This document shows, piece by piece, positions 1 to 64,000 of a DNA stretch of 64,000 nucleotides. Each line of letters begins with the position of its first letter. The first letter of the stretch is position 1. The position numbers and the translations under genes were made by a program. This stretch comes from a virus: IMG/VR virus record IMGVR_UViG_3300045988_076522; one strand, given 5' to 3'. The notes beneath the pieces were generated by a model that was not told where the DNA came from, did no database searches, and was given only the letters and a program-made list of their open reading frames with translations.

Positions 1-990
1 TTTGTCCATTATATCCGTCAAGAGAATCTCCAAGATTGCAGATAACTATATTCTCAAACCCACCACCAATGTAATAAGCTTCAGTATATACTCTCTTTAT
101 AATCATGTCAAATCTCTTCTTCATTTCTTCTTCGTTATAAGGATTCTGATAAATAGATAGAGGAGACACTGTGGCTCCAGTATGAATATCAGACAACCAT
201 ATGATTAGGTCTTTGCCGTTAGAAATTGTCGGCATACGTCCCCAGTCATACAGATTATTGAAGTCTAGCCCTTCTATAAGAGCTTTGCCGTCAGCTATTT
301 TAGCTTTCAGTTCGGCATTCTCCATGGCATACTTCTTAAGTAGTCGCTCGTTATTCTTGATGCGTTCTGCCTCTATGCCCCTTAGGAAGTCATTCTCCTT
401 CTCCCTTAGTTGCATATCTTTAAGCTCGTCAATAGTATTCTCCTCAATAACATGAGGAGCAAATGGTGCTGCGGCTTTAGTAATATTGAAGACTTTGAGA
501 ATCTTCTTAAACTCCTCTAGAGAATATTCAGGGAAGCTACGACTTACTTCTCTTTGTGTTATGGATGAACCATAATAAGAGTAAAGTCTATGAATCATAT
601 TCATTTCATCCCTAGTAAGACTGCCAGTAAATGGTGCTTTGTCTCTTAGCGGGATAGTGAATTGATACTTAACAATCTTACCTTCATCATCTCTGACCAA
701 TGTAATCTTGCCAGTACTAGTTTCCTCCTCTTCAGAAGATGTCACTTCTTCCAATTTAGAACGACGTATAATACCTCTCTTGCTAACCTTGTCATACAGA
801 CTCATTATCATGTCGTAGGATTCCTTGTCGATACTGCCATCAGCTATATCTTTGTTTACTACCTGTTTCTTTACCCAGAAGTAATTCTGTGGAAGACCTA
901 CTTGTTCTGCATATGCATTTAAACTAATGTTCTGTTTTAAAACTTCTTGTAAGTGATTGATTAGCTTGGTAATTGTTGTTTCTCTCATTT
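1..990 (-). CDS. Metallophosphoesterase (Mre11/SbcD-like nuclease), N-terminal part. The gene runs off the window start and is absent from the ORF track.
   Basis: Minus-strand ORF starts with ATG near 990 (MRETTITKLINHL...). The translation contains IIWLSDIHTG (D-x-H) and NLGDSLDG (GD-x-x-D), which are calcineurin-like phosphoesterase motifs I and II. No in-frame stop appears before position 1. Confidence 0.45.
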
Positions 991-1130
991 CTGAGTTAAA
1001 ATTAGATAACCTTTCGGCGCTTATATAAAATCTAATCTCTTTTAGTTATGCACATCTGAATAAAAAGAAAAGGGACTACCTTATTCACATAAGATAATCC
1101 CTTTGATATTTAAGGTCAGTAGAAGTTGGC

Positions 1131-1667
1131 TTAGCCCTCGACCCCAAAGCAAATATATGTACCCATCTTAGCTGATTTTGACGGAGTGTGTTTTACTTCA
1201 AAAGCACCGTCTTCGCCTTCAACTACAGCCTTGATGTACTTGCAATAGATATCGCCAGTATAACCTTTCTTAGTGTAAAGTTCCTTAGCGATTTCTTTGG
1301 CTTTAGTTTTAGTTTCAAAGTTCAAGAACAATACTTCACCAGTTGCAGGATTGATTCCCTGATAGCCAGTTTTGTATTTACGTTTACCTTTCTCGTTCTT
1401 GATGTCACGCATAGTATAAGGACGTTCACGAGTATCAGCAGAACCTGCTTCAAATGTGATAGAACATCCGATGCCAGCAGCAAACTTAGTATGCTTAGCC
1501 AGATACTCTGCTTCAAATTCCTTCAAAGCTTTCTCTGAAATAGGTTTACCAGCTGTCTTCCATGCCTGAGTTGCATCACGAATTACTTGGAAAGGTGCTT
1601 GTGCGATTGCTTCTTGTTTAGTATAACCTTTTACTTCTACGTTCTTAAAATTTACTTGGTTTGTCAT
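1131..1667 (-). CDS. Hypothetical protein. The likely start is MTNQVNFKN at 1667; the ORF track extends it to 1868.
   Basis: Long minus ORF tightly packed after the previous gene. Lys-rich; no recognisable motif. Confidence 0.5.
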   Translation of the reverse strand: MTNQVNFKNVEVKGYTKQEAIAQAPFQVIRDATQAWKTAGKPISEKALKEFEAEYLAKHTKFAAGIGCSITFEAGSADTRERPYTMRDIKNEKGKRKYKTGYQGINPATGEVLFLNFETKTKAKEIAKELYTKKGYTGDIYCKYIKAVVEGEDGAFEVKHTPSKSAKMGTYICFGVEG

Positions 1668-1886
1668 AATTAATTGGAATTTAAACATTAGTTCATTGTC
1701 ATATCTCTTTGTTATTGTATTACAAAGGTACTGCTTTAATAGTAAACTACCAAACAGTTCTAATGCAAAATAATCTAAATTTAATTCTATTAATCTGACT
1801 CTCCTTCGAGAGGAAAGCGTTACAAAGATACTACATTTCTTGTAACTACACAAGTAAATTGCCAACAATTAGTGAGTTAATAAGAT

Positions 1887-2144
1887 TTAACTATTATCGT
1901 TTGGCGGAAAGCAAAATTCATTTTTAGTCATTTGCTTCCATGTGTCTCGACTTTCCTCGTAGAACTTGTCCACGATTTCGTCAGAGCGTTTCTCTATTAA
2001 TCCTGCTGCCCATAACAGCTGGTGGAAACGCATATCGGGATGTTTCCTGGCTAATACTTCCAAACTATGAATTATAGCCATGTTATTCAAATATCTGTCA
2101 TGTACCATAATTAAAATGGCGTTTCTGGCGTAGTAGGTTCCCAA
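1887..2144 (-). CDS. Hypothetical protein, possibly the 3' continuation of 2111..2503 after a frameshift
   Basis: 85-aa minus ORF overlapping the upstream ORF by 34 nt in a different frame. Confidence 0.35.
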   Translation of the reverse strand: MGTYYARNAILIMVHDRYLNNMAIIHSLEVLARKHPDMRFHQLLWAAGLIEKRSDEIVDKFYEESRDTWKQMTKNEFCFPPNDNS

Positions 2145-2503
2145 GGAAGCTCTTTATCAAGAATTTCATTAATCTTAGCAACCATATCTTTAGCCGATTT
2201 TAAATCAAATGTCAAGAACTCGGTAGTGTTTCTCATAAAATCATCACATATAACTGCGAGACCTTTAAGAAGACCCTCCGAATTATGACTTTCTTTGCCC
2301 TGTCTAATCTTCTGGATTACTTGCCAAGTAGTTGCGTTAGGAGTTTTGTTCCTAGCTTGCTTAGTAAGAAAGCATATTAGTGATATTAAAGCGAACTTAG
2401 TTCCTATATCACAGGCCAGACATCCTAAACTGAAGTACTGCTTGTAGTATTCCTTCAAATCATTCATAGTAGGCTCATAGTATTCCATCAGCATCGTATC
2501 CAT
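2111..2503 (-). CDS. Hypothetical protein
   Basis: Minus ORF of 130 aa. Its 3' end overlaps the next ORF in another frame. Confidence 0.45.
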   Translation of the reverse strand: MDTMLMEYYEPTMNDLKEYYKQYFSLGCLACDIGTKFALISLICFLTKQARNKTPNATTWQVIQKIRQGKESHNSEGLLKGLAVICDDFMRNTTEFLTFDLKSAKDMVAKINEILDKELPWEPTTPETPF

Positions 2504-3512
2504 AAAGCTCGTAATATGCTACACGCCTCAACAATGTAGTAAATTCGGTAAAACCCGACAACATATGACCATTATTAACAGGAAACACTCCAGACCTAAA
2601 ATCCGGAACTGTTGATACCACTAACATATTAGCCTTAAGTGTGGGTTTTGCCTTATATTCATTCTCTATGTACAATTTCAGCATCCACATATACATAGCC
2701 ATTTGCCTAGCATAGTGATACTTATCAAAGCTCTCATGAAACTTAGTGAGATAATGTCCACTAGTCTTCAAGTCATTGAGAACTAATTCATTCGACTCTG
2801 GACTGTATGTAAAATTATCCAACTTAGCTTTTAGTTTAAGAACCTTACTAAGACCATTATGCTCAACAAGCACATCTATTAATAGTACAGACTCATTCTT
2901 GGAGATTGGCTTCTCTAATAAATAGTCTGGATTCAATAAGGATTGTATTTGTGGATTACATTCAACTGATACAATACATTCTCGTAGTTTGTCTCTAGAT
3001 TTAGCATCAAGATAAATTGGAACCTTATCTGCAACATATTTGCTGCCCCACTCATAAGCTGTGCGTTGAGCATAATAGTTCTCGCATTTTATGCGCAGAG
3101 CATCCATTTTGTCTTCATCCATTTTACCTTTATAATAGCTAATCTTGTCAGACGCTACTACTATCTCATCCTTAGTAACAACACCATTAGCTATAAATAA
3201 AGGATACAGCTCATCAGCCATGAATCCGGCTTTAGCTGTTGGTCTATCTACAGACTCTACAAGAATAAAAGACTCTGGTTGCAGTACTAATTCATGTACT
3301 GCCGAACCAAAGTACAGCGAATCGGAGTATCTTCCATCAGCACCCAGTCCTGCTAAATAAGCTTCTGGGCTACCTCCTTGTTCTGGGTTTATAAGCTTCA
3401 ATCTAGAATTACTAATGTAATCAGAATAAGCTTCACTGAAATACTCCTCATCACTTATCTCAAGGAACTTGATAGTTTCAATTAGTGGTGTAATTTTAAT
3501 GTCTTTAAGCAT
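2475..3512 (-). CDS. Putative PD-(D/E)XK-family nuclease/exonuclease
   Basis: 345 aa with D/E/K-rich segments. It sits in the replication/recombination module. The call rests on context and weak motifs only. Confidence 0.35.
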   Translation of the reverse strand: MLKDIKITPLIETIKFLEISDEEYFSEAYSDYISNSRLKLINPEQGGSPEAYLAGLGADGRYSDSLYFGSAVHELVLQPESFILVESVDRPTAKAGFMADELYPLFIANGVVTKDEIVVASDKISYYKGKMDEDKMDALRIKCENYYAQRTAYEWGSKYVADKVPIYLDAKSRDKLRECIVSVECNPQIQSLLNPDYLLEKPISKNESVLLIDVLVEHNGLSKVLKLKAKLDNFTYSPESNELVLNDLKTSGHYLTKFHESFDKYHYARQMAMYMWMLKLYIENEYKAKPTLKANMLVVSTVPDFRSGVFPVNNGHMLSGFTEFTTLLRRVAYYELYGYDADGIL

Positions 3513-4008
3513 AACTCCTCATGAATTGATAAGCATCTATAATCTCATCTTTACATAAGGAGAATACTTTAAACATAGGAAAGTCAATAGTCCTTTCTGT
3601 ATGCATTAATAATGCAGGCAGTCCAGAACGTTGACATTTTAGTACGTTACTTAAAGAATCGTCAACAAAGACATCCACTTTACCTTTAATCATATCAGCC
3701 TTATTACCGTGTTGGTAATACATTTGATAGACTGGTCTATCTGGGAATCCATTTCGTCTTAGCCATTCTTTAGTCCAAGTTTTATTGTTTACACGTTTAG
3801 TGCAATATAATTCCGGAACAAAATCAGGTCTGTTAACTACTTTGAGATTTAACCAGAAGTCTCTGTCCTTACTAAGAATACGTTGTACATTCCTAGTAAT
3901 CATGCTATCTTCAAGCATACGTGGATTACTAGCTGTATCGAAGTACTCACAGTAAGCACCCCAAAAGTCAGCTAGACAATCGTCAATATCTAAACCTATT
4001 CTAAACAT
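3505..4008 (-). CDS. 5'(3')-deoxyribonucleotidase, HAD superfamily (NT5C-like)
   Basis: N-terminal IGLDIDDCLADF matches HAD motif I (DxDx[T/V]). The ~165 aa size is typical of phage NT5C. Confidence 0.6.
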   Translation of the reverse strand: MFRIGLDIDDCLADFWGAYCEYFDTASNPRMLEDSMITRNVQRILSKDRDFWLNLKVVNRPDFVPELYCTKRVNNKTWTKEWLRRNGFPDRPVYQMYYQHGNKADMIKGKVDVFVDDSLSNVLKCQRSGLPALLMHTERTIDFPMFKVFSLCKDEIIDAYQFMRSYA

Positions 4009-4027
4009 TCATTGTCATCTTGTACGA

Positions 4028-4249
4028 CTAGAACTCTTCTATATCGTATATGTCACCAATAATTATCTCTTTGTCTTTAGCCATAGTACCTGCCAGTTCA
4101 TCATAATCACCTGGAGGGTCTATGTCATAATCTGTAATGAATAAGTCAATAAACTTATCCTCAGCTTCTGTAAAGCTTCTAGCTCTTCCCTTCTCTAGCC
4201 ATAAATCACCGTCGTCCAGACTATAACAAGGCAGAATATAAGTGTTCAT
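4028..4249 (-). CDS. Hypothetical acidic protein
   Basis: 73-aa ORF rich in D/E. Confidence 0.4.
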   Translation of the reverse strand: MNTYILPCYSLDDGDLWLEKGRARSFTEAEDKFIDLFITDYDIDPPGDYDELAGTMAKDKEIIIGDIYDIEEF

Positions 4250-4361
4250 CAGCAGATATAATAATTAAATGATTCAAGATTTAGTAAGTCAAGATGTGAA
4301 TATATCAAATTTGCCATAGGATATTCTAATCAAGCATTACTTAAACAAAGAAAGCCACAGA

Positions 4362-4757
4362 TTACTCCGTAGCCTTCTTAATAAGTTCATAAAAGAAATC
4401 TTTACTCATCATAACGTATTCTCCGTCAGAGCCCATGTTTACTCCCTTGTCAATCTGCTTGTTCCAGATTATTACTAAGGGTCTATCTTTACGACCACAT
4501 GTTTTGATAATTTCAGCAATAGACGGTGTGTTCTTAGTACATTTACATTGTACGTAACATGGCAATTTGTCCTCGGTTTCAGCTATGTCAATTTTAGCAT
4601 CATCCAGATTCTTGGACTCACTACGAGATGACTTTAGGCCTTTATAACCAAGTCCTATCAATTCCTTAATAATCTTAAGTTCATAATTATTACCTTTACG
4701 TTTAGCATATGCACCGTTACGTTTCTTCTTCGGTTTTACTTCTTCAGTGTTCTCCAT
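4362..4757 (-). CDS. Putative Holliday-junction resolvase-like PD-(D/E)XK endonuclease
   Basis: Basic N-terminus. NYELKII...G, then D..KIDIAETE and YVQCK, fit the E/D...D-x(n)-(E/Q)xK arrangement of Hjc/RecU-like resolvases. Confidence 0.4.
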   Translation of the reverse strand: MENTEEVKPKKKRNGAYAKRKGNNYELKIIKELIGLGYKGLKSSRSESKNLDDAKIDIAETEDKLPCYVQCKCTKNTPSIAEIIKTCGRKDRPLVIIWNKQIDKGVNMGSDGEYVMMSKDFFYELIKKATE

Positions 4758-5740
4758 GCCCTTTCAATTAAATTAAGTGTCTTCTCTCTACCATATTTAG
4801 CATGAAAGTCAGATATATCTTTAGCTCCATAAGACCTAGGAATGAAGATGCAGTCTATGTTAAACTTCTTTCTTATCTGGTTCATGTTATGAATGCCAGG
4901 CAAGTCGTTATCATAGAATACAACTATCTTCTTAAATCTTTTACTCAACTTCTCGAATTGAGATTCAGTTAAGAATAAATTCTCTGAATTAGGAGCTATT
5001 GCAGTAATTCCTAAAGAATATAGACACATAACGTCTTTCATACTCTTAGTAACTACTAACAAATCGCCTTCTGCCGGAAGCTGATGTGCTCCCTGTAACA
5101 TGATAGACTTCCAGTTAGATAGAAACCGTGTAGTTCCTCTTTCTCTAAATGGAAAGTAGATTCTCCATAACTCAACCCCTTTATCGTTCTTACCACGATA
5201 ATAGCCAAACATGGGATTCTGTGGACCAGTAGTGGCATAATAACTGCCATTTAAATAGACAGCCTTGCAAGAATAGACTCTGAATCTCTTCAGAATCTCC
5301 TTAGTAATGCCATATTGTGCCCACCACTGTAGTTCAGATTCAGTGAACTCTTGTACATCAGCTCTTATAATCGCAGGTCCATCGTCCTTAAATTCAGACT
5401 TACTTGCGACTACAGGCTTATTGTTCTTAGGTAACGTTTTATGAGTTATATAGCCAAAGTCGTTAGCAATTATTTGCAATGCCTTATAATAAGTACAACT
5501 ATACTTATACATAACCACACTAATGAAATTACCATAGAACTGTCCGCTGAAGTCATTGAATATGATGTCTCCAGACGCATTCCTATAAAAGGAACACGTA
5601 GGAGAATTATCATTTCTCAACGGAGATTTAAACAACCCTTTCTTAACTGGGATTCCTAGATAGTACTCAAGATAAGTTTCCTGAGTCTGCCTTTCAAGTA
5701 AATACTTCTTAGTAATTTTAGGTTCATATTCCAATACCAT
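4736..5740 (-). CDS. DNA primase (DnaG-like: zinc-binding plus TOPRIM)
   Basis: The N-terminus has a CHC2-type zinc-finger-like segment (NDNSPTCSFY...GDIIFNDFSG). The C-terminal region has the TOPRIM signature (LLVVTKSMKDV...VVFYDNDLPG). Confidence 0.6.
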   Translation of the reverse strand: MVLEYEPKITKKYLLERQTQETYLEYYLGIPVKKGLFKSPLRNDNSPTCSFYRNASGDIIFNDFSGQFYGNFISVVMYKYSCTYYKALQIIANDFGYITHKTLPKNNKPVVASKSEFKDDGPAIIRADVQEFTESELQWWAQYGITKEILKRFRVYSCKAVYLNGSYYATTGPQNPMFGYYRGKNDKGVELWRIYFPFRERGTTRFLSNWKSIMLQGAHQLPAEGDLLVVTKSMKDVMCLYSLGITAIAPNSENLFLTESQFEKLSKRFKKIVVFYDNDLPGIHNMNQIRKKFNIDCIFIPRSYGAKDISDFHAKYGREKTLNLIERAWRTLKK

Positions 5741-5787
5741 ATTATTTCAATGTTTAATGTTTGAACCTCAAATTTACTAATTAATTA

Positions 5788-6471
5788 TTACACTTCAAAG
5801 TCAAGGTCTGCGTTATCTGTGGCTACATCATTAGATGCTGCAAAATCGTCAGAACTTGTACCAGGCATGTCAGTAGGGCCGTTACTCTTCTGTTTATTCA
5901 TCTGACTGATTTCATAGTCAGAGAAGAATACTTTGTCTCCTAACCAGTTGTTAGAGATATATGCATCACCTGCTTTACTGATATTGACGAAATAAGGCAG
6001 ACAAGGTTCGCCTTTCTTATTAGCAATCAGCTTCAGATTAGTATGCTTATTAACTGCATCCTTAGTGATGTCGGCAAATGTCTTTACCAATTTCTCAAAC
6101 TCTTCCGGAAGGGCAAAAGTTTTAGTTTTAAATGCTTCATATTTCTTAGGAGCAAGTTGTTCTCCAATATGAGCTAACATAAATTTAAACTTCTCAAAGT
6201 TGGACGGACTTTCACGTTCAACTCCATTGTTAGAGCTTACTTGTCTTACATCATCTCCCTCTTTAGGACAGAATACTGTTTCTTCATAAACACCATTCTC
6301 ATTCTCGAATGAAATTCTCATGGTTTTGTACACTGCGTCAGGGTCTTTCTTACCCTTAAACTCATTGAATGTTATTCCCTTGAAGATAACATCGTGGATT
6401 TCCCATGGTTTCAGTCTTGGTTTAATAGATGATGTACCGTTCGTGTTTGTTAAGTTGAAATTCATTGACAT
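5788..6471 (-). CDS. Putative single-stranded DNA-binding protein
   Basis: The acidic C-terminal tail ends in ...ADLDFEV, an SSB-like acidic tip with a terminal aromatic. It lies between the primase and the ATPase. Confidence 0.35.
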   Translation of the reverse strand: MSMNFNLTNTNGTSSIKPRLKPWEIHDVIFKGITFNEFKGKKDPDAVYKTMRISFENENGVYEETVFCPKEGDDVRQVSSNNGVERESPSNFEKFKFMLAHIGEQLAPKKYEAFKTKTFALPEEFEKLVKTFADITKDAVNKHTNLKLIANKKGEPCLPYFVNISKAGDAYISNNWLGDKVFFSDYEISQMNKQKSNGPTDMPGTSSDDFAASNDVATDNADLDFEV

Positions 6472-6553
6472 AGTTTATAAGTATTAAAGTTCAAAAGTTA
6501 ATGGGTCAATCTCTTTAGCTGACTCATCTCCAATCTCTGTGTCTAACGGCAAA

Positions 6554-7045
6554 TCAATGTTGTCGCTTTTCATCTTCTAATACCTCTATGTTATCTACTT
6601 CAGGCTCTTCCGGCCTTTCAGCATTACCAACTAATACGAAGAGGTCGTCTTGACCTTTCATCGTAGTTACTGTAAATGTATCGCCATACTGGCGTAGCAT
6701 GTCATTAGCTTTACCTCTACAGCTGACAGACAGACTCTTAGTAAGTTTGTTTCCACCTTTGGTTCCAAAGGCTTCATCAGTTCCTATAACGGGGAAAGTG
6801 ATTCCGTCAATTTTCTGATATTTAATACTAAGTCTATCTTCCCAAGCAACTCCCATTAATTGGGCAGCTGCTTTATTAAGTATGTACTTGTTAGGGTCTA
6901 GGGTAATTTGCGGTTCAGATGTCTCTGGAACCTCTTCCTTGACTGTTCTAGTCTTTACTTCTTCTTTGACAATTTCCTGCTTTAGAGATTTATACTCTCC
7001 AGTAGCTGGGTCAAAGTCCAAAGTTAACAGCATTTTAACTATCAT
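6554..7045 (-). CDS. Hypothetical protein
   Basis: 163-aa ORF in the replication module. Confidence 0.45.
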   Translation of the reverse strand: MIVKMLLTLDFDPATGEYKSLKQEIVKEEVKTRTVKEEVPETSEPQITLDPNKYILNKAAAQLMGVAWEDRLSIKYQKIDGITFPVIGTDEAFGTKGGNKLTKSLSVSCRGKANDMLRQYGDTFTVTTMKGQDDLFVLVGNAERPEEPEVDNIEVLEDEKRQH

Positions 7046-7734
7046 TCTCCGTATTCAAATTTATTGATTGTGTCAATCACCATCTTCATATTAGGTTCAA
7101 CATATAAATCAGGGAAACATCCTGCGGTACTTCTACAAGTATCTGGACCAAGTGACCTTGTTCTGAATTTATAGTCCACCTCTTCATCATTTACAATCTT
7201 CTCTGCATACAGCAAATAATTAAACAGTCCATCTATATTAACAGACCTATCCAACATCTTTCCAGTAGTAAATAACTTATATTTAGGGTCATAGTCGTTA
7301 CCGTCATTTACAATATGAGATATGAACACTACAATTAAATCCTCTCTAAGAGTCATAGCCTTCATTATTAAATCATAATAGTGCTTTGCAAAGTCAATAT
7401 GCTTATCATATCCTTTCTCCGCACTTCTAGACATCACCTCTTGTGAAAGAAGATAATTACTATCGTCAATTACTAAGACCTTAATCTCTGGCATTTTAAC
7501 ATTAACTACATTCATGATGTTCATCACTTTGGCAAATTCATTGCTGAAATACCAATTTCCAACATAGTTCTTGTCTTTGTCCTGAGTTAGCTTCTTGTAA
7601 TTCTTCCTAAATCCTGGAATTGATAATTGTTTAGGAGTACAGCTAATGATAAATGTCTCCTTTGGGTTTAAATACTGTAGGGAACTAGACTTACCACTTC
7701 CCGAAAATCCTCCAAGTCCTATAATTTGGCTCAT
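7042..7734 (-). CDS. AAA_24/Sak4-like RecA-fold ATPase
   Basis: Walker A GLGGFSGSGKSS at the N-terminus. Walker B-like VLVIDDSNYL. About 230 aa, next to the helicase. Confidence 0.5.
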   Translation of the reverse strand: MSQIIGLGGFSGSGKSSSLQYLNPKETFIISCTPKQLSIPGFRKNYKKLTQDKDKNYVGNWYFSNEFAKVMNIMNVVNVKMPEIKVLVIDDSNYLLSQEVMSRSAEKGYDKHIDFAKHYYDLIMKAMTLREDLIVVFISHIVNDGNDYDPKYKLFTTGKMLDRSVNIDGLFNYLLYAEKIVNDEEVDYKFRTRSLGPDTCRSTAGCFPDLYVEPNMKMVIDTINKFEYGE

Positions 7735-7738
7735 TAAA

Positions 7739-8830
7739 TCATAATGTTATGGTTACGCGTAAATCATCTTTCTTAGTTCGTTCTATCTCGACTTCCCTGT
7801 CTGGGAAATCAATAATAGTCCAATCTGGATTCTTATACTTGTCATAATCATTGATTTCAGACGCAGATGGAAGCTCTTTAAAGATACCACATCTACCATA
7901 AAATCCTACACCAATGGCTACGTCAGACGCACCAAATCTATTCTTAAGAACCAATAATGACCTGAAACCATCCTTTAGCTCTTTAATGCAATATCCTCTA
8001 TATGTAGACAATTTGCTTCTAAATGGATTAAATAATACCAATACTACATTGGCATCCTCACTCGGAGAACCACTCTCTTTTAAATCTGACAAATCAGGTT
8101 CTTGCAAGCCTTGTTTTAGTCGTTCTGCATTATTAGCATTTCTATTGAACTGCATAATATTGATTGGAGATATCTTACATTTATTTCTAAATGAGACACC
8201 ATATGCCGATATGGTATCAATCTCCTCTTTCTTGCTACGACCCAACTGTGGTCTCACTAAGCCTAAGTGGTCAGTAATTACTGCGATAATTTGTTTCGGA
8301 TTATTAAGTTCATAAGTATCTTCATCAACAAAGGTTCCAAATTTCTTTAAATCCTCTATGATTAGAGACTTATACTTCTCTGAATTGAGAGTGCCGTCAT
8401 GTATTATTAGTCTGTCCTCTATAGATTCTAGCCATGGAATACATTCCTGTACTAACTCATAATCCTCATCAGAGAGTGTAGAGTCCTTGCCTCTAGACAA
8501 TAACTCTTTAAAAGATATTTGTTTACCATATGTCTCATATATATGAAGAGAGAGCAATTTAGCAAGTAACTGCTCAGCACTCATCTCCAAAGAGAATATA
8601 ATAAACTGAACATCCTTATCAGAATCAGAGTCCAGTAGAGCCTTATATATAAAGGAGTGAAGCACGAAACTAGTCTTACCGTTACCAGTTCCTGCGGCAA
8701 TCAGGTAATAGGTCTCTTGAGTTAATCCGTCAATTATATGCTCCAGCTTAGGCATTCCAAGTGATAATCCTTGATTGTCACCTTCTCTGCCTCTTTTGAT
8801 AAGTTCGATTAGTCTGCTAGTATATGTCAT
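7739..8830 (-). CDS. DnaB-like replicative helicase (C-terminal RecA-like domain)
   Basis: GLSLGMPKLEHIIDGLTQETYYLIAAGTGNGKTSFVLH matches the DnaB H1/Walker A region. It is downstream of the primase. Confidence 0.6.
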   Translation of the reverse strand: MTYTSRLIELIKRGREGDNQGLSLGMPKLEHIIDGLTQETYYLIAAGTGNGKTSFVLHSFIYKALLDSDSDKDVQFIIFSLEMSAEQLLAKLLSLHIYETYGKQISFKELLSRGKDSTLSDEDYELVQECIPWLESIEDRLIIHDGTLNSEKYKSLIIEDLKKFGTFVDEDTYELNNPKQIIAVITDHLGLVRPQLGRSKKEEIDTISAYGVSFRNKCKISPINIMQFNRNANNAERLKQGLQEPDLSDLKESGSPSEDANVVLVLFNPFRSKLSTYRGYCIKELKDGFRSLLVLKNRFGASDVAIGVGFYGRCGIFKELPSASEINDYDKYKNPDWTIIDFPDREVEIERTKKDDLRVTITL

Positions 8831-9450
8831 AGTTCCGTCATAGTATCAAACACTAATTCTTCATATGTTCCATCTTTAAACTTCTCGATGCCTTCCCAAG
8901 CCTTAGACATTATAAAGTCAGCAATATTGACGTTTATCAGATTACATTTGTTCTGTTTAGCCCAATTGACTAACTCTATCACCCTTTTATGATTCTCAAG
9001 TTTCCACCCTATATTTTTGCCATATCTAAAGAACATGTCTTCTAAAGTGTTAAACTTCTTAGACCAGTTCTTTAAACTATACTCCCTACCATTAATAATG
9101 ACAATATCTGGGTATGCTTCCCAGAACTCTCCTCCCAGGTCTCCGGAATACTTTCTATAATTCTTAATGAAGTTTTCATTAAAGATTACAGATTCAGGGT
9201 CAAACGTCTGACCCTCTGCGGGAATTTTATACTTCTTAGTAATGACTCCCTTCACCTGTAGACTTAATAATACGTCTCTAAGGCGGGTTTTAGTTATTGG
9301 CATTCCCAGATATCGGATGAGGGAGTCTTTATGTCCCTCTTCTGGTTGTGCCAAGAATAGCAACTCAATCATTAACAACTCCTCAGCAGTAAGCCTATAC
9401 TGCTCCATTATTAACAACTGATTCTCTATTGTTAAACTTAATTTCTCCAA
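8827..9450 (-). CDS. Hypothetical protein
   Basis: 207-aa ORF. Confidence 0.45.
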   Translation of the reverse strand: MEKLSLTIENQLLIMEQYRLTAEELLMIELLFLAQPEEGHKDSLIRYLGMPITKTRLRDVLLSLQVKGVITKKYKIPAEGQTFDPESVIFNENFIKNYRKYSGDLGGEFWEAYPDIVIINGREYSLKNWSKKFNTLEDMFFRYGKNIGWKLENHKRVIELVNWAKQNKCNLINVNIADFIMSKAWEGIEKFKDGTYEELVFDTMTEL

Positions 9451-9503
9451 GCGTATTGATTAATAAGTAAATAACTTACTAATCTATCAGCTGTGATACT
9501 TTG

Positions 9504-9728
9504 TTATTCTGATTTCTCAGTGTCCTCAATCACATAAGCTTCGCCTGCTACTTCGTAAGGAGCTATAAACTCTTTAAAGAGTTCTGTCTGCCTTGCTACC
9601 ATAGCCTTGACGTCATAGATTCCACCTTCAAATTCAATTTCACCGTTTTCGTTGACACCACTAGCATGAATGATACTATCAAACGTGTTAGTAAGCATTA
9701 CAAGTTCAAGCAATCTTTCAGTTGTCAT
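9504..9728 (-). CDS. Hypothetical protein
   Basis: 74-aa ORF. Confidence 0.4.
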   Translation of the reverse strand: MTTERLLELVMLTNTFDSIIHASGVNENGEIEFEGGIYDVKAMVARQTELFKEFIAPYEVAGEAYVIEDTEKSE

Positions 9729-9788
9729 GTAATTTTGACCGTTAAGGATTACAAAGATACGATAATCTTGTTACATTTCAAAACGAAT

Positions 9789-9989
9789 CTACTTAAATTT
9801 CAGGCTCGTAATAAGACTCTGCACATCTAGAGGGCTACGCTCTAAATGCACAGACATCATGCAAATACGATGCTCTGAATGCTTCTCTAACAGCTCTAAT
9901 AGCTTAACAGCATCAACATCAGTAGATACTGTTGAAGTTCTATCAGGCTGCCCTTCAGCACCTATGTTGCAATATAACACTCTAAACAT
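9789..9989 (-). CDS. Hypothetical protein
   Basis: 66-aa ORF. Confidence 0.35.
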   Translation of the reverse strand: MFRVLYCNIGAEGQPDRTSTVSTDVDAVKLLELLEKHSEHRICMMSVHLERSPLDVQSLITSLKFK

Positions 9990-11263
9990 TAGAACCTAAA
10001 TATCATTTTAGTTTCTTTGTTCTTCTTAGGAGTAAATTCTCGCCCTTCTAGTAGATTTAATAAATCAGAATCGGCTATAGTGATATAATCCTTACTACCA
10101 GTACTCTTGCGAAACCATTCTTCTTCAACAGTTCCCTTGATTACTAAAGTAAAGACTTCCGCTACTTTATTCTCTGCCTTTCTAATAACTCTACCTATTC
10201 TCTGCGTCTTAGACGTAGGACTGGAATCATATCCAAGAATAACGGCTACTGACAGTCCTGGTATGTCAGCTCCTTCATCTAACATCTTAGAAGTATTAAG
10301 TACTCCCACAGATGCTGATTTAAACTCCTCTAAAGTCATCCTTCCCTTCTTCTTAGTTTCCTTACTAGATAGTACCTTACCATACTTGATTTGTTCGGCA
10401 ATCTTGATTGTCTTACTAAAAGTAATACATTTCTTGTCTTGCCTATGCTCAAGTATCATATTTGTAAGTTCTATCTTTTTAGGATGTTCATAAATAAACT
10501 TCTTCCTTGCCTGTAAAGTTCTATTGAAACCCATAGCATGAATTAGAATGGTCTTATTAAGAGCTTTCCATTCATCTGGTTTCTTGTCAAAGTCGGGAAG
10601 CATGGTTTTAGCTAGCTCAATTCTCTTCTGCCATTTAGTAGCACAAGCCATAGCAAGTGTAAAATCATGACCGAAGAAAGCAAAATGCTCATAAAACTCT
10701 CTATTTAACTCATAGTATTTGTCTAGATTGTCTACTTCTACCATGACTTTGTATTCTCTGTAAGGAGATAGCCAGCCTCTAGCAGTAGCTTCACTAACAT
10801 CTACTCTATCAACTACTGGACAATACTTCTTGATATAACTATCCTTACCGTCTAGTCGTTCCATAGTTGCAGTTAAACCTAGAATTATTTTATACTTGAC
10901 TACTTCAAATACCTTTCCAAACAGGTCGGAAGCATATTTATGACATTCATCAAGTACTAGCAAATCACATGTCCACTCATGTTTCACAACAGAGTTTATT
11001 ATTAGTACCTCGTACACCATTGGGACTTGCTGCTCTGTTAAATCACTAAGCCATTGTCTCTGTAGTGCATCAGTAGGTACTACTATTATAATTCTTCTAC
11101 CAGGATTCTTAGCCAAGAATCTTTTCATACACATAATGGCAGTTCTAGTCTTACCGAAACCGGTACAATAGACTAAAGAACCACACAACTTATTATCTAC
11201 CCAACGTTGAACACCAATTGCTTGGCGTTCATCTCTGCTTACGTTTCCGAATAAGTCTGCCAC
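9989..11263 (-). CDS. SF2 helicase (DEAD/DEAH-like; UvsW/T5-D10-like class)
   Basis: Motif I YCTGFGKT, motif II LVLDECH, motif VI QRIGRVIR. Confidence 0.6.
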   Translation of the reverse strand: MADLFGNVSRDERQAIGVQRWVDNKLCGSLVYCTGFGKTRTAIMCMKRFLAKNPGRRIIIVVPTDALQRQWLSDLTEQQVPMVYEVLIINSVVKHEWTCDLLVLDECHKYASDLFGKVFEVVKYKIILGLTATMERLDGKDSYIKKYCPVVDRVDVSEATARGWLSPYREYKVMVEVDNLDKYYELNREFYEHFAFFGHDFTLAMACATKWQKRIELAKTMLPDFDKKPDEWKALNKTILIHAMGFNRTLQARKKFIYEHPKKIELTNMILEHRQDKKCITFSKTIKIAEQIKYGKVLSSKETKKKGRMTLEEFKSASVGVLNTSKMLDEGADIPGLSVAVILGYDSSPTSKTQRIGRVIRKAENKVAEVFTLVIKGTVEEEWFRKSTGSKDYITIADSDLLNLLEGREFTPKKNKETKMIFRF

Positions 11264-11416
11264 TTGTTATAGGCTAAGCCCTTAATTAATAACTCATTTG
11301 AATCTATTACCTTGAACCCTGTTATTTAATATTAGTAAATTCTCACAAGTTACGTTAAGTAGCTTATACCTACTACATAGTAATCTGGATTAACTGTGGT
11401 CAGCATCCAGAGTACA

Positions 11417-12259
11417 TTATAAAGTATAGCCTTTAGCATCACATACTAATTTAATTTGGTTCTTGCGAGTTTCCCACTGAGATATATGGAACTTCACTTC
11501 ATCTTCCAAAGAATACAAGATTCTATTTCTAAGAACTTTTAATTGGTCAGTAGTTAGTTCTGTATACTTCTTACTCTTCAAATTAACCATAGAACGAAGC
11601 TGTGAATAGCTAAGTCCTTTAGGAGTAACATAAAGAGGCATTGTGGGCTTCAGACCTAGTCTTTCCTTCGCCACTTCAATCTTATCTCTTATCTGACCTG
11701 TCTTAGGGTCTTTCTCCACTAAGTCCTTGCTCTCTTGAGCAGTGAACCATAGACCTTGCTTGAGAATAAATGTAAGAGTAATGTGTTGTTTGTTGAACTT
11801 TCCCAGTCTGTCCAAACAACCTTCGCGTACTGTCTCTGTTGGAATGTCTCCAAACTCTTTAGGACAGCCGCACATAGTTCCTTCAATTGGATACTCTTTC
11901 GGGTCTATACCGTCCTTATTAATATCCAAGAAAGAGACTAACGCCTCTAGGAACTTAAACCTTGGCATATGCTGCTCCTGTTCTAACCAGCGCAAGAACA
12001 ATTCTGCGTTACAACGCTGACGCTGGTCTTTAATAATGTCCAATAGAACATAACGACCAGGATAGTCCTTGTTAGTATTATAGAGCATAGAATCACAATG
12101 TGCATAGAAATTACGAAGTTCTTCTTCAGTACAATCAACCAAGCGTTTCTCCTCTTGTACTAAAGCTCCATTTACTTCTTGCTTACGACCCTTCCAAATG
12201 AAAGAGTTGATGTCATTATTCTTTCTATCGATAGCTGATGCCAATTTCTCTCTGAACAT
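11417..12259 (-). CDS. Hypothetical protein
   Basis: 280-aa ORF. Confidence 0.45.
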   Translation of the reverse strand: MFREKLASAIDRKNNDINSFIWKGRKQEVNGALVQEEKRLVDCTEEELRNFYAHCDSMLYNTNKDYPGRYVLLDIIKDQRQRCNAELFLRWLEQEQHMPRFKFLEALVSFLDINKDGIDPKEYPIEGTMCGCPKEFGDIPTETVREGCLDRLGKFNKQHITLTFILKQGLWFTAQESKDLVEKDPKTGQIRDKIEVAKERLGLKPTMPLYVTPKGLSYSQLRSMVNLKSKKYTELTTDQLKVLRNRILYSLEDEVKFHISQWETRKNQIKLVCDAKGYTL

Positions 12260-12315
12260 AGATATATCATATTAATTTTAGATAATGGTCTAATCTCGTT
12301 AATTTAGATAATCTT

Positions 12316-12621
12316 TTACAGTATAATCTCACCCTCTGGTGGTTTCTCATAAACAAAGTCTTCGAAATATATATCGGTATATTTATACTTCTCAAAGGAG
12401 TCAGTGATGGGATTATACCATGTGTCTTCCCCTGCATATACTTCCTTACATTTCAAATACCCGATGTCACCAACTCTTAAGAATGGACCTTCCCAGTTAG
12501 GACATCGGGTACACATTTTATATGTGCCGTTTGACAAATCTTTGAATGCATAGACTATATAACCACCAGCATCTTCCTTACTAGCTAGTAATTCAACGCG
12601 TATGGTATATTGAATCATCAT
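12316..12621 (-). CDS. Hypothetical protein
   Basis: 101-aa ORF. Confidence 0.4.
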   Translation of the reverse strand: MMIQYTIRVELLASKEDAGGYIVYAFKDLSNGTYKMCTRCPNWEGPFLRVGDIGYLKCKEVYAGEDTWYNPITDSFEKYKYTDIYFEDFVYEKPPEGEIIL

Positions 12622-12824
12622 TCCGAGCCCACCAGCTCATTTTGTCGTTTATTAACCCCACCGTCTTTATAATGCACACAACCATACTTGGCGAAATCAC
12701 AAACACTGCGCTCAATACCTCTGAAACAGGGATATCTAGAACAGTCTTTGCAAGTTCTCTCGGGGTATTTGTACTTTACTCCATCTCTGTCCTTATCAAA
12801 ACTGTCAGATAGTTTGTTCGCCAT
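12618..12824 (-). CDS. Hypothetical Cys-rich small protein
   Basis: 68 aa with CKDCSRYPCF...C...C. Confidence 0.4.
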   Translation of the reverse strand: MANKLSDSFDKDRDGVKYKYPERTCKDCSRYPCFRGIERSVCDFAKYGCVHYKDGGVNKRQNELVGSE

Positions 12825-12853
12825 GTTCCGAATAGTAGTTTGCCAAGAATTTG

Positions 12854-13267
12854 CTATTTAATCAGTAAGGCTAATAATAAGCCTACACTGATAGCAAATC
12901 CTCCTATTGACAATGTAGTTAATCTCTTGTTCTTTTTGTTCATCTTAGCTATCTGCTCCCGTTGCTTACTAATAGCTTCATCATACATCTGCATTTGCAA
13001 TTCTGCTCGTGCTAGTTGTTGAAGTCTTATACTATCAGTTTTAGCATAGTTAGCAGTTAGTAATTCATAAGATGTAAGCTGTTTATTGAGTTCAAACCTC
13101 TCTAGCTTAAGCTTCTTATGCTCCAGAAATATAAGGTTACTAGCCTTTAATTGCTGTGGAGTAATCACAACTAAAGAGTCATCTACCAGCTTGGGATACA
13201 TATTCTGCGAAGAAAGATGCATCAGCGGCAATAGACTGATTAGTAATATCAATAAGCTCCTTTTCAT
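12854..13267 (-). CDS. Secreted/membrane coiled-coil protein (signal peptide plus C-terminal TM)
   Basis: MKRSLLILLISLLPLMHLSSQ signal-like N-terminus. C-terminal TM LTTLSIGGFAISVGLLLALLIK. Overlaps the upstream gene. Confidence 0.4.
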   Translation of the reverse strand: MKRSLLILLISLLPLMHLSSQNMYPKLVDDSLVVITPQQLKASNLIFLEHKKLKLERFELNKQLTSYELLTANYAKTDSIRLQQLARAELQMQMYDEAISKQREQIAKMNKKNKRLTTLSIGGFAISVGLLLALLIK

Positions 13268-13496
13268 ACCAATTATTAATAGTGTCTATCTTACCTTTAG
13301 AATTGGTAATGACACTAATTAGACTGTCGTTAGTAATTTCTAACTTCCTTACTTCCTTATTGAGCGAGTCTATAGCTTGCTCATATTTAGTGTTGTCAGG
13401 AATAACTACTGTGTTTCTATCCTTGCAAGCCCATGCTATACCAAGGCATATAGCAGCAGCAATCACACCTCCAACGAAAGCATCCTTAAATTTCAT
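13179..13496 (-). CDS. Membrane-anchored coiled-coil protein (i-spanin-like topology)
   Basis: N-terminal TM segment FVGGVIAAAICLGIAWA followed by a charged, helical region. Confidence 0.4.
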   Translation of the reverse strand: MKFKDAFVGGVIAAAICLGIAWACKDRNTVVIPDNTKYEQAIDSLNKEVRKLEITNDSLISVITNSKGKIDTINNWYEKELIDITNQSIAADASFFAEYVSQAGR

Positions 13497-14020
13497 TTCT
13501 GAGACTGATAGTAGTTATAGATATCATAGATAACATCCACTCTATCATTCTTAGAAGTTAATAAGGTATCCAAGCATGTACGTTCTTCATCAGATAGTGA
13601 TGCTTCTAGTTCAACCATTTTACGTCCTTCTTCATAGATAGCCTTAGCTGCATCGTATCCTTTCAGATACTTGCCAGGGCATTGTTTGAAGAATGCTACT
13701 TCCTGGTCAAGAAGAGCATTAACTACACCACGGTTAATCAATCCGGGGTCAGTACTGTACAGAGCATGATTATGTAGTTTACGAGCCTTACCAAGAGCTA
13801 TTTGAACTCCCATATTCTCATCAAACTCATCTTCTGGTTGACATACAGATACGCCAATAGACAGACATTTATCACTTAAGAGTGCATCTTCATCCCAGTT
13901 CTCTGTATCTGGGTCAATTTCAGCACATACTTCTTGTGACAATGCAACCATTACGAACTTACGTTCCATGCCAGTAAAATCAACAAAACTGTCAACTCTA
14001 TACTCAACTCTTTCTTTCAT
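13493..14020 (-). CDS. Hypothetical protein
   Basis: 175-aa ORF. Confidence 0.45.
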   Translation of the reverse strand: MKERVEYRVDSFVDFTGMERKFVMVALSQEVCAEIDPDTENWDEDALLSDKCLSIGVSVCQPEDEFDENMGVQIALGKARKLHNHALYSTDPGLINRGVVNALLDQEVAFFKQCPGKYLKGYDAAKAIYEEGRKMVELEASLSDEERTCLDTLLTSKNDRVDVIYDIYNYYQSQK

Positions 14021-14084
14021 AAACTTGTAGATTAAATGTTTCCAAATGTAATCTCTTTAGATAAGTTAATCTGATTATAGGCAA

Positions 14085-14726
14085 TTACTTGCGACCTAGA
14101 CCATTATAGAAATCAAGTATTGCATTCTCTTTACGAAGCCAAGTAGCCTGTTCTTTAGCCATATCAAGAATAGTACGACTAATAGATTCTTCTTCTACTT
14201 GCTCTTTAACTAACATACCTTCATCCTCATCCTCTCCATTCAACCATTGGAATGTAGCCCAATCACTCTCTTTTTGAGCTTGGTCTACAATCTTATTAAT
14301 ACCACGAGTAGTCTCAATCTCCCTATCTACTGTGGCAGCAAAGGGCATGACTCTATCAGTGATTTCAACATTAATGGCTGGAACAGGCGGATATTGGAAC
14401 AGAGCATCGTTAGTGGTTAGATATTCAAATATCCAAGAATGATGCAAATATTCTTCCTTAGCACGACCTCTCCAGTAAATACCTAGCTTTGGTAAACCCT
14501 CTACTTCAAAGTAATTGGCAAAGGTCATATACAGAGCATGGTTGGCAAGTTCGGCTGACATCTGTTTTACCAACATCTCAACCATTACAGTTGATAGTGG
14601 GCAAACACGTCTAGACTTATCAATCACCTGCTCTGTATACTTCATAGTAGGTTCAGCGCCTACGGTTTGAACTCCTTCGCTTGTCTTCTCCTGTATTGGA
14701 TTTCCGTCTTTGTCTAGCATTCTCAC
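14085..14726 (-). CDS. Ferritin-like protein
   Basis: QMSAELANHALYMTFANYFE and KEEYLHHSWIFEYL resemble ferritin helix A (E...Y) and the EExxH ferroxidase motif. The protein has extra N- and C-terminal extensions. Confidence 0.4.
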   Translation of the reverse strand: MRMLDKDGNPIQEKTSEGVQTVGAEPTMKYTEQVIDKSRRVCPLSTVMVEMLVKQMSAELANHALYMTFANYFEVEGLPKLGIYWRGRAKEEYLHHSWIFEYLTTNDALFQYPPVPAINVEITDRVMPFAATVDREIETTRGINKIVDQAQKESDWATFQWLNGEDEDEGMLVKEQVEEESISRTILDMAKEQATWLRKENAILDFYNGLGRK

Positions 14727-14997
14727 GTTCTAACACTTTAAAATTGTTGTTCATTAAATAATCTAGGGGAGCTGCTAGCCAAGTAATATACTTAGCACAT
14801 GTAATCTCATCGTCGACTTTAATAAACTGCGATTCCCTTACCTTAATAGGCTTATCAGTAGTATAGAACTTAGAACCTACACATTCTACCCTATCCTTCC
14901 TAATGAGGTATAGTTGTACTTCATATAGAAAGGAAGGATACACTGTTAGTTTAACGTCCCCAGAATGGTAGACAGTCGGGGGCGTAGGTTTTGCCAT
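14653..14997 (-). CDS. Hypothetical basic protein
   Basis: 114-aa ORF with an Arg-rich C-terminus. Confidence 0.35.
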   Translation of the reverse strand: MAKPTPPTVYHSGDVKLTVYPSFLYEVQLYLIRKDRVECVGSKFYTTDKPIKVRESQFIKVDDEITCAKYITWLAAPLDYLMNNNFKVLERENARQRRKSNTGEDKRRSSNRRR

Positions 14998-15409
14998 TCC
15001 AAGAATATTTAGTAACCTGGGACTTCTCTGTCTTATATTTACTTAATAAGAAAGGGATGTCAGATTGAATACATTTATGGCTAAATGTGTTCTTTGGTAT
15101 AGGTTTGTTGGTCTTTGGATTCATTTTACCAGTAGTAAAGTTACCACCCTTTACATACACGACCAGAGTTCCAGGAATAGGAATAGATTTGGCAGGAGCC
15201 GGCCATTGATAACTTGGAGCGGGGAATCGTCTATAGCGTTTCCACAACTTACGTTCTTTAGGAGTTTTACTCCACACACTTGGGTCACGTGGTGTTACAG
15301 ACGGCTGTCTTAAATGCTCTGCCACCATGAAAGCATCATCGGTCAAATCCTTGATTCTTAGTCTTTTGAATCTCTCCTCTGGAGTCTCTTTGATAGTTTC
15401 CTTCTTCAT
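14951..15409 (-). CDS. Hypothetical protein
   Basis: 152-aa ORF. Confidence 0.45.
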   Translation of the reverse strand: MKKETIKETPEERFKRLRIKDLTDDAFMVAEHLRQPSVTPRDPSVWSKTPKERKLWKRYRRFPAPSYQWPAPAKSIPIPGTLVVYVKGGNFTTGKMNPKTNKPIPKNTFSHKCIQSDIPFLLSKYKTEKSQVTKYSWNGKTYAPDCLPFWGR

Positions 15410-15439
15410 TACTGATAAGTTTAATGAGTTAAATATTAG

Positions 15440-15616
15440 TTATTTACCACGTTTGGTATAAACTGCCCCACAGACATTACATTTATAAAGCCTGTTGTCA
15501 TAATCGAACAGCGTGTGAGTAGTATCTCTACCACACCTTGCACAATTCATTAACTTAACAGATTCATACACCTTCTTCGGCTTATGAGGTGCCGTACCTT
15601 TCTTACGTGAAGCCAT
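15440..15616 (-). CDS. Small zinc-ribbon protein (58 aa; below the ORF-track cutoff)
   Basis: Hand translation gives MASRKKGTAPHKPKKVYESVKLMNCARCGRDTTHTLFDYDNRLYKCNVCGAVYTKRGK, with a CxxC...CxxC pattern. It sits between two genes with no overlap. Confidence 0.4.
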   Translation of the reverse strand: MASRKKGTAPHKPKKVYESVKLMNCARCGRDTTHTLFDYDNRLYKCNVCGAVYTKRGK

Positions 15617-15619
15617 AGC

Positions 15620-15892
15620 TTAAATTCCTTTAGTTAACTCTTCTAATCTAGTTACTTCTTGTTTGTAATCTTGAATATATTCTTTCAGAGACATGGCATC
15701 TGGGTGCTTACACTCTATTCTATAATCCGCTATTCTTTGAAGACATGCAGATATGGGAAGTCCATAACCAATTACTTTAAACTCCTGACGTTCTCCGTCC
15801 TTGGATTTAATAGTTTTTAGTACAGATAGGTCCCAGAAGTGTAAATTGTCACCTATAGATTCCATTCTAAAGTCAGCTTCTTCAATAATCAT
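15620..15892 (-). CDS. Hypothetical protein
   Basis: 90-aa ORF. Confidence 0.4.
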   Translation of the reverse strand: MIIEEADFRMESIGDNLHFWDLSVLKTIKSKDGERQEFKVIGYGLPISACLQRIADYRIECKHPDAMSLKEYIQDYKQEVTRLEELTKGI

Positions 15893-15921
15893 ACTTGATT
15901 ATCCGTAAAGTTAGTATTAGT

Positions 15922-16134
15922 TTAATCTGATTGTTCTTCTAGCACCTTACCTATTAACCACAGATACAAAAATGGCGATATGACTGGACATGTCATCCAC
16001 CAACCTACATCTTCTTCTACAACTTCCCAGAAATATTCTTCATCTAGGTCATAATATGCAAGCATATAGTTTAGTACAATGTTTAATAAGTAAGATACAC
16101 CATATAGTGCAAGTACTATTAATATTACAATCAC
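15922..16134 (-). CDS. Small membrane protein
   Basis: Hydrophobic N-terminus IVILIVLALYGVSYLL. Confidence 0.4.
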   Translation of the reverse strand: MIVILIVLALYGVSYLLNIVLNYMLAYYDLDEEYFWEVVEEDVGWWMTCPVISPFLYLWLIGKVLEEQSD

Positions 16135-16607
16135 AATTTCTCTTTCTCTACTCTAAATTGACAACATAGTTTCTGCAACTCGAGTATGACGGGTTCTAAG
16201 GTACTAACACCCTTAACCAACACTGCTCGTTGGTCTACCGTCCTTCTGGCTAAATGGGATTGGACGCTGGAAACAGCATCTTCATATCTCTTCTTAATAA
16301 GGTCTCTGTTCTCGAAATACTTGGGAATCTTACCATGTAGATATATTAAAGCATCTAGTGCCTTAATAAGTTCCTTATGACTCATAGAAGTAGATATTCT
16401 GTCATAAATAAATACATATCTATCAACCCCGTCTGGAATGATATTTATATATTTATCAGTTTCAGTTCCTTCTCTTCCTACATGGTCTGCTAACCTCACA
16501 GTAGCAGAGAATCCATTTAATGTGTAGTACTCCGAATCTCCCTTATAATTAGTAGAAGTAAATCCCTTCCTCTTCAGCCATGCTTTTAGTTTGCTCAACC
16601 CTCTCAT
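16131..16607 (-). CDS. Hypothetical protein
   Basis: 158-aa ORF. Confidence 0.45.
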   Translation of the reverse strand: MRGLSKLKAWLKRKGFTSTNYKGDSEYYTLNGFSATVRLADHVGREGTETDKYINIIPDGVDRYVFIYDRISTSMSHKELIKALDALIYLHGKIPKYFENRDLIKKRYEDAVSSVQSHLARRTVDQRAVLVKGVSTLEPVILELQKLCCQFRVEKEKL

Positions 16608-16854
16608 CTTGTTTAATCTTCTTTTCCACCTTTCGAAATATCAAGTCTTCGTCAAGTGGACATCTACACTCCATAGTACAGTCACTGGCTTTAAAGTAAC
16701 AGCCAAAGCACGCGCAACCACTGTCAACGATTTCTACCGGACTGCCGTTTACAGTGATAAGGTCTCCTACCTGTAAAATGGGTATTAATTCATTGTCTTC
16801 GTACTTAAATTTCTGCATATCTAAAGTTAAAAAAGAAGGGCCAAACCCAGACAA
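16549..16854 (-). CDS. Hypothetical Cys-rich protein
   Basis: 101-aa ORF with several CxxC-like pairs. Confidence 0.4.
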   Translation of the reverse strand: MSGFGPSFLTLDMQKFKYEDNELIPILQVGDLITVNGSPVEIVDSGCACFGCYFKASDCTMECRCPLDEDLIFRKVEKKIKQDERVEQTKSMAEEEGIYFY

Positions 16855-17125
16855 TCACTAGAGTAGACCTTACCTCATTAGAAGTAAAGAATAATCTAAT
16901 AACTAATCTGAATTTGACCCTAAACGGCAGTACGAATATCGTTCTGCGCGATTAGCACTACATTAAATATAACGTAGCCTAAAGTCCGTTACCATAAACT
17001 GATAACAATAATGCCAATGCCTGGCATTAGGTGTGTTGCTAGGAGCAACGAAGAAGAGCCTACACCCCCCCCAGTGATATTCTGGCTGGAATGTCTATTC
17101 CATAACCTATCACCATACATAAGAA

Positions 17126-17494
17126 CTATTCAAAGTAGTCTGGGAACTTATCTTTTAATATTTCAGATATGTCCACGCCAGTCAGTTCAGCCATAGATAA
17201 TTCTTCCAACATTGCGTCTTCAGAATCGTCCACACTACCGTCAGCGCTATCAATAAGATTGAGCAGTAATTGAGCTTTCTCATCAGTCAGCCCGTCTTGC
17301 GCCCATTTACTTACTACTTCTGCAAAGAATTCATCGAACTCATAAGAAGTTTGCTCGTCTTCATCAGCGATTGCATTCTTCTTGGCAAACAGTTCTTTGA
17401 TGTCTTCATCTGTAATAGTTCCGGCTTTATCATAAGCCGCGTTCAATGACTCTATAAGAGAGTCTTGTTCATCGAATGTCATTGTTGTTAACAA
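17126..17494 (-). CDS. Highly acidic protein (candidate DNA mimic/anti-restriction)
   Basis: 122 aa with a very high D/E content and aromatic residues throughout. Isolated gene after a 265-bp non-coding gap. Confidence 0.45.
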   Translation of the reverse strand: MLTTMTFDEQDSLIESLNAAYDKAGTITDEDIKELFAKKNAIADEDEQTSYEFDEFFAEVVSKWAQDGLTDEKAQLLLNLIDSADGSVDDSEDAMLEELSMAELTGVDISEILKDKFPDYFE

Positions 17495-17647
17495 TTAATG
17501 TTAAGAACATGTGAATAGTCTATTCACACCAACCCTCAAGGGCTTAAGATAATGTATGGTAATCAAATCACCATTACAGCAGTGGGAACTGCTTAAACAG
17601 GCATTTCACTCTCAATTATGCCTGTGGTTATGTTAGAATAAAGAAAT

Positions 17648-17971
17648 TCACTTCTTCCAGGATATGAATAGATATTCTCCAACTAAGCCAGGATATCCTT
17701 CTTTATCAATAACCTTAACGAAGAATCGTTTATCTTCGTAGTATTTAAGGATTTCATCCTTGGCTTTAGCTACATCATCATTCAAATCCATAACAAGACT
17801 AAAGTAATTGTTCTCACTCTTAGCCTTAATAAGTTGGTCAGTAGTATCTAGAAACCTCTTAATTAGAGTTTCTTGTGTCACCACTTCATTGTAAGTGGCA
17901 ACTGAATATGCCTCGTCCGCATTCATAGATTCACCTTCCAACAATTTACCAAAATTAAAGATATTCTTCAT
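17648..17971 (-). CDS. Hypothetical protein
   Basis: 107-aa ORF. Confidence 0.45.
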   Translation of the reverse strand: MKNIFNFGKLLEGESMNADEAYSVATYNEVVTQETLIKRFLDTTDQLIKAKSENNYFSLVMDLNDDVAKAKDEILKYYEDKRFFVKVIDKEGYPGLVGEYLFISWKK

Positions 17972-17991
17972 AATAACTAATAATTGGTTTG

Positions 17992-18065
17992 TGACTCAGG
18001 TGGGGCTCTAACCCACAACCCTCTCCTTAGGACGGAGATGCTCTATACTATTGAGCTACTGAGCC
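17992..18065 (-). tRNA. tRNA-Arg (anticodon CCT)
   Basis: Hand-folded cloverleaf. Acceptor GGCTCAG/CTGAGTC. Anticodon stem TCTCC/GGAGA with loop GTCCTAA. Confidence 0.55.
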
Positions 18066-18072
18066 TTGAAAG

Positions 18073-18438
18073 CTATACGTTAATACTCCCAGTGTGTCTG
18101 CCTTTTACTTTAACAGAGTTAGCATCAATGTCTCCTTGTACATTACCACCAACCTCAATACTGTTAGCTTCTATAGAACCTCCCACATTGCCTTTAACTT
18201 TAACACTATTACCATGTACAGTAAATGCGTCTCCGTCAATATCACATGTGTTGCAGTTAAGCTCTTTTACGTTACCAGTAAAACTGATATGTACACTATC
18301 CTTATTCGTTTCAGATATTAATTTACCATTTACGTAAATTTTACGCTTGATTTGTGAGATAGTGATATTGTCCTCTTCAATGTTATAGGACTCATTATCA
18401 ATAAATAACTTATTCATGATTCTTTTTATCCAGTTCAT
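18073..18438 (-). CDS. Bactofilin-like (beta-helical repeat) protein
   Basis: Repeats such as VKVKGNVGGSIEANSIEVGGNVQGDIDANSVKVKG resemble bactofilin/CcmA repeat units. Confidence 0.45.
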   Translation of the reverse strand: MNWIKRIMNKLFIDNESYNIEEDNITISQIKRKIYVNGKLISETNKDSVHISFTGNVKELNCNTCDIDGDAFTVHGNSVKVKGNVGGSIEANSIEVGGNVQGDIDANSVKVKGRHTGSINV

Positions 18439-19037
18439 CTTCCTTCGTAATACTTAATCAGTTTATCAAATGCTTCAATCCTAGCATTGTGACCCTTCTC
18501 GTCATCGGGAGTCCACCAAAATGCCTTACCATACCTGTCTTTAGGTGCACCTAAGAACTCTCTATTGAACTCTGGAAACATAGCAACTACATCACGTTCA
18601 TCATAGATGTTGATTCCTCTTTCTGTGCCAGCCATAGCATGTTCAATGCAGAAACACATTCCCCAGTATTCTGAATGGTCTTCAAACAGCTTCTTAGCTT
18701 TTAGTAAGATAGTGTGCTTATTGATTCTTTCTGTGTACCAATGGATGAGTTTATCGAAGGCTATAAGCCTGTGTTTCTTCTCATCTACGGGCCACCAAAA
18801 GACCAGCCTAGCTACTTCTTCTCGTTTGACATTACCTCCTAGAAACTCTGGGTTAAACTCCGGAATTAATGCCACTAATTCATTATAAGAGGGAGGTATT
18901 CCTTCTTTAAACACTCCGTTGAATGCTTGCTTCATATAGTGGCACATACCACCATTCTTATCACTACCTGGCTTTGTATCTTTATCGTACAAGTCTTTAG
19001 CAGTCTTTAATCTTTTAATAATTTCTAAGTTAGTCAT
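18435..19037 (-). CDS. Hypothetical protein with an internal tandem duplication
   Basis: Two homologous halves: GMCHY...PEFNPEFLGG...FWWPVDEK...AFDKLIHWY and GMCFCIEHA...PEFNREFLGAP...FWWTPDDEK...AFDKLIKYY. Confidence 0.5.
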   Translation of the reverse strand: MTNLEIIKRLKTAKDLYDKDTKPGSDKNGGMCHYMKQAFNGVFKEGIPPSYNELVALIPEFNPEFLGGNVKREEVARLVFWWPVDEKKHRLIAFDKLIHWYTERINKHTILLKAKKLFEDHSEYWGMCFCIEHAMAGTERGINIYDERDVVAMFPEFNREFLGAPKDRYGKAFWWTPDDEKGHNARIEAFDKLIKYYEGR

Positions 19038-19057
19038 CTCTTTCCTTATTAAGTTAG

Positions 19058-19129
19058 TAGTCCCAGGCAGAGTCGAACTGCCATTTCAGGTTCCGTAGAC
19101 CAGCGTTCTATCCATTGAACTATGGGACC
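19058..19129 (-). tRNA. tRNA-Arg (anticodon ACG)
   Basis: GGTCCCA...TGGGACT acceptor. Anticodon stem CTGGT/ACCAG with loop CTACGGA. T-arm GGCAGTTCGACTCTGCC. Confidence 0.65.
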
Positions 19130-19276
19130 ATACAGGAAGCAATTCCGATTTAACGGCCGCCCTTGCCAGTATCACGTACTGGGCTTTTCACGTGGACGGT
19201 CTGTCAGCATAACTCACAGTATTACTTACATGCTTCCTTTAAAGTTTAGCCTCTTCCAGCGCAAGAGCACTTATAG

Positions 19277-19543
19277 TCACTCTTCGCCATAGTACATCAA
19301 GTATAGCACCTGCTGACGCAAACCATATCTACGTGTAACCACGTTAGCTTCCGCTCTCCTGGAAAGCGCAGCATTGATACTCCTCTTGAGTTTATCGGCA
19401 TCAAATAGCAAACCAGTCACTCCTACTAATCCATTAGGCTCATCAGCGCAGATGTAATCTACTGCTTCAAAGAGCTGGGCTTTAGTTTCAGAGCTGTTCA
19501 CCTTCTGCCATTTCTTTATTTCTTTCTCAAAGTCCATAATCAA
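19277..19543 (-). CDS. Hypothetical protein
   Basis: 88-aa ORF. Confidence 0.4.
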   Translation of the reverse strand: MIMDFEKEIKKWQKVNSSETKAQLFEAVDYICADEPNGLVGVTGLLFDADKLKRSINAALSRRAEANVVTRRYGLRQQVLYLMYYGEE

Positions 19544-19914
19544 TTAAGTGCTTCAAGTTCTTTAGCTAATTCTTCCAGAGATTTGCCTTCGAGTTCAGCG
19601 TCTTGTTTCTTAGCCATAAGGTCAAGAATCTTCTGACGCTTAGCTTTCTTCTCACTTTCAAGTAGACGGTCTTCCTGTTCTTGCAACTTAACATCAATAA
19701 TGTGTTTTGCAATATTGAATTTCAGTTCAAGTTCGGTAGTGTCCTTAGTCCGGGTTTTGATGAAGCTTTCAGTTTTAGACTCTTGCAATTTCTTGTTAAG
19801 AGCAATTGCAATATTGTCAAGTTGAATTAAGGGTAAATCCCACAAGTCTTCAACAGAAAGAACTCCACGTTGCGTGTTAAAACGCAATTTCATTCTAGAT
19901 GCTTTCTCAAACAT
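19540..19914 (-). CDS. Hypothetical coiled-coil protein
   Basis: 124 aa, K/E-rich. Confidence 0.45.
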   Translation of the reverse strand: MFEKASRMKLRFNTQRGVLSVEDLWDLPLIQLDNIAIALNKKLQESKTESFIKTRTKDTTELELKFNIAKHIIDVKLQEQEDRLLESEKKAKRQKILDLMAKKQDAELEGKSLEELAKELEALN

Positions 19915-19916
19915 AA

Positions 19917-20855
19917 TTATAGCATTAAATTGTTAATACGTTTATATTCTTCAAACACTTTGTCCTCTGATTCTTCTCCCCACATACTGTGAATGAGAAT
20001 ACCATAAGCACAAGGCTGGTACACAATAGGGTCTACTGCCTTCTTAGTGATTGTAACCTCTGGATTGTTTAATTGACTAGGAGGGCAAGCTACAAATAGC
20101 TCATTTCTACCTATCTTAACAGCATCAAAGGAAACTATGTTAGGGTAGCTAAAAGCCTTTACATCAGCAGGAAGGCCGGGATTCTTGTTAATTATACTAG
20201 ACAGCCTGAGTGTGCCTTCTGTATCAGGGCCAATAACTATGTGATTGTGTGATTCTATGTATTTCTTCAGATTGTTCAACATAGTTTCACTGTCACTGTA
20301 TCCGTAGTTAATACCTGTAACATAATAATATGCCCCATTAGCATACTCCAACCCTAAATCAGAGAACATTGGTCCTTCACCATTAAGTTTACGCTTAACT
20401 TCTAAGATTTCTCTAATATTACGGTCAGGAATCACTCCAGTGTACTGTTTTAGTAGACCTTTGACAAGTTTATACTTCTTACAAACATCATCAAATTGTT
20501 TAGAACCAACTAGAAGAGTACTCTCTCCGAACACTTCTCTTGCACGCTTTACGAAACTAAACAAGTTCTTAGCGCGCATGGCATCCAGAGCTATCTGATT
20601 ATATTCCGATATTTTAGCTTGCAATAACCTAGCATTCTTTGAGCTGCCCAGTCCAGCATCAACCAACGTGTTGTATTCTCTTACTAATGTATCTCTATTA
20701 GGAATATCAACTGATGTCTTGGAAACAGAACGTAGATATTCCTCCATACATAAAGCAAGAGCCATAGCTATGTTGGACTGAATAGTCATCACCGGCACGT
20801 CAACCACTTCTGGAGTTATAACTTCAGAATCATTGCGTTTTAGAAATCTAAACAT
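19917..20855 (-). CDS. Paralog-family protein A (unknown function; C-terminal motif IHSMWGEESEDKVFEEYKR)
   Basis: Shares AGLG(S/G)(S/T)KNA, a G/Y-rich middle and the SMWGEE C-terminus with 28373..29224 and with the decayed copy at 22871..23745. Confidence 0.55.
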   Translation of the reverse strand: MFRFLKRNDSEVITPEVVDVPVMTIQSNIAMALALCMEEYLRSVSKTSVDIPNRDTLVREYNTLVDAGLGSSKNARLLQAKISEYNQIALDAMRAKNLFSFVKRAREVFGESTLLVGSKQFDDVCKKYKLVKGLLKQYTGVIPDRNIREILEVKRKLNGEGPMFSDLGLEYANGAYYYVTGINYGYSDSETMLNNLKKYIESHNHIVIGPDTEGTLRLSSIINKNPGLPADVKAFSYPNIVSFDAVKIGRNELFVACPPSQLNNPEVTITKKAVDPIVYQPCAYGILIHSMWGEESEDKVFEEYKRINNLML

Positions 20856-22867
20856 CAGAAATTGACTTTTAAAGTTCTACTAAATGTTCCGTCCACTTTA
20901 ACAATAACGGAATTACGCATAGTAGATGAGAACCCTAATCCACTCAATTGATGTTCTTGGTAAGGAGTCTTCATCTTATCAGCTAGAACCTCAAATACCT
21001 TACGGTGAGGAGTTAGCTCACTGTTAAGATATTCGTTAAAGAATCCACGAACAGGCTCCGGATTCTTGCAATCATCCAACATAAAGAAGTAATGTTTATT
21101 GCCAATACCCTGCTCATCCCAATAATTGGGAGACAGCATCATCACGTTCACCTTATGGAACTTGTTAGTATCAATATTCCATAGGCTTACTGACGAATGG
21201 CTAGTACTGGGTATTAGCTCTCTTATTTGGATACCTTTAGATTTACTGTAAGTAATCTCGGCAACCATGACATTCTCTTTATGTTTAACGGGTTTGTCAT
21301 AGACAAATTGTCGAACTTCTCCATTGTGTTCTATTTCCAATGTAAATCCTGTATCAACAGATTCTCTACAATGAAAGTTATTGACATACACAACATACTT
21401 ACCTTCAAGCATCTTGCGTTCGTTAACCCATATGATGTTCTCAACGGGTTTGCGAGTTTTGCCATATCCAGCATTTTCATCCACGTCTAGCTTACCACCA
21501 CTTCTGCCGATTCTGTTGGAGTAATAAATTTCAAGATTATTAGGTTCAACGACATGCAAATCCAAGTCATCATAGTTAGACCATGCCAACGAACATCTTA
21601 AGAATCCTTCAGTCTGACCACCAGCAGCTCTTACTTTCTCTTTAATAGAATCAGCTACTCCTCCATTATATGTCCAAGCAAAGTTGTTTGGCCATTTAAA
21701 TAGATTCTTAGCATCCTTATTAACAGGAGCTGTAAGAGTTACTAAGTTATTAGACAGCCTACTCTCCATTAACACTTCTATGTTAGTGGCAGTGGGTACC
21801 ACATTAGCAATGAAATCATCAATGCTAATTTCAGTTAACTTGTCAAACTTCTTAGGATTAACTTTAGTGTCTGCGGCCAGTTCCTCGAATATGTTTCCGG
21901 CCATTACCTTCTTGGCATCACGGTTAGCGAATATAACATTGTTGACTGTTATATCCTCTAAAGCAGCATGTCTACGAGGTAGAGAATCCATAAGACCTAG
22001 TTCCTGCACTTTCTTCTGTGCTTCCTCAATCATTCTTTTAGTAACAATTGACTTAGGTCTTTGATAGTTCTCTGGAGCCATGATACGTTCGTATGCAGTC
22101 ACACAATCGTCCAATTCAAGTCCTGATGATATATTTACCAACAATGTACCAATTGCCGTATTACGAATGCGTGCACATCCTACACGATTGAAGTTTGCCC
22201 AACACCAGTTGTCTTTCTCTTCATCAGGTAATGAATCATAGTATCTTTTATGACCCAGGAATACACTTAAGTCATTTTTAAACTGTTCTCCTCTATATAA
22301 AGCATTCTGACCTATTAAGTCCAGAACTGTTTCTATAGAATCGATAGTTAATTCCTCCAGTGCACGTTTGAACACTTCCTTAGTTGTGCGTAAAGTCCCC
22401 ATTACAGCAGATACGGATTCAGTTCCTGTATACACCAATTGATTTGGCATATGATAGTAAAGATGATTCCAGGTAATTACTTTAGGGCCTTGCAAACTGT
22501 CAATATAGACATTGTTTCTATCAATTCCTAGTTCATAATCACGAGTGATAAAAACATCTACAACTGGTTTTGATTTCACTAATGCATCGAGATTTCTAGC
22601 TACAGTAGCATAAGGTTCATCCAACTGTAGGTTCTCCCACATGGTTACTACTTTATTGTCTTTAATGGCGACAACTCTACCATAATGTCTGATATAATGT
22701 TTACAATTGTTGCAATTATGAGACTGTCTCTCTTCCTCCGGAAAGGAATTAAGATAACAATCCCATAATGCATCCTTGTCTACATTAGTCAGAAAGAGCA
22801 TGTCTGCACCAGCAGCTAGTTGATTAAACTGCGCATGGACTGCTCTTTTAAACTTGACAAATTCCAT
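20855..22867 (-). CDS. Large hypothetical protein (670 aa)
   Basis: Long uninterrupted ORF. N-terminal HNCNNCKHY Cys/His cluster. No confident motif. Confidence 0.55.
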   Translation of the reverse strand: MEFVKFKRAVHAQFNQLAAGADMLFLTNVDKDALWDCYLNSFPEEERQSHNCNNCKHYIRHYGRVVAIKDNKVVTMWENLQLDEPYATVARNLDALVKSKPVVDVFITRDYELGIDRNNVYIDSLQGPKVITWNHLYYHMPNQLVYTGTESVSAVMGTLRTTKEVFKRALEELTIDSIETVLDLIGQNALYRGEQFKNDLSVFLGHKRYYDSLPDEEKDNWCWANFNRVGCARIRNTAIGTLLVNISSGLELDDCVTAYERIMAPENYQRPKSIVTKRMIEEAQKKVQELGLMDSLPRRHAALEDITVNNVIFANRDAKKVMAGNIFEELAADTKVNPKKFDKLTEISIDDFIANVVPTATNIEVLMESRLSNNLVTLTAPVNKDAKNLFKWPNNFAWTYNGGVADSIKEKVRAAGGQTEGFLRCSLAWSNYDDLDLHVVEPNNLEIYYSNRIGRSGGKLDVDENAGYGKTRKPVENIIWVNERKMLEGKYVVYVNNFHCRESVDTGFTLEIEHNGEVRQFVYDKPVKHKENVMVAEITYSKSKGIQIRELIPSTSHSSVSLWNIDTNKFHKVNVMMLSPNYWDEQGIGNKHYFFMLDDCKNPEPVRGFFNEYLNSELTPHRKVFEVLADKMKTPYQEHQLSGLGFSSTMRNSVIVKVDGTFSRTLKVNF

Positions 22868-22870
22868 AAT

Positions 22871-23745
22871 CTTATAAAGGTTTAATATTGTCGAATATAT
22901 TGTCTTCGGCTTCTACTCCCCATTTAGAGTGAATCATTACCCCTATTGGAGTTACTTGAAACACAAATGGGTCATTATTGATAGGAATAATCTTCCTTTC
23001 CGGAACTGTAAACTGCATCGTTTTTCATTCATTTTCTTCAATAGGAGCGGCAATGAATAAGTCAGCACTGCTACATTCTTTTTGAATCAGCAATGTTCAC
23101 ATCATGTGCCTTGGCTTTTATTAAGGATATGAAAGAATGGATATGCATTCATTCTAGCCTTATTTTCTACTCAAATACGTAAGTCCAATATGGGAAGGTT
23201 CCTGCCTAATGAAGTACCTTCCAACCGGATAGGACATGCTATCAATAGGCATAGGGTGAGTAGCAACTTGCATACCAGTAACATACCGTAAAGGTGAACC
23301 GTTTCCGCTATAGTTAACATACTCATTTTGCTTCAAGTGCTTGAGCAGTGGCCATTACCTTAGAGATTTCATCAATGTTCTCGTCAGGCACAGAACCTTT
23401 ATAAGCTGATAGTCTTCCAACAACTAATCCATACTTAACATTCAGATTAATGAAATCCTCCTCCTTAAGTATCAATGAGCCAGGGAAATGTCTTTGCAAA
23501 AAGCTATAACATTTTAAGACTTTAAGGTCCTCTTCCGAAGTGATAGCATCACCTACTTCTTTAGAATTAGTAAATCCTAAAGCTTTCAGTTTGACAGCCT
23601 TATCAACTAGTTGATGATTCGGATTCAGACCCTTAATAGTCTTCATGTACTCTACAGCCATTAGAGTATAAGCTAATTGCACTTCTTGGGCTGTGAATCT
23701 CTTTGTGCCTACAGACGTATCTGTAGAAGGACTAAAATTGTTCAT
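22871..23745 (-). pseudogene. Decayed third copy of the SMWGEE paralog family (frameshift plus several in-frame stops)
   Basis: The N-terminal half (23323..23745) ends at AAA-TGA. Homology continues in the +1 frame (EYVNYSGNGSPLRYVTG...HIGLTYLSRK). A 66-nt segment then carries five stops (TAA, TAG, TAA, TAA, TGA), followed by ADLFIAAPIEENE-TGA-KTMQFTVPERKIIPINNDPFVFQVTPIGVMIHSKWGVEAED. Together these align over the full length of paralogs A and B. Confidence 0.55.
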
Positions 23746-23865
23746 AATTACTTTTGTTTAACTGAACCTGGTCTGGTAGTAGCTCTCTTAAATGAATCAG
23801 ATTGCTTATCCCACCAAGCCTGTCGGTCTTTAAGACGTTGTACTTTCTTCTTGTATTTCATAGGT

Positions 23866-24339
23866 TTATCCTATTTCGTTACTAGCATTATAAGCAAGCT
23901 TGTCAGCTTCCTTATTATATTCATCACTTGCGTGACCTTTACACCACTCAACAGACACTACTTTATGCCTGTTCACAGCCTTATCAAGACGTTCCCACAA
24001 ATCAGTATTGGCTTTCCTCTTCCACCCTTTAGTAAGAGTTCCTACAATATACATAGAATCTGTTACTATTGTAATTTCAGAAGGTTCCTTTATGGATTCC
24101 AGGGCAACTATGGCAGCCATTTGCTCCATTCGCTGATTGGTGCTGTTCTTATACATCTTACTGTATTGGAATATCTTCTTGTCATCCTCTAAAATGACAA
24201 AGCCTATTCCCCCTTGATTTCTCGCAGGAGAATAGGCACCATCACAGTATATTCTGTACTTATGCGTCGGCATTAGGATTCTCAACAAAATCCTCATCAT
24301 CCTCATCTTCTTCGGTTTCGGATATGACATCCTCATCAA
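23866..24339 (-). CDS. rnhA: Ribonuclease H (RNase HI-like). The true start is probably the internal MPTHKY near 24273.
   Basis: IYCDGAYSP...GGIGFVI; TNQRMEQMAAIVALESI; ITIVTDSMYIV; WCKGH...NKEADKLA. These match the conserved RNase H DEDD segments. Confidence 0.65.
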   Translation of the reverse strand: MMRMSYPKPKKMRMMRILLRILMPTHKYRIYCDGAYSPARNQGGIGFVILEDDKKIFQYSKMYKNSTNQRMEQMAAIVALESIKEPSEITIVTDSMYIVGTLTKGWKRKANTDLWERLDKAVNRHKVVSVEWCKGHASDEYNKEADKLAYNASNEIG

Positions 24340-24790
24340 TAAGATGCTTAACCCACATACCTAAGATAAAGATGACATAGAATTTGTCTTCCTCCTGTTT
24401 GTAGTTAACCTTGTCAGAGACTTCATTAACTACATCTAACATTGTGAACTCCTCTTTAGCCATAGCATCATCAGCTATAGCAGACATTTCTTCTACATAA
24501 GGTCTAGCCTTCTGCATCGCTTCGTCAAAACTCTTTACTAAGGCTATGCCTTCATCACCTCTAATTTGCATAGCAACAGATAGAGGTTGTTGCAATTCAT
24601 TTCTAAAGAAGCCCAAATAGAAAGCCTTCTCTACATCTCCGTTTACGAAGTCATTGAAAGATTTAGCTTTCATTACTTCCTCCACTTTGAAATCAATTTC
24701 TGATACGTCTCTGATTTTGTCCATAATGTTATGATAGCAACCCACCAATCTTCTCGGCCATGGCTGTTGCTTTGTTAGAAACTGCTTCAA
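24260..24790 (-). CDS. Hypothetical protein with an acidic C-terminal tail
   Basis: 176 aa ending ISETEEDEDDEDFVENPNADA. Confidence 0.45.
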   Translation of the reverse strand: MKQFLTKQQPWPRRLVGCYHNIMDKIRDVSEIDFKVEEVMKAKSFNDFVNGDVEKAFYLGFFRNELQQPLSVAMQIRGDEGIALVKSFDEAMQKARPYVEEMSAIADDAMAKEEFTMLDVVNEVSDKVNYKQEEDKFYVIFILGMWVKHLIDEDVISETEEDEDDEDFVENPNADA

Positions 24791-24980
24791 GGTTTGCAGC
24801 TTCAGTTTGTAATTCGATAATCTCTTGTTCTCTAACCTCTTTCTCTGCTTGAGCTCTAGATGCTACCTCTTTAAGATTGGTAACAGCTTTCTCAAATACA
24901 TCAATAATCTTAGCTGATTCCTCGGCTAGTGAGGTACTTGTTACTTTAGCCGGTTCGGCTGATTGTTTCTTTCCAAACAT
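24729..24980 (-). CDS. Hypothetical coiled-coil protein
   Basis: 83-aa ORF. Confidence 0.35.
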   Translation of the reverse strand: MFGKKQSAEPAKVTSTSLAEESAKIIDVFEKAVTNLKEVASRAQAEKEVREQEIIELQTEAANLEAVSNKATAMAEKIGGLLS

Positions 24981-25012
24981 CTTATAGGATTAGAATTACA
25001 GGGTTCAGGGTG

Positions 25013-25094
25013 AGCGGCTGTCGGGAATCGAACCCAATCTATCACTTGTGCGCATACTAAAATTAGTGATGTGCCCTCCTTTACACTACAACCG
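25013..25094 (-). tRNA. Atypical tRNA-like gene (identity undetermined)
   Basis: Clear T-arm TTGGGTTCGATTCCCGA and acceptor GCGGTTG/CAGCCGC. The anticodon region does not fold canonically. A 6-bp stem (ATCACT/AGTGAT) encloses an 18-nt loop. Confidence 0.35.
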
Positions 25095-25362
25095 CATGGA
25101 GCAGTGGTTAGAATACTAATAGTCAAACACTAATAGTCATTCCTAAAGAGGTGTTCTGCAACCACCCCACAGTCAGCGCTAAACTGCACGTCTTATTACA
25201 TACGCTCAACTCTGCTTTAGTTGTCATCGCTGGACTTTATTTAACCCAGGTTCCAGCCTGGTCTATACTAGTTTCCTTTTAAGCTTACCACACTTGGAAC
25301 ATACTAGTAAGTATCTGTTACAATCAGTATAGCTAGTTTTTGCTATTATAGTCCATTCATGC

Positions 25363-26556
25363 CTACATGCCAGTTTCTCTAGCCATTTCTTGAATAGTTC
25401 TTTCATAATCAATTCGTTTTACTAATGGATATAGTTGCCCATAGCCGTGATTAACTGTTATACACCTAGATGTTATAGACAGACGATAGTGAGCATTGTT
25501 AATTTCGTTAGTAAGATACTCCATAGTTACAGGAGTTACTCCGTCACTAAATGTAACAGTTATGCCCGCTTCTATATCTTCTACACTCTTAGTAAGAGCA
25601 TCTAAGCTACTTTGAATTTCTGCATATCTAGGATTAGGAATCTGCTCCGTCTCTAAATGCATAAAATGCTTAGATGTTTCACCTATATAACCTCCTTTGC
25701 TACATGGAATCGGAAGATAAACCCAGTTGTTATCAAACTTAACAGCTTGTTCATAAGCATAAGTTCCAGGTCTAAAGAGTTGCTGGTACGTATCGACTTT
25801 AACTACTTCTCTAGTCCCAGGAAGTCTGCCTTGCTTGCCGTCTAACCACCACCTTATATAGTCACGAGCATCACGCACATGATATACTGGCAACTCAACT
25901 GGAGTACCATTAACCATACACCAATAATGACCTAGCAACCTCGGTCTATAAAAGTCAGAGTCTGTTCCATTGGAGTCAGGATTAGAATTGGCAAATCCAT
26001 AACAGTAATCATAATAGTCTGCTGCTTTATGAGGTTTAGCAATCTTACCAAACTTGGGCAAAGCATGATTCCTGTTCTCCTTCCATTGCTTAGTACTAAT
26101 GTTGTATCGACGACCTCTAGGAGTCTGCTCAACAGATTGTACTAATCCATTATCATCAACTCTAAAGAACGCCTGTCTCCACCTATAATCAGTGAAGTAG
26201 TCGTCTAGGTATTCAGTTTTGTCAGTATTCTTAATTGGCTTAATCCACTCATTCCAGGCTTTGGCTAGCTCTTTATAAGGCTTACCTACATACTTGGCTA
26301 TGAATTTCACAATCCTAGATTCTTTAACGTATCCATAGCCATGGTCCCAAGCTATATGACAACTTTTGTCTAATACCTTTCTACCATATCCTCTCTGCGC
26401 TGCCACTTCTTTAGATACTCTCAAATTGAAATCAGCATCAAAATCAGCTAGCGTCACTTTAGTAAGGTGTCTAGGATAGTAGCTTGGATTACGAGTATGC
26501 TTGCTTTTACGTTTATACTCTTTCCTATGGCCAAGTTTAAGTCTTCGTTCACTCAT
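25363..26556 (-). CDS. Hypothetical protein with a basic N-terminus
   Basis: 397 aa. N-terminal KR-rich segment. W/Y-rich. Confidence 0.5.
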   Translation of the reverse strand: MSERRLKLGHRKEYKRKSKHTRNPSYYPRHLTKVTLADFDADFNLRVSKEVAAQRGYGRKVLDKSCHIAWDHGYGYVKESRIVKFIAKYVGKPYKELAKAWNEWIKPIKNTDKTEYLDDYFTDYRWRQAFFRVDDNGLVQSVEQTPRGRRYNISTKQWKENRNHALPKFGKIAKPHKAADYYDYCYGFANSNPDSNGTDSDFYRPRLLGHYWCMVNGTPVELPVYHVRDARDYIRWWLDGKQGRLPGTREVVKVDTYQQLFRPGTYAYEQAVKFDNNWVYLPIPCSKGGYIGETSKHFMHLETEQIPNPRYAEIQSSLDALTKSVEDIEAGITVTFSDGVTPVTMEYLTNEINNAHYRLSITSRCITVNHGYGQLYPLVKRIDYERTIQEMARETGM

Positions 26557-26557
26557 G

Positions 26558-26842
26558 TTATAGTATTTTAGTTACTTTACCAAATACGGATTTGGTCCAC
26601 CCATTAATCTTACCATGATTGTTGCCTATAAGAACTCCTCTGTCTCCCTTAGCTTTGATTAAGTGAGTATAGTATCTACCTTTAACTTTGCAGAATACTA
26701 TATCACCTACCTCTACATCGCTAAGATTTATAGGACTCAAGACATGCTCTTGGCCAGATTTGATTAGAGGAGTCATAGAGTTTCCCTTCTCTGAGGTTCT
26801 GAAGGATTTTCCTTCGGTCAATAGTCTCTCCTTGTAATGCAT
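26558..26842 (-). CDS. S24 (LexA/UmuD-like) peptidase-domain protein
   Basis: GNSMTPLI (G-x-SM Ser motif), then GDIVFCKVKGRYYTHLIKAKGDRGVLIGNN. This resembles the LexA C-terminal domain with the catalytic Lys. Confidence 0.45.
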   Translation of the reverse strand: MHYKERLLTEGKSFRTSEKGNSMTPLIKSGQEHVLSPINLSDVEVGDIVFCKVKGRYYTHLIKAKGDRGVLIGNNHGKINGWTKSVFGKVTKIL

Positions 26843-27212
26843 CGGCTTTAGACATTAAATATACAAAGTTTAATCTCTCTTCCATGGTAGAGCCATTACT
26901 TATCCTTTCAAACAAGGTTAACTCTTGCCCATTCTTGTAGTTATAGTAAGATATCAACTCATTATATCTGACAGTTTTACTATTCAACGAAGCTATAGTC
27001 ATTGGATATCTTCTTAGCACTACTCCCCTATATAAATCAACAAGTTCACCCAATGAGTTGGCAATCTTTAATAACCTAACTACATTGGGTGAACCGTGTT
27101 TCTTGTACCTAATAGCATAATTCTCCAGAGCAGCATCCCAATCATGGAACACGTGTTGAGCTTGAGTTAAATCAATCTCAACTATTTTACGCAGGAACTC
27201 TTCTATAGTCAT
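26721..27212 (-). CDS. Hypothetical protein
   Basis: 163-aa ORF. Confidence 0.45.
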   Translation of the reverse strand: MTIEEFLRKIVEIDLTQAQHVFHDWDAALENYAIRYKKHGSPNVVRLLKIANSLGELVDLYRGVVLRRYPMTIASLNSKTVRYNELISYYNYKNGQELTLFERISNGSTMEERLNFVYLMSKADALQGETIDRRKILQNLREGKLYDSSNQIWPRACLESYKS

Positions 27213-27213
27213 A

Positions 27214-27390
27214 TTAATTAGATATTGTAGGTGATGTTAACTTGTCAATTAGATTCTTCATTGCTTCTTCACCAGCAGCAAAACCTTCAGAATACCCGAT
27301 TTTATATGCCTTCTCTATAGATACAGCAACAGCTTCCATGACGCTATTGCCCTCATACTGTTTCTTTAATTCTTCTAATAGTTCTTTCAT
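27214..27390 (-). CDS. Small hypothetical protein (58 aa)
   Basis: Hand translation: MKELLEELKKQYEGNSVMEAVAVSIEKAYKIGYSEGFAAGEEAMKNLIDKLTSPTISN. Weakly similar to the small ORF at 29641..29805. Confidence 0.35.
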   Translation of the reverse strand: MKELLEELKKQYEGNSVMEAVAVSIEKAYKIGYSEGFAAGEEAMKNLIDKLTSPTISN

Positions 27391-27416
27391 AAATCCTCCT
27401 TCCTTTAATTATTAGT

Positions 27417-27500
27417 AGCTTGAGTGGGATTCGAACCCACACGTCCATTTCTGGACACCAGAGCTTAAATCTGGGGCGTCTACCAATTTCGCCATCAAGC
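27417..27500 (-). tRNA. tRNA-Leu (anticodon TAA), type II
   Basis: Acceptor GCTTGAT/ATCAAGC. Anticodon stem CCAGA/TCTGG with loop TTTAAGC. Long variable arm. T-arm GTGGGTTCGAATCCCAC. Confidence 0.65.
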
Positions 27501-27507
27501 CATACCC

Positions 27508-27684
27508 TTATACTGACATCATGACCTTGATTGTAACTACAATTATCATTCCTATAGTACTTATAGCAGCTATACTTAAGAATATCTTAACCCATTTAAA
27601 GTCACAATCCCATATAGTTAGTAACATAGCTATTAATGCAGCCACAAATGCAATGACTACAGTAATCATTAATGCTGTTTCCAT
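27508..27684 (-). CDS. Small hydrophobic membrane protein (58 aa)
   Basis: Hand translation METALMITVVIAFVAALIAMLLTIWDCDFKWVKIFLSIAAISTIGMIIVVTIKVMMSV. Two predicted TM helices. Confidence 0.35.
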   Translation of the reverse strand: METALMITVVIAFVAALIAMLLTIWDCDFKWVKIFLSIAAISTIGMIIVVTIKVMMSV

Positions 27685-27735
27685 ATCAATCTCTTACTAA
27701 GTCTATCCAATTAATTAGGATATGATACAACCACC

Positions 27736-28131
27736 TCATAATACGTAATCGCAATAAGTGTCAACAAAATCCTTAGCTTCTTTTAAACCACATTTAGCAG
27801 ATTCTTTTACATGCTTAATTGCTTGCAGTTTGGAACCAGTCGATACAAACTGTTTCATCTTAAAGAAGTCTTCACATGACAAATCAATTGTATTATTCCA
27901 ACGCTTCCTGCATGCAAGCATTGCATCACTATACTCTTGAGGATGTTCTGTCCAGGTAATTTGTTGGTCTAATATAACTGTACAAGTTCCATCAAGTATA
28001 TCATACTCTCTAGATTCTACGGTGAATTTACCAGCTTCTAACACTACTATATCAGTAGGAAATGGAATCATCTCTGATGAGATTGATACTTCCTCTATTG
28101 TCTTATCATCTTTTACAAATTTTACAAACAT
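27736..28131 (-). CDS. Hypothetical protein
   Basis: 131-aa ORF. Confidence 0.45.
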   Translation of the reverse strand: MFVKFVKDDKTIEEVSISSEMIPFPTDIVVLEAGKFTVESREYDILDGTCTVILDQQITWTEHPQEYSDAMLACRKRWNNTIDLSCEDFFKMKQFVSTGSKLQAIKHVKESAKCGLKEAKDFVDTYCDYVL

Positions 28132-28156
28132 AATCTTTAAGTATTAACTAATAATG

Positions 28157-28230
28157 TGGCGAGAAGGTGACTCGAACACCCAACCTTGATATTATGAGTA
28201 TCACGCTCTGACCAGTTGAGCTATCTCGCC
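28157..28230 (-). tRNA. tRNA-Met/Ile2 (anticodon CAT)
   Basis: GGCGAGA...TCTCGCC acceptor. Anticodon stem TGATA/TATCA with loop CTCATAA. T-arm GGGTGTTCGAGTCACCT. Confidence 0.65.
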
Positions 28231-28372
28231 ATTAATAATCCGCCTGGTAGGGCTGCGAGCTGCCTTACCAATTATTGACGTCAGCTAATCTATGGAATAG
28301 CACGTCTGCTAAACTGAAATAGCCCTATAGTCATTTCTACACCTGCTCACATTTAAGTGGTGGATTACATGT

Positions 28373-29224
28373 TTATCGGTATTTATCGAACATGCTGTCT
28401 GATGCTTCTTCTCCCCACATAGACACGATAACAATACCTACTTTGGTAGCCCTAAATACTATTGGGTCTTCTAACCTTCTTTTACGGTCTTCTTCAGCTT
28501 TAGAGAAGATTTCTATGCGAATATTATTCTCCATAGTATCATAAGGCGCTGCAATTAGCCAAGTGTTATGGTCTAAATATGAGGTGCCAAGATGTAGGTA
28601 ATCTTCCTCCTTATAACTTCCACCTATAGACCTCATGTACTGATAACCACGGTCAATACCTTTGAATACAAATGGGAATCTAGAGAAATACTCAACAAGC
28701 CGTTTGGTCATGTCCTTAGACATTCTTGAATCTATTCTCGCAGCTTCAACCCAACTGACGTAGTTAAGATTTAAAGAGTTCAAAGCGTTAGAAGCCTTTG
28801 CTATTTGTGACACATTCTCACTTGGAATGAATCCGCTGAAGGTCGATATTGGACCACAATACAAATTGTACTTCTTCAGGATTGCAAAGAAATCCTCGTA
28901 AGTTACAACCAGTGCATCAGGATACGATTCTTTAATCCAGGATGTTATTTCGTTAACCTTCTTCAGGTCTAATTTCTCTGGACCTAAAGCTGACTTATAC
29001 TTCTTAGACTCGAGAATAGTCCTAAGGGTATCTGCATTCTTAGTTCCACCCAGACCTGCTGCTTCCAACTTATCAAGCTCCTCTTTGATTTGCTCGGAAT
29101 TGTCAAAGTCTTGATTGCCTTCTACGTACTTCTTATAGTACTCCATAGATGCTGTTACTAAGGCTAAACGTAACGCATCTGCACTCAATTTCTCCATACT
29201 ATGATAAATGTTCTTTAATATCAA
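28373..29224 (-). CDS. Paralog-family protein B (C-terminal VSMWGEEASDSMFDKYR)
   Basis: Homologous along its length to 19917..20855 (AGLGGTKNADTL, YEDFFAILKKYNL, SMWGEE). Confidence 0.55.
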   Translation of the reverse strand: MILKNIYHSMEKLSADALRLALVTASMEYYKKYVEGNQDFDNSEQIKEELDKLEAAGLGGTKNADTLRTILESKKYKSALGPEKLDLKKVNEITSWIKESYPDALVVTYEDFFAILKKYNLYCGPISTFSGFIPSENVSQIAKASNALNSLNLNYVSWVEAARIDSRMSKDMTKRLVEYFSRFPFVFKGIDRGYQYMRSIGGSYKEEDYLHLGTSYLDHNTWLIAAPYDTMENNIRIEIFSKAEEDRKRRLEDPIVFRATKVGIVIVSMWGEEASDSMFDKYR

Positions 29225-29657
29225 TCATGTATTTTATACCTTCAATTATCACACATGCTAGCCCGCCAACGAGCATAATGAAGTATAATGCAACAATTAG
29301 TGGTTCCCAACCAGTCCCATAATCACTTCTATTAAGATTAAAGCTAAGCCTATTAGGCTTGTTATTAATAAAAGCTCTATCATAGGTTGGTTTGTCTACA
29401 CGTAGTTTAAACTGATTGTCTCTACCGTCAGCTATTAGTGTAAGCTCATATACAGTATGCGTCTGTTGATTAACTGTTTCGGTATAACAGTCCTTAGCAA
29501 CTACTGTAGTCCACACAGGTTTGTCAATACAGGTTTCTTTAACTAGGTTAGATTTACATCCTCCTAGTCCTACTAAGCACCCCCCCAGCCATATTACTAT
29601 CAAAGTTGCATGTCTGAAAGTGTTAGTTGACGGTCTCATATCAACAATTGTTGGCAT
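29199..29657 (-). CDS. Membrane protein (N- and C-terminal TM segments)
   Basis: LIVIWLGGCLVGLGGC and LIVALYFIMLVGGLACVIIEG. Confidence 0.45.
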   Translation of the reverse strand: MPTIVDMRPSTNTFRHATLIVIWLGGCLVGLGGCKSNLVKETCIDKPVWTTVVAKDCYTETVNQQTHTVYELTLIADGRDNQFKLRVDKPTYDRAFINNKPNRLSFNLNRSDYGTGWEPLIVALYFIMLVGGLACVIIEGIKYMIDIKEHLS

Positions 29658-29805
29658 CCTCTGTCAGTAATTTAGTTGCTTTATCCATTCCTAACTCGTA
29701 AGCTTCAGCAATTAATACTGCTGCGCTTGCTATTGAAAGCTTACCACCGTTGTCCTCTGCTACGTTAGCTGCATTTTCAAGCAGCTCACTTAAAGTTTCT
29801 ACCAT
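29641..29805 (-). CDS. Small hypothetical protein (54 aa)
   Basis: MVETLSELLENAANVAEDNGGKLSIASAAVLIAEAYELGMDKATKLLTEDANNC. Overlaps the start of the next gene. Confidence 0.3.
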   Translation of the reverse strand: MVETLSELLENAANVAEDNGGKLSIASAAVLIAEAYELGMDKATKLLTEDANNC

Positions 29806-29837
29806 AATTAAATACATTTAATAGTTAATAATCTAGT

Positions 29838-29917
29838 AGGGTAGGTGAGACTCGAACTCACACGCCCGAAGGCACTTGGGCCTAAACCAAGCCTGTCTGC
29901 CAATTCCAGCACTACCC
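29838..29917 (-). tRNA. tRNA-Leu (anticodon TAG), type II
   Basis: GGGTAGT...ACTACCC. Anticodon stem CTTGG/CCAAG with loop TTTAGGC. Variable hairpin GCCTTCGGGC. T-arm GTGAGTTCGAGTCTCAC. Confidence 0.65.
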
Positions 29918-29922
29918 CATTG

Positions 29923-30141
29923 TTACTTCATCAAATTGATAAATTCATCTTCATGTCCTCTATAGTATCGCTGAAGATATGCAATATACACGGCTTCGTC
30001 CTTAACTATTTGAGGGAATTTGGATTCAAATTGTTCTACTTTCTCTTCTCCTACTATACTTACATGAAAGTCTCTAGGTGTGTTATCCACCTTAGTTGCA
30101 GACATTAATAAGACTAATAGGAATATCAATAAATGTTTCAT
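29923..30141 (-). CDS. Small secreted protein
   Basis: N-terminal signal peptide MKHLLIFLLVLLMSATKV. Confidence 0.4.
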   Translation of the reverse strand: MKHLLIFLLVLLMSATKVDNTPRDFHVSIVGEEKVEQFESKFPQIVKDEAVYIAYLQRYYRGHEDEFINLMK

Positions 30142-30188
30142 TTAGTTGTTAATAAAAGGAGAGCGAGATTGCTCTCGCCCTCCAAGGT

Positions 30189-31646
30189 TTATTTGTTGTC
30201 TTTCTTCTCCGTAGAATAGTCCTTACGGTCAAGTTCCCACTCATACTCACACATCTGAGTAATTGCTTCAAGCTTCTCTGTACCCAGAACGAGTTTGAGA
30301 GCATTTACCAATCTTTCAGCCGGAGTTTCCACAACAGCTTTCTTGGATGCAAGTCCAAGTTGACGTTGATAAGATTCAACGCTAGCTTTGATATGGAACG
30401 ATGTTACATGGGTTTCTTCCGTAAAGATAAGTTTGGATTTGGTTGATTCAACGATTTCAGCCATAAATGCCGGAGCAATTTCAGCTTCTTGAATGTAGTT
30501 ACATACTTCACTCAAATCATCATCGATTGTATATCCTTCTTCAGCGGTGAAGGTAGAACGGATGAATTTCTCCGCAGTTTCAGCGTCCAGGCAGTCCATA
30601 GTAATCACAGAGCCGATTCTCTTACCTCTTAAGAAGGTAGGTTCAATCAATTCAATGTGATTAGTAGTGAACAAGGTGATTACGTTCATGTCTTTGGTAT
30701 CACCACCGTCCAGAGTATTCAGGATGTCTTGCATAGCAGCATCTCTGTTACCTCTAGTTACTTGGTCAATATCTTCAACAAATACGACAACACCATGGCC
30801 CGAACGGTCAACAACTTTACACATGCGCAGAGTTTCTGCAAGAAGAGAAGGATTCTTCAAATACACGAATGACCAGCCGTTTGTTACAGCATCTTTAGCC
30901 AGCTTAAATGCCAGCAAGGTCTTACCTGTACCATATTTACCTTCCAGCAAACAACCATACTTCAATGGAATACCTTTAGCCAGACATTTCTCTGGATACA
31001 AGATTCTTGAGCGTAGCGGTTGCAATTCAAATTCAGTCTTCTTAGAAAGAACCATGAATTGTTTCTCAATGCCGGCAAGTGTCATGATAGTAGGTTCAGA
31101 CAGATTACTGATTTCCAAAGCCTGGTTTTTGTAGATAGATTCTGATGCCAATAGCTCTTTAGTTCTGTCAACAATATCATCAATTAATGACTGGTATTTG
31201 AACTGGCATTGTCCTTTAATAAGGAGCAAATGACGGTCATTGTCATAGTTGATGTTGATTTCAGAATCTTCTCCCAATTCTTCAAGGCTAATTTTACCAA
31301 ACGGAACTTTGGTACGAGAACCGTCTGCCAGAACAACGTCTACGGTATCAATGTTGCTGTTTCCAGAAGGACTGTTATCCTCCTTACTAACGGCAGAACC
31401 GAAGATTTCATTGATTGCTCTGTTCAACTGATATACACCGTCTGGTTTCCAACAAAGCAGCGAGTATTTGAAACTTGCCATTTTCTTGGACTGTTTGATT
31501 TCACCTTCGATGAATCCCAGAGCATCAGCATACTTCACATTGCTTTGGAGCACTTCAATCATTCTCTGTTTCTGAGTTTCCTCGTACTTGTTAACTCTCT
31601 GCTTAATAGCAGCTGTAGTTCCTTGCGGAATAATGTTCTTTGCCAT
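30189..31646 (-). CDS. Classical AAA ATPase (CDC48/FtsH-type module)
   Basis: Walker A GKYGTGKT, Walker B VVFVEDID, sensor-1 TTN, Arg-finger region RGKRIGSVI. Confidence 0.6.
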   Translation of the reverse strand: MAKNIIPQGTTAAIKQRVNKYEETQKQRMIEVLQSNVKYADALGFIEGEIKQSKKMASFKYSLLCWKPDGVYQLNRAINEIFGSAVSKEDNSPSGNSNIDTVDVVLADGSRTKVPFGKISLEELGEDSEININYDNDRHLLLIKGQCQFKYQSLIDDIVDRTKELLASESIYKNQALEISNLSEPTIMTLAGIEKQFMVLSKKTEFELQPLRSRILYPEKCLAKGIPLKYGCLLEGKYGTGKTLLAFKLAKDAVTNGWSFVYLKNPSLLAETLRMCKVVDRSGHGVVVFVEDIDQVTRGNRDAAMQDILNTLDGGDTKDMNVITLFTTNHIELIEPTFLRGKRIGSVITMDCLDAETAEKFIRSTFTAEEGYTIDDDLSEVCNYIQEAEIAPAFMAEIVESTKSKLIFTEETHVTSFHIKASVESYQRQLGLASKKAVVETPAERLVNALKLVLGTEKLEAITQMCEYEWELDRKDYSTEKKDNK

Positions 31647-31649
31647 TAC

Positions 31650-31922
31650 TTAATTAGGTTTATTAATCTTATTTACTTCTTTAATGATTGCCTCACAATT
31701 CTCTCTTGTTGTAGTTAAACAACCAAGTTGAATAATAGAACCGTCTTGAGTGATAGTCAGGTTCTTCTCTTCGACTTTCTTCCTACACAAACCTCCTCTG
31801 ATAATTCTTTTAATGAGTGGAAAGGGTAATATAGTATTCTTACAGAATATCATATTCTTGCCTTCCACATAAATGACATCGTAGCCGTCAATGCTACCTA
31901 CTACCTTACTCATTCGATTCAA
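31650..31922 (-). CDS. Hypothetical protein
   Basis: 90-aa ORF. Confidence 0.4.
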   Translation of the reverse strand: MNRMSKVVGSIDGYDVIYVEGKNMIFCKNTILPFPLIKRIIRGGLCRKKVEEKNLTITQDGSIIQLGCLTTTRENCEAIIKEVNKINKPN

Positions 31923-31935
31923 CTATTAACTGTGT

Positions 31936-32008
31936 GGGCCCGGCCGGACTTGAACCGACAACCTCCTGATTATGAGTCAGTTTCTCTAACCGATTGAGAT
32001 ACGGGCCC
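31936..32008 (-). tRNA. tRNA-Met/Ile2 (anticodon CAT), second copy
   Basis: GGGCCCG...CGGGCCC. Anticodon stem ACTGA/TCAGG with loop CTCATAA. T-arm GTCGGTTCAAGTCCGGC. Confidence 0.65.
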
Positions 32009-32105
32009 CGAACGCCCATGTTTACTCACAATTAACAGTTCTCAAAGAGTAGTGTTGTTAGTGACTTCATGATAAATTCTATTTTAAACTGAAATAATTA
32101 GTAGT

Positions 32106-32175
32106 TGGGCTACCAGGATTCGAACCTGGGCTACAAGAGCCAAAACCTTGTGTGACTACCACTACACCATAGCCC
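32106..32175 (-). tRNA. tRNA-Gln (anticodon TTG)
   Basis: GGGCTAT...TAGCCC. Anticodon stem CAAGG/TCTTG with loop TTTTGGC. T-arm CAGGTTCGAATCCTG. Confidence 0.55.
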
Positions 32176-32197
32176 AGTAAAAGGAGTCCGAAGACTC

Positions 32198-33265
32198 CTA
32201 AACTAACTTATCGAATATCATGGGCTGTATCGACATCCATAAATTTGCTAGCATTTCTCGCTCTGCGTCAGATGCTTCATCCCAATGTGATACGTACAAT
32301 TTCTCCGTTCGTTCATTCCTATAAGGAACCTTAAATGAACGGTTAATGCGTACACTGTGTGCGAATAGGTCTTTGTCGAAATCAATAGCCCTAAGCGTCT
32401 TCTGGAAATCGTTGAACTTATTATTAGGGTCATCGACATCCCTAACAGACATTCCAGAAGGAAACGGGCCGTTACCATGCCTTGTTATATAAGGACGAGT
32501 TACATAACAAGTTTGGATTTCTTTACGTATACCTGCTTTCCGCAACAGCTCGTAAGCGTTTTGTGAAGTTGTATTAGACGGAGTACAATAAGGCATTATG
32601 CCGAATCTTTGGTCAAGCAATATTCCCTGTGAACCTTCAAACACTAGGTTATCATAATTCAACAAGCAATCTTCATTAACCGTACCTGTATGTAAGAAAT
32701 AAGCATGTGCTAACCTACACCAGTTGTCTAGGTCTATCGAAGGATATTTACTAGACATGTTGTAATAGTTATCCACTATGGCATTTAGTTTCTCACGCAG
32801 TATGTAAGGATTCATACAATCTACAACTGTTAAGCTGTATCCTGCCTTAACTCGGTCCAAACAAGCTTTAAACCCTGTACCTACAGTACCATGTCGTAAG
32901 TTCTCTTCGTTATTAACTTGGGAATAGACATCGAAGGGAATTACAACTTGGCAGTGAGGGTGATACTGAACAATGGGATGAACTCCCATTTTAGCTAAGT
33001 CTGCACCCTCCAACATAGAGGTAATTGGGTCTACAGTACAGTATTCGGACCAGTACGTCGGCACTCCAAGTAAGGTTCCGCTGCCAAAGTTACTAAAGGT
33101 GTGCATCATGTCTCCATGCTTTACAGTATGTCCTACTTGATGTCCACCACTAAACCTGACCACTAACACAGACTCTCGCTTACCTATGTACTTGTTACAT
33201 AAGTTGTGAACTGTCTGTCCCTTACCTTCGTCTCCAAAGAATGTTCCTAATACAATACTAATCAT
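32198..33265 (-). CDS. Adenylosuccinate synthetase homolog (PurA/PurZ family), short form
   Basis: P-loop IVLGTFFGDEGKGQ. VVRFSGGHQVGHTV corresponds to the PurA RFQGGHNAGHTV segment. HGTVGTGFKAC corresponds to TTKRGIGP. At 355 aa it is shorter than bacterial PurA (~430 aa). Confidence 0.6.
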   Translation of the reverse strand: MISIVLGTFFGDEGKGQTVHNLCNKYIGKRESVLVVRFSGGHQVGHTVKHGDMMHTFSNFGSGTLLGVPTYWSEYCTVDPITSMLEGADLAKMGVHPIVQYHPHCQVVIPFDVYSQVNNEENLRHGTVGTGFKACLDRVKAGYSLTVVDCMNPYILREKLNAIVDNYYNMSSKYPSIDLDNWCRLAHAYFLHTGTVNEDCLLNYDNLVFEGSQGILLDQRFGIMPYCTPSNTTSQNAYELLRKAGIRKEIQTCYVTRPYITRHGNGPFPSGMSVRDVDDPNNKFNDFQKTLRAIDFDKDLFAHSVRINRSFKVPYRNERTEKLYVSHWDEASDAEREMLANLWMSIQPMIFDKLV

Positions 33266-33271
33266 TTCAGT

Positions 33272-34204
33272 TTAATAAAATTTGTCATTACTATCAGACG
33301 GCACGTCTTGCCATTCCTGACTAACAGAAGCACTAGGAGCTAAGCCTTCAACAGGCTCCTCATAGTTCTCTTTAATTGCGGTGACAATCACCTTGTCTAC
33401 TTCTCCAGATGCACATGTTAATACATTCTGTCCAAGTAAAGTCTTCCAAGATTCAGCAACCCTTGAGCCATGACTGGCATTAGTAATGTGAATGTGGAAT
33501 ACATGGTACTGTTCCTTTGCTTTGTCAAGAGCTTCTTGACAAGTAATGGTTTTAGCACCTTTTTGATACCCTAGAACACGTTCTAAGTAACATCCCTCTA
33601 CCTTATCGAGATTTGGTTCATCTCCAATAGTAAATAAGAATCCCTTAGTGTGTCTTTCAAACCAGGAATCAGTTTCAGTATGATAACCCGCTACGATGTG
33701 AGATAGTAGATAGCTTTCACCTCTATTACCTCCTCCTCCACCTTCAATCACGAATGACTGTAAAGTGTCAAGGATTTTAGCTGTATCAGACTCAAACTGA
33801 CCAATTTGAATTGGATATCGGTCATAAACGTGGTCCCCAACTGCCATAAACATGATTTGTGGGTCACGCACACCTAGTTGAATGAGAGAGTCCATAATCT
33901 TAGGGAATTGGTCTCTAATCATTTCATAAGGTGTGTCCATCATTGAACCAGTAACGTCTAGCGCAATGATTATCGGAGTAGAGAAAGGATGTTCTTTAGA
34001 ATCACGAGATTCACGAACACCCACGTTAACCATTTCTTGCCTTATCTGCGTGTTATACTGCCTAACATTGTTGTTAAGCGATGCAGCAGTATTACATGCA
34101 TTAATGGCATGGCTCTTAAAGAGTTCATCCCTAGTGGAGGTATATAAACCCCTACTGCCGGCCTCTACATCATAAGCAATTCTAGAATAACTACCTGCTC
34201 CCAT
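33272..34204 (-). CDS. von Willebrand factor A (vWA) domain protein
   Basis: MIDAS motif in IIIALDVTGSMMDTP (DxTGS). Gly-rich loop GGGGGNRGESY. Confidence 0.55.
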   Translation of the reverse strand: MGAGSYSRIAYDVEAGSRGLYTSTRDELFKSHAINACNTAASLNNNVRQYNTQIRQEMVNVGVRESRDSKEHPFSTPIIIALDVTGSMMDTPYEMIRDQFPKIMDSLIQLGVRDPQIMFMAVGDHVYDRYPIQIGQFESDTAKILDTLQSFVIEGGGGGNRGESYLLSHIVAGYHTETDSWFERHTKGFLFTIGDEPNLDKVEGCYLERVLGYQKGAKTITCQEALDKAKEQYHVFHIHITNASHGSRVAESWKTLLGQNVLTCASGEVDKVIVTAIKENYEEPVEGLAPSASVSQEWQDVPSDSNDKFY

Positions 34205-34207
34205 AAA

Positions 34208-34588
34208 TTATTCATTTACAGTTGCAGCAGCGTCATCTTTCACGTCATCCAAATTAATGGATTCTGATGCATCAGCGGGAAATTCTTCTGCATCGACTTG
34301 CATAGCTAGAGCAAGTTCAATCTTTGCAACACGCAGTTTACGTGCCAATTCATGTCTTGTTCTTACCCATTCAGCCGGATTCAGTCCTTCTCCCGGATTC
34401 AAAGAGTCTCTTGATTTAACAGCCAGGTCGTTGTGTTTGTTGATTTCTCCCTGAATGCGGAGTACTTTCAATTTACAATCCTGAACAAATCTGTCTTCCT
34501 CGATTTTAGCCAATTCATACAGATTCTGCGCTCTTGCATCAAGTACACTTTGTCCACTCTTACTTAATTTCTCTTTAAAACTGCTCAT
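34208..34588 (-). CDS. Hypothetical coiled-coil protein
   Basis: 126-aa ORF. Confidence 0.45.
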   Translation of the reverse strand: MSSFKEKLSKSGQSVLDARAQNLYELAKIEEDRFVQDCKLKVLRIQGEINKHNDLAVKSRDSLNPGEGLNPAEWVRTRHELARKLRVAKIELALAMQVDAEEFPADASESINLDDVKDDAAATVNE

Positions 34589-34675
34589 TTACACTTACAT
34601 TTAACATGTTAAATTCAATAAGCATCTCTGTGTGGTAATTTATAATCTAACTGTAATCATCTAGGATTACAATCG

Positions 34676-34758
34676 AGCCGACTGTCAGATTCGAACTGAC
34701 GTGGAGTTTCCTCTCGTGATTACAAGTCACGTGCAATCAACCACTATGCGAAGTCGGC
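34676..34758 (-). tRNA. Type II tRNA with apparent anticodon TGT (identity uncertain)
   Basis: Acceptor GCCGACT/AGTCGGC. 3-bp D-stem. Anticodon stem CGTGA/TCACG with loop CTTGTAA. Variable hairpin GAGGAAACTC. T-arm GTCAGTTCGAATCTGAC. Confidence 0.45.
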
Positions 34759-34816
34759 ATAAACAGGAGACGATGTTACTAAGTGTGCTGACATCTCCTT
34801 TGTAAATCAAAGAAAG

Positions 34817-34890
34817 CGGTGCATACGAGATTCGAACTCGTGATATCCACCGTGACAGGGTGGCGTCCTAGACCACTGAACGAATGCACC
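34817..34890 (-). tRNA. tRNA-Asp (anticodon GTC)
   Basis: GGTGCAT...ATGCACC. Anticodon stem CCACC/GGTGG with loop CTGTCAC. T-arm CACGAGTTCGAATCTCGT. Confidence 0.6.
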
Positions 34891-35195
34891 ATGAAGCTTG
34901 CTTAACCTACCCTCAAAACCTATGCTTGGACTGGCAATCAGTTATTCAGATATTGTCCCTTCCCGCTAGCTGAGTCATTCTCTTACTGTAATCGTGTGTC
35001 CAACCCACAATTACTATTCAGATGTGCCAAATGGGACATGGCAATTCATAAAAAGTGGGTGCTAGCCGTTTCTATCCCACCATTGCGTACTACAGCGCTA
35101 GCTACCGTCTAAGCTCCTATCCCTTACGTCGCCTTAGAGTGTACATGATTATTATTGCCTAACCAGTTACCTGATTGGAAGGATTATGTACGAGG

Positions 35196-35268
35196 TACAG
35201 CTAACGGGACTCGAACCCGTATTTTATGCTTGAGAGGCATATTACCTAACCAGTTAGTAGATAGCTGC
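35196..35268 (-). tRNA. tRNA-Glu (anticodon CTC)
   Basis: GCAGCTA...TAGCTGT. Anticodon stem TATGC/GCATA with loop CTCTCAA. T-arm ACGGGTTCGAGTCCCGT. An adjacent partial copy of the D-arm segment AACTGGTTAGG lies at about 35150-35195. Confidence 0.5.
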
Positions 35269-35552
35269 GTGTTAAATAGTCGTGAGTAGTTAATTGCAAC
35301 TATGACAAAATTAAGATTAAAGCCAAAGACCAGCCTATTGCTATCTAGGGCAAAGTCAAAGGAATTTTGTAACTTCGCAATAGACTGACAGGGTTTGAAT
35401 TAATAATACTTAATTATGCTGGAAATCGTCCCTGTATGGAATACAGAACACGATTAATTTGTCGACAAATGCATCGACTAGAGTCTTTGATGCAATTCAT
35501 ACTACTCACGCAAAGCTATGTTAGAATCCAATGAGATTCAAGACTATAGCAC

Positions 35553-36446
35553 CTATTTATCTGGATTGGAAATCTTAGTTAGTAACTCATAAGTTGCTTG
35601 TAACTCATTAGGAATTACTATCTTAAGTTCCAATAGTTTCTTACGTTCTTCAACTTTCCAAGTTTCACATTGTTGAGACAGGGTTTTGGCATCCAAATTG
35701 AATCTATCAACAGCTTGTTTATAAGCCTGATTGACTTCATATTCAGAATCCTTTACCATTTTATCAATCTTGAACTTAATCTTATTAAGTCTAGCTGATA
35801 TGTCTCTGTGTTTCTGCTGTAATGCAAAGAATGTATTCTCTACCTTATCGCTACTAACAGACGGGTCATACGAGTACACGATTGTGTCAGTGCCAGAACC
35901 TTCAACCTTAGTAGGATTAGTATAGGCATCCATTAAAGCTCTACGGGCGTTTGCAAACGGACGCATTGGATGAATATACTTACCAATAGCAGATGCTTCT
36001 GCTTCTAGTCTGTAATATTCCATACGTTCTGCAATGCTCAATGAAGCAATTGCTTCCTCTTCGGTAAGGATATGACCCTTAATCGGGGTGTCCAACTTGA
36101 ATCCAGCTACATCTGTAGCATATACATCCCAAGTGTACCTGTTAATAATTTCAAGTTCTTCTTCTCTAGCCTTAATAGCTTCACGAATCCATGCGCAGAA
36201 GGCATTCATATTAGCAACTTCTTGAAGTAATGCAGGTACATTATCAAGATATGCCTCATTTCTACCTGTCTTTACAGTTCTGGAGTTACCTCCACTTAAC
36301 AAGCTAATATTGACATTCACAAACCCTACAGAATCTAAAGCTTGTCTATTAGATTCTACTGTTTCCTTAGCTATATTAGCCAGGTGATTGGCAGAAGTTT
36401 GGGTTAGTCCCTTCTCGCCAAAGAATACTTTGTTACATTCTTTCAT
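35553..36446 (-). CDS. Hypothetical protein
   Basis: 297-aa ORF. Confidence 0.5.
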   Translation of the reverse strand: MKECNKVFFGEKGLTQTSANHLANIAKETVESNRQALDSVGFVNVNISLLSGGNSRTVKTGRNEAYLDNVPALLQEVANMNAFCAWIREAIKAREEELEIINRYTWDVYATDVAGFKLDTPIKGHILTEEEAIASLSIAERMEYYRLEAEASAIGKYIHPMRPFANARRALMDAYTNPTKVEGSGTDTIVYSYDPSVSSDKVENTFFALQQKHRDISARLNKIKFKIDKMVKDSEYEVNQAYKQAVDRFNLDAKTLSQQCETWKVEERKKLLELKIVIPNELQATYELLTKISNPDK

Positions 36447-36475
36447 AAGCTGTAATTATTAATTCATTACTAATG

Positions 36476-36548
36476 CACTGGATAGGGGATTCGAACCCCT
36501 GTTTACGCATCGAAAGTGCGTCGACCTAAACCACTAGTCGAATCCAGT
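36476..36548 (-). tRNA. tRNA-Glu (anticodon TTC)
   Basis: ACTGGAT...ATCCAGT. Anticodon stem ACGCA/TGCGT with loop CTTTCGA. T-arm AGGGGTTCGAATCCCCT. Confidence 0.55.
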
Positions 36549-36556
36549 ATACCTTA

Positions 36557-36877
36557 TTAAGCTTTCCAGAATACAAACTTATTGCCTTCTGGACATCTTA
36601 CATACTTCACATCAAAACCATTCTCTCGATATAGAGGTTCTACATCTAACCAATGGTTCTTAATTACCTCTTCTTCGGTTAAACCTTCAGATGCTACATA
36701 GGCTATTACATCTGATTGCTTAAATTCAGAAGCTTTACCACTCCAGTTCTTAACTATTAAAGTATTAAAAGCTAAGATAACTGCATCAGGAATAGATTTT
36801 AAATCTATACTCCTCAATTCTCTTGAATTTAATACCTTCACCATAATTCTAATAATTAGGTTAATAATGATTTTCAC
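36557..36877 (-). CDS. Hypothetical protein
   Basis: 106-aa ORF. Confidence 0.45.
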   Translation of the reverse strand: MKIIINLIIRIMVKVLNSRELRSIDLKSIPDAVILAFNTLIVKNWSGKASEFKQSDVIAYVASEGLTEEEVIKNHWLDVEPLYRENGFDVKYVRCPEGNKFVFWKA

Positions 36878-36896
36878 AAACTCTTATTAGCCAGCG

Positions 36897-36984
36897 CGGA
36901 GAGTGCTGGATTCGAACCAGCGGAACCCTTTTGAGGTTCGGTCCCTTAGCAGGGGACTGGTTTAAGCCACTCACCCAACTCTCC
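36897..36984 (-). tRNA. tRNA-Ser (anticodon GCT), type II
   Basis: GGAGAGT...ACTCTCC. Anticodon stem GTCCC/GGGAC with loop CTGCTAA. Long variable arm. T-arm GCTGGTTCGAATCCAGC. Confidence 0.65.
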
Positions 36985-37071
36985 AATCCACAGAAGACTT
37001 ATTTATGCTATATCAATCGCTTATGATTACCTTAGTGCTGTAAGTCTTCTTAGAAATTCACTGTAAAAGGA

Positions 37072-45974: not shown

Positions 45975-46225
45975 GAATCACACAATCCATATTAACTGTG
46001 AATTGTGAGTGCAAAGGTAATGAATCTTCCCCACATGTAAAAGTTAATATGTATTAAATACGATAGAAGTTTGCTCGGTATTAAACTAAGCTCACATATT
46101 CTCTCGAACCGATGAGCTTAGTAGTTATTCAACAATTGCAGATACTTTAACTCGTAATAATGACTATGAGTCGAGATAGAAATGACACTGCATATGTTGA
46201 AATGAATCATATTAATAAAATGGTG

Positions 46226-46299
46226 TAGAGATAACCAGATTCGAACTGATGTTCTTCTAAGGATTGACCTTAGCTGTTCTACCACTGAACTATATCTCT
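46226..46299 (-). tRNA. tRNA with apparent anticodon CAA (Leu-type anticodon on a type I body); identity uncertain
   Basis: AGAGATA/TATCTCT. D-arm GTTCAGTGGTAGAAC. Anticodon stem CTAAG/CTTAG with loop GTCAATC. T-arm ATCAGTTCGAATCTGGT. Confidence 0.45.
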
Positions 46300-46462
46300 A
46301 TCCAGTCCCTATGGAATCATCCAATAAATTCCCACCTAGTGTTACTAGATATGCACAAAGATTACTATACCAAATATGCGCTCTTCTCCATGCATAATGA
46401 AATCTATCTTCTATCCAATCAGAACATTAATTCAACTATTAAATAAACGGTGCGCGAAATAC

Positions 46463-48157
46463 TTAGACCTTCACAGGCTTCTTCTGCACGCTTGCATTCT
46501 TCTTGACAACATCCTTCTCTAGAATCATCATATTAAGCAACTCTTGATTCATAGCATGCTTAAAGATGTCTCTAGTGGTTTTAGGCACCTGGAACCTCTT
46601 CTCTCCAGTAATAAATGAGGATGTTGAATTATTAAGTCCATTTACTAAGAAGCAATTTGACACTCCTGGAACCAAAGCCACATTAGGTCTTCCCTTATAT
46701 GCTAAAGGAACTCTCCAAATGATAACTTTGAATGCTCTTACAAATTCCTTACTGAAATTTGCTTTAAGCAGTCTTTGCTTAAATTCCACGAATGCTTGGT
46801 TGTTCAACTTGGTAAAATATGTATGGTTAGTAATTACCACACAGCCTCTAGGGAACTCTCCTTCATCCACACCATAATCTTCTTTCATTTTACACAGCAT
46901 TTCTGCTATATTAATAATAGAAGGATTCTGGCATAATGCTTCTTCTTTGTCAGATTTCCATTTCTCAATGACATTCTGACCTTTGAACTTACGTAGAACC
47001 ATGTTATCCTCTAACACGGCATAGGAGTTCTTGAATATTGTAGGAAGTAATTCAGAATGATATAAAGCATATGCTTTACCCAAACTGTAAGCAGATGTTT
47101 CGCTATTCTCTATCTCACCATTAGCAGAATGACTTATATCTCTTACTACCAACAACGGAGCTACTCTATTGCGTTTAGCATTATCAACAAATACATTGAA
47201 ACTTGCATTAATAGAAGTTTCCATAAATTCTGGAATCTCTTCGGCAATTTTATCCAATCCGTATGGTTTGAATAGAGTATGTAGAAATCCGCTATTAGAG
47301 GGCTTCTTACGGTTCTTCAACCAGTTCTGATACTTCTCTTTAAGACCTTGATGTTTGAGGAATTTAGAGCCTACTAGCTGTGCCAGCGCCTTTCCAGTAA
47401 CAGTGTCAAAATCGATTTCCAAGAATTTCTTTTGGCTGATTAACTGCTGCCATTGGGCTGCTTTCCCGCTATTCTTCATCTTCCTATATTTACGATAGGT
47501 TGAATAGTCTCCTTCATCCTTAGGTTTACCATAAAGGCCTTCCGCCAAGAATTTGGCTACTGTGTTACGTGCTTTTGCCTCATCTGTCTTACATGCAACA
47601 CTGGAACGAACACGAGGAAGATACTTCTTTACTAAATCACATGTCTGACCGTTGGCAAGACCTGCGAATATGACTTTCTTGAAGAAGTCCCAATCCAATC
47701 TGTGCTTAAAGCCATGGAGTTGAACATCTAAAGCCATCATAGTAATGAAATCTTTCCAGCATCCGGCTGCTGCAAAATAAGCAATGTTGGCATGGAATGT
47801 GGGTTTGTGATAGATTGCCAACCACAACATTCTCATTATACCTTCATTCTTCAAACCTTCTCCTTGCTGTGTATCAAGTTGTATAACTCCTTCCGGGGTA
47901 GTTATTCTACATTTACGAGTTATCATTCTCGTATATGCAGTAAACTTAGTACATAGTAATGGATTAGCTTTCCATAAAGGATACATATCTTTAGCCACTT
48001 GCACGTAGGTACGTGGCTGAAGACATTTCTTAAGATTAACAAACTGGTCTATGAATAACTGATTATTATCCACAAACTTAGGTTTATTCTCATCCCGCCT
48101 TTGACGTGCGGCATTAGGGTAAGGCCTCCTTGGCCTTTGTGCTCCTTTCATTTCCAT
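46463..48157 (-). CDS. Large basic protein with a C-terminal vWA/MIDAS domain (Ro60/TROVE-like or DUF2828-like architecture)
   Basis: 564 aa. Basic N-terminus (RPRRPYPNAARQRRDENKPK). A MIDAS-like DISHS motif follows a hydrophobic strand (PLLVVRDISHSANGE). The helical N-terminal two-thirds plus a C-terminal vWA is the architecture of Ro60/Rsr. Confidence 0.4.
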   Translation of the reverse strand: MEMKGAQRPRRPYPNAARQRRDENKPKFVDNNQLFIDQFVNLKKCLQPRTYVQVAKDMYPLWKANPLLCTKFTAYTRMITRKCRITTPEGVIQLDTQQGEGLKNEGIMRMLWLAIYHKPTFHANIAYFAAAGCWKDFITMMALDVQLHGFKHRLDWDFFKKVIFAGLANGQTCDLVKKYLPRVRSSVACKTDEAKARNTVAKFLAEGLYGKPKDEGDYSTYRKYRKMKNSGKAAQWQQLISQKKFLEIDFDTVTGKALAQLVGSKFLKHQGLKEKYQNWLKNRKKPSNSGFLHTLFKPYGLDKIAEEIPEFMETSINASFNVFVDNAKRNRVAPLLVVRDISHSANGEIENSETSAYSLGKAYALYHSELLPTIFKNSYAVLEDNMVLRKFKGQNVIEKWKSDKEEALCQNPSIINIAEMLCKMKEDYGVDEGEFPRGCVVITNHTYFTKLNNQAFVEFKQRLLKANFSKEFVRAFKVIIWRVPLAYKGRPNVALVPGVSNCFLVNGLNNSTSSFITGEKRFQVPKTTRDIFKHAMNQELLNMMILEKDVVKKNASVQKKPVKV

Positions 48158-48537
48158 CTCTTTGTTTAAATTTATTGTTATGAGAGTCTTTCTTTATTCT
48201 AAACAATAAACAAGCGGCATTACGGCAATCGGACATACGTTAACCCGCTCGCCACTTACAGACCGTAATGCACACTTGACCAGGCAGGAAAGAGGTTTGC
48301 TTGGTGACCTATCTGCATGCTGATTATATAATACAGACCGTGTAGATTCTCTCTTACACAATATCTATAGTAGATTTGCACTACTGTTTTCTGATGCTTA
48401 ATCAGGTGAACTCCTACTGTTCGAATAGATACAGGTTTCAACTCTTTGATATAGCCTTTAAGTCATAGACATACTCCGGAATATGTCTACTGGTTCTTCA
48501 GACCAAGTTTTGCTACCACCATTCGTCAATAGTGGAT

Positions 48538-49233
48538 TTACGGTATTAGATAGTCCACACGAAGGTCTACCGTCTCTTCGTTTGCTTCTAACACCACAGT
48601 CGTCGAAAGAATGTCAGGATTGTCAGCTGTAGTTATCATACTCACAATATCATGTGGGGATTCTAAGTATAAATAACCTCTACCGTCCCAAGCTGGAACA
48701 TATCCACCTCGTAGAATGTTTCGAGACGGAATAGACTTATAATAATAGTGTGCTGGCCGGTAGTGAGCGAATGATACATTAATAGCTGATTGGTGTGTGC
48801 CTATGGTAAAACCACCTAGGACTGTTGCCAGTCTCATCACCTTACTAACATATTTTGAATCGCCTACTACATCTAGTCTTATGTTCAAGCCTGGATAGTA
48901 GAATTTAGCAACTCTCCTGCTTATATCCTTCAACGTTTGAAGAGATTGAAATTCAGCAATGTCAACATAGTTTTTCTCCGATTCAGAACTACCGAAGATA
49001 CAATTGACTGGTATTGGCTGATTAGCTTCAATACATTCTTCCAAAATAGTGATTGCTTCGGACGGAATAGCTTCATTACCAAGTCTGATTCTCTTAGTCC
49101 CATATAAGATATGAGCTATAATCTGACTAAGTGGTAATGATAGTTTCTCCTTAGCAAAGTTGCTTTCCAAATCATATAGATATTGGCAAATGTGTGCACT
49201 GAATGGCGTGTTCCCTTGTACTGTAAACTTCAT
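48538..49233 (-). CDS. Hypothetical protein
   Basis: 231-aa ORF. Confidence 0.5.
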   Translation of the reverse strand: MKFTVQGNTPFSAHICQYLYDLESNFAKEKLSLPLSQIIAHILYGTKRIRLGNEAIPSEAITILEECIEANQPIPVNCIFGSSESEKNYVDIAEFQSLQTLKDISRRVAKFYYPGLNIRLDVVGDSKYVSKVMRLATVLGGFTIGTHQSAINVSFAHYRPAHYYYKSIPSRNILRGGYVPAWDGRGYLYLESPHDIVSMITTADNPDILSTTVVLEANEETVDLRVDYLIP

Positions 49234-49727
49234 ACTATCTGTTCAACTGTTATTAATTTAGTGATTCTATAACCTCTCGATTTCAGGAATTTGATTGCTT
49301 CCATTTCAGCCTGTGTAATAGGAATCAGATGTTTGTCTTCTTCCGCTTCTGTAACAGCTTCCATTTCAGCTTGTGGCTTAGGTTTAGGAGGTGCTACGTA
49401 AGTGCCAGCTTTAATAGCCATTCTCTTAGCATATGCATCTCTCTGTATCTTAGCCATTTCTTTCCTGCTGATAGTTATCAATTCAATGACTCTAGTCTTA
49501 TACAAAGGGCCATGTTCTTTCCACATAAATCCTTTAGTATAGATAGCACCGTCAGGTTCAATCACTCCCTGCTTACGCAAAACAGCCATGAAGTTCTCTG
49601 GCCTTGGGAAGCCATTCTTCTTTAAATCCCTGACTACATCTGTAATCTTAAAAGGCCCAGGATTCATTGCCTTTACCGTGTTAAAAATCCGAACGATGTC
49701 ATCATCGGATATTGACCTCTTTCCCAT
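49230..49727 (-). CDS. Hypothetical protein
   Basis: 165-aa ORF. Confidence 0.5.
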   Translation of the reverse strand: MGKRSISDDDIVRIFNTVKAMNPGPFKITDVVRDLKKNGFPRPENFMAVLRKQGVIEPDGAIYTKGFMWKEHGPLYKTRVIELITISRKEMAKIQRDAYAKRMAIKAGTYVAPPKPKPQAEMEAVTEAEEDKHLIPITQAEMEAIKFLKSRGYRITKLITVEQIV

Positions 49728-49753
49728 AATTTCAATAACTTTTAGTGAAACAA

Positions 49754-50035
49754 TTACTCTTTATATATTCTAATTCGAGATTTATGCAGATGTACACGCA
49801 TTCGTTTAACCTCGGACAGAATCCAATTACGTCTGCATTGATGTAACCATGCAATTACATCTTCGTCAAATAATAATTCTTGACCACAGTAGTATGTGCC
49901 ACTGTAGTAAGTATCAAGCTTTGGTCTTAATATGTCATGAGGACTATCAGTAACTATGCATTGATAATCCTCACCTCTTATTAATTTCAGCTTCTTTGAC
50001 TCCTTGCGAAGTTTCTTTAATAACCTTGCTTTCAT
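49754..50035 (-). CDS. Hypothetical basic protein
   Basis: 93-aa ORF. Confidence 0.4.
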   Translation of the reverse strand: MKARLLKKLRKESKKLKLIRGEDYQCIVTDSPHDILRPKLDTYYSGTYYCGQELLFDEDVIAWLHQCRRNWILSEVKRMRVHLHKSRIRIYKE

Positions 50036-50385
50036 TTTAATAGTTCCAATTTAGCTACGTCCTTATCATACCATATCCCAATCCAGAAGTTGTCTACAAA
50101 GTTCCTATGATTCATGATAGTATAATTAAGCCTTAAGACATCACTAGATATAAGATAGTAATTCTTCCTATCAGTAGCCTCCAATGTTTCTTTGAGCACT
50201 GCGTGCTTGCCAATAATTTGAATATTCCTTGTAATAGCGAATGGTAATGAAATCGCTGCCCCAACTGTTGCTATCGAGAATACAATCTCAACTGCCACTG
50301 CAACTTCTCTTAGGTCTAAAGACCCTATTCGTGAAACACATACACAAATAAGTAAAACAATCACTGCAATAATAAATAATCCCAT
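50032..50385 (-). CDS. Membrane protein
   Basis: N-terminal TM GLFIIAVIVLLICVCV and a second hydrophobic segment. Confidence 0.45.
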   Translation of the reverse strand: MGLFIIAVIVLLICVCVSRIGSLDLREVAVAVEIVFSIATVGAAISLPFAITRNIQIIGKHAVLKETLEATDRKNYYLISSDVLRLNYTIMNHRNFVDNFWIGIWYDKDVAKLELLK

Positions 50386-50412
50386 AAAATTGATATTTAA
50401 ACGTTAATAATA

Positions 50413-50966
50413 GTGGACCTAGGCGGAGTCGAACCGCCGTCCAAACAACCCTCATTAATAAGATTACGTGTGTCTCTATTTTATTACATCAGCTGTTGAG
50501 TTCAGCATGTAGGTAGTTTTACTAGTCTTATCTTGGAACCAGGTAATTAGGCTGCAATAGCCAAACCAGTACACCAAAAGCTAATTTACAAACTACCAAA
50601 CTTAAAGGTTCAGAAGCTGACGCTTCCAAACCTGGGCTGACCGAAGTCGCTCTTCCACCACTCCATTTACGTTGGAGAACGTTTCTATTTGTAACCCATA
50701 GATAGGTAGTGGAGATTTCAGCTTTACTAACCTTTGGCTTTCAAGTTAAGTGGGCTGCTCTATACGCTTCTTCCCACACCTCTTCTGTTTCTAGGTCTCT
50801 CCAATTAACCCGACTTAGAGCTAAATTAATAGATAAGCCAGCAGCTTAGGCTGCCATTCTTACTTCAGTGTTTCCACTTAAATTGCTGTATCATTATTAA
50901 AGAGTTGGTACGAACTCTACACGTCTTACTAACTTGTAATCGCCTGTCAAAACCAAATCTAGGCCC
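50413..50966 (-). ncRNA. ssrA: tmRNA-like gene (ssrA-like), about 550 nt
   Basis: Minus-strand 5' end GGGCCTAGATTTGGTTTTGACAGG matches the tmRNA 5' consensus GGGGCUGAUUCUGGAUUCGACGGG. The 3' end GGACGGCGGTTCGACTCCGCCTAGGTCCA matches GGACGGGGGUUCAAAUCCCCC-acceptor. The 5' and 3' ends pair (GGGCCTA/TAGGTCC). No ORF longer than 60 aa occurs in the 700 bp. A possible tag frame is ...GNTEVRMAA-TAA. Confidence 0.5.
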
Positions 50967-51100
50967 ATAGAACGGCATGATTATCCTCTCATGCCAGGAG
51001 TCTCATTTAAAATAATGAATATAGCAGCCAGTATCCTCCTGTGCCACATTAAGTGGCGTACCCATTATGGACTTGGCAGCTTACGAGTTATTTGTTCCAT

Positions 51101-51454
51101 TTAAAATGGTAAGTTTCCTTCATGTTTCATCCAACTATAAACTACAATTTCATAATCTGGGAAATCGTTGGCAAGTTTAATACAACTGTCAAACGATAAC
51201 TCTGTTATGCATATAAGAGGGTAATCATTGTCAAGCCATTCTCTAATTACATCCTTATCAGGAATATGCTCGTCCAATGACCATTTAAGCTCACGTTCAA
51301 GTCTTTCACGTATCGTATTTAATTTAATATGGTCATGTGTTCCATATATAACATTTAATATGTAATACAATAAATGGCTATTGAACTTATCAACATCGCT
51401 AATAAGAATATGCCTCTTGGCATTCCTTAAAGAATTAACTGCATTCTGATTCAT
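51101..51454 (-). CDS. Hypothetical protein
   Basis: 117-aa ORF. Confidence 0.45.
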   Translation of the reverse strand: MNQNAVNSLRNAKRHILISDVDKFNSHLLYYILNVIYGTHDHIKLNTIRERLERELKWSLDEHIPDKDVIREWLDNDYPLICITELSFDSCIKLANDFPDYEIVVYSWMKHEGNLPF

Positions 51455-51533
51455 ACACTTATTAATTAAAAGCCCAAGTGTGTTTCACAACATGACTGGG
51501 GCAAGCCTAAACTATACAAAACTTTAAAATGAT

Positions 51534-51605
51534 TGGGAGAGGATGGGAGATTCGAACTCCCTCCGCCAGTTCGCAACTAGCCTTCTACCATTAAACTAAT
51601 CCTCT
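51534..51605 (-). tRNA. tRNA-like gene with encoded CCA; anticodon possibly GCG (Arg), D-arm non-canonical
   Basis: Acceptor AGAGGAT/ATCCTCT plus C plus CCA. T-arm GGGAGTTCGAATCTCCC. A candidate anticodon stem GCTAG/CTGGC with loop TTGCGAA. Confidence 0.4.
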
Positions 51606-51615
51606 CTTGGCATTA

Positions 51616-52239
51616 TTAACGCTTCACAGCTTCTTCAAAGTTCTTTACAATCTTCTCTGCCTTCTCACGGGAACAGTCAAGCATGTGCATAGTAAGATGA
51701 ATGCGTTGTTCACGCATCAAATCTTCTATGGCTCCTTCATTGCCTTCTTCTCTAGCCTTGAGAGCTTTTAATAGCTCTTCTGGCGTTTCAACACCTTCAA
51801 CATCAGCACCGATAGCCTTAGATATATCCTTCAGAAACTCAAACAAAGCTTTCTTGCCTTCTTCGACTTTAAATGTTGAGCCTTGTCTTTGGTCTCTCAT
51901 TTTCATAAGAATGCCAAAGATTTCACGGGCAGAAGCTTCGTCATCCTCATTCAGAGTGACAGCATGACGTTCATGAGGTTGAACACGAATAGATTCGTCT
52001 TTAACTTCCATAACGAGCAAGTCTTCACCGTCACCACGAACAATGACGATTTCACGGTCTTTCCTTTCGTCATAACCGCCACCAACAGTGAAGTTCTTGT
52101 AAGGAACTTCTTTGCCTTCAGCGGCATCGAGCACATGCCCAAGAATAGTTTCAGCTTCTTCTACGATAGAATCATAGCATGGGTCTTTCTTTGGATTGAA
52201 ATCAATACCAGCTTTCAGGCGTTCTTGTAATTTCTTCAT
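51616..52239 (-). CDS. Hypothetical acidic protein
   Basis: 207-aa ORF. Antisense ORFs at 51701.., 51883.. and 51951.. are artefacts. Confidence 0.5.
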   Translation of the reverse strand: MKKLQERLKAGIDFNPKKDPCYDSIVEEAETILGHVLDAAEGKEVPYKNFTVGGGYDERKDREIVIVRGDGEDLLVMEVKDESIRVQPHERHAVTLNEDDEASAREIFGILMKMRDQRQGSTFKVEEGKKALFEFLKDISKAIGADVEGVETPEELLKALKAREEGNEGAIEDLMREQRIHLTMHMLDCSREKAEKIVKNFEEAVKR

Positions 52240-52279
52240 TTCCTTCTAAATTTAAAGAGTTTGATTTATTAATTATTTG

Positions 52280-52441
52280 ATTAGTCTGGTAAGAACCAGA
52301 CTCCTATGGCCGCAACAATACCTATAGCTCCGACTACATATGTAAAATCGCCAGCTATAGGCAACATAATATTAATAATTACTAATGCTCCAATGGCAGA
52401 ACTAATTATTATATTGTCTTTCTTATTCTTAGTGAGTTTCA
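52280..52441 (-). CDS. Small membrane protein (~53 aa)
   Basis: Hand translation MKLTKNKKDNIIISSAIGALVIINIMLPIAGDFTYVVGAIGIVAAIGVWFLPD. Coordinates are approximate. Confidence 0.3.
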
Positions 52442-52550
52442 TAATTACTAATATTGGTTAAGAGTGACTCCACCGTGACATGCCAATCACAGTGAAGTTT
52501 CGTCGTAATTTTCAACGACTCATCAGACTCTCTTTTAGACGGAAAGGAGA

Positions 52551-52793
52551 TTATGACATATAATTATCAATAGAATCTCCAGTTGCTGCCCTAATCTGTT
52601 CCCATGGAATGTTCTCTTCTTCGCAAAGCTGTTTGGAGGACTGTATCCACTCCTTGGCGAAGTCTATAAAATCACCGCATTCTCTCTTAGCGATTACTAT
52701 AGCTTCTTTGCAGCTGTAAGCGATGATTCCGGGAAGAAGAGATTTGTCATTGTTAATTGCATGTTTAACTATAGGACTGTTCTTTATATCCAT
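52551..52793 (-). CDS. Hypothetical protein
   Basis: 80-aa ORF. Confidence 0.4.
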   Translation of the reverse strand: MDIKNSPIVKHAINNDKSLLPGIIAYSCKEAIVIAKRECGDFIDFAKEWIQSSKQLCEEENIPWEQIRAATGDSIDNYMS

Positions 52794-52803
52794 TGTTTAA
52801 AGG

Positions 52804-53037
52804 TTAGATTGTTGTTACACTGCTGATAATAGAATAATCAATAATGATTGAAAGCATGCCATTTAAATCAGATGTCTCATAAGGAACTTGATATTTGGCA
52901 ATTTGTCTTTCGGCTTGCTGCATCATGGGCTGGTTAGTTCCAAACCCAAGAAGCAACTTACCTTCACGAGAAGTAACAGATTGATGATTGAGAGTACATG
53001 GTATTCTCTGTTTCCTAAATTGTATCTGCGATAACAT
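52804..53037 (-). CDS. Hypothetical protein
   Basis: 77-aa ORF. Confidence 0.4.
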   Translation of the reverse strand: MLSQIQFRKQRIPCTLNHQSVTSREGKLLLGFGTNQPMMQQAERQIAKYQVPYETSDLNGMLSIIIDYSIISSVTTI

Positions 53038-53039
53038 TG

Positions 53040-53384
53040 TTACTTAGTTAATAAGTTAGCAAATCCTTTCCAGAAGTAGCGAGGGAAGTGTCCAGTCAGT
53101 TGTACATAATTAACTCCTGCTGACACCTTATGTCTAGCTGTAACCTTATGTCCGTCAATGGACATCGTGATTAAGCTGCCAGAAACTGTCACATCACTAT
53201 CTGACATATCATACAAATCTCCTAAGTCCTTAATAGGAATCCACTTAGATGTAGTTTCATCTTTGTAGCTATTAAGACGAGATTGTAGTTTGGCATCAGA
53301 AGGCTGGCCAGTTCTCATATCAATAACCTCACCCTCACAATCTGCAAGGATGAAGTTCTGTGTATAGTTAAAGTATAGTTTCAT
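53040..53384 (-). CDS. Hypothetical protein
   Basis: 114-aa ORF. Confidence 0.45.
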   Translation of the reverse strand: MKLYFNYTQNFILADCEGEVIDMRTGQPSDAKLQSRLNSYKDETTSKWIPIKDLGDLYDMSDSDVTVSGSLITMSIDGHKVTARHKVSAGVNYVQLTGHFPRYFWKGFANLLTK

Positions 53385-53920
53385 GTGTACTGAACTTTAT
53401 ATCTTTTAGTTCTTCTAGTTTGTAGATTAATAACATCTACCGAATCAGTACCTGCCTTTACGTAAACCTTACCAGATATCTCTTTGATAAAGTCATTCTC
53501 TGATTTACCTTCAAAAGTTCCGATAAGGCATAGTGTTACTCCATTGACAAGTACTTTGGTAAATTTATCAACCTGTATAGGAGCCAAAGGTATTCCTTCT
53601 TCTCTTACATGGTTAAATGCCTTAGTGTAGGCTCTATACCTCGCAAGACGATGTTCATAATTAGCACCTTTAGAGGGATAGCTAGCAAGTACTGAAGTAT
53701 CCTTAATTACCACATACTCTTTACCAGGCAATCCACCTTCATACCATGATTTAGATATTACTTTGATACCGGATTTTACTAATAACCATTTGTCTACAGC
53801 ATCACATAAACGCTCCTTACCACATATCTGTAACAATATGGGTATTAAGTTACGTTTAAGCTCTCTGTATTCCTCTGCTAATTCATTAGTCATAGATAAG
53901 TTGGCAGTTAACCTACTCAC
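53381..53920 (-). CDS. Hypothetical protein
   Basis: 179-aa ORF. Confidence 0.45.
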   Translation of the reverse strand: MSRLTANLSMTNELAEEYRELKRNLIPILLQICGKERLCDAVDKWLLVKSGIKVISKSWYEGGLPGKEYVVIKDTSVLASYPSKGANYEHRLARYRAYTKAFNHVREEGIPLAPIQVDKFTKVLVNGVTLCLIGTFEGKSENDFIKEISGKVYVKAGTDSVDVINLQTRRTKRYKVQYT

Positions 53921-53959
53921 TGCCAGGTTTTAAAATATGGAAATCTCACACTCTTTTGG

Positions 53960-54766
53960 TTACTTAAAGATTATTGCAGACGTGATATTAACGCGGATGT
54001 TCTCTTTAGAAGAGATATATTTATTCCACAGGTCAGTCACAACCTTTTGTTTGTCCTGACCACGCACAGACAGCAAACGATTACGACCACTCGTATACAA
54101 CGGAAGTGTGCTTGTAGATACTTTGTTCCAGAAGTCGTCAAGAGTATCTAATTTATGCTTCTTATCAAGAACAAGATAAGCTGTTACACCACCAATCATA
54201 GATGCATGGAGTAATCCTTTAGTGTACTTCTTGTACTTGAGTGCAAGTCCTGTAACCTCATCAAAGGTAGTTTCATACTTTCTGTACATGTTCAACAAAT
54301 CTTGACGAGTCAGACCAGTCCCTCTAAGTCTGTGAAGAGCGCCAGCATCAGCCAAACCTTTCAAGCCCTTGGTCAAAGCGTAATATTTAGCCACAATGGA
54401 AGCTTTCTGGGTAGGATTAGTAATGCCCATGATTCCAAACACATCACCTGCACTTCTTGTTTTACCAGTATCTATGGTAGTCCAAGTTTCGTGTTTAACA
54501 CCTTCTATGAGCACAGTTTGAAATGGAACACCTGCCTGTATGCACGCTGCTAGACGATGATAGCCGTTATCAGTAAGACCTTTATCATTTATAATGATTG
54601 CCTCACCGTTCAAATGCCATTTACCTTCAGACATTTGAATAGCATACTTGTTGATATTGTCTCTAGAAATAGGCCGATTGTGCAAATACTTTGACAATAG
54701 TACTTCTGCATCTTTCGGTGTGATTTCTACTACACTGAACTTGAGAGATGATTTTAATGTCTTCAT
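53960..54766 (-). CDS. ParB-like nuclease domain protein
   Basis: HNRPISRDNINKYAIQMSEGKWHLNGEAIIINDKGLTDNGYHRLAACIQAG fits the ParB N-terminal domain pattern (R...G...P..V.....Y.L.DG.HRL.A). Confidence 0.45.
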   Translation of the reverse strand: MKTLKSSLKFSVVEITPKDAEVLLSKYLHNRPISRDNINKYAIQMSEGKWHLNGEAIIINDKGLTDNGYHRLAACIQAGVPFQTVLIEGVKHETWTTIDTGKTRSAGDVFGIMGITNPTQKASIVAKYYALTKGLKGLADAGALHRLRGTGLTRQDLLNMYRKYETTFDEVTGLALKYKKYTKGLLHASMIGGVTAYLVLDKKHKLDTLDDFWNKVSTSTLPLYTSGRNRLLSVRGQDKQKVVTDLWNKYISSKENIRVNITSAIIFK

Positions 54767-55107
54767 AATTAATCTAATGAGTTACCTATACACTCACGAG
54801 GTTTTAGTGAAACGTTAATAAAGAACTAATTAGTTTCAGTCTATTGACTTACTTATAGCATCGCCACGTAAAGGCTTAGTCATGATGCCGCTCCCATCAC
54901 GGGAGAATGAATAATTTTAACTTACTGTATTTATTAATTTAAATTCAAACAATTTCATCTTCCTGTGCCACTATACTTTGAGTTGTTCCCTACAGAACTT
55001 TATCCACTTCTTATCCTTTCTATAATTATATGCATGAGTGTCCTTCTCTCCAAGAGTAACTATCTTAATCTCTAAAATAGTTACTTCCTCTTTATCAATA
55101 TGAATTA

Positions 55108-55308
55108 TCATTTTGTGGGATTGTAGATGAAACTTTCCTGTTCTTCAAATGTGATTTTAATGTGTTGCACACGCCAGTTTGCTGTTGAATGCATTACATC
55201 TTGTTGATATTTCACATGAGAGATTGCCTCTTCTCTAGTGTTATAACAACGCACAAATCTTTCATCTGTAGATACCCACCAACCCGATTGAATATTTAAT
55301 GGATTCAT
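55108..55308 (-). CDS. Hypothetical protein
   Basis: 66-aa ORF. Confidence 0.35.
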   Translation of the reverse strand: MNPLNIQSGWWVSTDERFVRCYNTREEAISHVKYQQDVMHSTANWRVQHIKITFEEQESFIYNPTK

Positions 55309-55868
55309 AATCTTTACACTTACCTAATCAGTGTGAGGTTGAAAGTTAGTAAAATGCCTGTCTTTCCAGGCTGTCACACAAACTCTACGCACAACTCATG
55401 TTTGTGAAACACAAGCTATGGAACGTTCCTTTAGCCGATTACCCACACACCCCTACGTACAATGGTGGAACGCAGCTTTCGCTACGATAGTCAACGCTCA
55501 TTTGCTTCCCTCTCTTAGGTCTCTGTCACTATGCAGTTCATAATTGCAAATAGGGCGGAATGGTCCCCACATTACTACTTAAAGCAATGTGGTTTCACCA
55601 TTGTTTACTCACAAATACATTTTCTTTGTGAGTCTATCATAGCTCTTGTACGCATTACTTGGCAGAGGAGCCATACCAAAACCCACAAACAATGTAGGAC
55701 GCTGTTTAAAACTTAAAGATTAATGTAATTAAAACAACCATAATGGACTCCTGCTTTAACGCGTGAAGCAGGAACGTTTTAATTTGGGCAATACATGCAT
55801 TATGTCCATTTTGCACGTAAAGGATTCCAAGCATTTGCAACTACTTAGAAGAGCTAAACCCTGTGATG

Positions 55869-56156
55869 TTATCGGTGCGAGGAATAGATGTCTATAATCT
55901 CTTTGTAAAAGTCTCTGCGACCTACGAGATAGTCATCTCCCCAATACTCTACTACCTTCTTAAGACCTTCAATTACTTGATACATAGTAGCACCATTACT
56001 AAAGCATGTCAATAGCTCTAGATGTCCATGTATGTCCTCTTTACACAAATGCATCCATTCGTTGCCAATTGGATTGTAAATGCATAATATGCTGTTAGTC
56101 AAAGGTCTAGCCGGACGTAGTTTAATTCCGCTTGGATGAATGTATTCGAATACCAT
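55869..56156 (-). CDS. Hypothetical protein
   Basis: 95-aa ORF. Confidence 0.4.
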   Translation of the reverse strand: MVFEYIHPSGIKLRPARPLTNSILCIYNPIGNEWMHLCKEDIHGHLELLTCFSNGATMYQVIEGLKKVVEYWGDDYLVGRRDFYKEIIDIYSSHR

Positions 56157-56377
56157 AAATACGTATGTTTTGATGATTAAACTTTGTGCCAGTCTTTACA
56201 GCGCTGGCTTTCTGTGTAGTTACTTACACTCTTTAATAGCTATTATGTTGGTCTTTGCGATAGTACATAAAGGCTTGCCGTTAGAGTTAAGTGGTTGTAC
56301 GAACTGCTCATCCTCACGGTACTCGTTGCAGTACACGTAATCTTTACCATAGCGGTAATTGAATTCGATTTTATACT

Positions 56378-56590
56378 TCATACTAATTCCTCCTTCCAGC
56401 TATAATCTTTAACGTGCTCTAGGTTGAGTGAGAGGTCAGCTGATGATACTACTGTATACACTTCTTTTGGTTCTATTTCCTTAAGAAGTCTACATACTTG
56501 CAGACCTTGTTCAATATTGTCTGCATACATCATGGGAATATATGATGTTAAGTTCTTTGCTATTGCTACTGTTACCATAGTATTATGCAA
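56378..56590 (-). CDS. Hypothetical protein
   Basis: 70-aa ORF. Confidence 0.35.
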   Translation of the reverse strand: MHNTMVTVAIAKNLTSYIPMMYADNIEQGLQVCRLLKEIEPKEVYTVVSSADLSLNLEHVKDYSWKEELV

Positions 56591-56964
56591 TTGACCTGCA
56601 TTGCGAGGTTTTAATGGTTATTTTACTATGAAAGGTGCTACTGTGTACAGACGCTTAAAAGCACCTCTTGCAAATGCTGTTTCCAACTTTGCTACTTCTG
56701 CTTCAAATGCAGCTTCTGCTTCTTCTCTAGTATTGTATAATACAGAAAGATTGTTAGTTATAACGTATTTTGTTACTTCCATTGTTGTAAAGTTTTAATC
56801 GTTATTACTTGAATCTTCTCCACAAATTGCGTCAATCAGAGCATCTGTGAAATCGTCTTCGATGTAGTCCATAAATATATAGTATTATTGTCAACTCAAA
56901 CAAAAGGTGAGTATGCATATCTATCACAGACCTACATACTCTTAATAATATTCATTTTACACAT

Positions 56965-57162
56965 TCAAACGGTCTGAACTACGTACTTTAGTACTTTATA
57001 TCTCGTCCCACTCCAAGTGGAGATTTGTTCAAGCAAATAATAGCCTACTGCTTCCTCAAACAGAGGATTTGTCAGTTTATACATTATACCATTATTTGCA
57101 TGAATTGCATCGTTCCGATTACGTCCAAATACAGTTCTTAATTTTGATTTCTTCGCTTTCAT
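56965..57162 (-). CDS. Hypothetical basic protein
   Basis: 65-aa ORF. Confidence 0.35.
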   Translation of the reverse strand: MKAKKSKLRTVFGRNRNDAIHANNGIMYKLTNPLFEEAVGYYLLEQISTWSGTRYKVLKYVVQTV

Positions 57163-57269
57163 TTCACTATTCGGCTAACTACATACTAACAAATATATCT
57201 GAATAAGCATGATAAAAAGAAAGACACAAATAGACTTTCTAAATGTGCCTTTCAATAAGAAGTACTTTG

Positions 57270-57752
57270 TTATTCCTTGCAATATGCAATGACATTTACG
57301 TTCATTTGGCTGCCGTCCCTTGCGACGCTTTCAAACGTTTCTATCGCCTTTGCGGTTACTTCCGTACCTTGTAAATCTGCAAGACATTCCGCTATTGTCT
57401 TATTTTCAAACATATTGAAAATACATTTGTCTTTGTCCGCCTCTGGGAGAATGTCAACCGGTGTAATACGCTTGTTGTTTTCACGGTCGTTGAAAGACCG
57501 GAACAAAGAATTGATAGACACGTTTCTTGCCGTTCCGTTAACCTCTACGGCAACTTGAAAGAATGTATTACCGTTTACAACTCCCTTTGTGATTGTTCCG
57601 TTAAATTCGTTAATTTCAGCGGGAAACTTCAATTTGTCGCCTACCTTGATAGAATCAGGATTCACACCTAAGCGGTTTAAAGCCGCTGCAATTTCGTTTT
57701 TGCTTGCTTTCGGTAACTTCTTGTTAACTTCTTGTAATTCTGCTAAATTCAT
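57270..57752 (-). CDS. Hypothetical protein (first gene of the leftward block)
   Basis: 160-aa ORF. The divergent regulatory region lies upstream. Confidence 0.5.
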   Translation of the reverse strand: MNLAELQEVNKKLPKASKNEIAAALNRLGVNPDSIKVGDKLKFPAEINEFNGTITKGVVNGNTFFQVAVEVNGTARNVSINSLFRSFNDRENNKRITPVDILPEADKDKCIFNMFENKTIAECLADLQGTEVTAKAIETFESVARDGSQMNVNVIAYCKE

Positions 57753-57959
57753 AGTTTAATAATTTATTAGTGAAACAATATAGAACGAGCTTATTTGCTC
57801 GTTCTGATTAGCTTTTAAATTAGGTTTGCTTTAATTTCTTCACATTCTTCACGTGTGATTATACAACGCGTAGCATTAACTAAAACATAACCGTTTGAAA
57901 GATAAGTAAACATAACTCTAATAATTTTAAAATGAATATTATAAAGCAAAACCAAATGA

Positions 57960-58300
57960 TATAAATCTTTTGATTTTCTCCAAACATGGGTGAGGGGTGT
58001 GAAGGGTAACACGACTGTCGTATCCGCAATATACACAAATCTTGCAATATTCACCCAGCATCCGAGTTGGCAATATATAATATGACAACCCACCCCGGGA
58101 GTGGGAGGGGTGTGATTTTGAGCACCCGTACTTGTAAGTTGGCAATATATATTAATTTCTATTCATCTTACTAATTGCAAGCAAGCCCCGAAGGGGCGCA
58201 GATTGCCACAGCACGTCATGAAGTTCCGAGTTGGCAATATACTTAATATTAACTGTGAATTTGAGTTGGCAATATATAATATATATTAATAATTATATTA
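57960..58300. promoter_or_regulatory. Divergent intergenic control region: four copies of GAGTTGGCAATATA interleaved with GC hairpins
   Basis: Motif copies at about 58062, 58136, 58228 and 58264 (CCGAGTTGGCAATATATAATATG, GTAAGTTGGCAATATATATTAAT, CCGAGTTGGCAATATACTTAATA, TTGAGTTGGCAATATATAATATA). Hairpins CACCCCgggagtgggaGGGGTG (58091-58115) and GCCCCgaaGGGGC (58186-58198). The strand switch occurs here. Confidence 0.5.
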
Positions 58301-58408
58301 CCATTTGGTAATATTGAAATATATAACTAATTTTGTATTGTCAAATTAAATAATAATATATTTGCGAACTTAAATCAGAATTATTAACAATAACTAAAAT
58401 TTATAACA

Positions 58409-58663
58409 ATGGCTAAAGAAGTTAAAGACTTAACAAGTAAAGAAGTAGATGAAGTAAAAATATTAAAGACTAGTTTGTCAGAATGTCCAGTAAATACTGA
58501 TTTAGGATGTAATGAATCAAAGGCAACTAACTGGGTGAAGTTAGACAATAAAACAACAGATGTAAAATTAGAATTATTAAATAAATTGCAAGACGGACTA
58601 GCTAATGGAGCTGGTATTGAATATTTAATGCAACTATCTTGCATTTATAATAACATTCGCTAA
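58409..58663 (+). CDS. Hypothetical protein
   Basis: First plus-strand ORF after the control region. 84 aa. Confidence 0.5.
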   Translation: MAKEVKDLTSKEVDEVKILKTSLSECPVNTDLGCNESKATNWVKLDNKTTDVKLELLNKLQDGLANGAGIEYLMQLSCIYNNIR

Positions 58664-58665
58664 TA

Positions 58666-59040
58666 ATGAGACATATTGATAGAATTAATAAGCAGTATGA
58701 AGAGAAGGAAGTTAAATTGCTATATGATAAAGCTGTAGCGTTAATGAATCTTCTTAGTGATGAGGAATATGAACAAGTAATTACAGACAATGCAGATATA
58801 TTTAAATTAGCATCTCATCCCGAGAGGGGTGAGTTCTATTTACAAGATAAGCACAACTTAGTCCAGATTGTAGACATATTTAGTAAATTCATTAAAACTA
58901 AAGGCCTATCTAAGGACGAATTTAAAATAATGACTCTAGATGAAGTTAAAGAGTATATGGTTGATGTTATTAATGATATCACATCATTCGAACCAGATGA
59001 GCTATTCACAATAGTAAAGAACTTAGAGAAACTTCAATGA
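58666..59040 (+). CDS. Hypothetical protein
   Basis: 124 aa, tightly packed. Confidence 0.5.
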   Translation: MRHIDRINKQYEEKEVKLLYDKAVALMNLLSDEEYEQVITDNADIFKLASHPERGEFYLQDKHNLVQIVDIFSKFIKTKGLSKDEFKIMTLDEVKEYMVDVINDITSFEPDELFTIVKNLEKLQ

Positions 59041-59348
59041 AACTAGAACAAATACCAGGTGATTATGATAATGTAGACCAGAGAGCTCTAGAATTATTAA
59101 AGACTAATGACTATGAATTAGCAGAGTATATGAGGGATTATATAAAGGAATTATATGCTAACATACATATGAGAGACTTCTATATTAGAAACCTTAAGGA
59201 TGAAATACTTCATACACTCAAACATAGAGACTCTATAAGTGGTGAGGAGCTACTACAAATACTAAATAAGGTAGCTCCATGGGATATGGAATATGATGGC
59301 AGATGGCAAACTAGAGACTATTTAGCAAGAGCAAAGGCTAATCAATGA
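59037..59348 (+). CDS. Hypothetical protein
   Basis: 103 aa, overlapping start and stop. Confidence 0.5.
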   Translation: MKLEQIPGDYDNVDQRALELLKTNDYELAEYMRDYIKELYANIHMRDFYIRNLKDEILHTLKHRDSISGEELLQILNKVAPWDMEYDGRWQTRDYLARAKANQ

Positions 59349-59418
59349 TAACACAAGAAGTAGAATTAGTAGAAGAAGCATTGTATAGGAATGCATACAT
59401 ATATCCAGGCTGGAAGTA

Positions 59419-59688
59419 TTGCCTACCTGGATTACTAAAGACAATATATTTATGACAGGAGAAGAAATTATAGTAACATTTAAAGAGCCTTGGTATAATG
59501 ACTATAACAAACGATTATACACTCAATTATCTGAACAAATGATTAGAGAAGAGATTGAGAGAGTGCATAAAGAACCAATCATTACTAATGCTGCATTTGA
59601 TATAGCAGTAGACAAGGCTTTCCTAGAGTTACTGCATGACAACAAGGATTTAATTAATATTACAGAACGATACAAGAACCATGAGTAA
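59419..59688 (+). CDS. Hypothetical protein
   Basis: 89-aa ORF. Confidence 0.45.
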   Translation: MPTWITKDNIFMTGEEIIVTFKEPWYNDYNKRLYTQLSEQMIREEIERVHKEPIITNAAFDIAVDKAFLELLHDNKDLINITERYKNHE

Positions 59689-59712
59689 AATGGCAACAGA
59701 ATTAGAAGCTAA

Positions 59713-60327
59713 GACTATGGGGGGGGGACTCTCTCGGTAATTGATAATAAGTGCTGTACTAAAGCTAGAGCACTTGAATTAGGATGTCAGATTAAAAGTG
59801 GATTTAGTTATACTGATAATCAGTTAGTAGAGTTAGAAGGTATAGAGGCAGCTATAACTGCTCCAAATGTAATCCTTCATTATGGTTGGCAGGATATGCC
59901 AATTAATAATATACAGCAATTTAGAGTACGTTTCTCATTTGTTAATGAGAGTTCAGTGAATGGAGAGCCGTTTAAGTATTCTGACAATACTATGTACTTT
60001 ACAATTACTCCAAGATTAGAGCAAGGAGAACGAACGTACACTAAGACTTTAGCAAATCCTCTTAAATATTACTTAGAGAAATTAGCACTTCCTAACCAAG
60101 ACCCATATAATACACCTGTTTGGATACGTTTTGAGGGATACGTGATGCTTAAGCAAGTGTCTCAAATTACATTAGCAGTAGATTCTCAATCTGAGAATTG
60201 GGCAGAAGGAGTAACATTTCCTTCATCTGGAAAGTGGGTCAAAATGAATAATTCTGGTAGAGTATTTAGATTTACTGGTGGGGAAATAGACCTAAACATA
60301 GAACTGTATACAGCGTCAGCGCAATGA
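59713..60327 (+). CDS. Hypothetical protein. The reading frame is open from 59713. A candidate ATG at 59690 is in the neighbouring frame across a G9 tract.
   Basis: The frame of the 59896 ORF stays open back to 59713, through GGGGGGGGG at 59719-59727. The ATG at 59690 (MATELEAKTM) is displaced by one nucleotide. Confidence 0.45.
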   Translation, partial: DYGGGTLSVIDNKCCTKARALELGCQIKSGFSYTDNQLVELEGIEAAITAPNVILHYGWQDMPINNIQQFRVRFSFVNESSVNGEPFKYSDNTMYFTITPRLEQGERTYTKTLANPLKYYLEKLALPNQDPYNTPVWIRFEGYVMLKQVSQITLAVDSQSENWAEGVTFPSSGKWVKMNNSGRVFRFTGGEIDLNIELYTASAQ

Positions 60328-60521
60328 TTAAAGTAACTGATAATAAAGAAGTAAAGGAAACAGTCCTAGCAGGACTTAAAAGGAATAAAGAGAAGTATGG
60401 TAAGAAGTACTGCCCATGCTCTTTAGTAAGAGATGAAGATACAGTATGTATGTGTAAAGAGTTTAGGGAAATGGAAGAAGGGACTTGCCATTGCCAACTT
60501 TATGTTAAAACTAAAGACTAA
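60324..60521 (+). CDS. Ferredoxin-thioredoxin-reductase catalytic-subunit-like CPC/CxC/CHC mini-protein
   Basis: YCPCSLVRDEDTVCMCKEFREMEEGTCHCQLY carries the CPC...CxC...CHC signature of FTR catalytic-domain-like proteins. Confidence 0.4.
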   Translation: MIKVTDNKEVKETVLAGLKRNKEKYGKKYCPCSLVRDEDTVCMCKEFREMEEGTCHCQLYVKTKD

Positions 60522-60687
60522 TAATTATGGATGAATTAAAGAACCAATTAGCACAGTATTTATGTAGCCAAATTCATAATGGCACTAAGGATTTGATTGA
60601 ATTAATTGAATCAGAAGACCTTATTAATGAACAGTGGTATAAGAACTGGAAGGAAGAGATGAGAATCTTACTACAGGAGAAGTAATT

Positions 60688-60927
60688 ATGATAATACTTA
60701 GTGGAAATTGTCCTAGGCATCATAATGCCATTATGTTGGAACTTACAGACTTTGATGACAGTAAAATCTCCTATCTAGCTAGAATATCTAGAGGACATCA
60801 TGTTGATACTCTGTTAGTTCCTAGGGAATATAAAGATACATTTGAATCTACAGAACTATATAAAGTATTACTGCCTAATATTAGTATAGGTGATGTACAA
60901 TTTGCTAAAATATACTATTATGATTGA
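60688..60927 (+). CDS. Hypothetical protein
   Basis: 79-aa ORF. Confidence 0.4.
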   Translation: MIILSGNCPRHHNAIMLELTDFDDSKISYLARISRGHHVDTLLVPREYKDTFESTELYKVLLPNISIGDVQFAKIYYYD

Positions 60928-61150
60928 CGTTAGAAAGACATTAGAGAATTTACATCAGATACTTCCAAACTTATCAATAGAGGACTTATTTAGAGTTCTT
61001 GATAACATAGTAGAGATTCCACAATTTAACGTAGGACAGACAACTACTATACGTAGAGATAATAGTGGCTGGAGACCATATGACACAGGTACATTTATAT
61101 CTTATGCTAGTAATGGAATAACACTTAGTGATGAAGGAACTTGTAAATAA
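60890..61150 (+). CDS. Hypothetical protein
   Basis: 86-aa ORF. Confidence 0.4.
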   Translation: MMYNLLKYTIMIDVRKTLENLHQILPNLSIEDLFRVLDNIVEIPQFNVGQTTTIRRDNSGWRPYDTGTFISYASNGITLSDEGTCK

Positions 61151-61337
61151 CTGGAATGAGAAACATCCCGAATACGTATTGGTACACGGGATGTATTCTT
61201 ATGTAGACAATGGACAATCTAAGGATATGCACATGCTTACTATCTTTAATAAGGATAATGAATGTGTATGTGAATATAAAGGAGAAGATTTTATTAAATT
61301 ATATAATACACTAGAAGAGGAATGGGAAAGCGATTAA
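61128..61337 (+). CDS. Hypothetical protein
   Basis: 69-aa ORF. Confidence 0.4.
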   Translation: MMKELVNNWNEKHPEYVLVHGMYSYVDNGQSKDMHMLTIFNKDNECVCEYKGEDFIKLYNTLEEEWESD

Positions 61338-62002
61338 TTAATGTTGATGAAGTAGAGGAGATAGTACCCGTCCTAGTAGACAAATTACTAGAGAACAATT
61401 TGATAACGGAGGAACAAGCGGACCAAATCATCTGTGCAATCTTTAATGATAACGATAGGCTAAATGAAATTAGGGAATTAAATCCAGATTATGATATTAG
61501 TATGCATAAGCTGAATGTTTGCGTGGGAGATAGTCAGTATAGACTAGTGTATTGTATATATGTGGAGCATAAAGAATCTGGGATAAGTGTGTATAGGGAC
61601 AAGGACTTCGATGTACAGGAAGTGATAAACAGACTTCCATCTAAATTCACAATAGAGAAAGAACAAGAGTTGCTTCCTAAAGGAGTAAATATAAAGATTC
61701 ATAAATACTCTATTAACTGTGCAGTAAGTCTATTTAGCAACGCTGCTAACTACTTTAAAGACCATACAGTAAATATAACTATTAGTTATCCATTAAAGAA
61801 TCCGTATACATTCACTGCTAAATGCCGCAATTTGAATGATTTAATAAATGAAATAACCCTTGCATATAGAAGGATTTACGAAGAAGAGAAGGAGAATCCA
61901 GGTAAGTATGGAATATGGGGACATCATATAGAAGATTTATGGCTTGAGAAAGCTACTCTCGATATAGAGACTGGTAATGTTAAAATACTTGTAGGTAGTT
62001 AA
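61322..62002 (+). CDS. Hypothetical protein
   Basis: 226-aa ORF. Confidence 0.5.
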   Translation: MGKRLINVDEVEEIVPVLVDKLLENNLITEEQADQIICAIFNDNDRLNEIRELNPDYDISMHKLNVCVGDSQYRLVYCIYVEHKESGISVYRDKDFDVQEVINRLPSKFTIEKEQELLPKGVNIKIHKYSINCAVSLFSNAANYFKDHTVNITISYPLKNPYTFTAKCRNLNDLINEITLAYRRIYEEEKENPGKYGIWGHHIEDLWLEKATLDIETGNVKILVGS

Positions 62003-62003
62003 T

Positions 62004-62285
62004 ATGGATAATAAATTAAATGTACAGAAACTAGGATATGAAGTAGGAGAACCTATGTGGGTTCATTGGGATAATAGATACGTATTGCGTGGAGGACATA
62101 TACTAGGAAAATGCCCAGATGAGAATTTGATAACCACAGTGGGCTACTTGGCATATATGGACGACAAATCAATAATATTGGGAAGAGGTATTGAGAATCA
62201 TTGTGATGAGGACGGTACTCGCAGAGTAAAAGATACAATACACATACCAATGAGCTTAGTAGCTAGTTTTGGAAGTTTTGATTGA
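62004..62285 (+). CDS. Hypothetical protein
   Basis: 93-aa ORF. Confidence 0.45.
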   Translation: MDNKLNVQKLGYEVGEPMWVHWDNRYVLRGGHILGKCPDENLITTVGYLAYMDDKSIILGRGIENHCDEDGTRRVKDTIHIPMSLVASFGSFD

Positions 62286-62291
62286 TGAACT

Positions 62292-63146
62292 ATGATAAAT
62301 GAGGAGTATAATAAATGGCTAATCCTTTACTTTGATATGCAATCTATAAATTTACAGTTCAATTGTAATGATATAGCATCATCACTAAAGGCACAAAGAG
62401 ATAAGATAAAACAATTCTGTATTGACTGTCTAACAGGGGTAAAACATCAGGCTGACAGCTTTCTATTTGACACAAATGCCTGCATATTTTCTACTTCTGA
62501 AACCAGAGAATTGTTATTCTCGCATGAAGAATATCTCATTCTTGAGGCTGATACTACTAAGGCAGTTGACGGGAAGTACCCTTTAGACTATGCTACTGAA
62601 ATAGTAGAATCTAATTTGGACGATATTATTGATTATATGGTACAATCAGGAACAGAAACATATAATATAAGAACTAGTAGAGGATTTGGGAATAGGTGGA
62701 GTCTTTATAATGAGGAGGAACTTAAACAAGTAATTAAACTGTTTAACTCTGGCACTTGGTATGATACATTTGGAGCTTTAAAGAATTTATATTATGAAAG
62801 AACTCCCAAAGGCTTAAGAATGTGTAACCTTACTGGTAAATCTTTACAAGATAATGTTCTAGGATATATAGAAGATATTATTTTGAATATAAAAGACCGT
62901 TATGAAACATTTGCTGTTATTCCTAGAGGTGAATCTAAATTACAAGTTTATATGACAATAAGCAATGGAACAAATGGGGCTGAAGGATGTATTATTAATT
63001 CTATGGAAGATGTTCTAAATGTGCTTAAAAACTTAAGGAAATATAAAGGAGTAAATTGGTCTCAATTATTAGAAGTTGGAATAGACAATGCAGATGATTT
63101 ATATTGGTGGTACGTGACATTCTCTATAGACACTACGGCTGTGTAA
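62292..63146 (+). CDS. Hypothetical protein
   Basis: 284-aa ORF. Confidence 0.5.
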   Translation: MINEEYNKWLILYFDMQSINLQFNCNDIASSLKAQRDKIKQFCIDCLTGVKHQADSFLFDTNACIFSTSETRELLFSHEEYLILEADTTKAVDGKYPLDYATEIVESNLDDIIDYMVQSGTETYNIRTSRGFGNRWSLYNEEELKQVIKLFNSGTWYDTFGALKNLYYERTPKGLRMCNLTGKSLQDNVLGYIEDIILNIKDRYETFAVIPRGESKLQVYMTISNGTNGAEGCIINSMEDVLNVLKNLRKYKGVNWSQLLEVGIDNADDLYWWYVTFSIDTTAV

Positions 63147-63161
63147 TAAATTAATATAAAT

Positions 63162-63422
63162 ATGAGCAAATGGAATGACTGGGCAATTACTACTAAATTC
63201 CCACCTATAAAGCCAGGTTACGGTATGAATTGTAGAACGGATTATAAAATAGATGTAGTATTTAAAGTACGTACAGGTAAGGGATATTGGAGAGGAAGTA
63301 AGTATCTTTATGTATGCAATAATAACACTATTTACTTGTTAGGTTCAGATGCAGGAATACATCACGTAACAGAAGAGTTACCTAGTAACCTTGAAGCTAA
63401 AGTCCGTGAGTATAAACCTTAA
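63162..63422 (+). CDS. Hypothetical protein
   Basis: 86-aa ORF. Confidence 0.45.
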   Translation: MSKWNDWAITTKFPPIKPGYGMNCRTDYKIDVVFKVRTGKGYWRGSKYLYVCNNNTIYLLGSDAGIHHVTEELPSNLEAKVREYKP

Positions 63423-63442
63423 ATGAATTAATATGAATTAAT

Positions 63443-63811
63443 ATGAATTGTAAATTAAAACGTAAAGACTTAGTACTTATTAAATGGAATAGCAAGTACA
63501 TGACTGATAGAGAAGGATGCAGTCTATCAGAAGATGTTAAATATTTAAATAGAGATATAGAAACAAGTACAGTAGGTTACTTCATAGAAGAAGATGATAA
63601 AGCTATTGTACTTGCTTCAAGTATTTATGGTATTAATATACCTGATTCATTATGTAAGGATTGTATGGTAATTCCTAAAGCCTATATAAAAGATATAACT
63701 TCGATTGGCACAGAGCTTGTTGCTCAGCTCTTATATTTCTTACAACAACGTAATTACATTACAGAAGAGCAAATGAATGATGCATGTAATGAGATTCTAA
63801 AATCAAATTAA
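63443..63811 (+). CDS. Hypothetical protein
   Basis: 122-aa ORF. It is preceded by the tandem repeat ATGAATTAAT x2. Confidence 0.45.
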   Translation: MNCKLKRKDLVLIKWNSKYMTDREGCSLSEDVKYLNRDIETSTVGYFIEEDDKAIVLASSIYGINIPDSLCKDCMVIPKAYIKDITSIGTELVAQLLYFLQQRNYITEEQMNDACNEILKSN

Positions 63812-64000
63812 TATGACTAATGAACAATTAAATCAATACTATAGTAAAGATGCAGATAAGAAACAGTGTTGGGTAAGTAAAGACCATAACTGTCCATTAA
63901 AGGAACAATGCAATGGACTTGTTAAGCCAGAATGTAAAGAGCATATAGACAATGAAGAAGCCTGCCATGTTGTTGATAAGATGATAGAATGGTATTACCA
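63812..64000 (+). CDS. Hypothetical Cys-rich protein, 5' part (runs off the window)
   Basis: MTNEQLNQYYSKDADKKQCWVSKDHNCPLKEQCNGLVKPECKEH... is open to the window end. Confidence 0.4.

What the first reader, a model, noticed from the sequence alone, without database searches (positions are those of the whole stretch)
50413..50966. Phage-encoded tmRNA-like gene in a 700-bp ORF-free stretch
The 3' end of the region folds into a tRNA-like T-arm plus acceptor with no 5' partner within 90 nt. About 550 nt upstream on the minus strand, GGGCCTA pairs with the 3' acceptor TAGGTCC. The following sequence GATTTGGTTTTGACAGG closely resembles the universal tmRNA 5' element AUUCUGGAUUCGACGGG. The 3' end resembles GGACGGGGGUUC...CCACCA of tmRNA. 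A short frame, (G)NTEVRMAA-TAA, lies about 95-120 nt from the 5' end, where tag ORFs normally sit. It is atypical because it lacks the ALAA ending. The gene would be long for a tmRNA (about 550 nt versus 350-450).
Basis: seen in the sequence. Interest (0 to 1): 0.7.

Follow-up and report, generated by a model that had tools for sequence, protein, structure and literature searches.

The report
Extra-long tmRNA gene in gut phage
The flagged stretch is a genuine, conserved ribosome-rescue RNA (tmRNA) gene in a large uncultivated gut phage; phage tmRNAs are already known, but this one is about 50% longer than usual and the standard detection program misses it.

Summary
The observation and the interpretation both hold. 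Window 50414-50966 (minus strand) matches the Rfam tmRNA model end to end at 83.7 bits (threshold 47, E 5e-31).

It has:
- a 7-bp acceptor stem with the G3:U70 alanine identity pair
- a T arm
- a long helix 2
- a PK1 hairpin
- a 9-codon tag frame, GGA..UAA = GNTEVRMAA, placed 5 nt after a UA and ending in the loop of helix 5

About 40 related loci carry the same long gene (515-601 nt), always inside phage tRNA arrays. Most are IMG/VR viral contigs of 93-270 kb; two are human-faecal GenBank records and one is a MAG contig.

Stems covary: 8 core pairs and 14 central pairs change on both sides. Tags differ by whole codons and synonymous changes but keep R-M-A-A.

The extra ~180 nt are additional covarying hairpins and pseudoknots in the pseudoknot domain, and these modules are shuffled between alleles. 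ARAGORN misses every copy of 518 nt or more.

No SmpB or CCA-adding enzyme is encoded in the 64 kb, and no CCA is encoded in the tmRNA or in 27 of the 28 minus-strand tRNA genes. The RNA therefore presumably uses host factors.

Phage tmRNAs are well documented, so this is a new member of a known kind. Interest is modest.

The parts
50414..50966 (-). tmRNA (ssrA) gene, 553 nt from G1 to the discriminator A. The 3' CCA is not encoded; the DNA reads A-CUA.
   Evidence: Rfam RF00023 at 83.7 bits, E 5e-31, full model, hit at 50411-50966. MFE fold. Homologues.
50960..50966 (-). Acceptor stem 5' strand, GGGCCUA.
   Evidence: Pairs with 50415-50421. The six pairs that could be scored are invariant in 10 of 10 sequences, including G3:U70. 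The seventh pair (A7-U546) was left out because of an alignment gap.
50415..50421 (-). Acceptor stem 3' strand, UAGGUCC, followed by discriminator A at 50414.
50422..50438 (-). T arm: 5-bp stem GGCGG/CCGCC with 7-nt loop UUCGACU.
   Evidence: 100% of cells paired. Three of five pairs change on both sides across relatives: GGCGG, ACGGG, GAGGG, CUGGG.
50919..50948 (-). Helix 2, 5' strand (tmRNA positions 19-48).
   Evidence: Pairs with 50439-50471. Helices 2a-d are 95-96% paired, with 3 compensatory pairs in 2c and a 3-nt bulge between 2c and 2d.
50439..50471 (-). Helix 2, 3' strand (tmRNA positions 496-528).
50888..50918 (-). PK1 region. Stem 1 is AGAGUU/AACUCU (49-54/61-66). Candidate stem 2 is GUA/UAC (56-58/77-79).
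   Evidence: Stem 1 appears in the MFE fold and is 93.5% paired. Stem 2 rests on one compensatory change, GUA/UAC to GCA/UGC, in L033 and L006. It is only 60% paired overall and is degenerate in the L001 clade.
50846..50875 (-). Tag reading frame GGA AAC ACU GAA GUA AGA AUG GCA GCC UAA. The predicted tag is (A)GNTEVRMAA.
   Evidence: Resume codon at position 92, preceded by UAAGU with U at -5 and A at -4. Six tag variants in relatives keep the frame and the R-M-A-A end. Matches the Rfam alignment.
50839..50856 (-). Helix 5 hairpin with the UAA stop codon in its loop.
   Evidence: (97% paired).
50472..50838 (-). Expanded pseudoknot domain (positions 129-495, 367 nt). It consists of hairpins and pseudoknots that replace and extend PK2-PK4.
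   Evidence: 90.4% of cells paired against 33-48% for slid controls. 14 pairs change on both sides; 0 of 500 shuffles reach this. Module variants are reshuffled between alleles.
50661..50681 (-). Conserved H-type pseudoknot (positions 286-306): CGUU/AACG plus CUCC/GGAG. It is also present in the 374-nt relative.
   Evidence: Compensatory changes in both stems (L017 CUUU/AAAG and CUUC/GAAG; L012 CCUACUU/AAGUAGG)..
50606..50633 (-). 12-bp hairpin insertion found only in the window, L021 and L024.
50512..50597 (-). Long helix (370-377/448-455 plus 383-386/442-445) with a variable apical domain.
   Evidence: 95% and 88% paired, with compensatory changes.
50974..50995 (-). 5' leader hairpin GGCAUGA-GAGGAUAA-UCAUGCC, 7 nt upstream of the mature 5' end.
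   Evidence: Read directly from the sequence. L009 has GGCACGA/UCGUGCC, a compensatory change. Other clades have an unrelated hairpin at the same place. Its role is unknown; it could be a processing signal or a terminator.
51018..51047 (-). Sigma-70-like promoter match (GTGGCA, 18 nt, TG-TATATT) about 50 nt upstream of the gene.
   Evidence: This is a consensus match only, and the number of matches is not above the shuffled expectation. The L001 and L004 clades have TATAAT boxes at a similar distance.

Best explanation
This is a functional one-piece tmRNA (ssrA) gene carried by a large uncultivated phage.

What is shown:
- It is a full-length tmRNA homologue with a tRNA-like domain bearing the alanine identity pair G3:U70 and discriminator A.
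- It has a T arm, helix 2, a PK1 hairpin, a tag reading frame and helix 5.
- All of these are kept by selection in about 40 related loci.

What is inferred:
- The RNA is transcribed inside the phage's tRNA region.
- It is cut at G1 by RNase P and trimmed after the discriminator.
- A CCA-adding enzyme supplies the 3' CCA, because no CCA is encoded. No such enzyme was found in the window, so it is presumably the host's.
- Host AlaRS charges it with alanine, and host SmpB and EF-Tu deliver it to stalled ribosomes.
- The nascent chain is passed to alanine, translation resumes at GGA (position 92), and it stops at UAA after adding (A)GNTEVRMAA.

The benefit to the phage would be to keep ribosomes free during infection, when mRNA decay or host nucleases create non-stop messages. 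The tag would set the fate of the rescued peptides.

The extra ~180 nt are additional structured modules in the pseudoknot domain. Published comparative work finds that domain to be variable and largely dispensable for the core reaction.
For: - Rfam RF00023 scores 83.7 bits against a threshold of 47, covering the full model. All 10 long-form relatives that were tested also pass, at 56-91 bits.
- Core structure: 94.4% of cells paired against 37-45% for slid controls. 8 pairs change on both sides, with 0 of 500 shuffles reaching this. G3:U70 is invariant.
- Central domain: 90.4% paired and 14 compensatory pairs.
- Tags: GNTEVRMAA, AEIAPVRMAA, ATYSEVRMAA (ending GCC-UAA or GCG-UGA), AAYSEVRMAA, AEIDYNRMAA and ASRRRPVRLVA. 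They differ by whole codons and by synonymous changes. All follow U(-5)A(-4), and resume codons lie at positions 84-92.
- The gene always lies in a tRNA array. In some clades it sits a few nt from the next tRNA.
- Of the window's 28 minus-strand tRNA genes, 27 lack an encoded CCA, so the tmRNA shares their maturation route.
- A glycine resume codon, a 2-6-nt bulge between helices 2c and 2d, and a variable number of pseudoknots are all described for bacterial tmRNAs (PMC1168896).
Against: - There are no expression, charging or tagging data.
- No SmpB was found among 80 ORFs of the window. Dependence on host SmpB is assumed, and the host is unknown.
- The tag ends R-M-A-A rather than the usual A-L-A-A, so recognition by host proteases is uncertain.
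- PK1 stem 2 is weak (3 bp) and degenerate in one clade.
- The nucleotides encoding VRMAA also form helix 5. Their conservation therefore cannot be assigned to the peptide alone.
Confidence: 0.8

Rival explanations
1. The RNA is a decoy that titrates host SmpB or AlaRS and so blocks host trans-translation, rather than rescuing ribosomes. This has been proposed for tRNA-like-domain-only molecules such as the one in mycobacteriophage DS6A.
For: - TLD-only molecules exist in phages and can inhibit tmRNA (PMC4131195).
- One such 81-nt element turned up in an unrelated viral contig, L029.
- The tag lacks the canonical ALAA end.
Against: A decoy needs only the tRNA-like domain. Here the tag frame is kept open across six variants that differ by whole codons, with synonymous changes and a stop codon held in the helix 5 loop. 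The whole 370-nt body is kept structured.
Confidence: 0.07
2. It is a decaying relic: a host ssrA gene captured by the phage, no longer functional and bloated by insertions.
For: - The length is unusual.
- The Rfam alignment treats about 290 nt as insertions, with low posterior probability in the middle.
- The ARAGORN heuristics fail.
Against: - The gene is conserved in about 40 related loci, mostly viral contigs.
- Compensatory changes occur in 22 pairs.
- G3:U70, the T loop and the GG of the D-loop analogue are invariant.
- The tag frame is intact in every copy.
- The inserted segments themselves form covarying helices.
Confidence: 0.05
3. It is an integration-site remnant. Temperate phages that integrate into host ssrA carry a copy of its 3' end.
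For: ssrA is a common integration target (PMC9004378 discusses this).
Against: - The gene is full length, with its own 5' half and tag, not a 3' fragment.
- It lies mid-contig inside a tRNA array in every relative.
- No integrase domain appeared in the Pfam scans of 80 ORFs.
- The tag and body differ from the one bacterial tmRNA recovered with the same 3' motif (L067, tag GEKSYALAA).
Confidence: 0.02
4. It works as a tmRNA, but the tag has been retuned. Its R-M-A-A end (Arg invariant at -4) sends rescued peptides to a different fate than the host tag would, for example escape from ClpXP or delivery to another protease. The extra modules might bind a phage factor.
For: - R at -4 and the terminal A are invariant in all six tag variants, including the 374-nt relative.
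- The expanded modules are conserved and covary.
Against: tmRNA tags and pseudoknot content vary widely among bacteria without any known change of mechanism (PMC1168896). Conservation of the tag end overlaps the constraint from helix 5.
Confidence: 0.15

Closest known systems
Bacterial one-piece tmRNA (SsrA; Rfam RF00023), e.g. E. coli and Bacillus
   Same: - Full-length match to the covariance model.
- Acceptor stem with G3:U70 and a T arm.
- Helix 2 with a bulge between 2c and 2d.
- PK1 hairpin.
- Resume codon near position 90 after a UA at -5/-4.
- Stop codon in the loop of helix 5.
- Tag ending in two alanines.
- A glycine resume codon, as in B. anthracis (PMC1168896).
   Different: - 553 nt against a 374-position consensus.
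- The PK2-PK4 region is replaced by a 367-nt array of hairpins and pseudoknots.
- The tag ends RMAA, not ALAA.
- CCA is not encoded.
- It sits in a phage tRNA array, with no smpB found in the 64 kb.
Phage-encoded tmRNAs: mycobacteriophage Bxz1 group, Bacillus phage G (PMC4131195), huge phages (PMC7162821), and 402 of 18,146 phage genomes by ARAGORN (PMC9004378)
   Same: A complete ssrA gene carried by a large phage together with many tRNA genes. The same presumed role in keeping host ribosomes working.
   Different: - This lineage is not annotated in any record found. The two GenBank hits are unannotated.
- ARAGORN, the tool used in those surveys, cannot see copies of 518 nt or more.
- SmpB was reported in some huge phages but was not found here.
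374-nt tmRNA of related viral contigs L017 and L028
   Same: - Same acceptor stem.
- The 5' motif UUGGUUUUGACAG is identical.
- Same helix 2 architecture, with compensatory changes.
- Same conserved pseudoknot followed by GUGGUGGA.
- The tag ends R-L-V-A, with the same Arg.
   Different: It lacks the inserted modules: positions ~221-285, the hairpins after the conserved pseudoknot, and the penultimate hairpin. ARAGORN detects it.
Two-piece (permuted) phage tmRNA, e.g. OM43 phage Melnitz (PMC9004378)
   Same: A phage-borne ssrA.
   Different: The window gene is one-piece. The permuted model RF04321 scores only 17 bits against a threshold of 47.

Membership tests
tmRNA (Rfam RF00023) | Score at or above the curated gathering threshold of the covariance model, over the full model | tested here: met
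   83.7 bits against 47, model positions 1-374, E 5.4e-31.
tmRNA (Rfam RF00023) | 7-bp acceptor stem with the G3:U70 alanine identity pair and discriminator A | tested here: met
   GGGCCUA/UAGGUCC plus A. G3:U is invariant in 10 of 10 sequences.
tmRNA (Rfam RF00023) | T arm (5 bp, 7-nt loop UUCRANY) and a D-loop analogue with GG, with no anticodon arm | tested here: met
   Loop UUCGACU. The stem is 100% paired with 3 compensatory pairs. G13 and G14 are invariant in 31 sequences.
tmRNA (Rfam RF00023) | Long helix 2 joining the tRNA-like domain to the body | tested here: met
   Helices 2a-d are 95-96% paired, with 3 compensatory pairs. Recovered by the unconstrained fold.
tmRNA (Rfam RF00023) | Pseudoknot PK1 just upstream of the tag frame | tested here: inconclusive
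   Stem 1 is clear. Stem 2 is only 3 bp and 60% paired, supported by one compensatory change in L033 and L006, and degenerate in the L001 clade.
tmRNA (Rfam RF00023) | Short tag reading frame without a start codon: resume codon near position 90 after U(-5)A(-4), and an in-frame stop in or near helix 5 | tested here: met
   GGA at position 92 after UAAGU, UAA in the helix 5 loop. The frame is kept in six variants.
tmRNA (Rfam RF00023) | Tag ending in the usual A-L-A-A degron (typical of the family, not strictly defining) | tested here: not met
   The tag ends R-M-A-A (R-L-V-A in L017). Only the terminal A-A, or A, is kept.
tmRNA (Rfam RF00023) | Pseudoknots PK2-PK4 between helix 5 and helix 2 | tested here: inconclusive
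   One H-type pseudoknot (286-306) and a second (260-283) have covariation support. The rest is an enlarged set of hairpins that could not be mapped one-to-one onto PK2-PK4.
tmRNA (Rfam RF00023) | Encoded or added 3' CCA, and aminoacylation with alanine | not testable with these tools
   CCA is not encoded (A-CUA). The same holds for 27 of the 28 minus-strand tRNA genes. Addition of CCA and charging need experiments.
tmRNA (Rfam RF00023) | SmpB partner protein | tested here: inconclusive
   No SmpB (PF01668) among 80 ORFs of the 64-kb window, and no phmmer hit with E. coli SmpB written from memory. The rest of the phage genome and the host could not be searched.
Two-piece permuted tmRNA (RF04321) | Score at or above the gathering threshold; tRNA-like and mRNA-like parts in permuted order | tested here: not met
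   17 and 12.5 bits against 47. The gene is co-linear.
TLD-only mini-tmRNA (mycobacteriophage DS6A type) | tRNA-like domain with no mRNA-like domain | tested here: not met
   The window gene has a conserved tag frame and a 370-nt body.

The most novel reading that the evidence does not exclude
The lineage-specific additions are adaptive, not neutral. On this reading the ~180 nt of recombining structured modules and the invariant Arg at -4 of the tag (R-M-A-A) retune trans-translation for the phage. Rescued peptides might be spared from, or redirected away from, host ClpXP-type proteolysis. Alternatively the modules might recruit a phage factor or respond to host state.
Probability: 0.12. Interest if true: 0.55.

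Novelty: new member of a known kind. Interest (0 to 1): 0.3.

Why it matters
- It adds a widespread lineage of large phages, including human-faecal ones, to the list of phages that carry their own ribosome-rescue RNA.
- It exposes a blind spot in annotation. ARAGORN-based pipelines, used in phage and virome surveys (PMC7162821, PMC9004378, PMC12291355, PMC13503771), miss every copy of 518 nt or more and mis-call the tag of the 515-nt copies. Published frequencies of phage tmRNA are therefore underestimates.
- The set of natural alleles, with swapped pseudoknot modules and six tag variants, is ready-made material for asking what the pseudoknot domain and the tag sequence contribute.
- It does not change the current understanding of trans-translation.

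Tried and rejected
- **ARAGORN** on the window found no tmRNA. One search shows the reason is length: only the 374-nt and 515-nt relatives are detected.
- **GenBank phages:** megablast and blastn against 50,697 phage records gave only two unannotated faecal scaffolds, so no cultured relative exists in that collection.
- **Another RNA inside the insert:** I looked for an intron, riboswitch or other family in the inserted region. Nothing but tmRNA reached E below 0.3.
- **A second conserved ORF in the body:** none found. The frame ARAGORN called in L003 (VQQKDD...) is not conserved.
- **SmpB and a CCA-adding enzyme in the window:** none found.
- **Link to stop-codon recoding:** the window has a tRNA(CUA), but TAG ends 10 of 64 ORFs of 100 aa or more. 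No suppressor tRNA lies in the flanks of 52 loci scanned, mostly relatives. The link was dropped.
- **Host assignment:**
  - One long-form copy lies in a contig binned as an uncultured Clostridium MAG.
  - The 5' and 3' ends of the tRNA-like domain resemble the tmRNA of a Prevotella MAG.
  - The hints conflict, so the host is left open.
  - Most other genome hits to the 3' motif were Patescibacteria MAGs with no ARAGORN tmRNA call. They were not pursued.
- **Two competing long-range pairings for UCUCC (252-256)**, with GGAGA (165-169) or within UCCAC/GUGGA. The first is 98% paired but almost invariant, so it is neither proven nor excluded. The second was not counted separately.
- **Neighbouring ORFs** 50032-50385 and 51101-51454 have no Pfam or PHROG match.

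Full report
**1. What is there**

- GGGCCUA at 50966-50960
- the motif GAUUUGGUUUUGACAGG directly after it
- a short frame GGA AAC ACU GAA GUA AGA AUG GCA GCC UAA at 50875-50846
- at the far end, GGACGGCGGUUCGACUCCGCCUAGGUCCA-CUA

The region lies in a 715-nt gap between two ORFs that end at 50385 and start at 51101. The gap holds only two short unsupported ORFs.

A scan of the whole window against Rfam at curated thresholds gives a full-length tmRNA match (RF00023) at 50411-50966 on the minus strand. It scores 83.7 bits against a gathering score of 47, with E 5.4e-31. ARAGORN finds 28 tRNA genes on the same strand, plus one overlapping plus-strand call, but no tmRNA.

An unconstrained minimum-free-energy fold of the 553 nt recovers, without any guidance:
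- the 7-bp acceptor stem
- the T arm
- helix 2 in three sections with a 3-nt bulge
- the PK1 hairpin
- helix 5, with the stop codon in its loop

The fold has z = -2.4, and none of 100 shuffles folds as well.

**2. The genome is a phage**

Large ORFs in the window match PHROG and Pfam families for:
- a DnaB-like helicase
- a primase
- a helicase
- exonuclease VIII
- a Sak4-like annealing protein
- a PurZ-like adenylosuccinate synthetase

GenBank phages hold only two relatives of the tmRNA region. Both are unannotated scaffolds from human faeces in Mexico, MT837398 and MT836666.

A pattern taken from the 3' end of the gene finds 52 IMG/VR viral contigs of 20-270 kb, many of them 183-192 kb.
- A full-length gene could be read in 39 loci, giving 31 distinct sequences.
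- Two further loci, L006 and L033, were recovered with Rfam.
- One more copy lies in a contig binned as an uncultured Clostridium MAG.

All but the 374-nt pair L017/L028 are 515-601 nt long. All lie within tRNA arrays. In some clades the next tRNA starts a few nucleotides after the tmRNA. All eleven relatives tested that belong to this family pass the Rfam threshold, at 56-93 bits.

**3. It is kept by selection**

*Core.* I aligned the 5' part (positions 1-133) joined to the 3' part (441-556) for ten representative sequences.
- The proposed structure is paired in 94.4% of cells, against 37-45% when partners are slid by 1-3 columns.
- Eight pairs change on both sides. None of 500 shuffles reaches that number.
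- The T stem alone occurs as GGCGG, ACGGG, GAGGG and CUGGG, each with its complement.
- G3:U70 is invariant.

*Central region.* On the 31-sequence alignment, twelve helices are 90.4% paired, against 33-48% for slid controls. Fourteen pairs change on both sides.

*Tag frame.* It exists in six versions:

| Tag | Note |
|---|---|
| GNTEVRMAA | window clade |
| AEIAPVRMAA | |
| ATYSEVRMAA | ends either GCC-UAA or GCG-UGA |
| AAYSEVRMAA | |
| AEIDYNRMAA | |
| ASRRRPVRLVA | 374-nt relative L017 |

The versions differ by whole codons and include synonymous changes. Every one starts five nucleotides after a UA, at positions 84-92. That placement matches the E. coli arrangement UAGUC-GCA (my knowledge of the upstream determinants) and the Rfam alignment. 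A relic or a pure decoy would not keep an open frame in this way.

**4. What the extra length is**

The Rfam alignment treats about 290 nt of the middle as insertions. No other Rfam family is hidden there.

Comparison with the 374-nt relative and between clades shows a chain of modules after helix 5:
- a covarying hairpin after helix 5 (129-154)
- a conserved hairpin GGGU/ACCU, whose loop GGAGA can pair with UCUCC about 85 nt downstream
- a variable hairpin between the conserved GAGGU and UUAA
- a small triloop hairpin
- a pseudoknot at 260-283
- a conserved H-type pseudoknot at 286-306, also present in the short relative, with compensatory changes in both stems
- a UUCG hairpin
- a 12-bp hairpin found only in the window, L021 and L024
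- a long helix (370-455) with a variable tip
- a last hairpin (456-481)

Different variants of these modules occur in different combinations. For example, the same apical module occurs with both types of 5' half. The alleles therefore recombine.

I could not map these modules one-to-one onto PK2-PK4. Published comparative work states that the number and size of tmRNA pseudoknots vary and that they are largely interchangeable (PMC1168896). The expansion is therefore an extreme of a known kind of variation.

**5. How it most likely works**

*Shown:* the RNA has all the determinants known to be needed. These are G3:U70 with discriminator A for AlaRS, a 12-bp acceptor-plus-T helix for EF-Tu, the T loop and the GG of the D-loop analogue, helix 2, a resume codon in the standard place, and a stop codon.

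*Inferred:*
- Transcription starts from a sigma-70-like promoter about 50 nt upstream. This is a consensus match only. The L001 and L004 clades have TATAAT boxes at a similar distance.
- The leader contains a hairpin that is conserved in position and covaries between the window and L009.
- RNase P cuts at G1.
- The 3' end is trimmed after A553 and CCA is added. CCA is absent here and in 27 of the 28 minus-strand tRNA genes.
- No CCA-adding enzyme or SmpB is encoded among the 80 ORFs scanned. The phage therefore appears to rely on host enzymes, at least as far as this 64 kb shows.
- The product would rescue stalled ribosomes and add (A)GNTEVRMAA.

Whether R-M-A-A is a degradation signal is unknown. 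The last two alanines of the canonical tag are kept, but Leu is replaced by Met, and the Ala before it by an invariant Arg.

**6. Rivals**

- *SmpB-titrating decoy.* This has been proposed for TLD-only phage molecules (PMC4131195), and one such 81-nt element turned up in L029. It does not explain the conserved frame and body.
- *Decaying captured gene.* This is contradicted by 22 compensatory pairs and an intact frame in every copy.
- *Integration-site remnant.* This is excluded by the full-length match, the mid-array position and the absence of an integrase.
- *Retuned tag or added function for the extra modules.* This cannot be excluded and is the most novel reading left. I give it about 0.12.

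**7. Comparison with what is known**

Phage ssrA genes have been listed since the Bxz1-group mycobacteriophages and Bacillus phage G (PMC4131195). tmRNA and SmpB were reported in huge phages (PMC7162821). An ARAGORN survey found tmRNA in 402 of 18,146 phage genomes (PMC9004378). The window gene belongs to this kind and meets the family's defining tests.

What is new:
- the lineage is unannotated
- the length is unusual, 553 nt against a 374-position consensus
- the tag ends RMAA
- the alleles are mosaic

A practical point follows. ARAGORN detected only the 374-nt and 515-nt relatives, the latter with a wrong tag, and none of the 27 distinct sequences of 518 nt or more. Virome catalogues that rely on ARAGORN (PMC12291355, PMC13503771) will not report this family.

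**8. Host**

The host is undetermined. One copy sits in a contig binned with an uncultured Clostridium MAG, and the promoter-like boxes are of the TATAAT type. Against that, the ends of the tRNA-like domain are nearly identical to those of a tmRNA in a Prevotella MAG whose tag is GEKSYALAA. These hints conflict.

**9. Verdict**

This is a real, conserved, very probably functional phage tmRNA. It is a new member of a known kind, and interest is modest at 0.3.

Noticed in passing
window 48428-48535 (-); also L009 3252-3359, L033 324-430, L006 147-254: A RAGATH-34 RNA (Rfam RF03103, 118-121 bits against a threshold of 60.7) lies about 1.9 kb downstream of the tmRNA, and the spacing is the same in three relatives. 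It is about 270 nt from the start of a 564-aa ORF (46463-48157) whose only match is phrog_850 'RNA-binding protein'. That ORF has no PDB or Pfam hit. This may be an RNA-protein pair of unknown function.
   Followed up: partly
window 44072-44144 (-): An amber-suppressor tRNA (anticodon CUA; ARAGORN labels it 'Pyl'; Rfam tRNA 62.7 bits). Yet TAG ends 10 of 64 ORFs of 100 aa or more in this window. No suppressor tRNA was found in the flanks of 52 loci scanned (mostly relatives). Late-gene recoding elsewhere in the genome was not testable.
   Followed up: partly
window 17991-51605 (-): 28 tRNA genes on one strand, spread among small ORFs. 27 of them do not encode the 3' CCA; the one apparent CCA, in tRNA-Arg(gcg), looks coincidental. 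The tRNA-Thr(UGU) at 34675-34758 is 84 nt, long for a class I tRNA. ARAGORN also makes a probably false plus-strand tRNA-Arg call at 36881-36957, overlapping tRNA-Ser.
   Followed up: partly
window 32198-33265 (-): An adenylosuccinate-synthetase homologue matches phrog_1211, the PurZ family (annotated '2-aminooxy adenylosuccinate synthetase'), at E 1.6e-46, and Pfam Adenylsucc_synt at E 9e-35. The phage may replace adenine with 2-aminoadenine in its DNA.
   Followed up: no
window 27736-28131 (-): A 131-aa ORF with a marginal match to the ribosomal protein L7/L12 C-terminal domain (Pfam PF00542, 27.0 bits against a cutoff of 25.9, 28 residues aligned). If real, it is another translation-related gene in the tRNA region.
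   Followed up: partly
alignment A2 (window and L001-L054 tmRNA genes): The tmRNA alleles are mosaics. Variants of the tag, the hairpin after helix 5, the central modules and the tip of the long helix occur in different combinations with the two types of tRNA-like domain. This indicates recombination within the gene among co-circulating phages.
   Followed up: partly
window 50974-50995 (-) and the same position in relatives: Every clade has a hairpin ending 5-8 nt before the mature 5' end of the tmRNA. The sequences are unrelated between clades, and there is a compensatory change between the window and L009. It could be a processing signal or the terminator of the upstream gene.
   Followed up: partly
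L029 342-422 (-); L010, L041, L042; L007, L022: Other viral contigs caught by the same 3' motif carry other tmRNA types:
- an 81-nt tRNA-like-domain-only element (L029), like mycobacteriophage DS6A
- three permuted two-piece tmRNAs (L010, L041, L042)
- two ordinary ones of 365 nt (L007) and 308 nt (L022), with ARAGORN tags EETEELELCCA and ANQQKALAA
   Followed up: partly
L055-L080 (genome contigs): Among 185,579 species genomes, the 3' motif GGAC...GGTTCGA.TCC...TAGGTCCA occurs in only 26. Most are Patescibacteria MAGs. ARAGORN calls no tmRNA in those loci, and what carries the motif there was not examined.
   Followed up: no
window 37072-39033 (-) and other ORFs: A 653-aa SPFH/Band 7 protein sits within the tRNA region. 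Single Pfam hits to Ferritin, Bactofilin and TerB also occur among the window's ORFs, at coordinates that were not determined.
   Followed up: no

What the first reader, a model, noticed from the sequence alone, without database searches (positions are those of the whole stretch)
57960..58300. Four GAGTTGGCAATATA repeats alternating with GC-rich hairpins at the leftward/rightward transcription divide
The only higher-order repeat structure in the window sits exactly where gene orientation flips. The 14-nt core, extended to CCGAGTTGGCAATATA in two copies, occurs four times within 230 bp. A partial GCAATATA copy lies nearby at about 58038. Two strong hairpins, CACCCC-N10-GGGGTG and GCCCC-GAA-GGGGC, sit between copies. 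The repeats could be phage-specific promoters, for example for a phage-encoded RNAP. They could also be iterons of an origin or binding sites for a transcriptional regulator.
Basis: seen in the sequence. Interest (0 to 1): 0.6.

Follow-up and report, generated by a model that had tools for sequence, protein, structure and literature searches.

The report
Conserved repeat-and-hairpin control region, probable origin
The four repeats and two hairpins are real and belong to a strongly conserved non-coding hub between the two divergent gene arms of an abundant, uncultured ~175-kb human-gut phage; it looks most like a replication origin or protein-binding control region, not a set of phage promoters.

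Summary
Four same-strand copies of (G/A)AGTTGGCAATATA lie at 58064, 58136, 58228 and 58263. Two GC hairpins lie between them, exactly at the leftward/rightward gene divide. The motif occurs nowhere else in the window, and nowhere else in relatives' contigs of up to 147 kb.

The window is an uncultured gut phage of about 172-186 kb, probably with a Bacteroidota host. In lineages whose flanking proteins are only 31-61% identical, blocks of this spacer stay nearly identical. Hairpin H2 (58177-58206) keeps 11 pairs through three independent compensatory changes. It always sits 18 nt upstream of repeat R3.

The repeats belong to a box family (core GG-N1-2-ATATA). Its number, spacing and sequence vary between lineages. 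In some strains it forms head-to-tail arrays with an 18- or 22-nt period and at least 8 copies. Canonical host-type promoters (TTTG / TAnnTTTG) flank the region separately and are conserved.

The 150 bp to the right is the least stable duplex in 64 kb, and the cumulative GC-skew minimum falls at 58096.

Best reading (about 0.4): an iteron-type protein-binding array plus structured elements and an unwinding region, that is, an origin. Rivals are a rightward structured RNA and an operator array. Function was not shown.

The parts
57953..57984 (-). Candidate leftward host-type promoter P_L: -33 TTTG (57984-57981), a 19-nt gap, then -7-like TAtcaTTTG (57961-57953)
   Evidence: Sequence. The block is conserved in all lineages, and lineage B has an exact TAtcTTTG. 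Promoter activity is inferred, not shown.
57989..58012 (+). Invariant G-box block GGTGAGGGGTGTGAAGGGTAACAC (two tandem GTGAGGGGT-like boxes plus GTAACAC)
   Evidence: Present in every lineage A-F. The pattern found 65 metagenome contigs. Function unknown.
58026..58061 (+).
   Evidence: The same unit is expanded to at least 8 or at least 5 head-to-tail copies in L344 and L312. Other lineages carry 22-nt units in 6-8 copies at this position.
58064..58081 (+). R1: GAGTTGGCAATATATAAT
   Evidence: Invariant in lineage A. GTGTT(T/A)GCAATATATAAT in lineage B. Absent at this position in C and D.
58089..58119 (+). H1: C-run (CCCACCCC) pairing with G-runs, with the conserved G-box GAGTGGGAGGGGTGTGA and a T-run (58116-58119)
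   Evidence: The 3' G-rich half is conserved as sequence. The 5' C-arm and the loop length vary but stay complementary. The T-run is present in lineages A, C and D but not in B.
58136..58153 (+). R2: AAGTTGGCAATATATATT
   Evidence: Its equivalents in B, C and D (TTGGAATATAAC, ACGGAATATAAC, TTGGTATATAAC) keep a 33-34-nt distance to H2.
58177..58206 (+). H2: conserved stem-loop. Outer stem GCAA/TTGC, then GC/GC, then inner stem GCCCC/GGGGC, with a G-N-A triloop and bulges WA and AGA
   Evidence: 11 pairs, 100% of cells paired, 3 pairs with compensatory changes, and 32-45% paired when the partners are slid. A covariance model finds one copy per genome region. No Rfam match.
58228..58245 (+). R3: GAGTTGGCAATATACTTA, the most conserved box
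   Evidence: Always 18 nt after H2, although the spacer sequence varies, in 51 of 52 distinct full-length versions.
58263..58280 (+). R4: GAGTTGGCAATATATAAT
   Evidence: Present in lineages A and C and absent in B and D.
58271..58420 (.). TA-rich stretch, the least stable duplex of the whole window (candidate unwinding element). It contains the near-palindrome ATATTACCA-TT-TGGTAATAT (58296-58315)
   Evidence: ranks first at the 60-, 100- and 150-bp scales. Its sequence varies between lineages but its AT-richness is kept.
58304..58364 (+). Two overlapping host-type promoters for the rightward genes: TTTG-N20-TAATTTTG (58304-58335) and TTTG-N21-TATATTTG (58332-58364)
   Evidence: The TAAnTTTG box at 58328-58335 is invariant in lineages A-D. 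The consensus is taken from PMC7366714. Activity is inferred.

Best explanation
Proposed function. The 320 bp between the two divergent host-type promoters is a cis-acting DNA control region, most probably the phage's replication origin.

Proposed mechanism. The GAGTTGGCAATATA repeats are iteron-type binding sites (core GG-N1-2-ATATA, all in one orientation) for a phage-encoded sequence-specific DNA-binding protein that has not been identified. Loading of that protein next to the TA-rich stretch at 58271-58420 would open the duplex. Replication, like transcription, would then proceed outward along both gene arms. The GC hairpins (H1, and above all H2, which sits at a fixed 18 nt from R3) would be structural or recognition elements of the same machine. 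They would form on the top strand once it is single-stranded, or in a rightward transcript that helps priming.

What is shown: the repeats, their restriction to this locus, their conservation, their variable copy number and tandem expansion, the base-pairing constraint on H2, the fixed spacings, the stability minimum and the skew minimum.

What is inferred: protein binding, unwinding and origin function.
For: 1. Restriction to this locus. The motif is significant and occurs only here in the window. It occurs only in this one stretch in relatives' contigs of up to 147 kb.

2. Strong purifying selection. The flanking proteins are 31-61% identical between lineages A and B-D. The flanking DNA is unalignable, yet blocks of the spacer are nearly identical.

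3. Iteron-like behaviour. The boxes share one orientation. Their number, spacing and sequence vary between lineages: 4 exact cores in A, and 0-1 exact cores plus about 6 loose boxes in B-D. The same box family forms head-to-tail arrays with an 18-nt period (at least 8 copies) or a 22-nt period (6-8 copies) in other strains.

4. Unwinding region. The adjacent 58271-58420 is the least stable duplex in 64 kb at three scales. Its sequence drifts but its AT-richness is kept.

5. Position. The cumulative GC-skew minimum is at 58096, and all genes diverge from here.

6. Promoters lie elsewhere. The promoters that fit the probable host consensus are separate from the repeats and are themselves conserved (PMC7366714).

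7. Structure and spacing. H2 pairing is maintained by three independent compensatory changes. The R2-H2 and H2-R3 distances are fixed while the spacer sequence varies.
Against: - The primase and helicase genes lie 47-53 kb away.
- R1-R4 are irregularly spaced (72, 92 and 35 bp), not in the regular roughly 22-bp register of classical iterons.
- Box variants differ by 1-nt indels between GG and ATATA, which is awkward for a single rigid binding site.
- There are no DnaA boxes.
- The GC-skew switch is equally well explained by gene orientation alone.
- AT-rich DNA upstream of promoters is ordinary in an AT-rich phage.
- G.T wobbles in H3 (G.T in lineages C and D) and in one H1 variant (L329), and the G-N-A loop of H2, point to folding of the top strand, which would fit an RNA as well.
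- In some lineages an HNH endonuclease gene replaces the left tandem array, so that part is dispensable.
Confidence: 0.4

Rival explanations
1. The region is transcribed rightward into one or more small structured non-coding RNAs or a structured leader. H1 plus its T-run would act as a terminator or attenuator. H2, and H3 in lineages B-D, would be RNA stem-loops. The R boxes would be either specialised promoters for a phage-modified or phage-encoded polymerase, or repeated RNA motifs such as binding sites for a protein. This reading could coexist with the origin reading if the transcript primes replication, as in ColE1 RNA II, lactococcal phage c2 ori, T7 and T4 origins.
For: - H2 covaries. 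H3 shows 2 compensatory changes plus a G.U that pairs only on the + strand.
- An H1 variant (L329) has a + strand U.G.
- The H2 loop keeps G-N-A on the + strand.
- All R boxes point rightward.
- The R2-to-H2 distance is fixed, and the sequence between them is partly conserved (CTTAYTAATTG).
- A T-run follows H1 in 3 of 4 lineages.
- In the Bacteroidota phage phi14:2, long intergenic regions are among the most highly transcribed early regions (bioRxiv 10.1101/2020.03.07.982082).
Against: - No host-type promoter lies on the + strand inside the region.
- The R boxes match neither TAnnTTTG nor a sigma-70 -35/-10 arrangement, except that R4 can be read as a -35.
- Tandem 18-22-nt arrays of the box family make no sense as promoters.
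- An R1-to-H1 RNA would be only about 30 nt.
- H2 has no T-run.
- The overall fold of the 321 nt is no better than shuffles (z +0.17).
- No Rfam family matches.
- The T-run after H1 is missing in lineage B.
Confidence: 0.25
2. The R boxes are operators for a phage transcription factor that switches the two divergent host-type promoters (P_L and P_R) on or off during the infection programme. This would be a nucleoprotein complex over the divergent promoter region, comparable to phi29 p4/p6 at the A2c/A2b/A3 promoters. The hairpins would be incidental terminators or insulators.
For: - The array lies exactly between conserved divergent promoters.
- R4 ends 24 bp upstream of the -33 element of P_R1, and the truncated boxes approach P_L.
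- The near-palindrome 58296-58315 overlaps the -33 of P_R1.
- The motif is confined to this locus.
- The copy number is variable.
Against: - It does not explain the covariation of H2 or its fixed spacing to R3.
- Most boxes lie 60-300 bp from either promoter.
- No candidate regulator was found in the neighbouring genes.
- The boxes are asymmetric direct repeats rather than palindromic operators.
Confidence: 0.2
3. The region is the packaging recognition site or a physical genome end (cos, pac or a terminal-repeat boundary). The R boxes would be terminase small-subunit binding sites.
For: - Contig ends are strongly enriched here. 31 of 65 metagenome contigs end inside the region, including 4 of 15 contigs longer than 100 kb.
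- Several IMG/VR and Logan contigs end here too.
Against: - The ends are scattered over the whole region rather than falling at one nucleotide.
- They fall inside tandem-repeat arrays, in copy-number-polymorphic units, or in the TA-rich stretch. Three such contigs also carry Nextera adapter sequence at their right-hand ends.
- Most large contigs span the region.
- No terminase gene is adjacent.
Confidence: 0.05

Closest known systems
Iteron-type replication origins of phages and plasmids (ori-lambda, P1 oriR, RK2 oriV, SPP1 oriL)
   Same: Several direct repeats of 14-22 bp in one orientation lie next to an easily melted AT-rich stretch. Repeat number and sequence vary between relatives. The motif is confined to the locus. 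Some strains have tandem arrays with an 18-22-bp period.
   Different: R1-R4 are dispersed (35-92 bp apart) and interleaved with conserved, covarying hairpins. The region is intergenic, not inside or beside a recognisable initiator gene. No initiator is known and there are no DnaA boxes.
Transcription-primed phage origins (T7 primary origin: tandem promoters plus an AT-rich region; T4 oriF/oriG; lactococcal phage c2 ori with an untranslated transcript; ColE1 RNA II)
   Same: A non-coding region lies at a transcription divide, with repeated promoter-like elements, structured sequence with G-rich blocks and an adjacent AT-rich stretch. There are hints that the top strand folds. (Comparison from my own knowledge of these systems.)
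   Different: No transcript has been demonstrated. The R boxes do not match any promoter class known for the probable host. No phage RNA polymerase is known for this phage.
Phage N4 virion-RNA-polymerase hairpin promoters
   Same: The H2 inner element is a 5-bp stem with a 3-nt loop on one strand, located upstream of early-looking small genes.
   Different: The central loop base is A, C or T in relatives (N4 needs a purine). H2 is part of a larger 11-bp bulged helix. There is only one copy. No N4-like polymerase is in evidence.
phi29 p4/p6 nucleoprotein switch at divergent early/late promoters
   Same: Multiple protein-binding sites lie in the spacer between divergent promoters and control a temporal switch.
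   Different: The sequences and proteins are unrelated. This comparison does not account for the covarying hairpin.

Membership tests
Iteron-type origin | Three or more direct repeats of about 17-22 bp in the same orientation | tested here: met
   Four 14-18-nt copies on the + strand. Tandem arrays with an 18- or 22-nt period occur in relatives.
Iteron-type origin | Adjacent AT-rich DNA-unwinding element | tested here: met
   58271-58420 is the least stable duplex in 64 kb at the 60-, 100- and 150-bp scales. Actual unwinding was not tested.
Iteron-type origin | Regular, helically phased spacing of the iterons | tested here: not met
   Start-to-start spacings are 72, 92 and 35 bp. Only the truncated units and the arrays in relatives are regular.
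Iteron-type origin | A cognate initiator protein that binds the repeats, usually encoded nearby | tested here: inconclusive
   The neighbouring ORFs have no Pfam or PHROG assignment. The conserved 160-aa neighbour has no significant fold match. Binding cannot be tested with these tools.
Iteron-type origin | Autonomous or measurable origin activity | not testable with these tools
   This needs marker-frequency data, 2-D gels or origin cloning.
Bacteroidota sigma-A promoter (-33 TTTG / -7 TAnnTTTG) | A TAnnTTTG box with TTTG 17-23 nt upstream | tested here: not met
   No R box contains it on either strand. The pattern does occur at 58304-58335 and 58332-58364, outside the repeats. The consensus is from PMC7366714.
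Sigma-70-type promoter | TTGACA-like and TATAAT-like hexamers 16-18 bp apart | tested here: not met
   The scan gives 11 sites against 12.9 expected. Only R4 scores, when read as a -35 (TTGGCA-16-AATAAT). R1-R3 do not score.
Phage-polymerase promoter set | The same motif recurs upstream of other transcription units of the genome | tested here: not met
   There are no further copies in the window. Relatives' contigs of up to 147 kb hold only this one stretch.
Intrinsic terminator | A GC-rich stem followed directly by a T-run | tested here: inconclusive
   H1 is followed by TGATTTTG in lineages A, C and D but not in B, and the scanner does not call it. H2 has no T-run in any lineage.
N4-type hairpin promoter | A 5-7-bp stem and a 3-nt loop with a central purine | tested here: not met
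   The loop is GAA, GCA or GTA in relatives.
Known RNA family (Rfam 15) | A match at or near the gathering score | tested here: not met
   Best E-values are about 1 and far below the gathering scores. ARAGORN finds no tRNA in the region in lineages B-D.
CRISPR-repeat mimic (RNA anti-CRISPR) | Similarity to a host CRISPR repeat that occurs in arrays | tested here: inconclusive
   A genome scan for paired GCCCCGNAGGGGC hairpins found no array-like loci among the rows returned. Bacteroidales hits were two-copy elements.
cos/pac or terminal-repeat boundary | Contig or read ends at one fixed coordinate | tested here: not met
   Contig ends are enriched but scattered from 5 to 473 nt after the G-box block. 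They fall in tandem arrays or TA-rich DNA. No read-level data were available.

The most novel reading that the evidence does not exclude
The spacer encodes, or acts through, a previously undescribed structured nucleic-acid element of an abundant gut phage group. It would combine G-box blocks, the covarying H2 and H3 hairpins, and R boxes at fixed distances. One version is a rightward priming RNA for replication, with ColE1 RNA II or mitochondrial CSB-like logic, in which G-rich blocks stall or anchor the transcript next to the AT-rich stretch. Another version is a repeat-bearing decoy RNA that titrates a host factor.
Probability: 0.15. Interest if true: 0.7.

Novelty: new variant of a known kind. 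Interest (0 to 1): 0.45.

Why it matters
This phage group is common in human-gut metagenomes. One 90% cluster of the neighbouring protein alone holds 3,480 sequences. The group has no cultured or GenBank relative. Its most conserved non-coding element would be the natural handle for finding its origin of replication and its early control circuit, for designing replicons or reporters in its (probably Bacteroidota) host, and for tracking strains through the hypervariable tandem arrays. If H2 and H3 act in RNA, they would define a new phage RNA family. In practical terms, the region is an assembly-breaking hotspot that explains why many near-complete contigs of this phage end here.

Tried and rejected
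- GenBank phages. Megablast, blastn and tblastn against GenBank phages gave no relatives of the region or its neighbouring gene.
- Known RNA families. Rfam and tRNA searches were negative.
- Literature. A text search for the motif returned only unrelated primer sequences.
- Sigma-54 and DnaA-box readings. The -12 GC element is absent, by inspection. There are no DnaA boxes in the region.
- Coding potential. Frames are broken by 1-nt indels between strains.
- Long-range pairing of ATTGCCA (the 3' flank of H2) with the R3 core, proposed by RNAalifold. I rejected it because lineages B and D break it, whereas the local outer stem covaries perfectly.
- Physical-terminus idea based on contig ends. 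I rejected it after seeing that the ends fall in tandem arrays and TA-rich DNA.
- Neighbouring 160-aa protein. Structure prediction gave a confident model (pLDDT 83) but no informative fold match.
- Pfam on 20 further ORFs. The only hit was one ferritin-like domain, so no initiator or sigma candidate emerged.
- CRISPR-mimic test by genome scan. Uninformative.

Full report
**1. What is in the sequence**

Between the last leftward ORFs (160 aa at 57270-57752, plus a 32-aa ORF at 57815-57913) and the first rightward ORF (58409-58663) lies a non-coding spacer of about 500 bp.

The repeats are as described:
- GAGTTGGCAATATA is exact at 58064, 58228 and 58263.
- AAGTTGGCAATATA lies at 58136.
- All four are on the + strand, with start-to-start spacings of 72, 92 and 35 bp.

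At up to 2 mismatches the window has 6 hits against 0.71 expected, and no shuffle out of 100 reaches 6. The two other hits are 2-mismatch background. In register, the copies continue as TATAAT, TATATT, TATACT and TATAAT.

Two truncated copies (GCAATATA at 58026 and GCAATATT at 58044) are two 18-nt tandem units.

- CACCCC-N10-GGGGTG at 58091-58112.
- GCCCC-GAA-GGGGC at 58185-58197.

Taken singly, they fold only modestly better than shuffles (z -1.3 and -2.2). The whole 321 nt does not fold better than shuffles at all (z +0.17).

The only other local repeat family in the window lies inside a 653-aa ORF.

**2. What the window is**

The window has about 37% G+C and 29 tRNA genes. It carries primase, DnaB-like helicase and exonuclease genes, all on the - strand up to 57.9 kb. 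After that come small ORFs with no matches, on the + strand.

It has no nucleotide relatives among 50,697 GenBank phage records, and the neighbouring gene has none either.

Relatives are plentiful in human-gut metagenomes:
- About 25 IMG/VR contigs and 65 metagenome contigs were found.
- Contig sizes cluster at 172-186 kb.
- One 90% cluster of the neighbouring protein holds 3,480 sequences.

Only 9 of 105 ORFs have a Shine-Dalgarno-like sequence. The Bacteroidota promoter pattern TTTG-N17-23-TAnnTTTG occurs upstream of several genes (consensus from PMC7366714). A Bacteroidota host is therefore inferred, not shown.

**3. Promoters are at the edges, not in the repeats**

Two overlapping full-consensus promoters sit at 58304-58335 and 58332-58364 (+), just upstream of the first rightward gene. 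A near-consensus promoter sits at 57984-57953 (-). Their key boxes are conserved in all lineages. For example, TAAnTTTG at 58328-58335 is invariant.

The R boxes contain no TAnnTTTG on either strand. They also have no sigma-70-like partner hexamer, except that R4 can be read as a -35.

**4. Comparative evidence**

Using the neighbouring 160-aa protein and conserved blocks, I recovered several lineages of the same syntenic spacer:
- Lineage A: the window and its close relatives.
- A': neighbouring protein 80-88% identical.
- B: 47% identical.
- C: 58% identical.
- D: 57% identical.
- Partial E and F.

Between A and B the surrounding proteins are 31-61% identical, yet the spacer keeps nearly identical blocks:
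- The P_L region.
- The G-box block GGTGAGGGGTGTnAnGGGTAACAC.
- H1 with a second G-box.
- GCACC(C)GTAC.
- CTTAYTAATTG followed by H2.
- R3.
- The P_R boxes.

Lineages B-D have an extra module of about 250 bp with another hairpin, H3.

Conservation of the boxes is as follows:
- R1-R4 are invariant within lineage A. In 52 distinct full-length versions, nearly all lineage-A versions carry 4 exact cores.
- Lineages B-D carry 0-1 exact core plus about 6 looser boxes, such as TTGGAATATAA, ACGGCATATAA and CTGGTATATAA.
- The family core is therefore GG-N1-2-ATATA preceded by GA(G/A).
- R1 is missing in C and D. R4 is missing in B and D. R3 is present in every lineage.

**5. H2 is a real structure**

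On nine distinct sequences, an 11-bp bulged helix with a G-N-A triloop is 100% paired. The helix consists of GCAA/TTGC, GC/GC and GCCCC/GGGGC.

Three pairs changed on both sides in three independent events:
- GCAG/CTGC in lineage B.
- GCGA/TCGC in lineage D.
- GCTCC/GGAGC in L150.

There are no one-sided changes. With the partners slid, only 32-45% of cells pair.

RNAalifold's alternative, ATTGCCA pairing with the R3 core, is broken in B and D.

The distance from H2 to R3 is 18 nt in 51 of 52 distinct full-length versions, although that spacer's sequence varies freely. The distance from R2 to H2 is 33-34 nt. A covariance model finds exactly one copy per genome region and none elsewhere in the window.

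H3 changes from TGCCG-ATTT-CGGCA to GGCCA-TTTT-TGGTC. That is two compensatory changes plus a G.T that pairs only on the top strand.

H1 keeps its G-rich 3' half as sequence. Its C-rich arm and its loop length vary while staying complementary. One variant has a top-strand T.G.

**6. The box family is hypervariable**

Right after the G-box block, strains differ by tandem expansion:
- At least 8 copies of GCAATATACACAAATCTT (L344).
- At least 5 copies of GCAATATTCACAAATCTT (L312).
- 6-8 copies of a roughly 22-nt unit, ACTACTGTCGTATTCGAGATAT (L343, L307).
- Other tandem units in other strains.

Some lineages carry an HNH-type endonuclease gene there instead.

This explains why 31 of 65 metagenome contigs end inside the region, including 4 of 15 contigs longer than 100 kb. 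The ends are scattered and lie in arrays or in the TA-rich stretch. Three such contigs also carry adapter sequence at their right-hand ends. I therefore read them as assembly breaks, not as genome termini.

**7. Physical context**

58271-58420 is the least stable duplex of the 64 kb at the 60-, 100- and 150-bp scales. The cumulative GC-skew minimum is at 58096. There are no DnaA boxes in the region.

**8. Interpretation**

The promoter-set reading fails on four counts:
- The motif occurs only at this locus.
- It does not match the host consensus.
- Separate conserved promoters exist at both edges.
- The box family forms tandem arrays.

The anatomy comprises one-orientation, copy-number-variable boxes, fixed box-to-hairpin distances and an adjacent melting-prone stretch at the divergence point of both gene arms and at the skew minimum. 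It is best explained by a protein-binding (iteron-type) array of a replication origin (about 0.4).

A rightward structured RNA (about 0.25) is the main rival and could coexist with an origin as a priming transcript. It is supported by the top-strand wobble pairs, the G-N-A loop and the T-run after H1. It is weakened by the absence of any recognisable promoter.

An operator array for the divergent promoters (about 0.2) explains the position but not H2. A packaging site is unlikely (about 0.05).

No binding protein was found. The conserved 160-aa neighbour gives a confident model but no fold match.

**9. Verdict**

The feature is real, strongly conserved and previously undescribed. Its general kind is familiar: a phage non-coding control or origin region with iterons. 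The interleaved, covarying hairpins at fixed distances are the unusual part. Function remains inferred.

Noticed in passing
window 17991-51605, especially 44072-44144 (-): There are 29 tRNA genes on the - strand. One has a CUA anticodon, which ARAGORN labels 'Pyl'. It is an amber-suppressor tRNA and hints at TAG recoding of some (late?) genes.
   Followed up: no
window 32198-33265 (-): An ORF matches phrog_1211, a PurZ-type adenylosuccinate-synthetase-like family, at E 1.6e-46. This raises the possibility of 2-aminoadenine-substituted DNA.
   Followed up: no
window 20855-22867 (-): A 670-aa ORF of unknown function (phrog_1735) is about 46-50% identical to ORFs in more than 500 large phages of Bacillus, Serratia, Salmonella and Klebsiella. 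This contrasts with the lack of matches for most other ORFs tested.
   Followed up: no
L346 (rc) and L359, between the G-box block and H1: Some relatives carry a gene of about 300 aa inserted in the spacer. Its C-terminal motif (PSIDR(I/V)DS.KGYTKDN) looks to me like an HNH-type homing endonuclease, judged by eye and not scanned against a library. It replaces the tandem array.
   Followed up: partly
window 54971-55308 compared with L017 2462-2796: Two small ORFs are 100% identical in protein between lineages A and B, while neighbouring genes are 31-47% identical. This suggests recent exchange between lineages.
   Followed up: no
L206, L214, L218, L233, L240, L243, L257, L263 (Bacteroidales/Prevotella MAGs): These MAGs carry repeated elements made of GCCCCGNAGGGGC, followed in most copies by G(A/G)CA..., and in most loci by a second hairpin. 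The first hairpin has the same stem and G-N-A loop as H2. Whether the two are related is unknown.
   Followed up: partly
L338, L365, L314 (contig ends inside the spacer): The Nextera adapter sequence CTGTCTCTTATACACATCT is fused to phage sequence at the right-hand ends of these contigs, inside the spacer. This is untrimmed adapter, an assembly artefact.
   Followed up: yes
window 37443-38005 (-): A repeat with a 21-33-nt period lies inside the 653-aa ORF, which has a weak 'lipoprotein' PHROG match. It is a coding repeat.
   Followed up: no
window 57781-57806: A strong bidirectional terminator-like hairpin, GAACGAGC-N6-GCTCGTTC, lies between the 32-aa ORF and the 160-aa gene. A full-consensus TTTG...TAggTTTG pattern at 57794-57828 (+) points rightward, antisense to the small ORF.
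   Followed up: no
window 14085-14726 (-): An ORF carries a ferritin-like domain (PF00210, E 4.5e-13). It was the only Pfam hit among the 20 ORFs scanned.
   Followed up: no

What the first reader, a model, noticed from the sequence alone, without database searches (positions are those of the whole stretch)
59690..59900. G9 homopolymer separating a start codon from its ORF: slippage, phase variation or a sequencing artefact
ATG at 59690 (MATELEAKTM) runs into GGGGGGGGG (59719-59727) and stops 4 codons later. The frame of ORF 59896-60327 is open all the way back to 59713, through the same G-run. One extra G (G10) would fuse the upstream ATG in-frame. That would give a ~213-aa protein instead of the 143-aa product from the internal Met. 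Homopolymeric G tracts are classic sites for replication slippage, phase variation and transcriptional slippage.
Basis: seen in the sequence. Interest (0 to 1): 0.6.

Follow-up and report, generated by a model that had tools for sequence, protein, structure and literature searches.

The report
Variable poly-G switch in gut phage gene
The run of nine Gs is real and sits at codons 13-16 of a 215-residue phage gene; its length differs (8, 9, 10 or 11) between otherwise identical copies of this human-gut phage, so it most likely acts as a slippage-driven on/off switch of a kind already known from Campylobacter phages, and this window carries an "off" copy.

Summary
G9 lies at 59719-59727, the upstream frame stops at 59738-59740, and the frame of ORF 59896-60327 is open back through the tract. 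One more G gives a single ORF.

One correction: the conserved start is ATG 59681 (MSK...), which overlaps the stop of the upstream gene. The product is 215 aa.

In 64 related loci retrieved without regard to frame, the tract position is 10 nt (in frame) in 26, 9 nt in 25, 8 nt in 12 and 11 nt in 1. Loci with identical 650-nt flanks differ in tract length. In all 13 out-of-frame IMG/VR loci and in the window, setting the tract to 10 restores an intact 215-aa ORF.

The genome is otherwise almost free of homopolymers, and GGG is its rarest Gly codon. A second poly-G tract (17065-17072) ranges from G6 to G12 in relatives. Relatives also carry a poly-G tract in another gene outside this window.

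Best reading: a hypermutable poly-G contingency tract toggling a non-essential modular protein. That protein has a conserved N-terminal module and a swappable beta-sandwich C-domain.

This is a new member of a known kind (Fletchervirus poly-G tracts; T2/T4 contingency loci). An assembly error in this particular window cannot be excluded without reads.

The parts
59452..59688 (+). Upstream 78-aa gene (MTGEEIIV...KNHE). Its stop TAA 59686-59688 overlaps the start of the poly-G gene by 8 nt.
   Evidence: Gene calls in relatives give 78 aa ending 8 nt inside the 215-aa gene.
59681..59683 (+). Conserved start codon of the 215-aa gene (MSK...).
   Evidence: ATG is present at this position in all 18 IMG/VR relatives. 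All full-length homologs start MSKIATELEAK.
59690..59692 (+). It is codon 4 of the gene (Met here, Ile/ATA in relatives) and not the start.
59719..59727 (+). G9 tract: the last base of codon 13 plus the Gly codons 14-16. G9 is an out-of-frame ('off') length; 10 nt at this position is in frame.
59681..59740 (+). Truncated reading frame of the G9 allele: MSKMATELEAKTMGGGLSR, 19 aa, stop TAA 59738-59740.
59728..60327 (+). Rest of the gene (codons 17-215 plus stop TGA 60325-60327), lying in the -1 frame relative to the start in this allele.
   Evidence: Setting the tract to 10 gives an intact 215-aa ORF in the window and in all 13 out-of-frame IMG/VR loci.
59681..59847 (+). Coding region of the N-terminal module, about 56 residues (KIATExEA..IGG....NKCCTK.RA..LGC....Y.DNQLV). 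The poly-G encodes its Gly-Gly-Gly loop.
   Evidence: The module matches the N-termini of about 100 clusters (50% identity level) with unrelated C-termini. pN/pS is 0.09.
59857..60324 (+). Coding region of the C-terminal beta-sandwich domain (residues about 60-215). It is a variable cassette.
   Evidence: AlphaFold2 pLDDT is about 80-94 over most of this domain. Alternative C-domains occur at the same locus. pN/pS is 0.60.
59896..59898 (+). Internal ATG (Met73). This is the start that an ORF finder reports for the 143-aa remnant.
   Evidence: Gene callers report 143-aa or 166/167-aa products in out-of-frame relatives.
60324..60521 (+). Downstream 65-aa gene (FeThRed_B-like). Its start overlaps the stop of the 215-aa gene as ATGA, so it may be translationally coupled.
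   Evidence: PF02943, E 1.5e-13. No Shine-Dalgarno-like motif lies upstream.
17065..17072 (-). Second hypervariable poly-G tract of the same genome (G8 here). It lies in a short ORF or structured spacer between two minus-strand genes.
   Evidence: The G run is 6 to 12 in 24 relatives. The surrounding 266 nt fold with z = -4.1 and have no Rfam match.
29580..29586 (-). G7 run inside an intact 152-aa lipoprotein-like ORF. It is not a variable tract and serves as a contrast case.
   Evidence: All 19 relatives have GGTGGTG at this position.

Best explanation
The G9 run is a hypermutable homopolymer (a contingency locus) at codons 13-16 of a 215-aa gene. The phage is an uncultivated human-gut phage of roughly 175-190 kb.

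Mechanism: slipped-strand mispairing during phage DNA replication adds or removes single Gs. Ten nucleotides at this position give the full protein. Eight, nine or eleven end translation after 19-20 codons. The window carries a G9 'off' allele.

The protein has two parts:
- a strongly conserved N-terminal module of about 56 residues, shared by many phage proteins;
- a variable beta-sandwich C-domain that is exchanged as a cassette.

In one crAss-like phage a protein with this N-module lies in the tail-fibre gene cluster.

What is shown: tract-length polymorphism on identical haplotypes; intact ORFs in out-of-frame alleles; purifying selection on the N-module; retention of the tract in a genome purged of homopolymers.

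What is inferred: that the switching is reversible within a population, that it is selected as bet-hedging, and that the protein acts at the virion surface or in host interaction. Loss of translational coupling to the downstream gene in 'off' alleles is also an inference.
For: (1) Tract lengths. In 64 loci retrieved by features downstream of the tract, and so without bias toward either frame, the lengths are 8 nt in 12, 9 nt in 25, 10 nt in 26 and 11 nt in 1. That is 26 in frame and 38 out of frame.

(2) Loci with identical flanks (250 nt upstream plus 400 nt downstream) differ only in the tract: L001/L074 G10 against L006 G9; L003/L091/L110 G10 against L094 G9; L082/L089/L112 G9A, G8A, G7A. 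Among 20 pairs at 99% identity or more over up to 2.1 kb with no gaps, 11 differ in tract length.

(3) All 13 out-of-frame IMG/VR loci and the window give an intact 215-aa ORF once the tract is set to 10. pN/pS is 0.09 in the N-module, and overall it is similar for off-off pairs (0.51) and on-on pairs (0.39).

(4) The genome avoids homopolymers. A5 is seen 10 times against 65 expected, T5 15 against 101, and T6 or longer 0 against about 45. GGG makes up only 6.4% of Gly codons, and a synonymous GGG-to-GGA change would break the tract. Even so, only 6 of the 71 loci tabulated have the G run broken internally by an A (longest run 6-7), and four further alleles have pure runs of only 7.

(5) The tract persists in alleles with a different C-domain: L160 has G10 and L084 has A+G8.

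(6) Other poly-G tracts behave the same way. 17065-17072 ranges from G6 to G12 in relatives. A 361-aa gene found in relatives has a poly-G tract at its own Gly-Gly-Gly codons, in frame in 4 of 15 loci.

(7) Out-of-frame alleles occur in assemblies with good coverage (contig names: L108 at 17.6x with G8), so low coverage does not explain them all.
Against: - No reads are available. Heterogeneity within a sample and reversibility are therefore not shown, and the G9 in this particular window could be a consensus error.
- Many of the metagenome contigs have low coverage (1-8x). Illumina and PCR tend to shorten long G runs, which could inflate the share of 8- and 9-nt alleles.
- The window also has GGGGGGG where all 19 relatives have GGTGGTG. 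That looks like a G-context miscall, which lowers trust in this assembly at G-rich sites.
- Five of 60 loci carry further lesions in the gene, either deletions or frameshifts. Several protein clusters are deletion fusions. The gene is therefore dispensable and partly decaying, which also fits a non-adaptive hotspot.
- The function of the protein is unknown. There is no Pfam, PHROG or PDB match, and only weak fold matches.
Confidence: 0.72

Rival explanations
1. Assembly or sequencing artefact in this window. The real genome has a 10-nt in-frame tract, and one G was lost in the consensus.
For: Long G runs are error-prone. Many related contigs have low coverage (contig names). The window has an odd GGGGGGG where all 19 relatives have GGTGGTG, which suggests G-context miscalls in this assembly.
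Against: G9 is the commonest single allele in the 71 loci (22 pure G9). Lengths of 8-11 nt occur, including in a contig at 17.6x coverage. The second tract spans G6-G12, far beyond error size. No other indels occur in 2.1 kb of flanks between near-identical loci.
Confidence: 0.12
2. Programmed recoding. The G9 allele is the working form, and the full protein is made by -1 ribosomal frameshifting on G GGG GGA, or by RNA-polymerase slippage on the G run. The 19-aa peptide would be the default product.
For: G GGG GGA in the zero frame is a perfect X XXY YYZ slippery site. A -1 shift there gives exactly ...TMGGGTLSV..., the protein encoded by in-frame alleles (sequence). Some leaky expression of G9 alleles by this route is plausible.
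Against: The out-of-frame arrangement is not conserved: 26 of 64 loci are directly in frame, and 12 of 64 would need a +1 or -2 shift. The 100 nt downstream fold no better than shuffles (-19 kcal/mol, z = -0.47). The only neat hairpin starts about 24 nt after the tract.
Confidence: 0.06
3. Non-adaptive mutational hotspot in a dispensable, decaying accessory gene. The tract slips, but nothing selects for switching.
For: 59% of loci are out of frame. Five of 60 loci have extra deletions or frameshifts. Deletion fusions with the upstream gene exist (P0035, P0037, P0058, P0061).
Against: The tract is kept even though a single synonymous change would remove it, in a genome otherwise purged of homopolymers. 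The N-module has pN/pS 0.09. Out-of-frame alleles are otherwise intact. The tract persists across different C-domain cassettes, and a second gene carries one too.
Confidence: 0.1

Closest known systems
Hypermutable poly-G tracts in receptor-binding-protein genes of Campylobacter Fletchervirus phages (Sorensen et al. 2021, Cell Rep 35:109214; cited in PMC10877375, PMC12823448 and bioRxiv 10.1101/2025.10.21.683753)
   Same: Runs of 7-11 Gs lie inside phage ORFs. Length changes shift the frame and create mixed phage populations. Several tracts occur per genome.
   Different: There is no sequence relation: tblastn against 50,697 GenBank phage records found nothing. The phage lineage is different (human gut, 37% GC, genes without Shine-Dalgarno motifs). 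The protein belongs to an unnamed family, and a role in receptor binding is only inferred. Nothing here has been tested experimentally.
Contingency loci of coliphages T2/T4 (Gomez, Barrick and Waters, bioRxiv 10.1101/2025.10.21.683753)
   Same: Short homopolymers in phage genes give reversible frameshifts by polymerase slippage. The authors interpret this as bet-hedging, for example against host defence.
   Different: Those genomes carry dozens of runs of 6 or more bases, mostly A or T. This genome is depleted of all homopolymers of 5 or more and keeps only two variable tracts in this window plus one more in relatives, all long poly-G.
Bacterial poly-G/poly-C contingency loci (Campylobacter, Haemophilus, Neisseria); established knowledge, reviewed in PMC11868660
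   Same: A tract near the 5' end of an ORF acts as an on/off switch through frameshift. 'Off' alleles remain otherwise intact. Tract length varies between near-identical strains.
   Different: The tract is carried by a virus and replicated in a lytic cycle. The switching rate is unknown.
Programmed -1 frameshifting in phage genes (e.g. lambda G/GT, dnaX); established knowledge
   Same: A slippery heptamer (G GGG GGA) is present. A -1 shift would give the full protein from the G9 allele.
   Different: There is no conserved out-of-frame arrangement and no significant downstream structure. Many relatives are simply in frame.
Modular tail-fibre or receptor-binding proteins with a conserved N-terminal anchor and exchangeable C-terminal domain; established knowledge
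   Same: The N-terminal 56 residues are nearly invariant, while the C-domain drops to about 40-50% DNA identity at the same locus. Chimeras with another gene join at the NQLVxxExI junction. A member of the N-module family lies directly after a Peptidase_S74 fibre gene in a crAss-like phage.

Membership tests
Homopolymer contingency locus (slipped-strand phase variation) | A long mononucleotide run lies inside an ORF or promoter, well above chance. | tested here: met
   G9 lies at codons 13-16. No G9 appeared in 100 Markov simulations. It is the only G run longer than 5 in the window.
Homopolymer contingency locus (slipped-strand phase variation) | Tract length differs between otherwise (near-)identical genomes and toggles the reading frame. 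| tested here: met
   Lengths of 8, 9, 10 and 11 nt occur in 12, 25, 26 and 1 of 64 loci. Three groups with identical 650-nt flanks differ only in the tract. Eleven of 20 pairs at 99% identity or more differ.
Homopolymer contingency locus (slipped-strand phase variation) | 'Off' alleles are otherwise intact, so the state is reversible rather than decay. | tested here: met
   All 13 out-of-frame IMG/VR loci and the window restore a 215-aa ORF when the tract is set to 10. However, 5 of 60 loci in the wider set have extra lesions.
Homopolymer contingency locus (slipped-strand phase variation) | High-frequency reversible switching occurs within a clonal population. | not testable with these tools
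   No reads or cultures are available.
Homopolymer contingency locus (slipped-strand phase variation) | The tract is maintained by selection against synonymous interruption. | tested here: inconclusive
   GGG is 6.4% of Gly codons and the genome is purged of runs of 5 or more. Only 6 of 71 loci have an internally interrupted run. This is suggestive, but there is no formal test against a neutral model.
Programmed -1 ribosomal frameshift site | A slippery heptamer X XXY YYZ lies in the zero frame. | tested here: met
   G GGG GGA at 59721-59727 plus A 59728; read from the sequence.
Programmed -1 ribosomal frameshift site | A stimulatory structure lies 5-9 nt downstream. | tested here: not met
   The 100 nt downstream give MFE -19 kcal/mol and z = -0.47. 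The hairpin starts about 24 nt away.
Programmed -1 ribosomal frameshift site | The two-frame arrangement is conserved in relatives. | tested here: not met
   26 of 64 loci are in frame, and 12 of 64 would need a +1 or -2 shift.
Fletchervirus poly-G receptor-binding proteins | Sequence homology to the Campylobacter phage proteins or genomes. | tested here: not met
   megablast and tblastn against 50,697 GenBank phage records found no match.
Unnamed N-terminal module family (KIATExEA..IGG..NKCCTK.RA..LGC..Y.DNQLV) | A significant profile or sequence match lies at the N-terminus. | tested here: met
   phmmer gave 110 representatives at E 0.001 or less. Most align residues 1 to about 55 of the query to their own N-termini, and they are 44-1121 aa long.
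Phage tail fibre / receptor-binding protein | Location in a tail gene module, presence in virions, or a fold match to known fibres. | tested here: inconclusive
Pseudogene | Several independent disabling mutations and relaxed constraint. | tested here: not met
   The window has a single frame defect, located at the tract. The N-module has pN/pS 0.09.

The most novel reading that the evidence does not exclude
An abundant human-gut phage lineage, probably infecting Bacteroidota, has purged its genome of homopolymers but keeps a small set of poly-G switches. Two of them sit at the Gly-Gly-Gly loop of the N-terminal adaptor of two cassette-swapping proteins that are probably surface-exposed. Each phage population would then be a mixture of particles that display or lack each protein. 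This would be a combinatorial bet-hedging system for host range or defence evasion. It would be the first described outside Campylobacter phages and coliphages, and it would be visible directly in public metagenomes as a roughly 40:60 on/off split.
Probability: 0.35. Interest if true: 0.7.

Novelty: new member of a known kind. Interest (0 to 1): 0.55.

Why it matters
Poly-G phase variation in phage genes has been worked out experimentally only for Campylobacter phages. It was recently proposed as a general 'contingency locus' strategy from work on T-even phages.

This locus shows the same signature in an uncultivated, widespread human-gut phage, using public assemblies alone.

If the switch is adaptive, it marks a protein family of unknown function as a host-interaction determinant. 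The family is an N-terminal module shared by about 100 sequence clusters, including crAss-like phages. It would also give a simple read-out (G8, G9 or G10 fractions) for phage-host dynamics in gut metagenomes.

For annotation, the practical point is that the 143-aa ORF call is wrong. The gene is 215 aa with a frame-shifting tract.

Tried and rejected
- DNA and protein searches against GenBank phages with the locus and the fused protein found nothing. The same was true for distant family members P0139 and P0119. A consensus N-module query hit one unannotated fecal phage record only.
- Pfam and PHROGs gave nothing for the protein or for long family members, apart from InlB B-repeat domains in three of them.
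- A PDB profile search with the N-module found nothing significant.
- A second large protein search with the N-module profile returned only short, unnamed fragments.
- IMG/VR scans with the diverged alleles P0070 and P0073 returned only the same loci.
- I considered whether TAG recoding could change the frames, because a tRNA-CTA suppressor lies at 44072-44144. It cannot: the stops involved are TAA and TGA, and no gene in the window needs TAG read-through.
- The G7 run at 29580-29586 was rejected as a third switch, because relatives have GGTGGTG there.
- The Sorensen 2021 paper itself is not in the library. Its content is cited through papers that describe it.

Full report
**What is in the sequence.**
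The nine Gs are at 59719-59727. The frame of ORF 59896-60327 is open back to 59713 and passes through the tract. One extra G joins the two frames. So would a -1 shift of the ribosome on G GGG GGA, which gives the same protein.

The run is not a chance event. It is the only G run longer than 5 in 64 kb. None of 100 first-order Markov simulations produced a G9.

**The real gene.**
A search of 5.8 billion proteins with the fused translation found 78 clusters. Twenty-seven of them are 210-219 aa long and cover the whole query at 78-96% identity. All begin MSKIATELEAKTMGGGTLSV.

It overlaps the stop of the upstream 78-aa gene. The gene encodes 215 aa, and the G9 allele stops after 19 aa.

The same search returned clusters of 166/167 aa and 143 aa. 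These are the remnants that gene callers report. The four contigs checked for such clusters have G8 or G9.

**Variation in tract length.**
I collected loci by features downstream of the tract, so that the sample is not biased toward either frame. There are 18 from IMG/VR and 45 usable ones from a DNA-pattern scan of metagenome contigs, plus the window.

| Length at the tract position | Loci (of 64) | Frame |
|---|---|---|
| 8 nt | 12 | out |
| 9 nt | 25 | out |
| 10 nt | 26 | in |
| 11 nt | 1 | out |

That is 26 in frame and 38 out of frame.

Three groups of loci with identical flanks (250 nt upstream plus 400 nt downstream) differ only in the tract, for example G9A, G8A and G7A in L082, L089 and L112. 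Among 20 pairs at 99% identity or more over up to 2.1 kb, none has any other gap, and 11 differ in tract length. The tract therefore changes faster than any other site nearby.

All 13 out-of-frame IMG/VR loci and the window give an intact 215-aa ORF once the tract is set to 10.

In the wider set, 5 of 60 loci carry additional deletions or frameshifts. Some protein clusters are deletion fusions with the upstream gene. The gene is therefore dispensable in at least some populations.

**Is the tract kept on purpose?**
- The window is 37% G+C yet almost lacks homopolymers. A5 occurs 10 times against 65 expected and T5 15 against 101. T6 or longer occurs 0 times against about 45 expected, and there is a single A6. 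Independent assemblies of relatives show the same pattern.
- GGG is the rarest Gly codon (38 of 594, or 6.4%). Gly-Gly pairs elsewhere use GGT or GGA.
- A single synonymous GGG-to-GGA change would break the run. Even so, only 6 of the 71 loci tabulated have the run interrupted internally (longest run 6-7). All six of those are in frame, although three of them were retrieved through an in-frame protein.
- The tract is also present in alleles whose C-domain is a different cassette. L160 has G10, and L084 has A+G8 with the P0073-type domain. A third cassette type has a collapsed, in-frame GGGGAGG (L157-159).

These points argue for selection that keeps the run. They are not a formal test.

**Other poly-G tracts in the lineage.**
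- C8 at 17065-17072 (G8 on the minus, coding-side strand) ranges from G6 to G12 in 24 relatives. Sequencing error cannot give that spread. The tract lies in a 43-codon ORF or spacer between two genes. The 266 nt around it fold much better than shuffles (z = -4.1) and have no Rfam match.
- In 15 relatives, a 361-aa gene 3-4 kb further on, on the opposite strand, has its own poly-G at codons 22-25 (DYGKGGGYC). It is in frame in 4 loci, two of which have interrupted runs, and out of frame in 11. That gene is not inside this window.
- In contrast, the G7 at 29580-29586 is GGTGGTG in all 19 relatives. It is not a switch.

**The protein.**
There is no Pfam, PHROG or PDB sequence match.

The first 56 or so residues are nearly invariant within the lineage and under strong purifying selection (pN/pS 0.09). 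The C-domain evolves fast (pN/pS 0.60). At the same locus the C-domain is replaced by versions with only 40-50% DNA identity.

A scan of 1.84 billion representatives shows that the N-module heads about 100 other clusters, 44-1121 aa long, with unrelated C-parts. The module consensus is KIATExEA..IGG.......NKCCTK.RA..LGC.V.G.Y.DNQLV. The Gly-Gly that the poly-G encodes is a conserved feature of the module.

In a 98.6-kb crAss-like contig, a 440-aa member lies directly after a Peptidase_S74 fibre gene, inside the capsid and tail module.

Two single-contig chimeras swap N- and C-parts between the 215-aa and the 361-aa proteins at the NQLVxxExI junction (P0076 and P0040).

My reading is a modular, adaptor-plus-binding-domain protein, possibly on the virion. 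This is an inference. In this phage the neighbours are small unknown genes and a FeThRed_B-like gene.

**Rivals.**
- *Assembly artefact in this window.* It cannot be excluded without reads. The odd G7 and the low coverage of many contigs are warnings. Against it, G9 is the commonest single allele, out-of-frame alleles occur at 17.6x coverage, and the second tract spans seven lengths.
- *Programmed -1 frameshifting or transcript slippage.* The site is perfectly slippery. However, the arrangement is not conserved: 41% of loci are in frame and 19% would need another kind of shift. The downstream RNA also folds no better than shuffles (z = -0.47). Some leaky expression from G9 remains possible.
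- *Non-adaptive hotspot in a decaying gene.* The extra lesions in 5 of 60 loci favour it. The points under 'Is the tract kept on purpose?' count against it.

**Comparison with what is known.**
Runs of 7-11 Gs in receptor-binding-protein genes of Campylobacter Fletchervirus phages create phenotypic diversity. This is Sorensen et al. 2021, as described.

A 2025 preprint reports contingency loci in T2/T4 and other phages. It notes poly-G tracts in BPP-1 and PB1-like phages.

The present locus works like these. It is unrelated in sequence to the GenBank phage records searched, which should include the Campylobacter phages. It sits in a different, uncultivated gut lineage with these features:
- contigs of 172-189 kb;
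- human and vervet gut samples;
- only 3 of 49 genes with a Shine-Dalgarno-like motif, which hints at a Bacteroidota host.

I therefore file it as a new member of a known kind.

**Verdict.**
The 143-aa ORF call is an annotation artefact of a frame-shifting poly-G tract in a 215-aa gene. The most likely mechanism is replication slippage giving on/off variants, with this window carrying an 'off' copy (confidence about 0.7). Interest is moderate (0.55).

Noticed in passing
window 17065-17072 (minus strand), region 16860-17125: A second poly-G tract (G8 here) ranges from G6 to G12 in 24 relatives. It lies in a 43-codon ORF or spacer. The 266 nt around it fold with z = -4.1, and there is no Rfam match. 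This may be a structured RNA or a regulatory spacer with a variable G run.
   Followed up: partly
relatives only: L070 about 5762-5810, L079, L080, L085, L105 and others: A 361-aa gene (MSKIVTQDKLNELTGMSIDYGKGGGYCPHY...) has its own poly-G tract at codons 22-25, in frame in 4 of 15 loci. Chimeric proteins P0076 and P0040 swap N- and C-parts with the 215-aa protein at NQLVxxExI. A 756-aa glucosaminidase-domain protein lies next to it.
   Followed up: partly
whole window: Homopolymers of 5 or more are strongly depleted for all four bases. For example, T6 or longer occurs 0 times against about 45 expected. Independent assemblies of relatives show the same pattern.
   Followed up: partly
window 29580-29586 (minus strand): A G7 run lies inside an intact 152-aa lipoprotein-like ORF. 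All 19 relatives have GGTGGTG at this position, so there are two T-to-G differences within one heptamer. This is either a rare variant or a G-context miscall in this assembly.
   Followed up: partly
window 17991-51605: There are 29 tRNA genes, nearly all on the minus strand. They include a tRNA with anticodon CTA (amber suppressor type) at 44072-44144. No gene in this window needs TAG read-through, so any recoding would concern genes elsewhere in the genome.
   Followed up: partly
window 50411-50966 (minus) and 48428-48535 (minus): There is an Rfam tmRNA match of 556 nt against a 374-position model, which is unusually long. ARAGORN did not report it. There is also a RAGATH-34 RNA match at 119 bits.
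   Followed up: no
window 32198-33265 (minus) and 20855-22867 (minus): One protein matches phrog_1211 (an adenylosuccinate-synthetase-like enzyme of the kind used for 2-aminoadenine DNA). A 670-aa protein is conserved in ViI-like and Bacillus BCP78-like phages (47% identity). Together they hint at modified DNA bases.
   Followed up: no
window 58400-64000 and all long ORFs: Only 3 of 49 start codons are preceded by a Shine-Dalgarno-like motif. Many genes overlap start to stop. This fits a host that does not use Shine-Dalgarno motifs, such as Bacteroidota.
   Followed up: partly
L116 8001-8180 and L118 10001-11323 (crAss-like contigs): The 440-aa N-module protein is interrupted by an in-frame TAA in L116 where P0119 has Gln. 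L118 does not translate to the recorded protein under table 11. The cause is either nonsense variants or stop-codon recoding in that crAss-like phage.
   Followed up: no
L075, L079, L098, L102, L115: These loci carry further deletions or frameshifts inside the 215-aa gene. Several protein clusters (P0029, P0035, P0037, P0058, P0061) are internal deletions or fusions with the upstream gene. The locus is also a deletion hotspot.
   Followed up: partly
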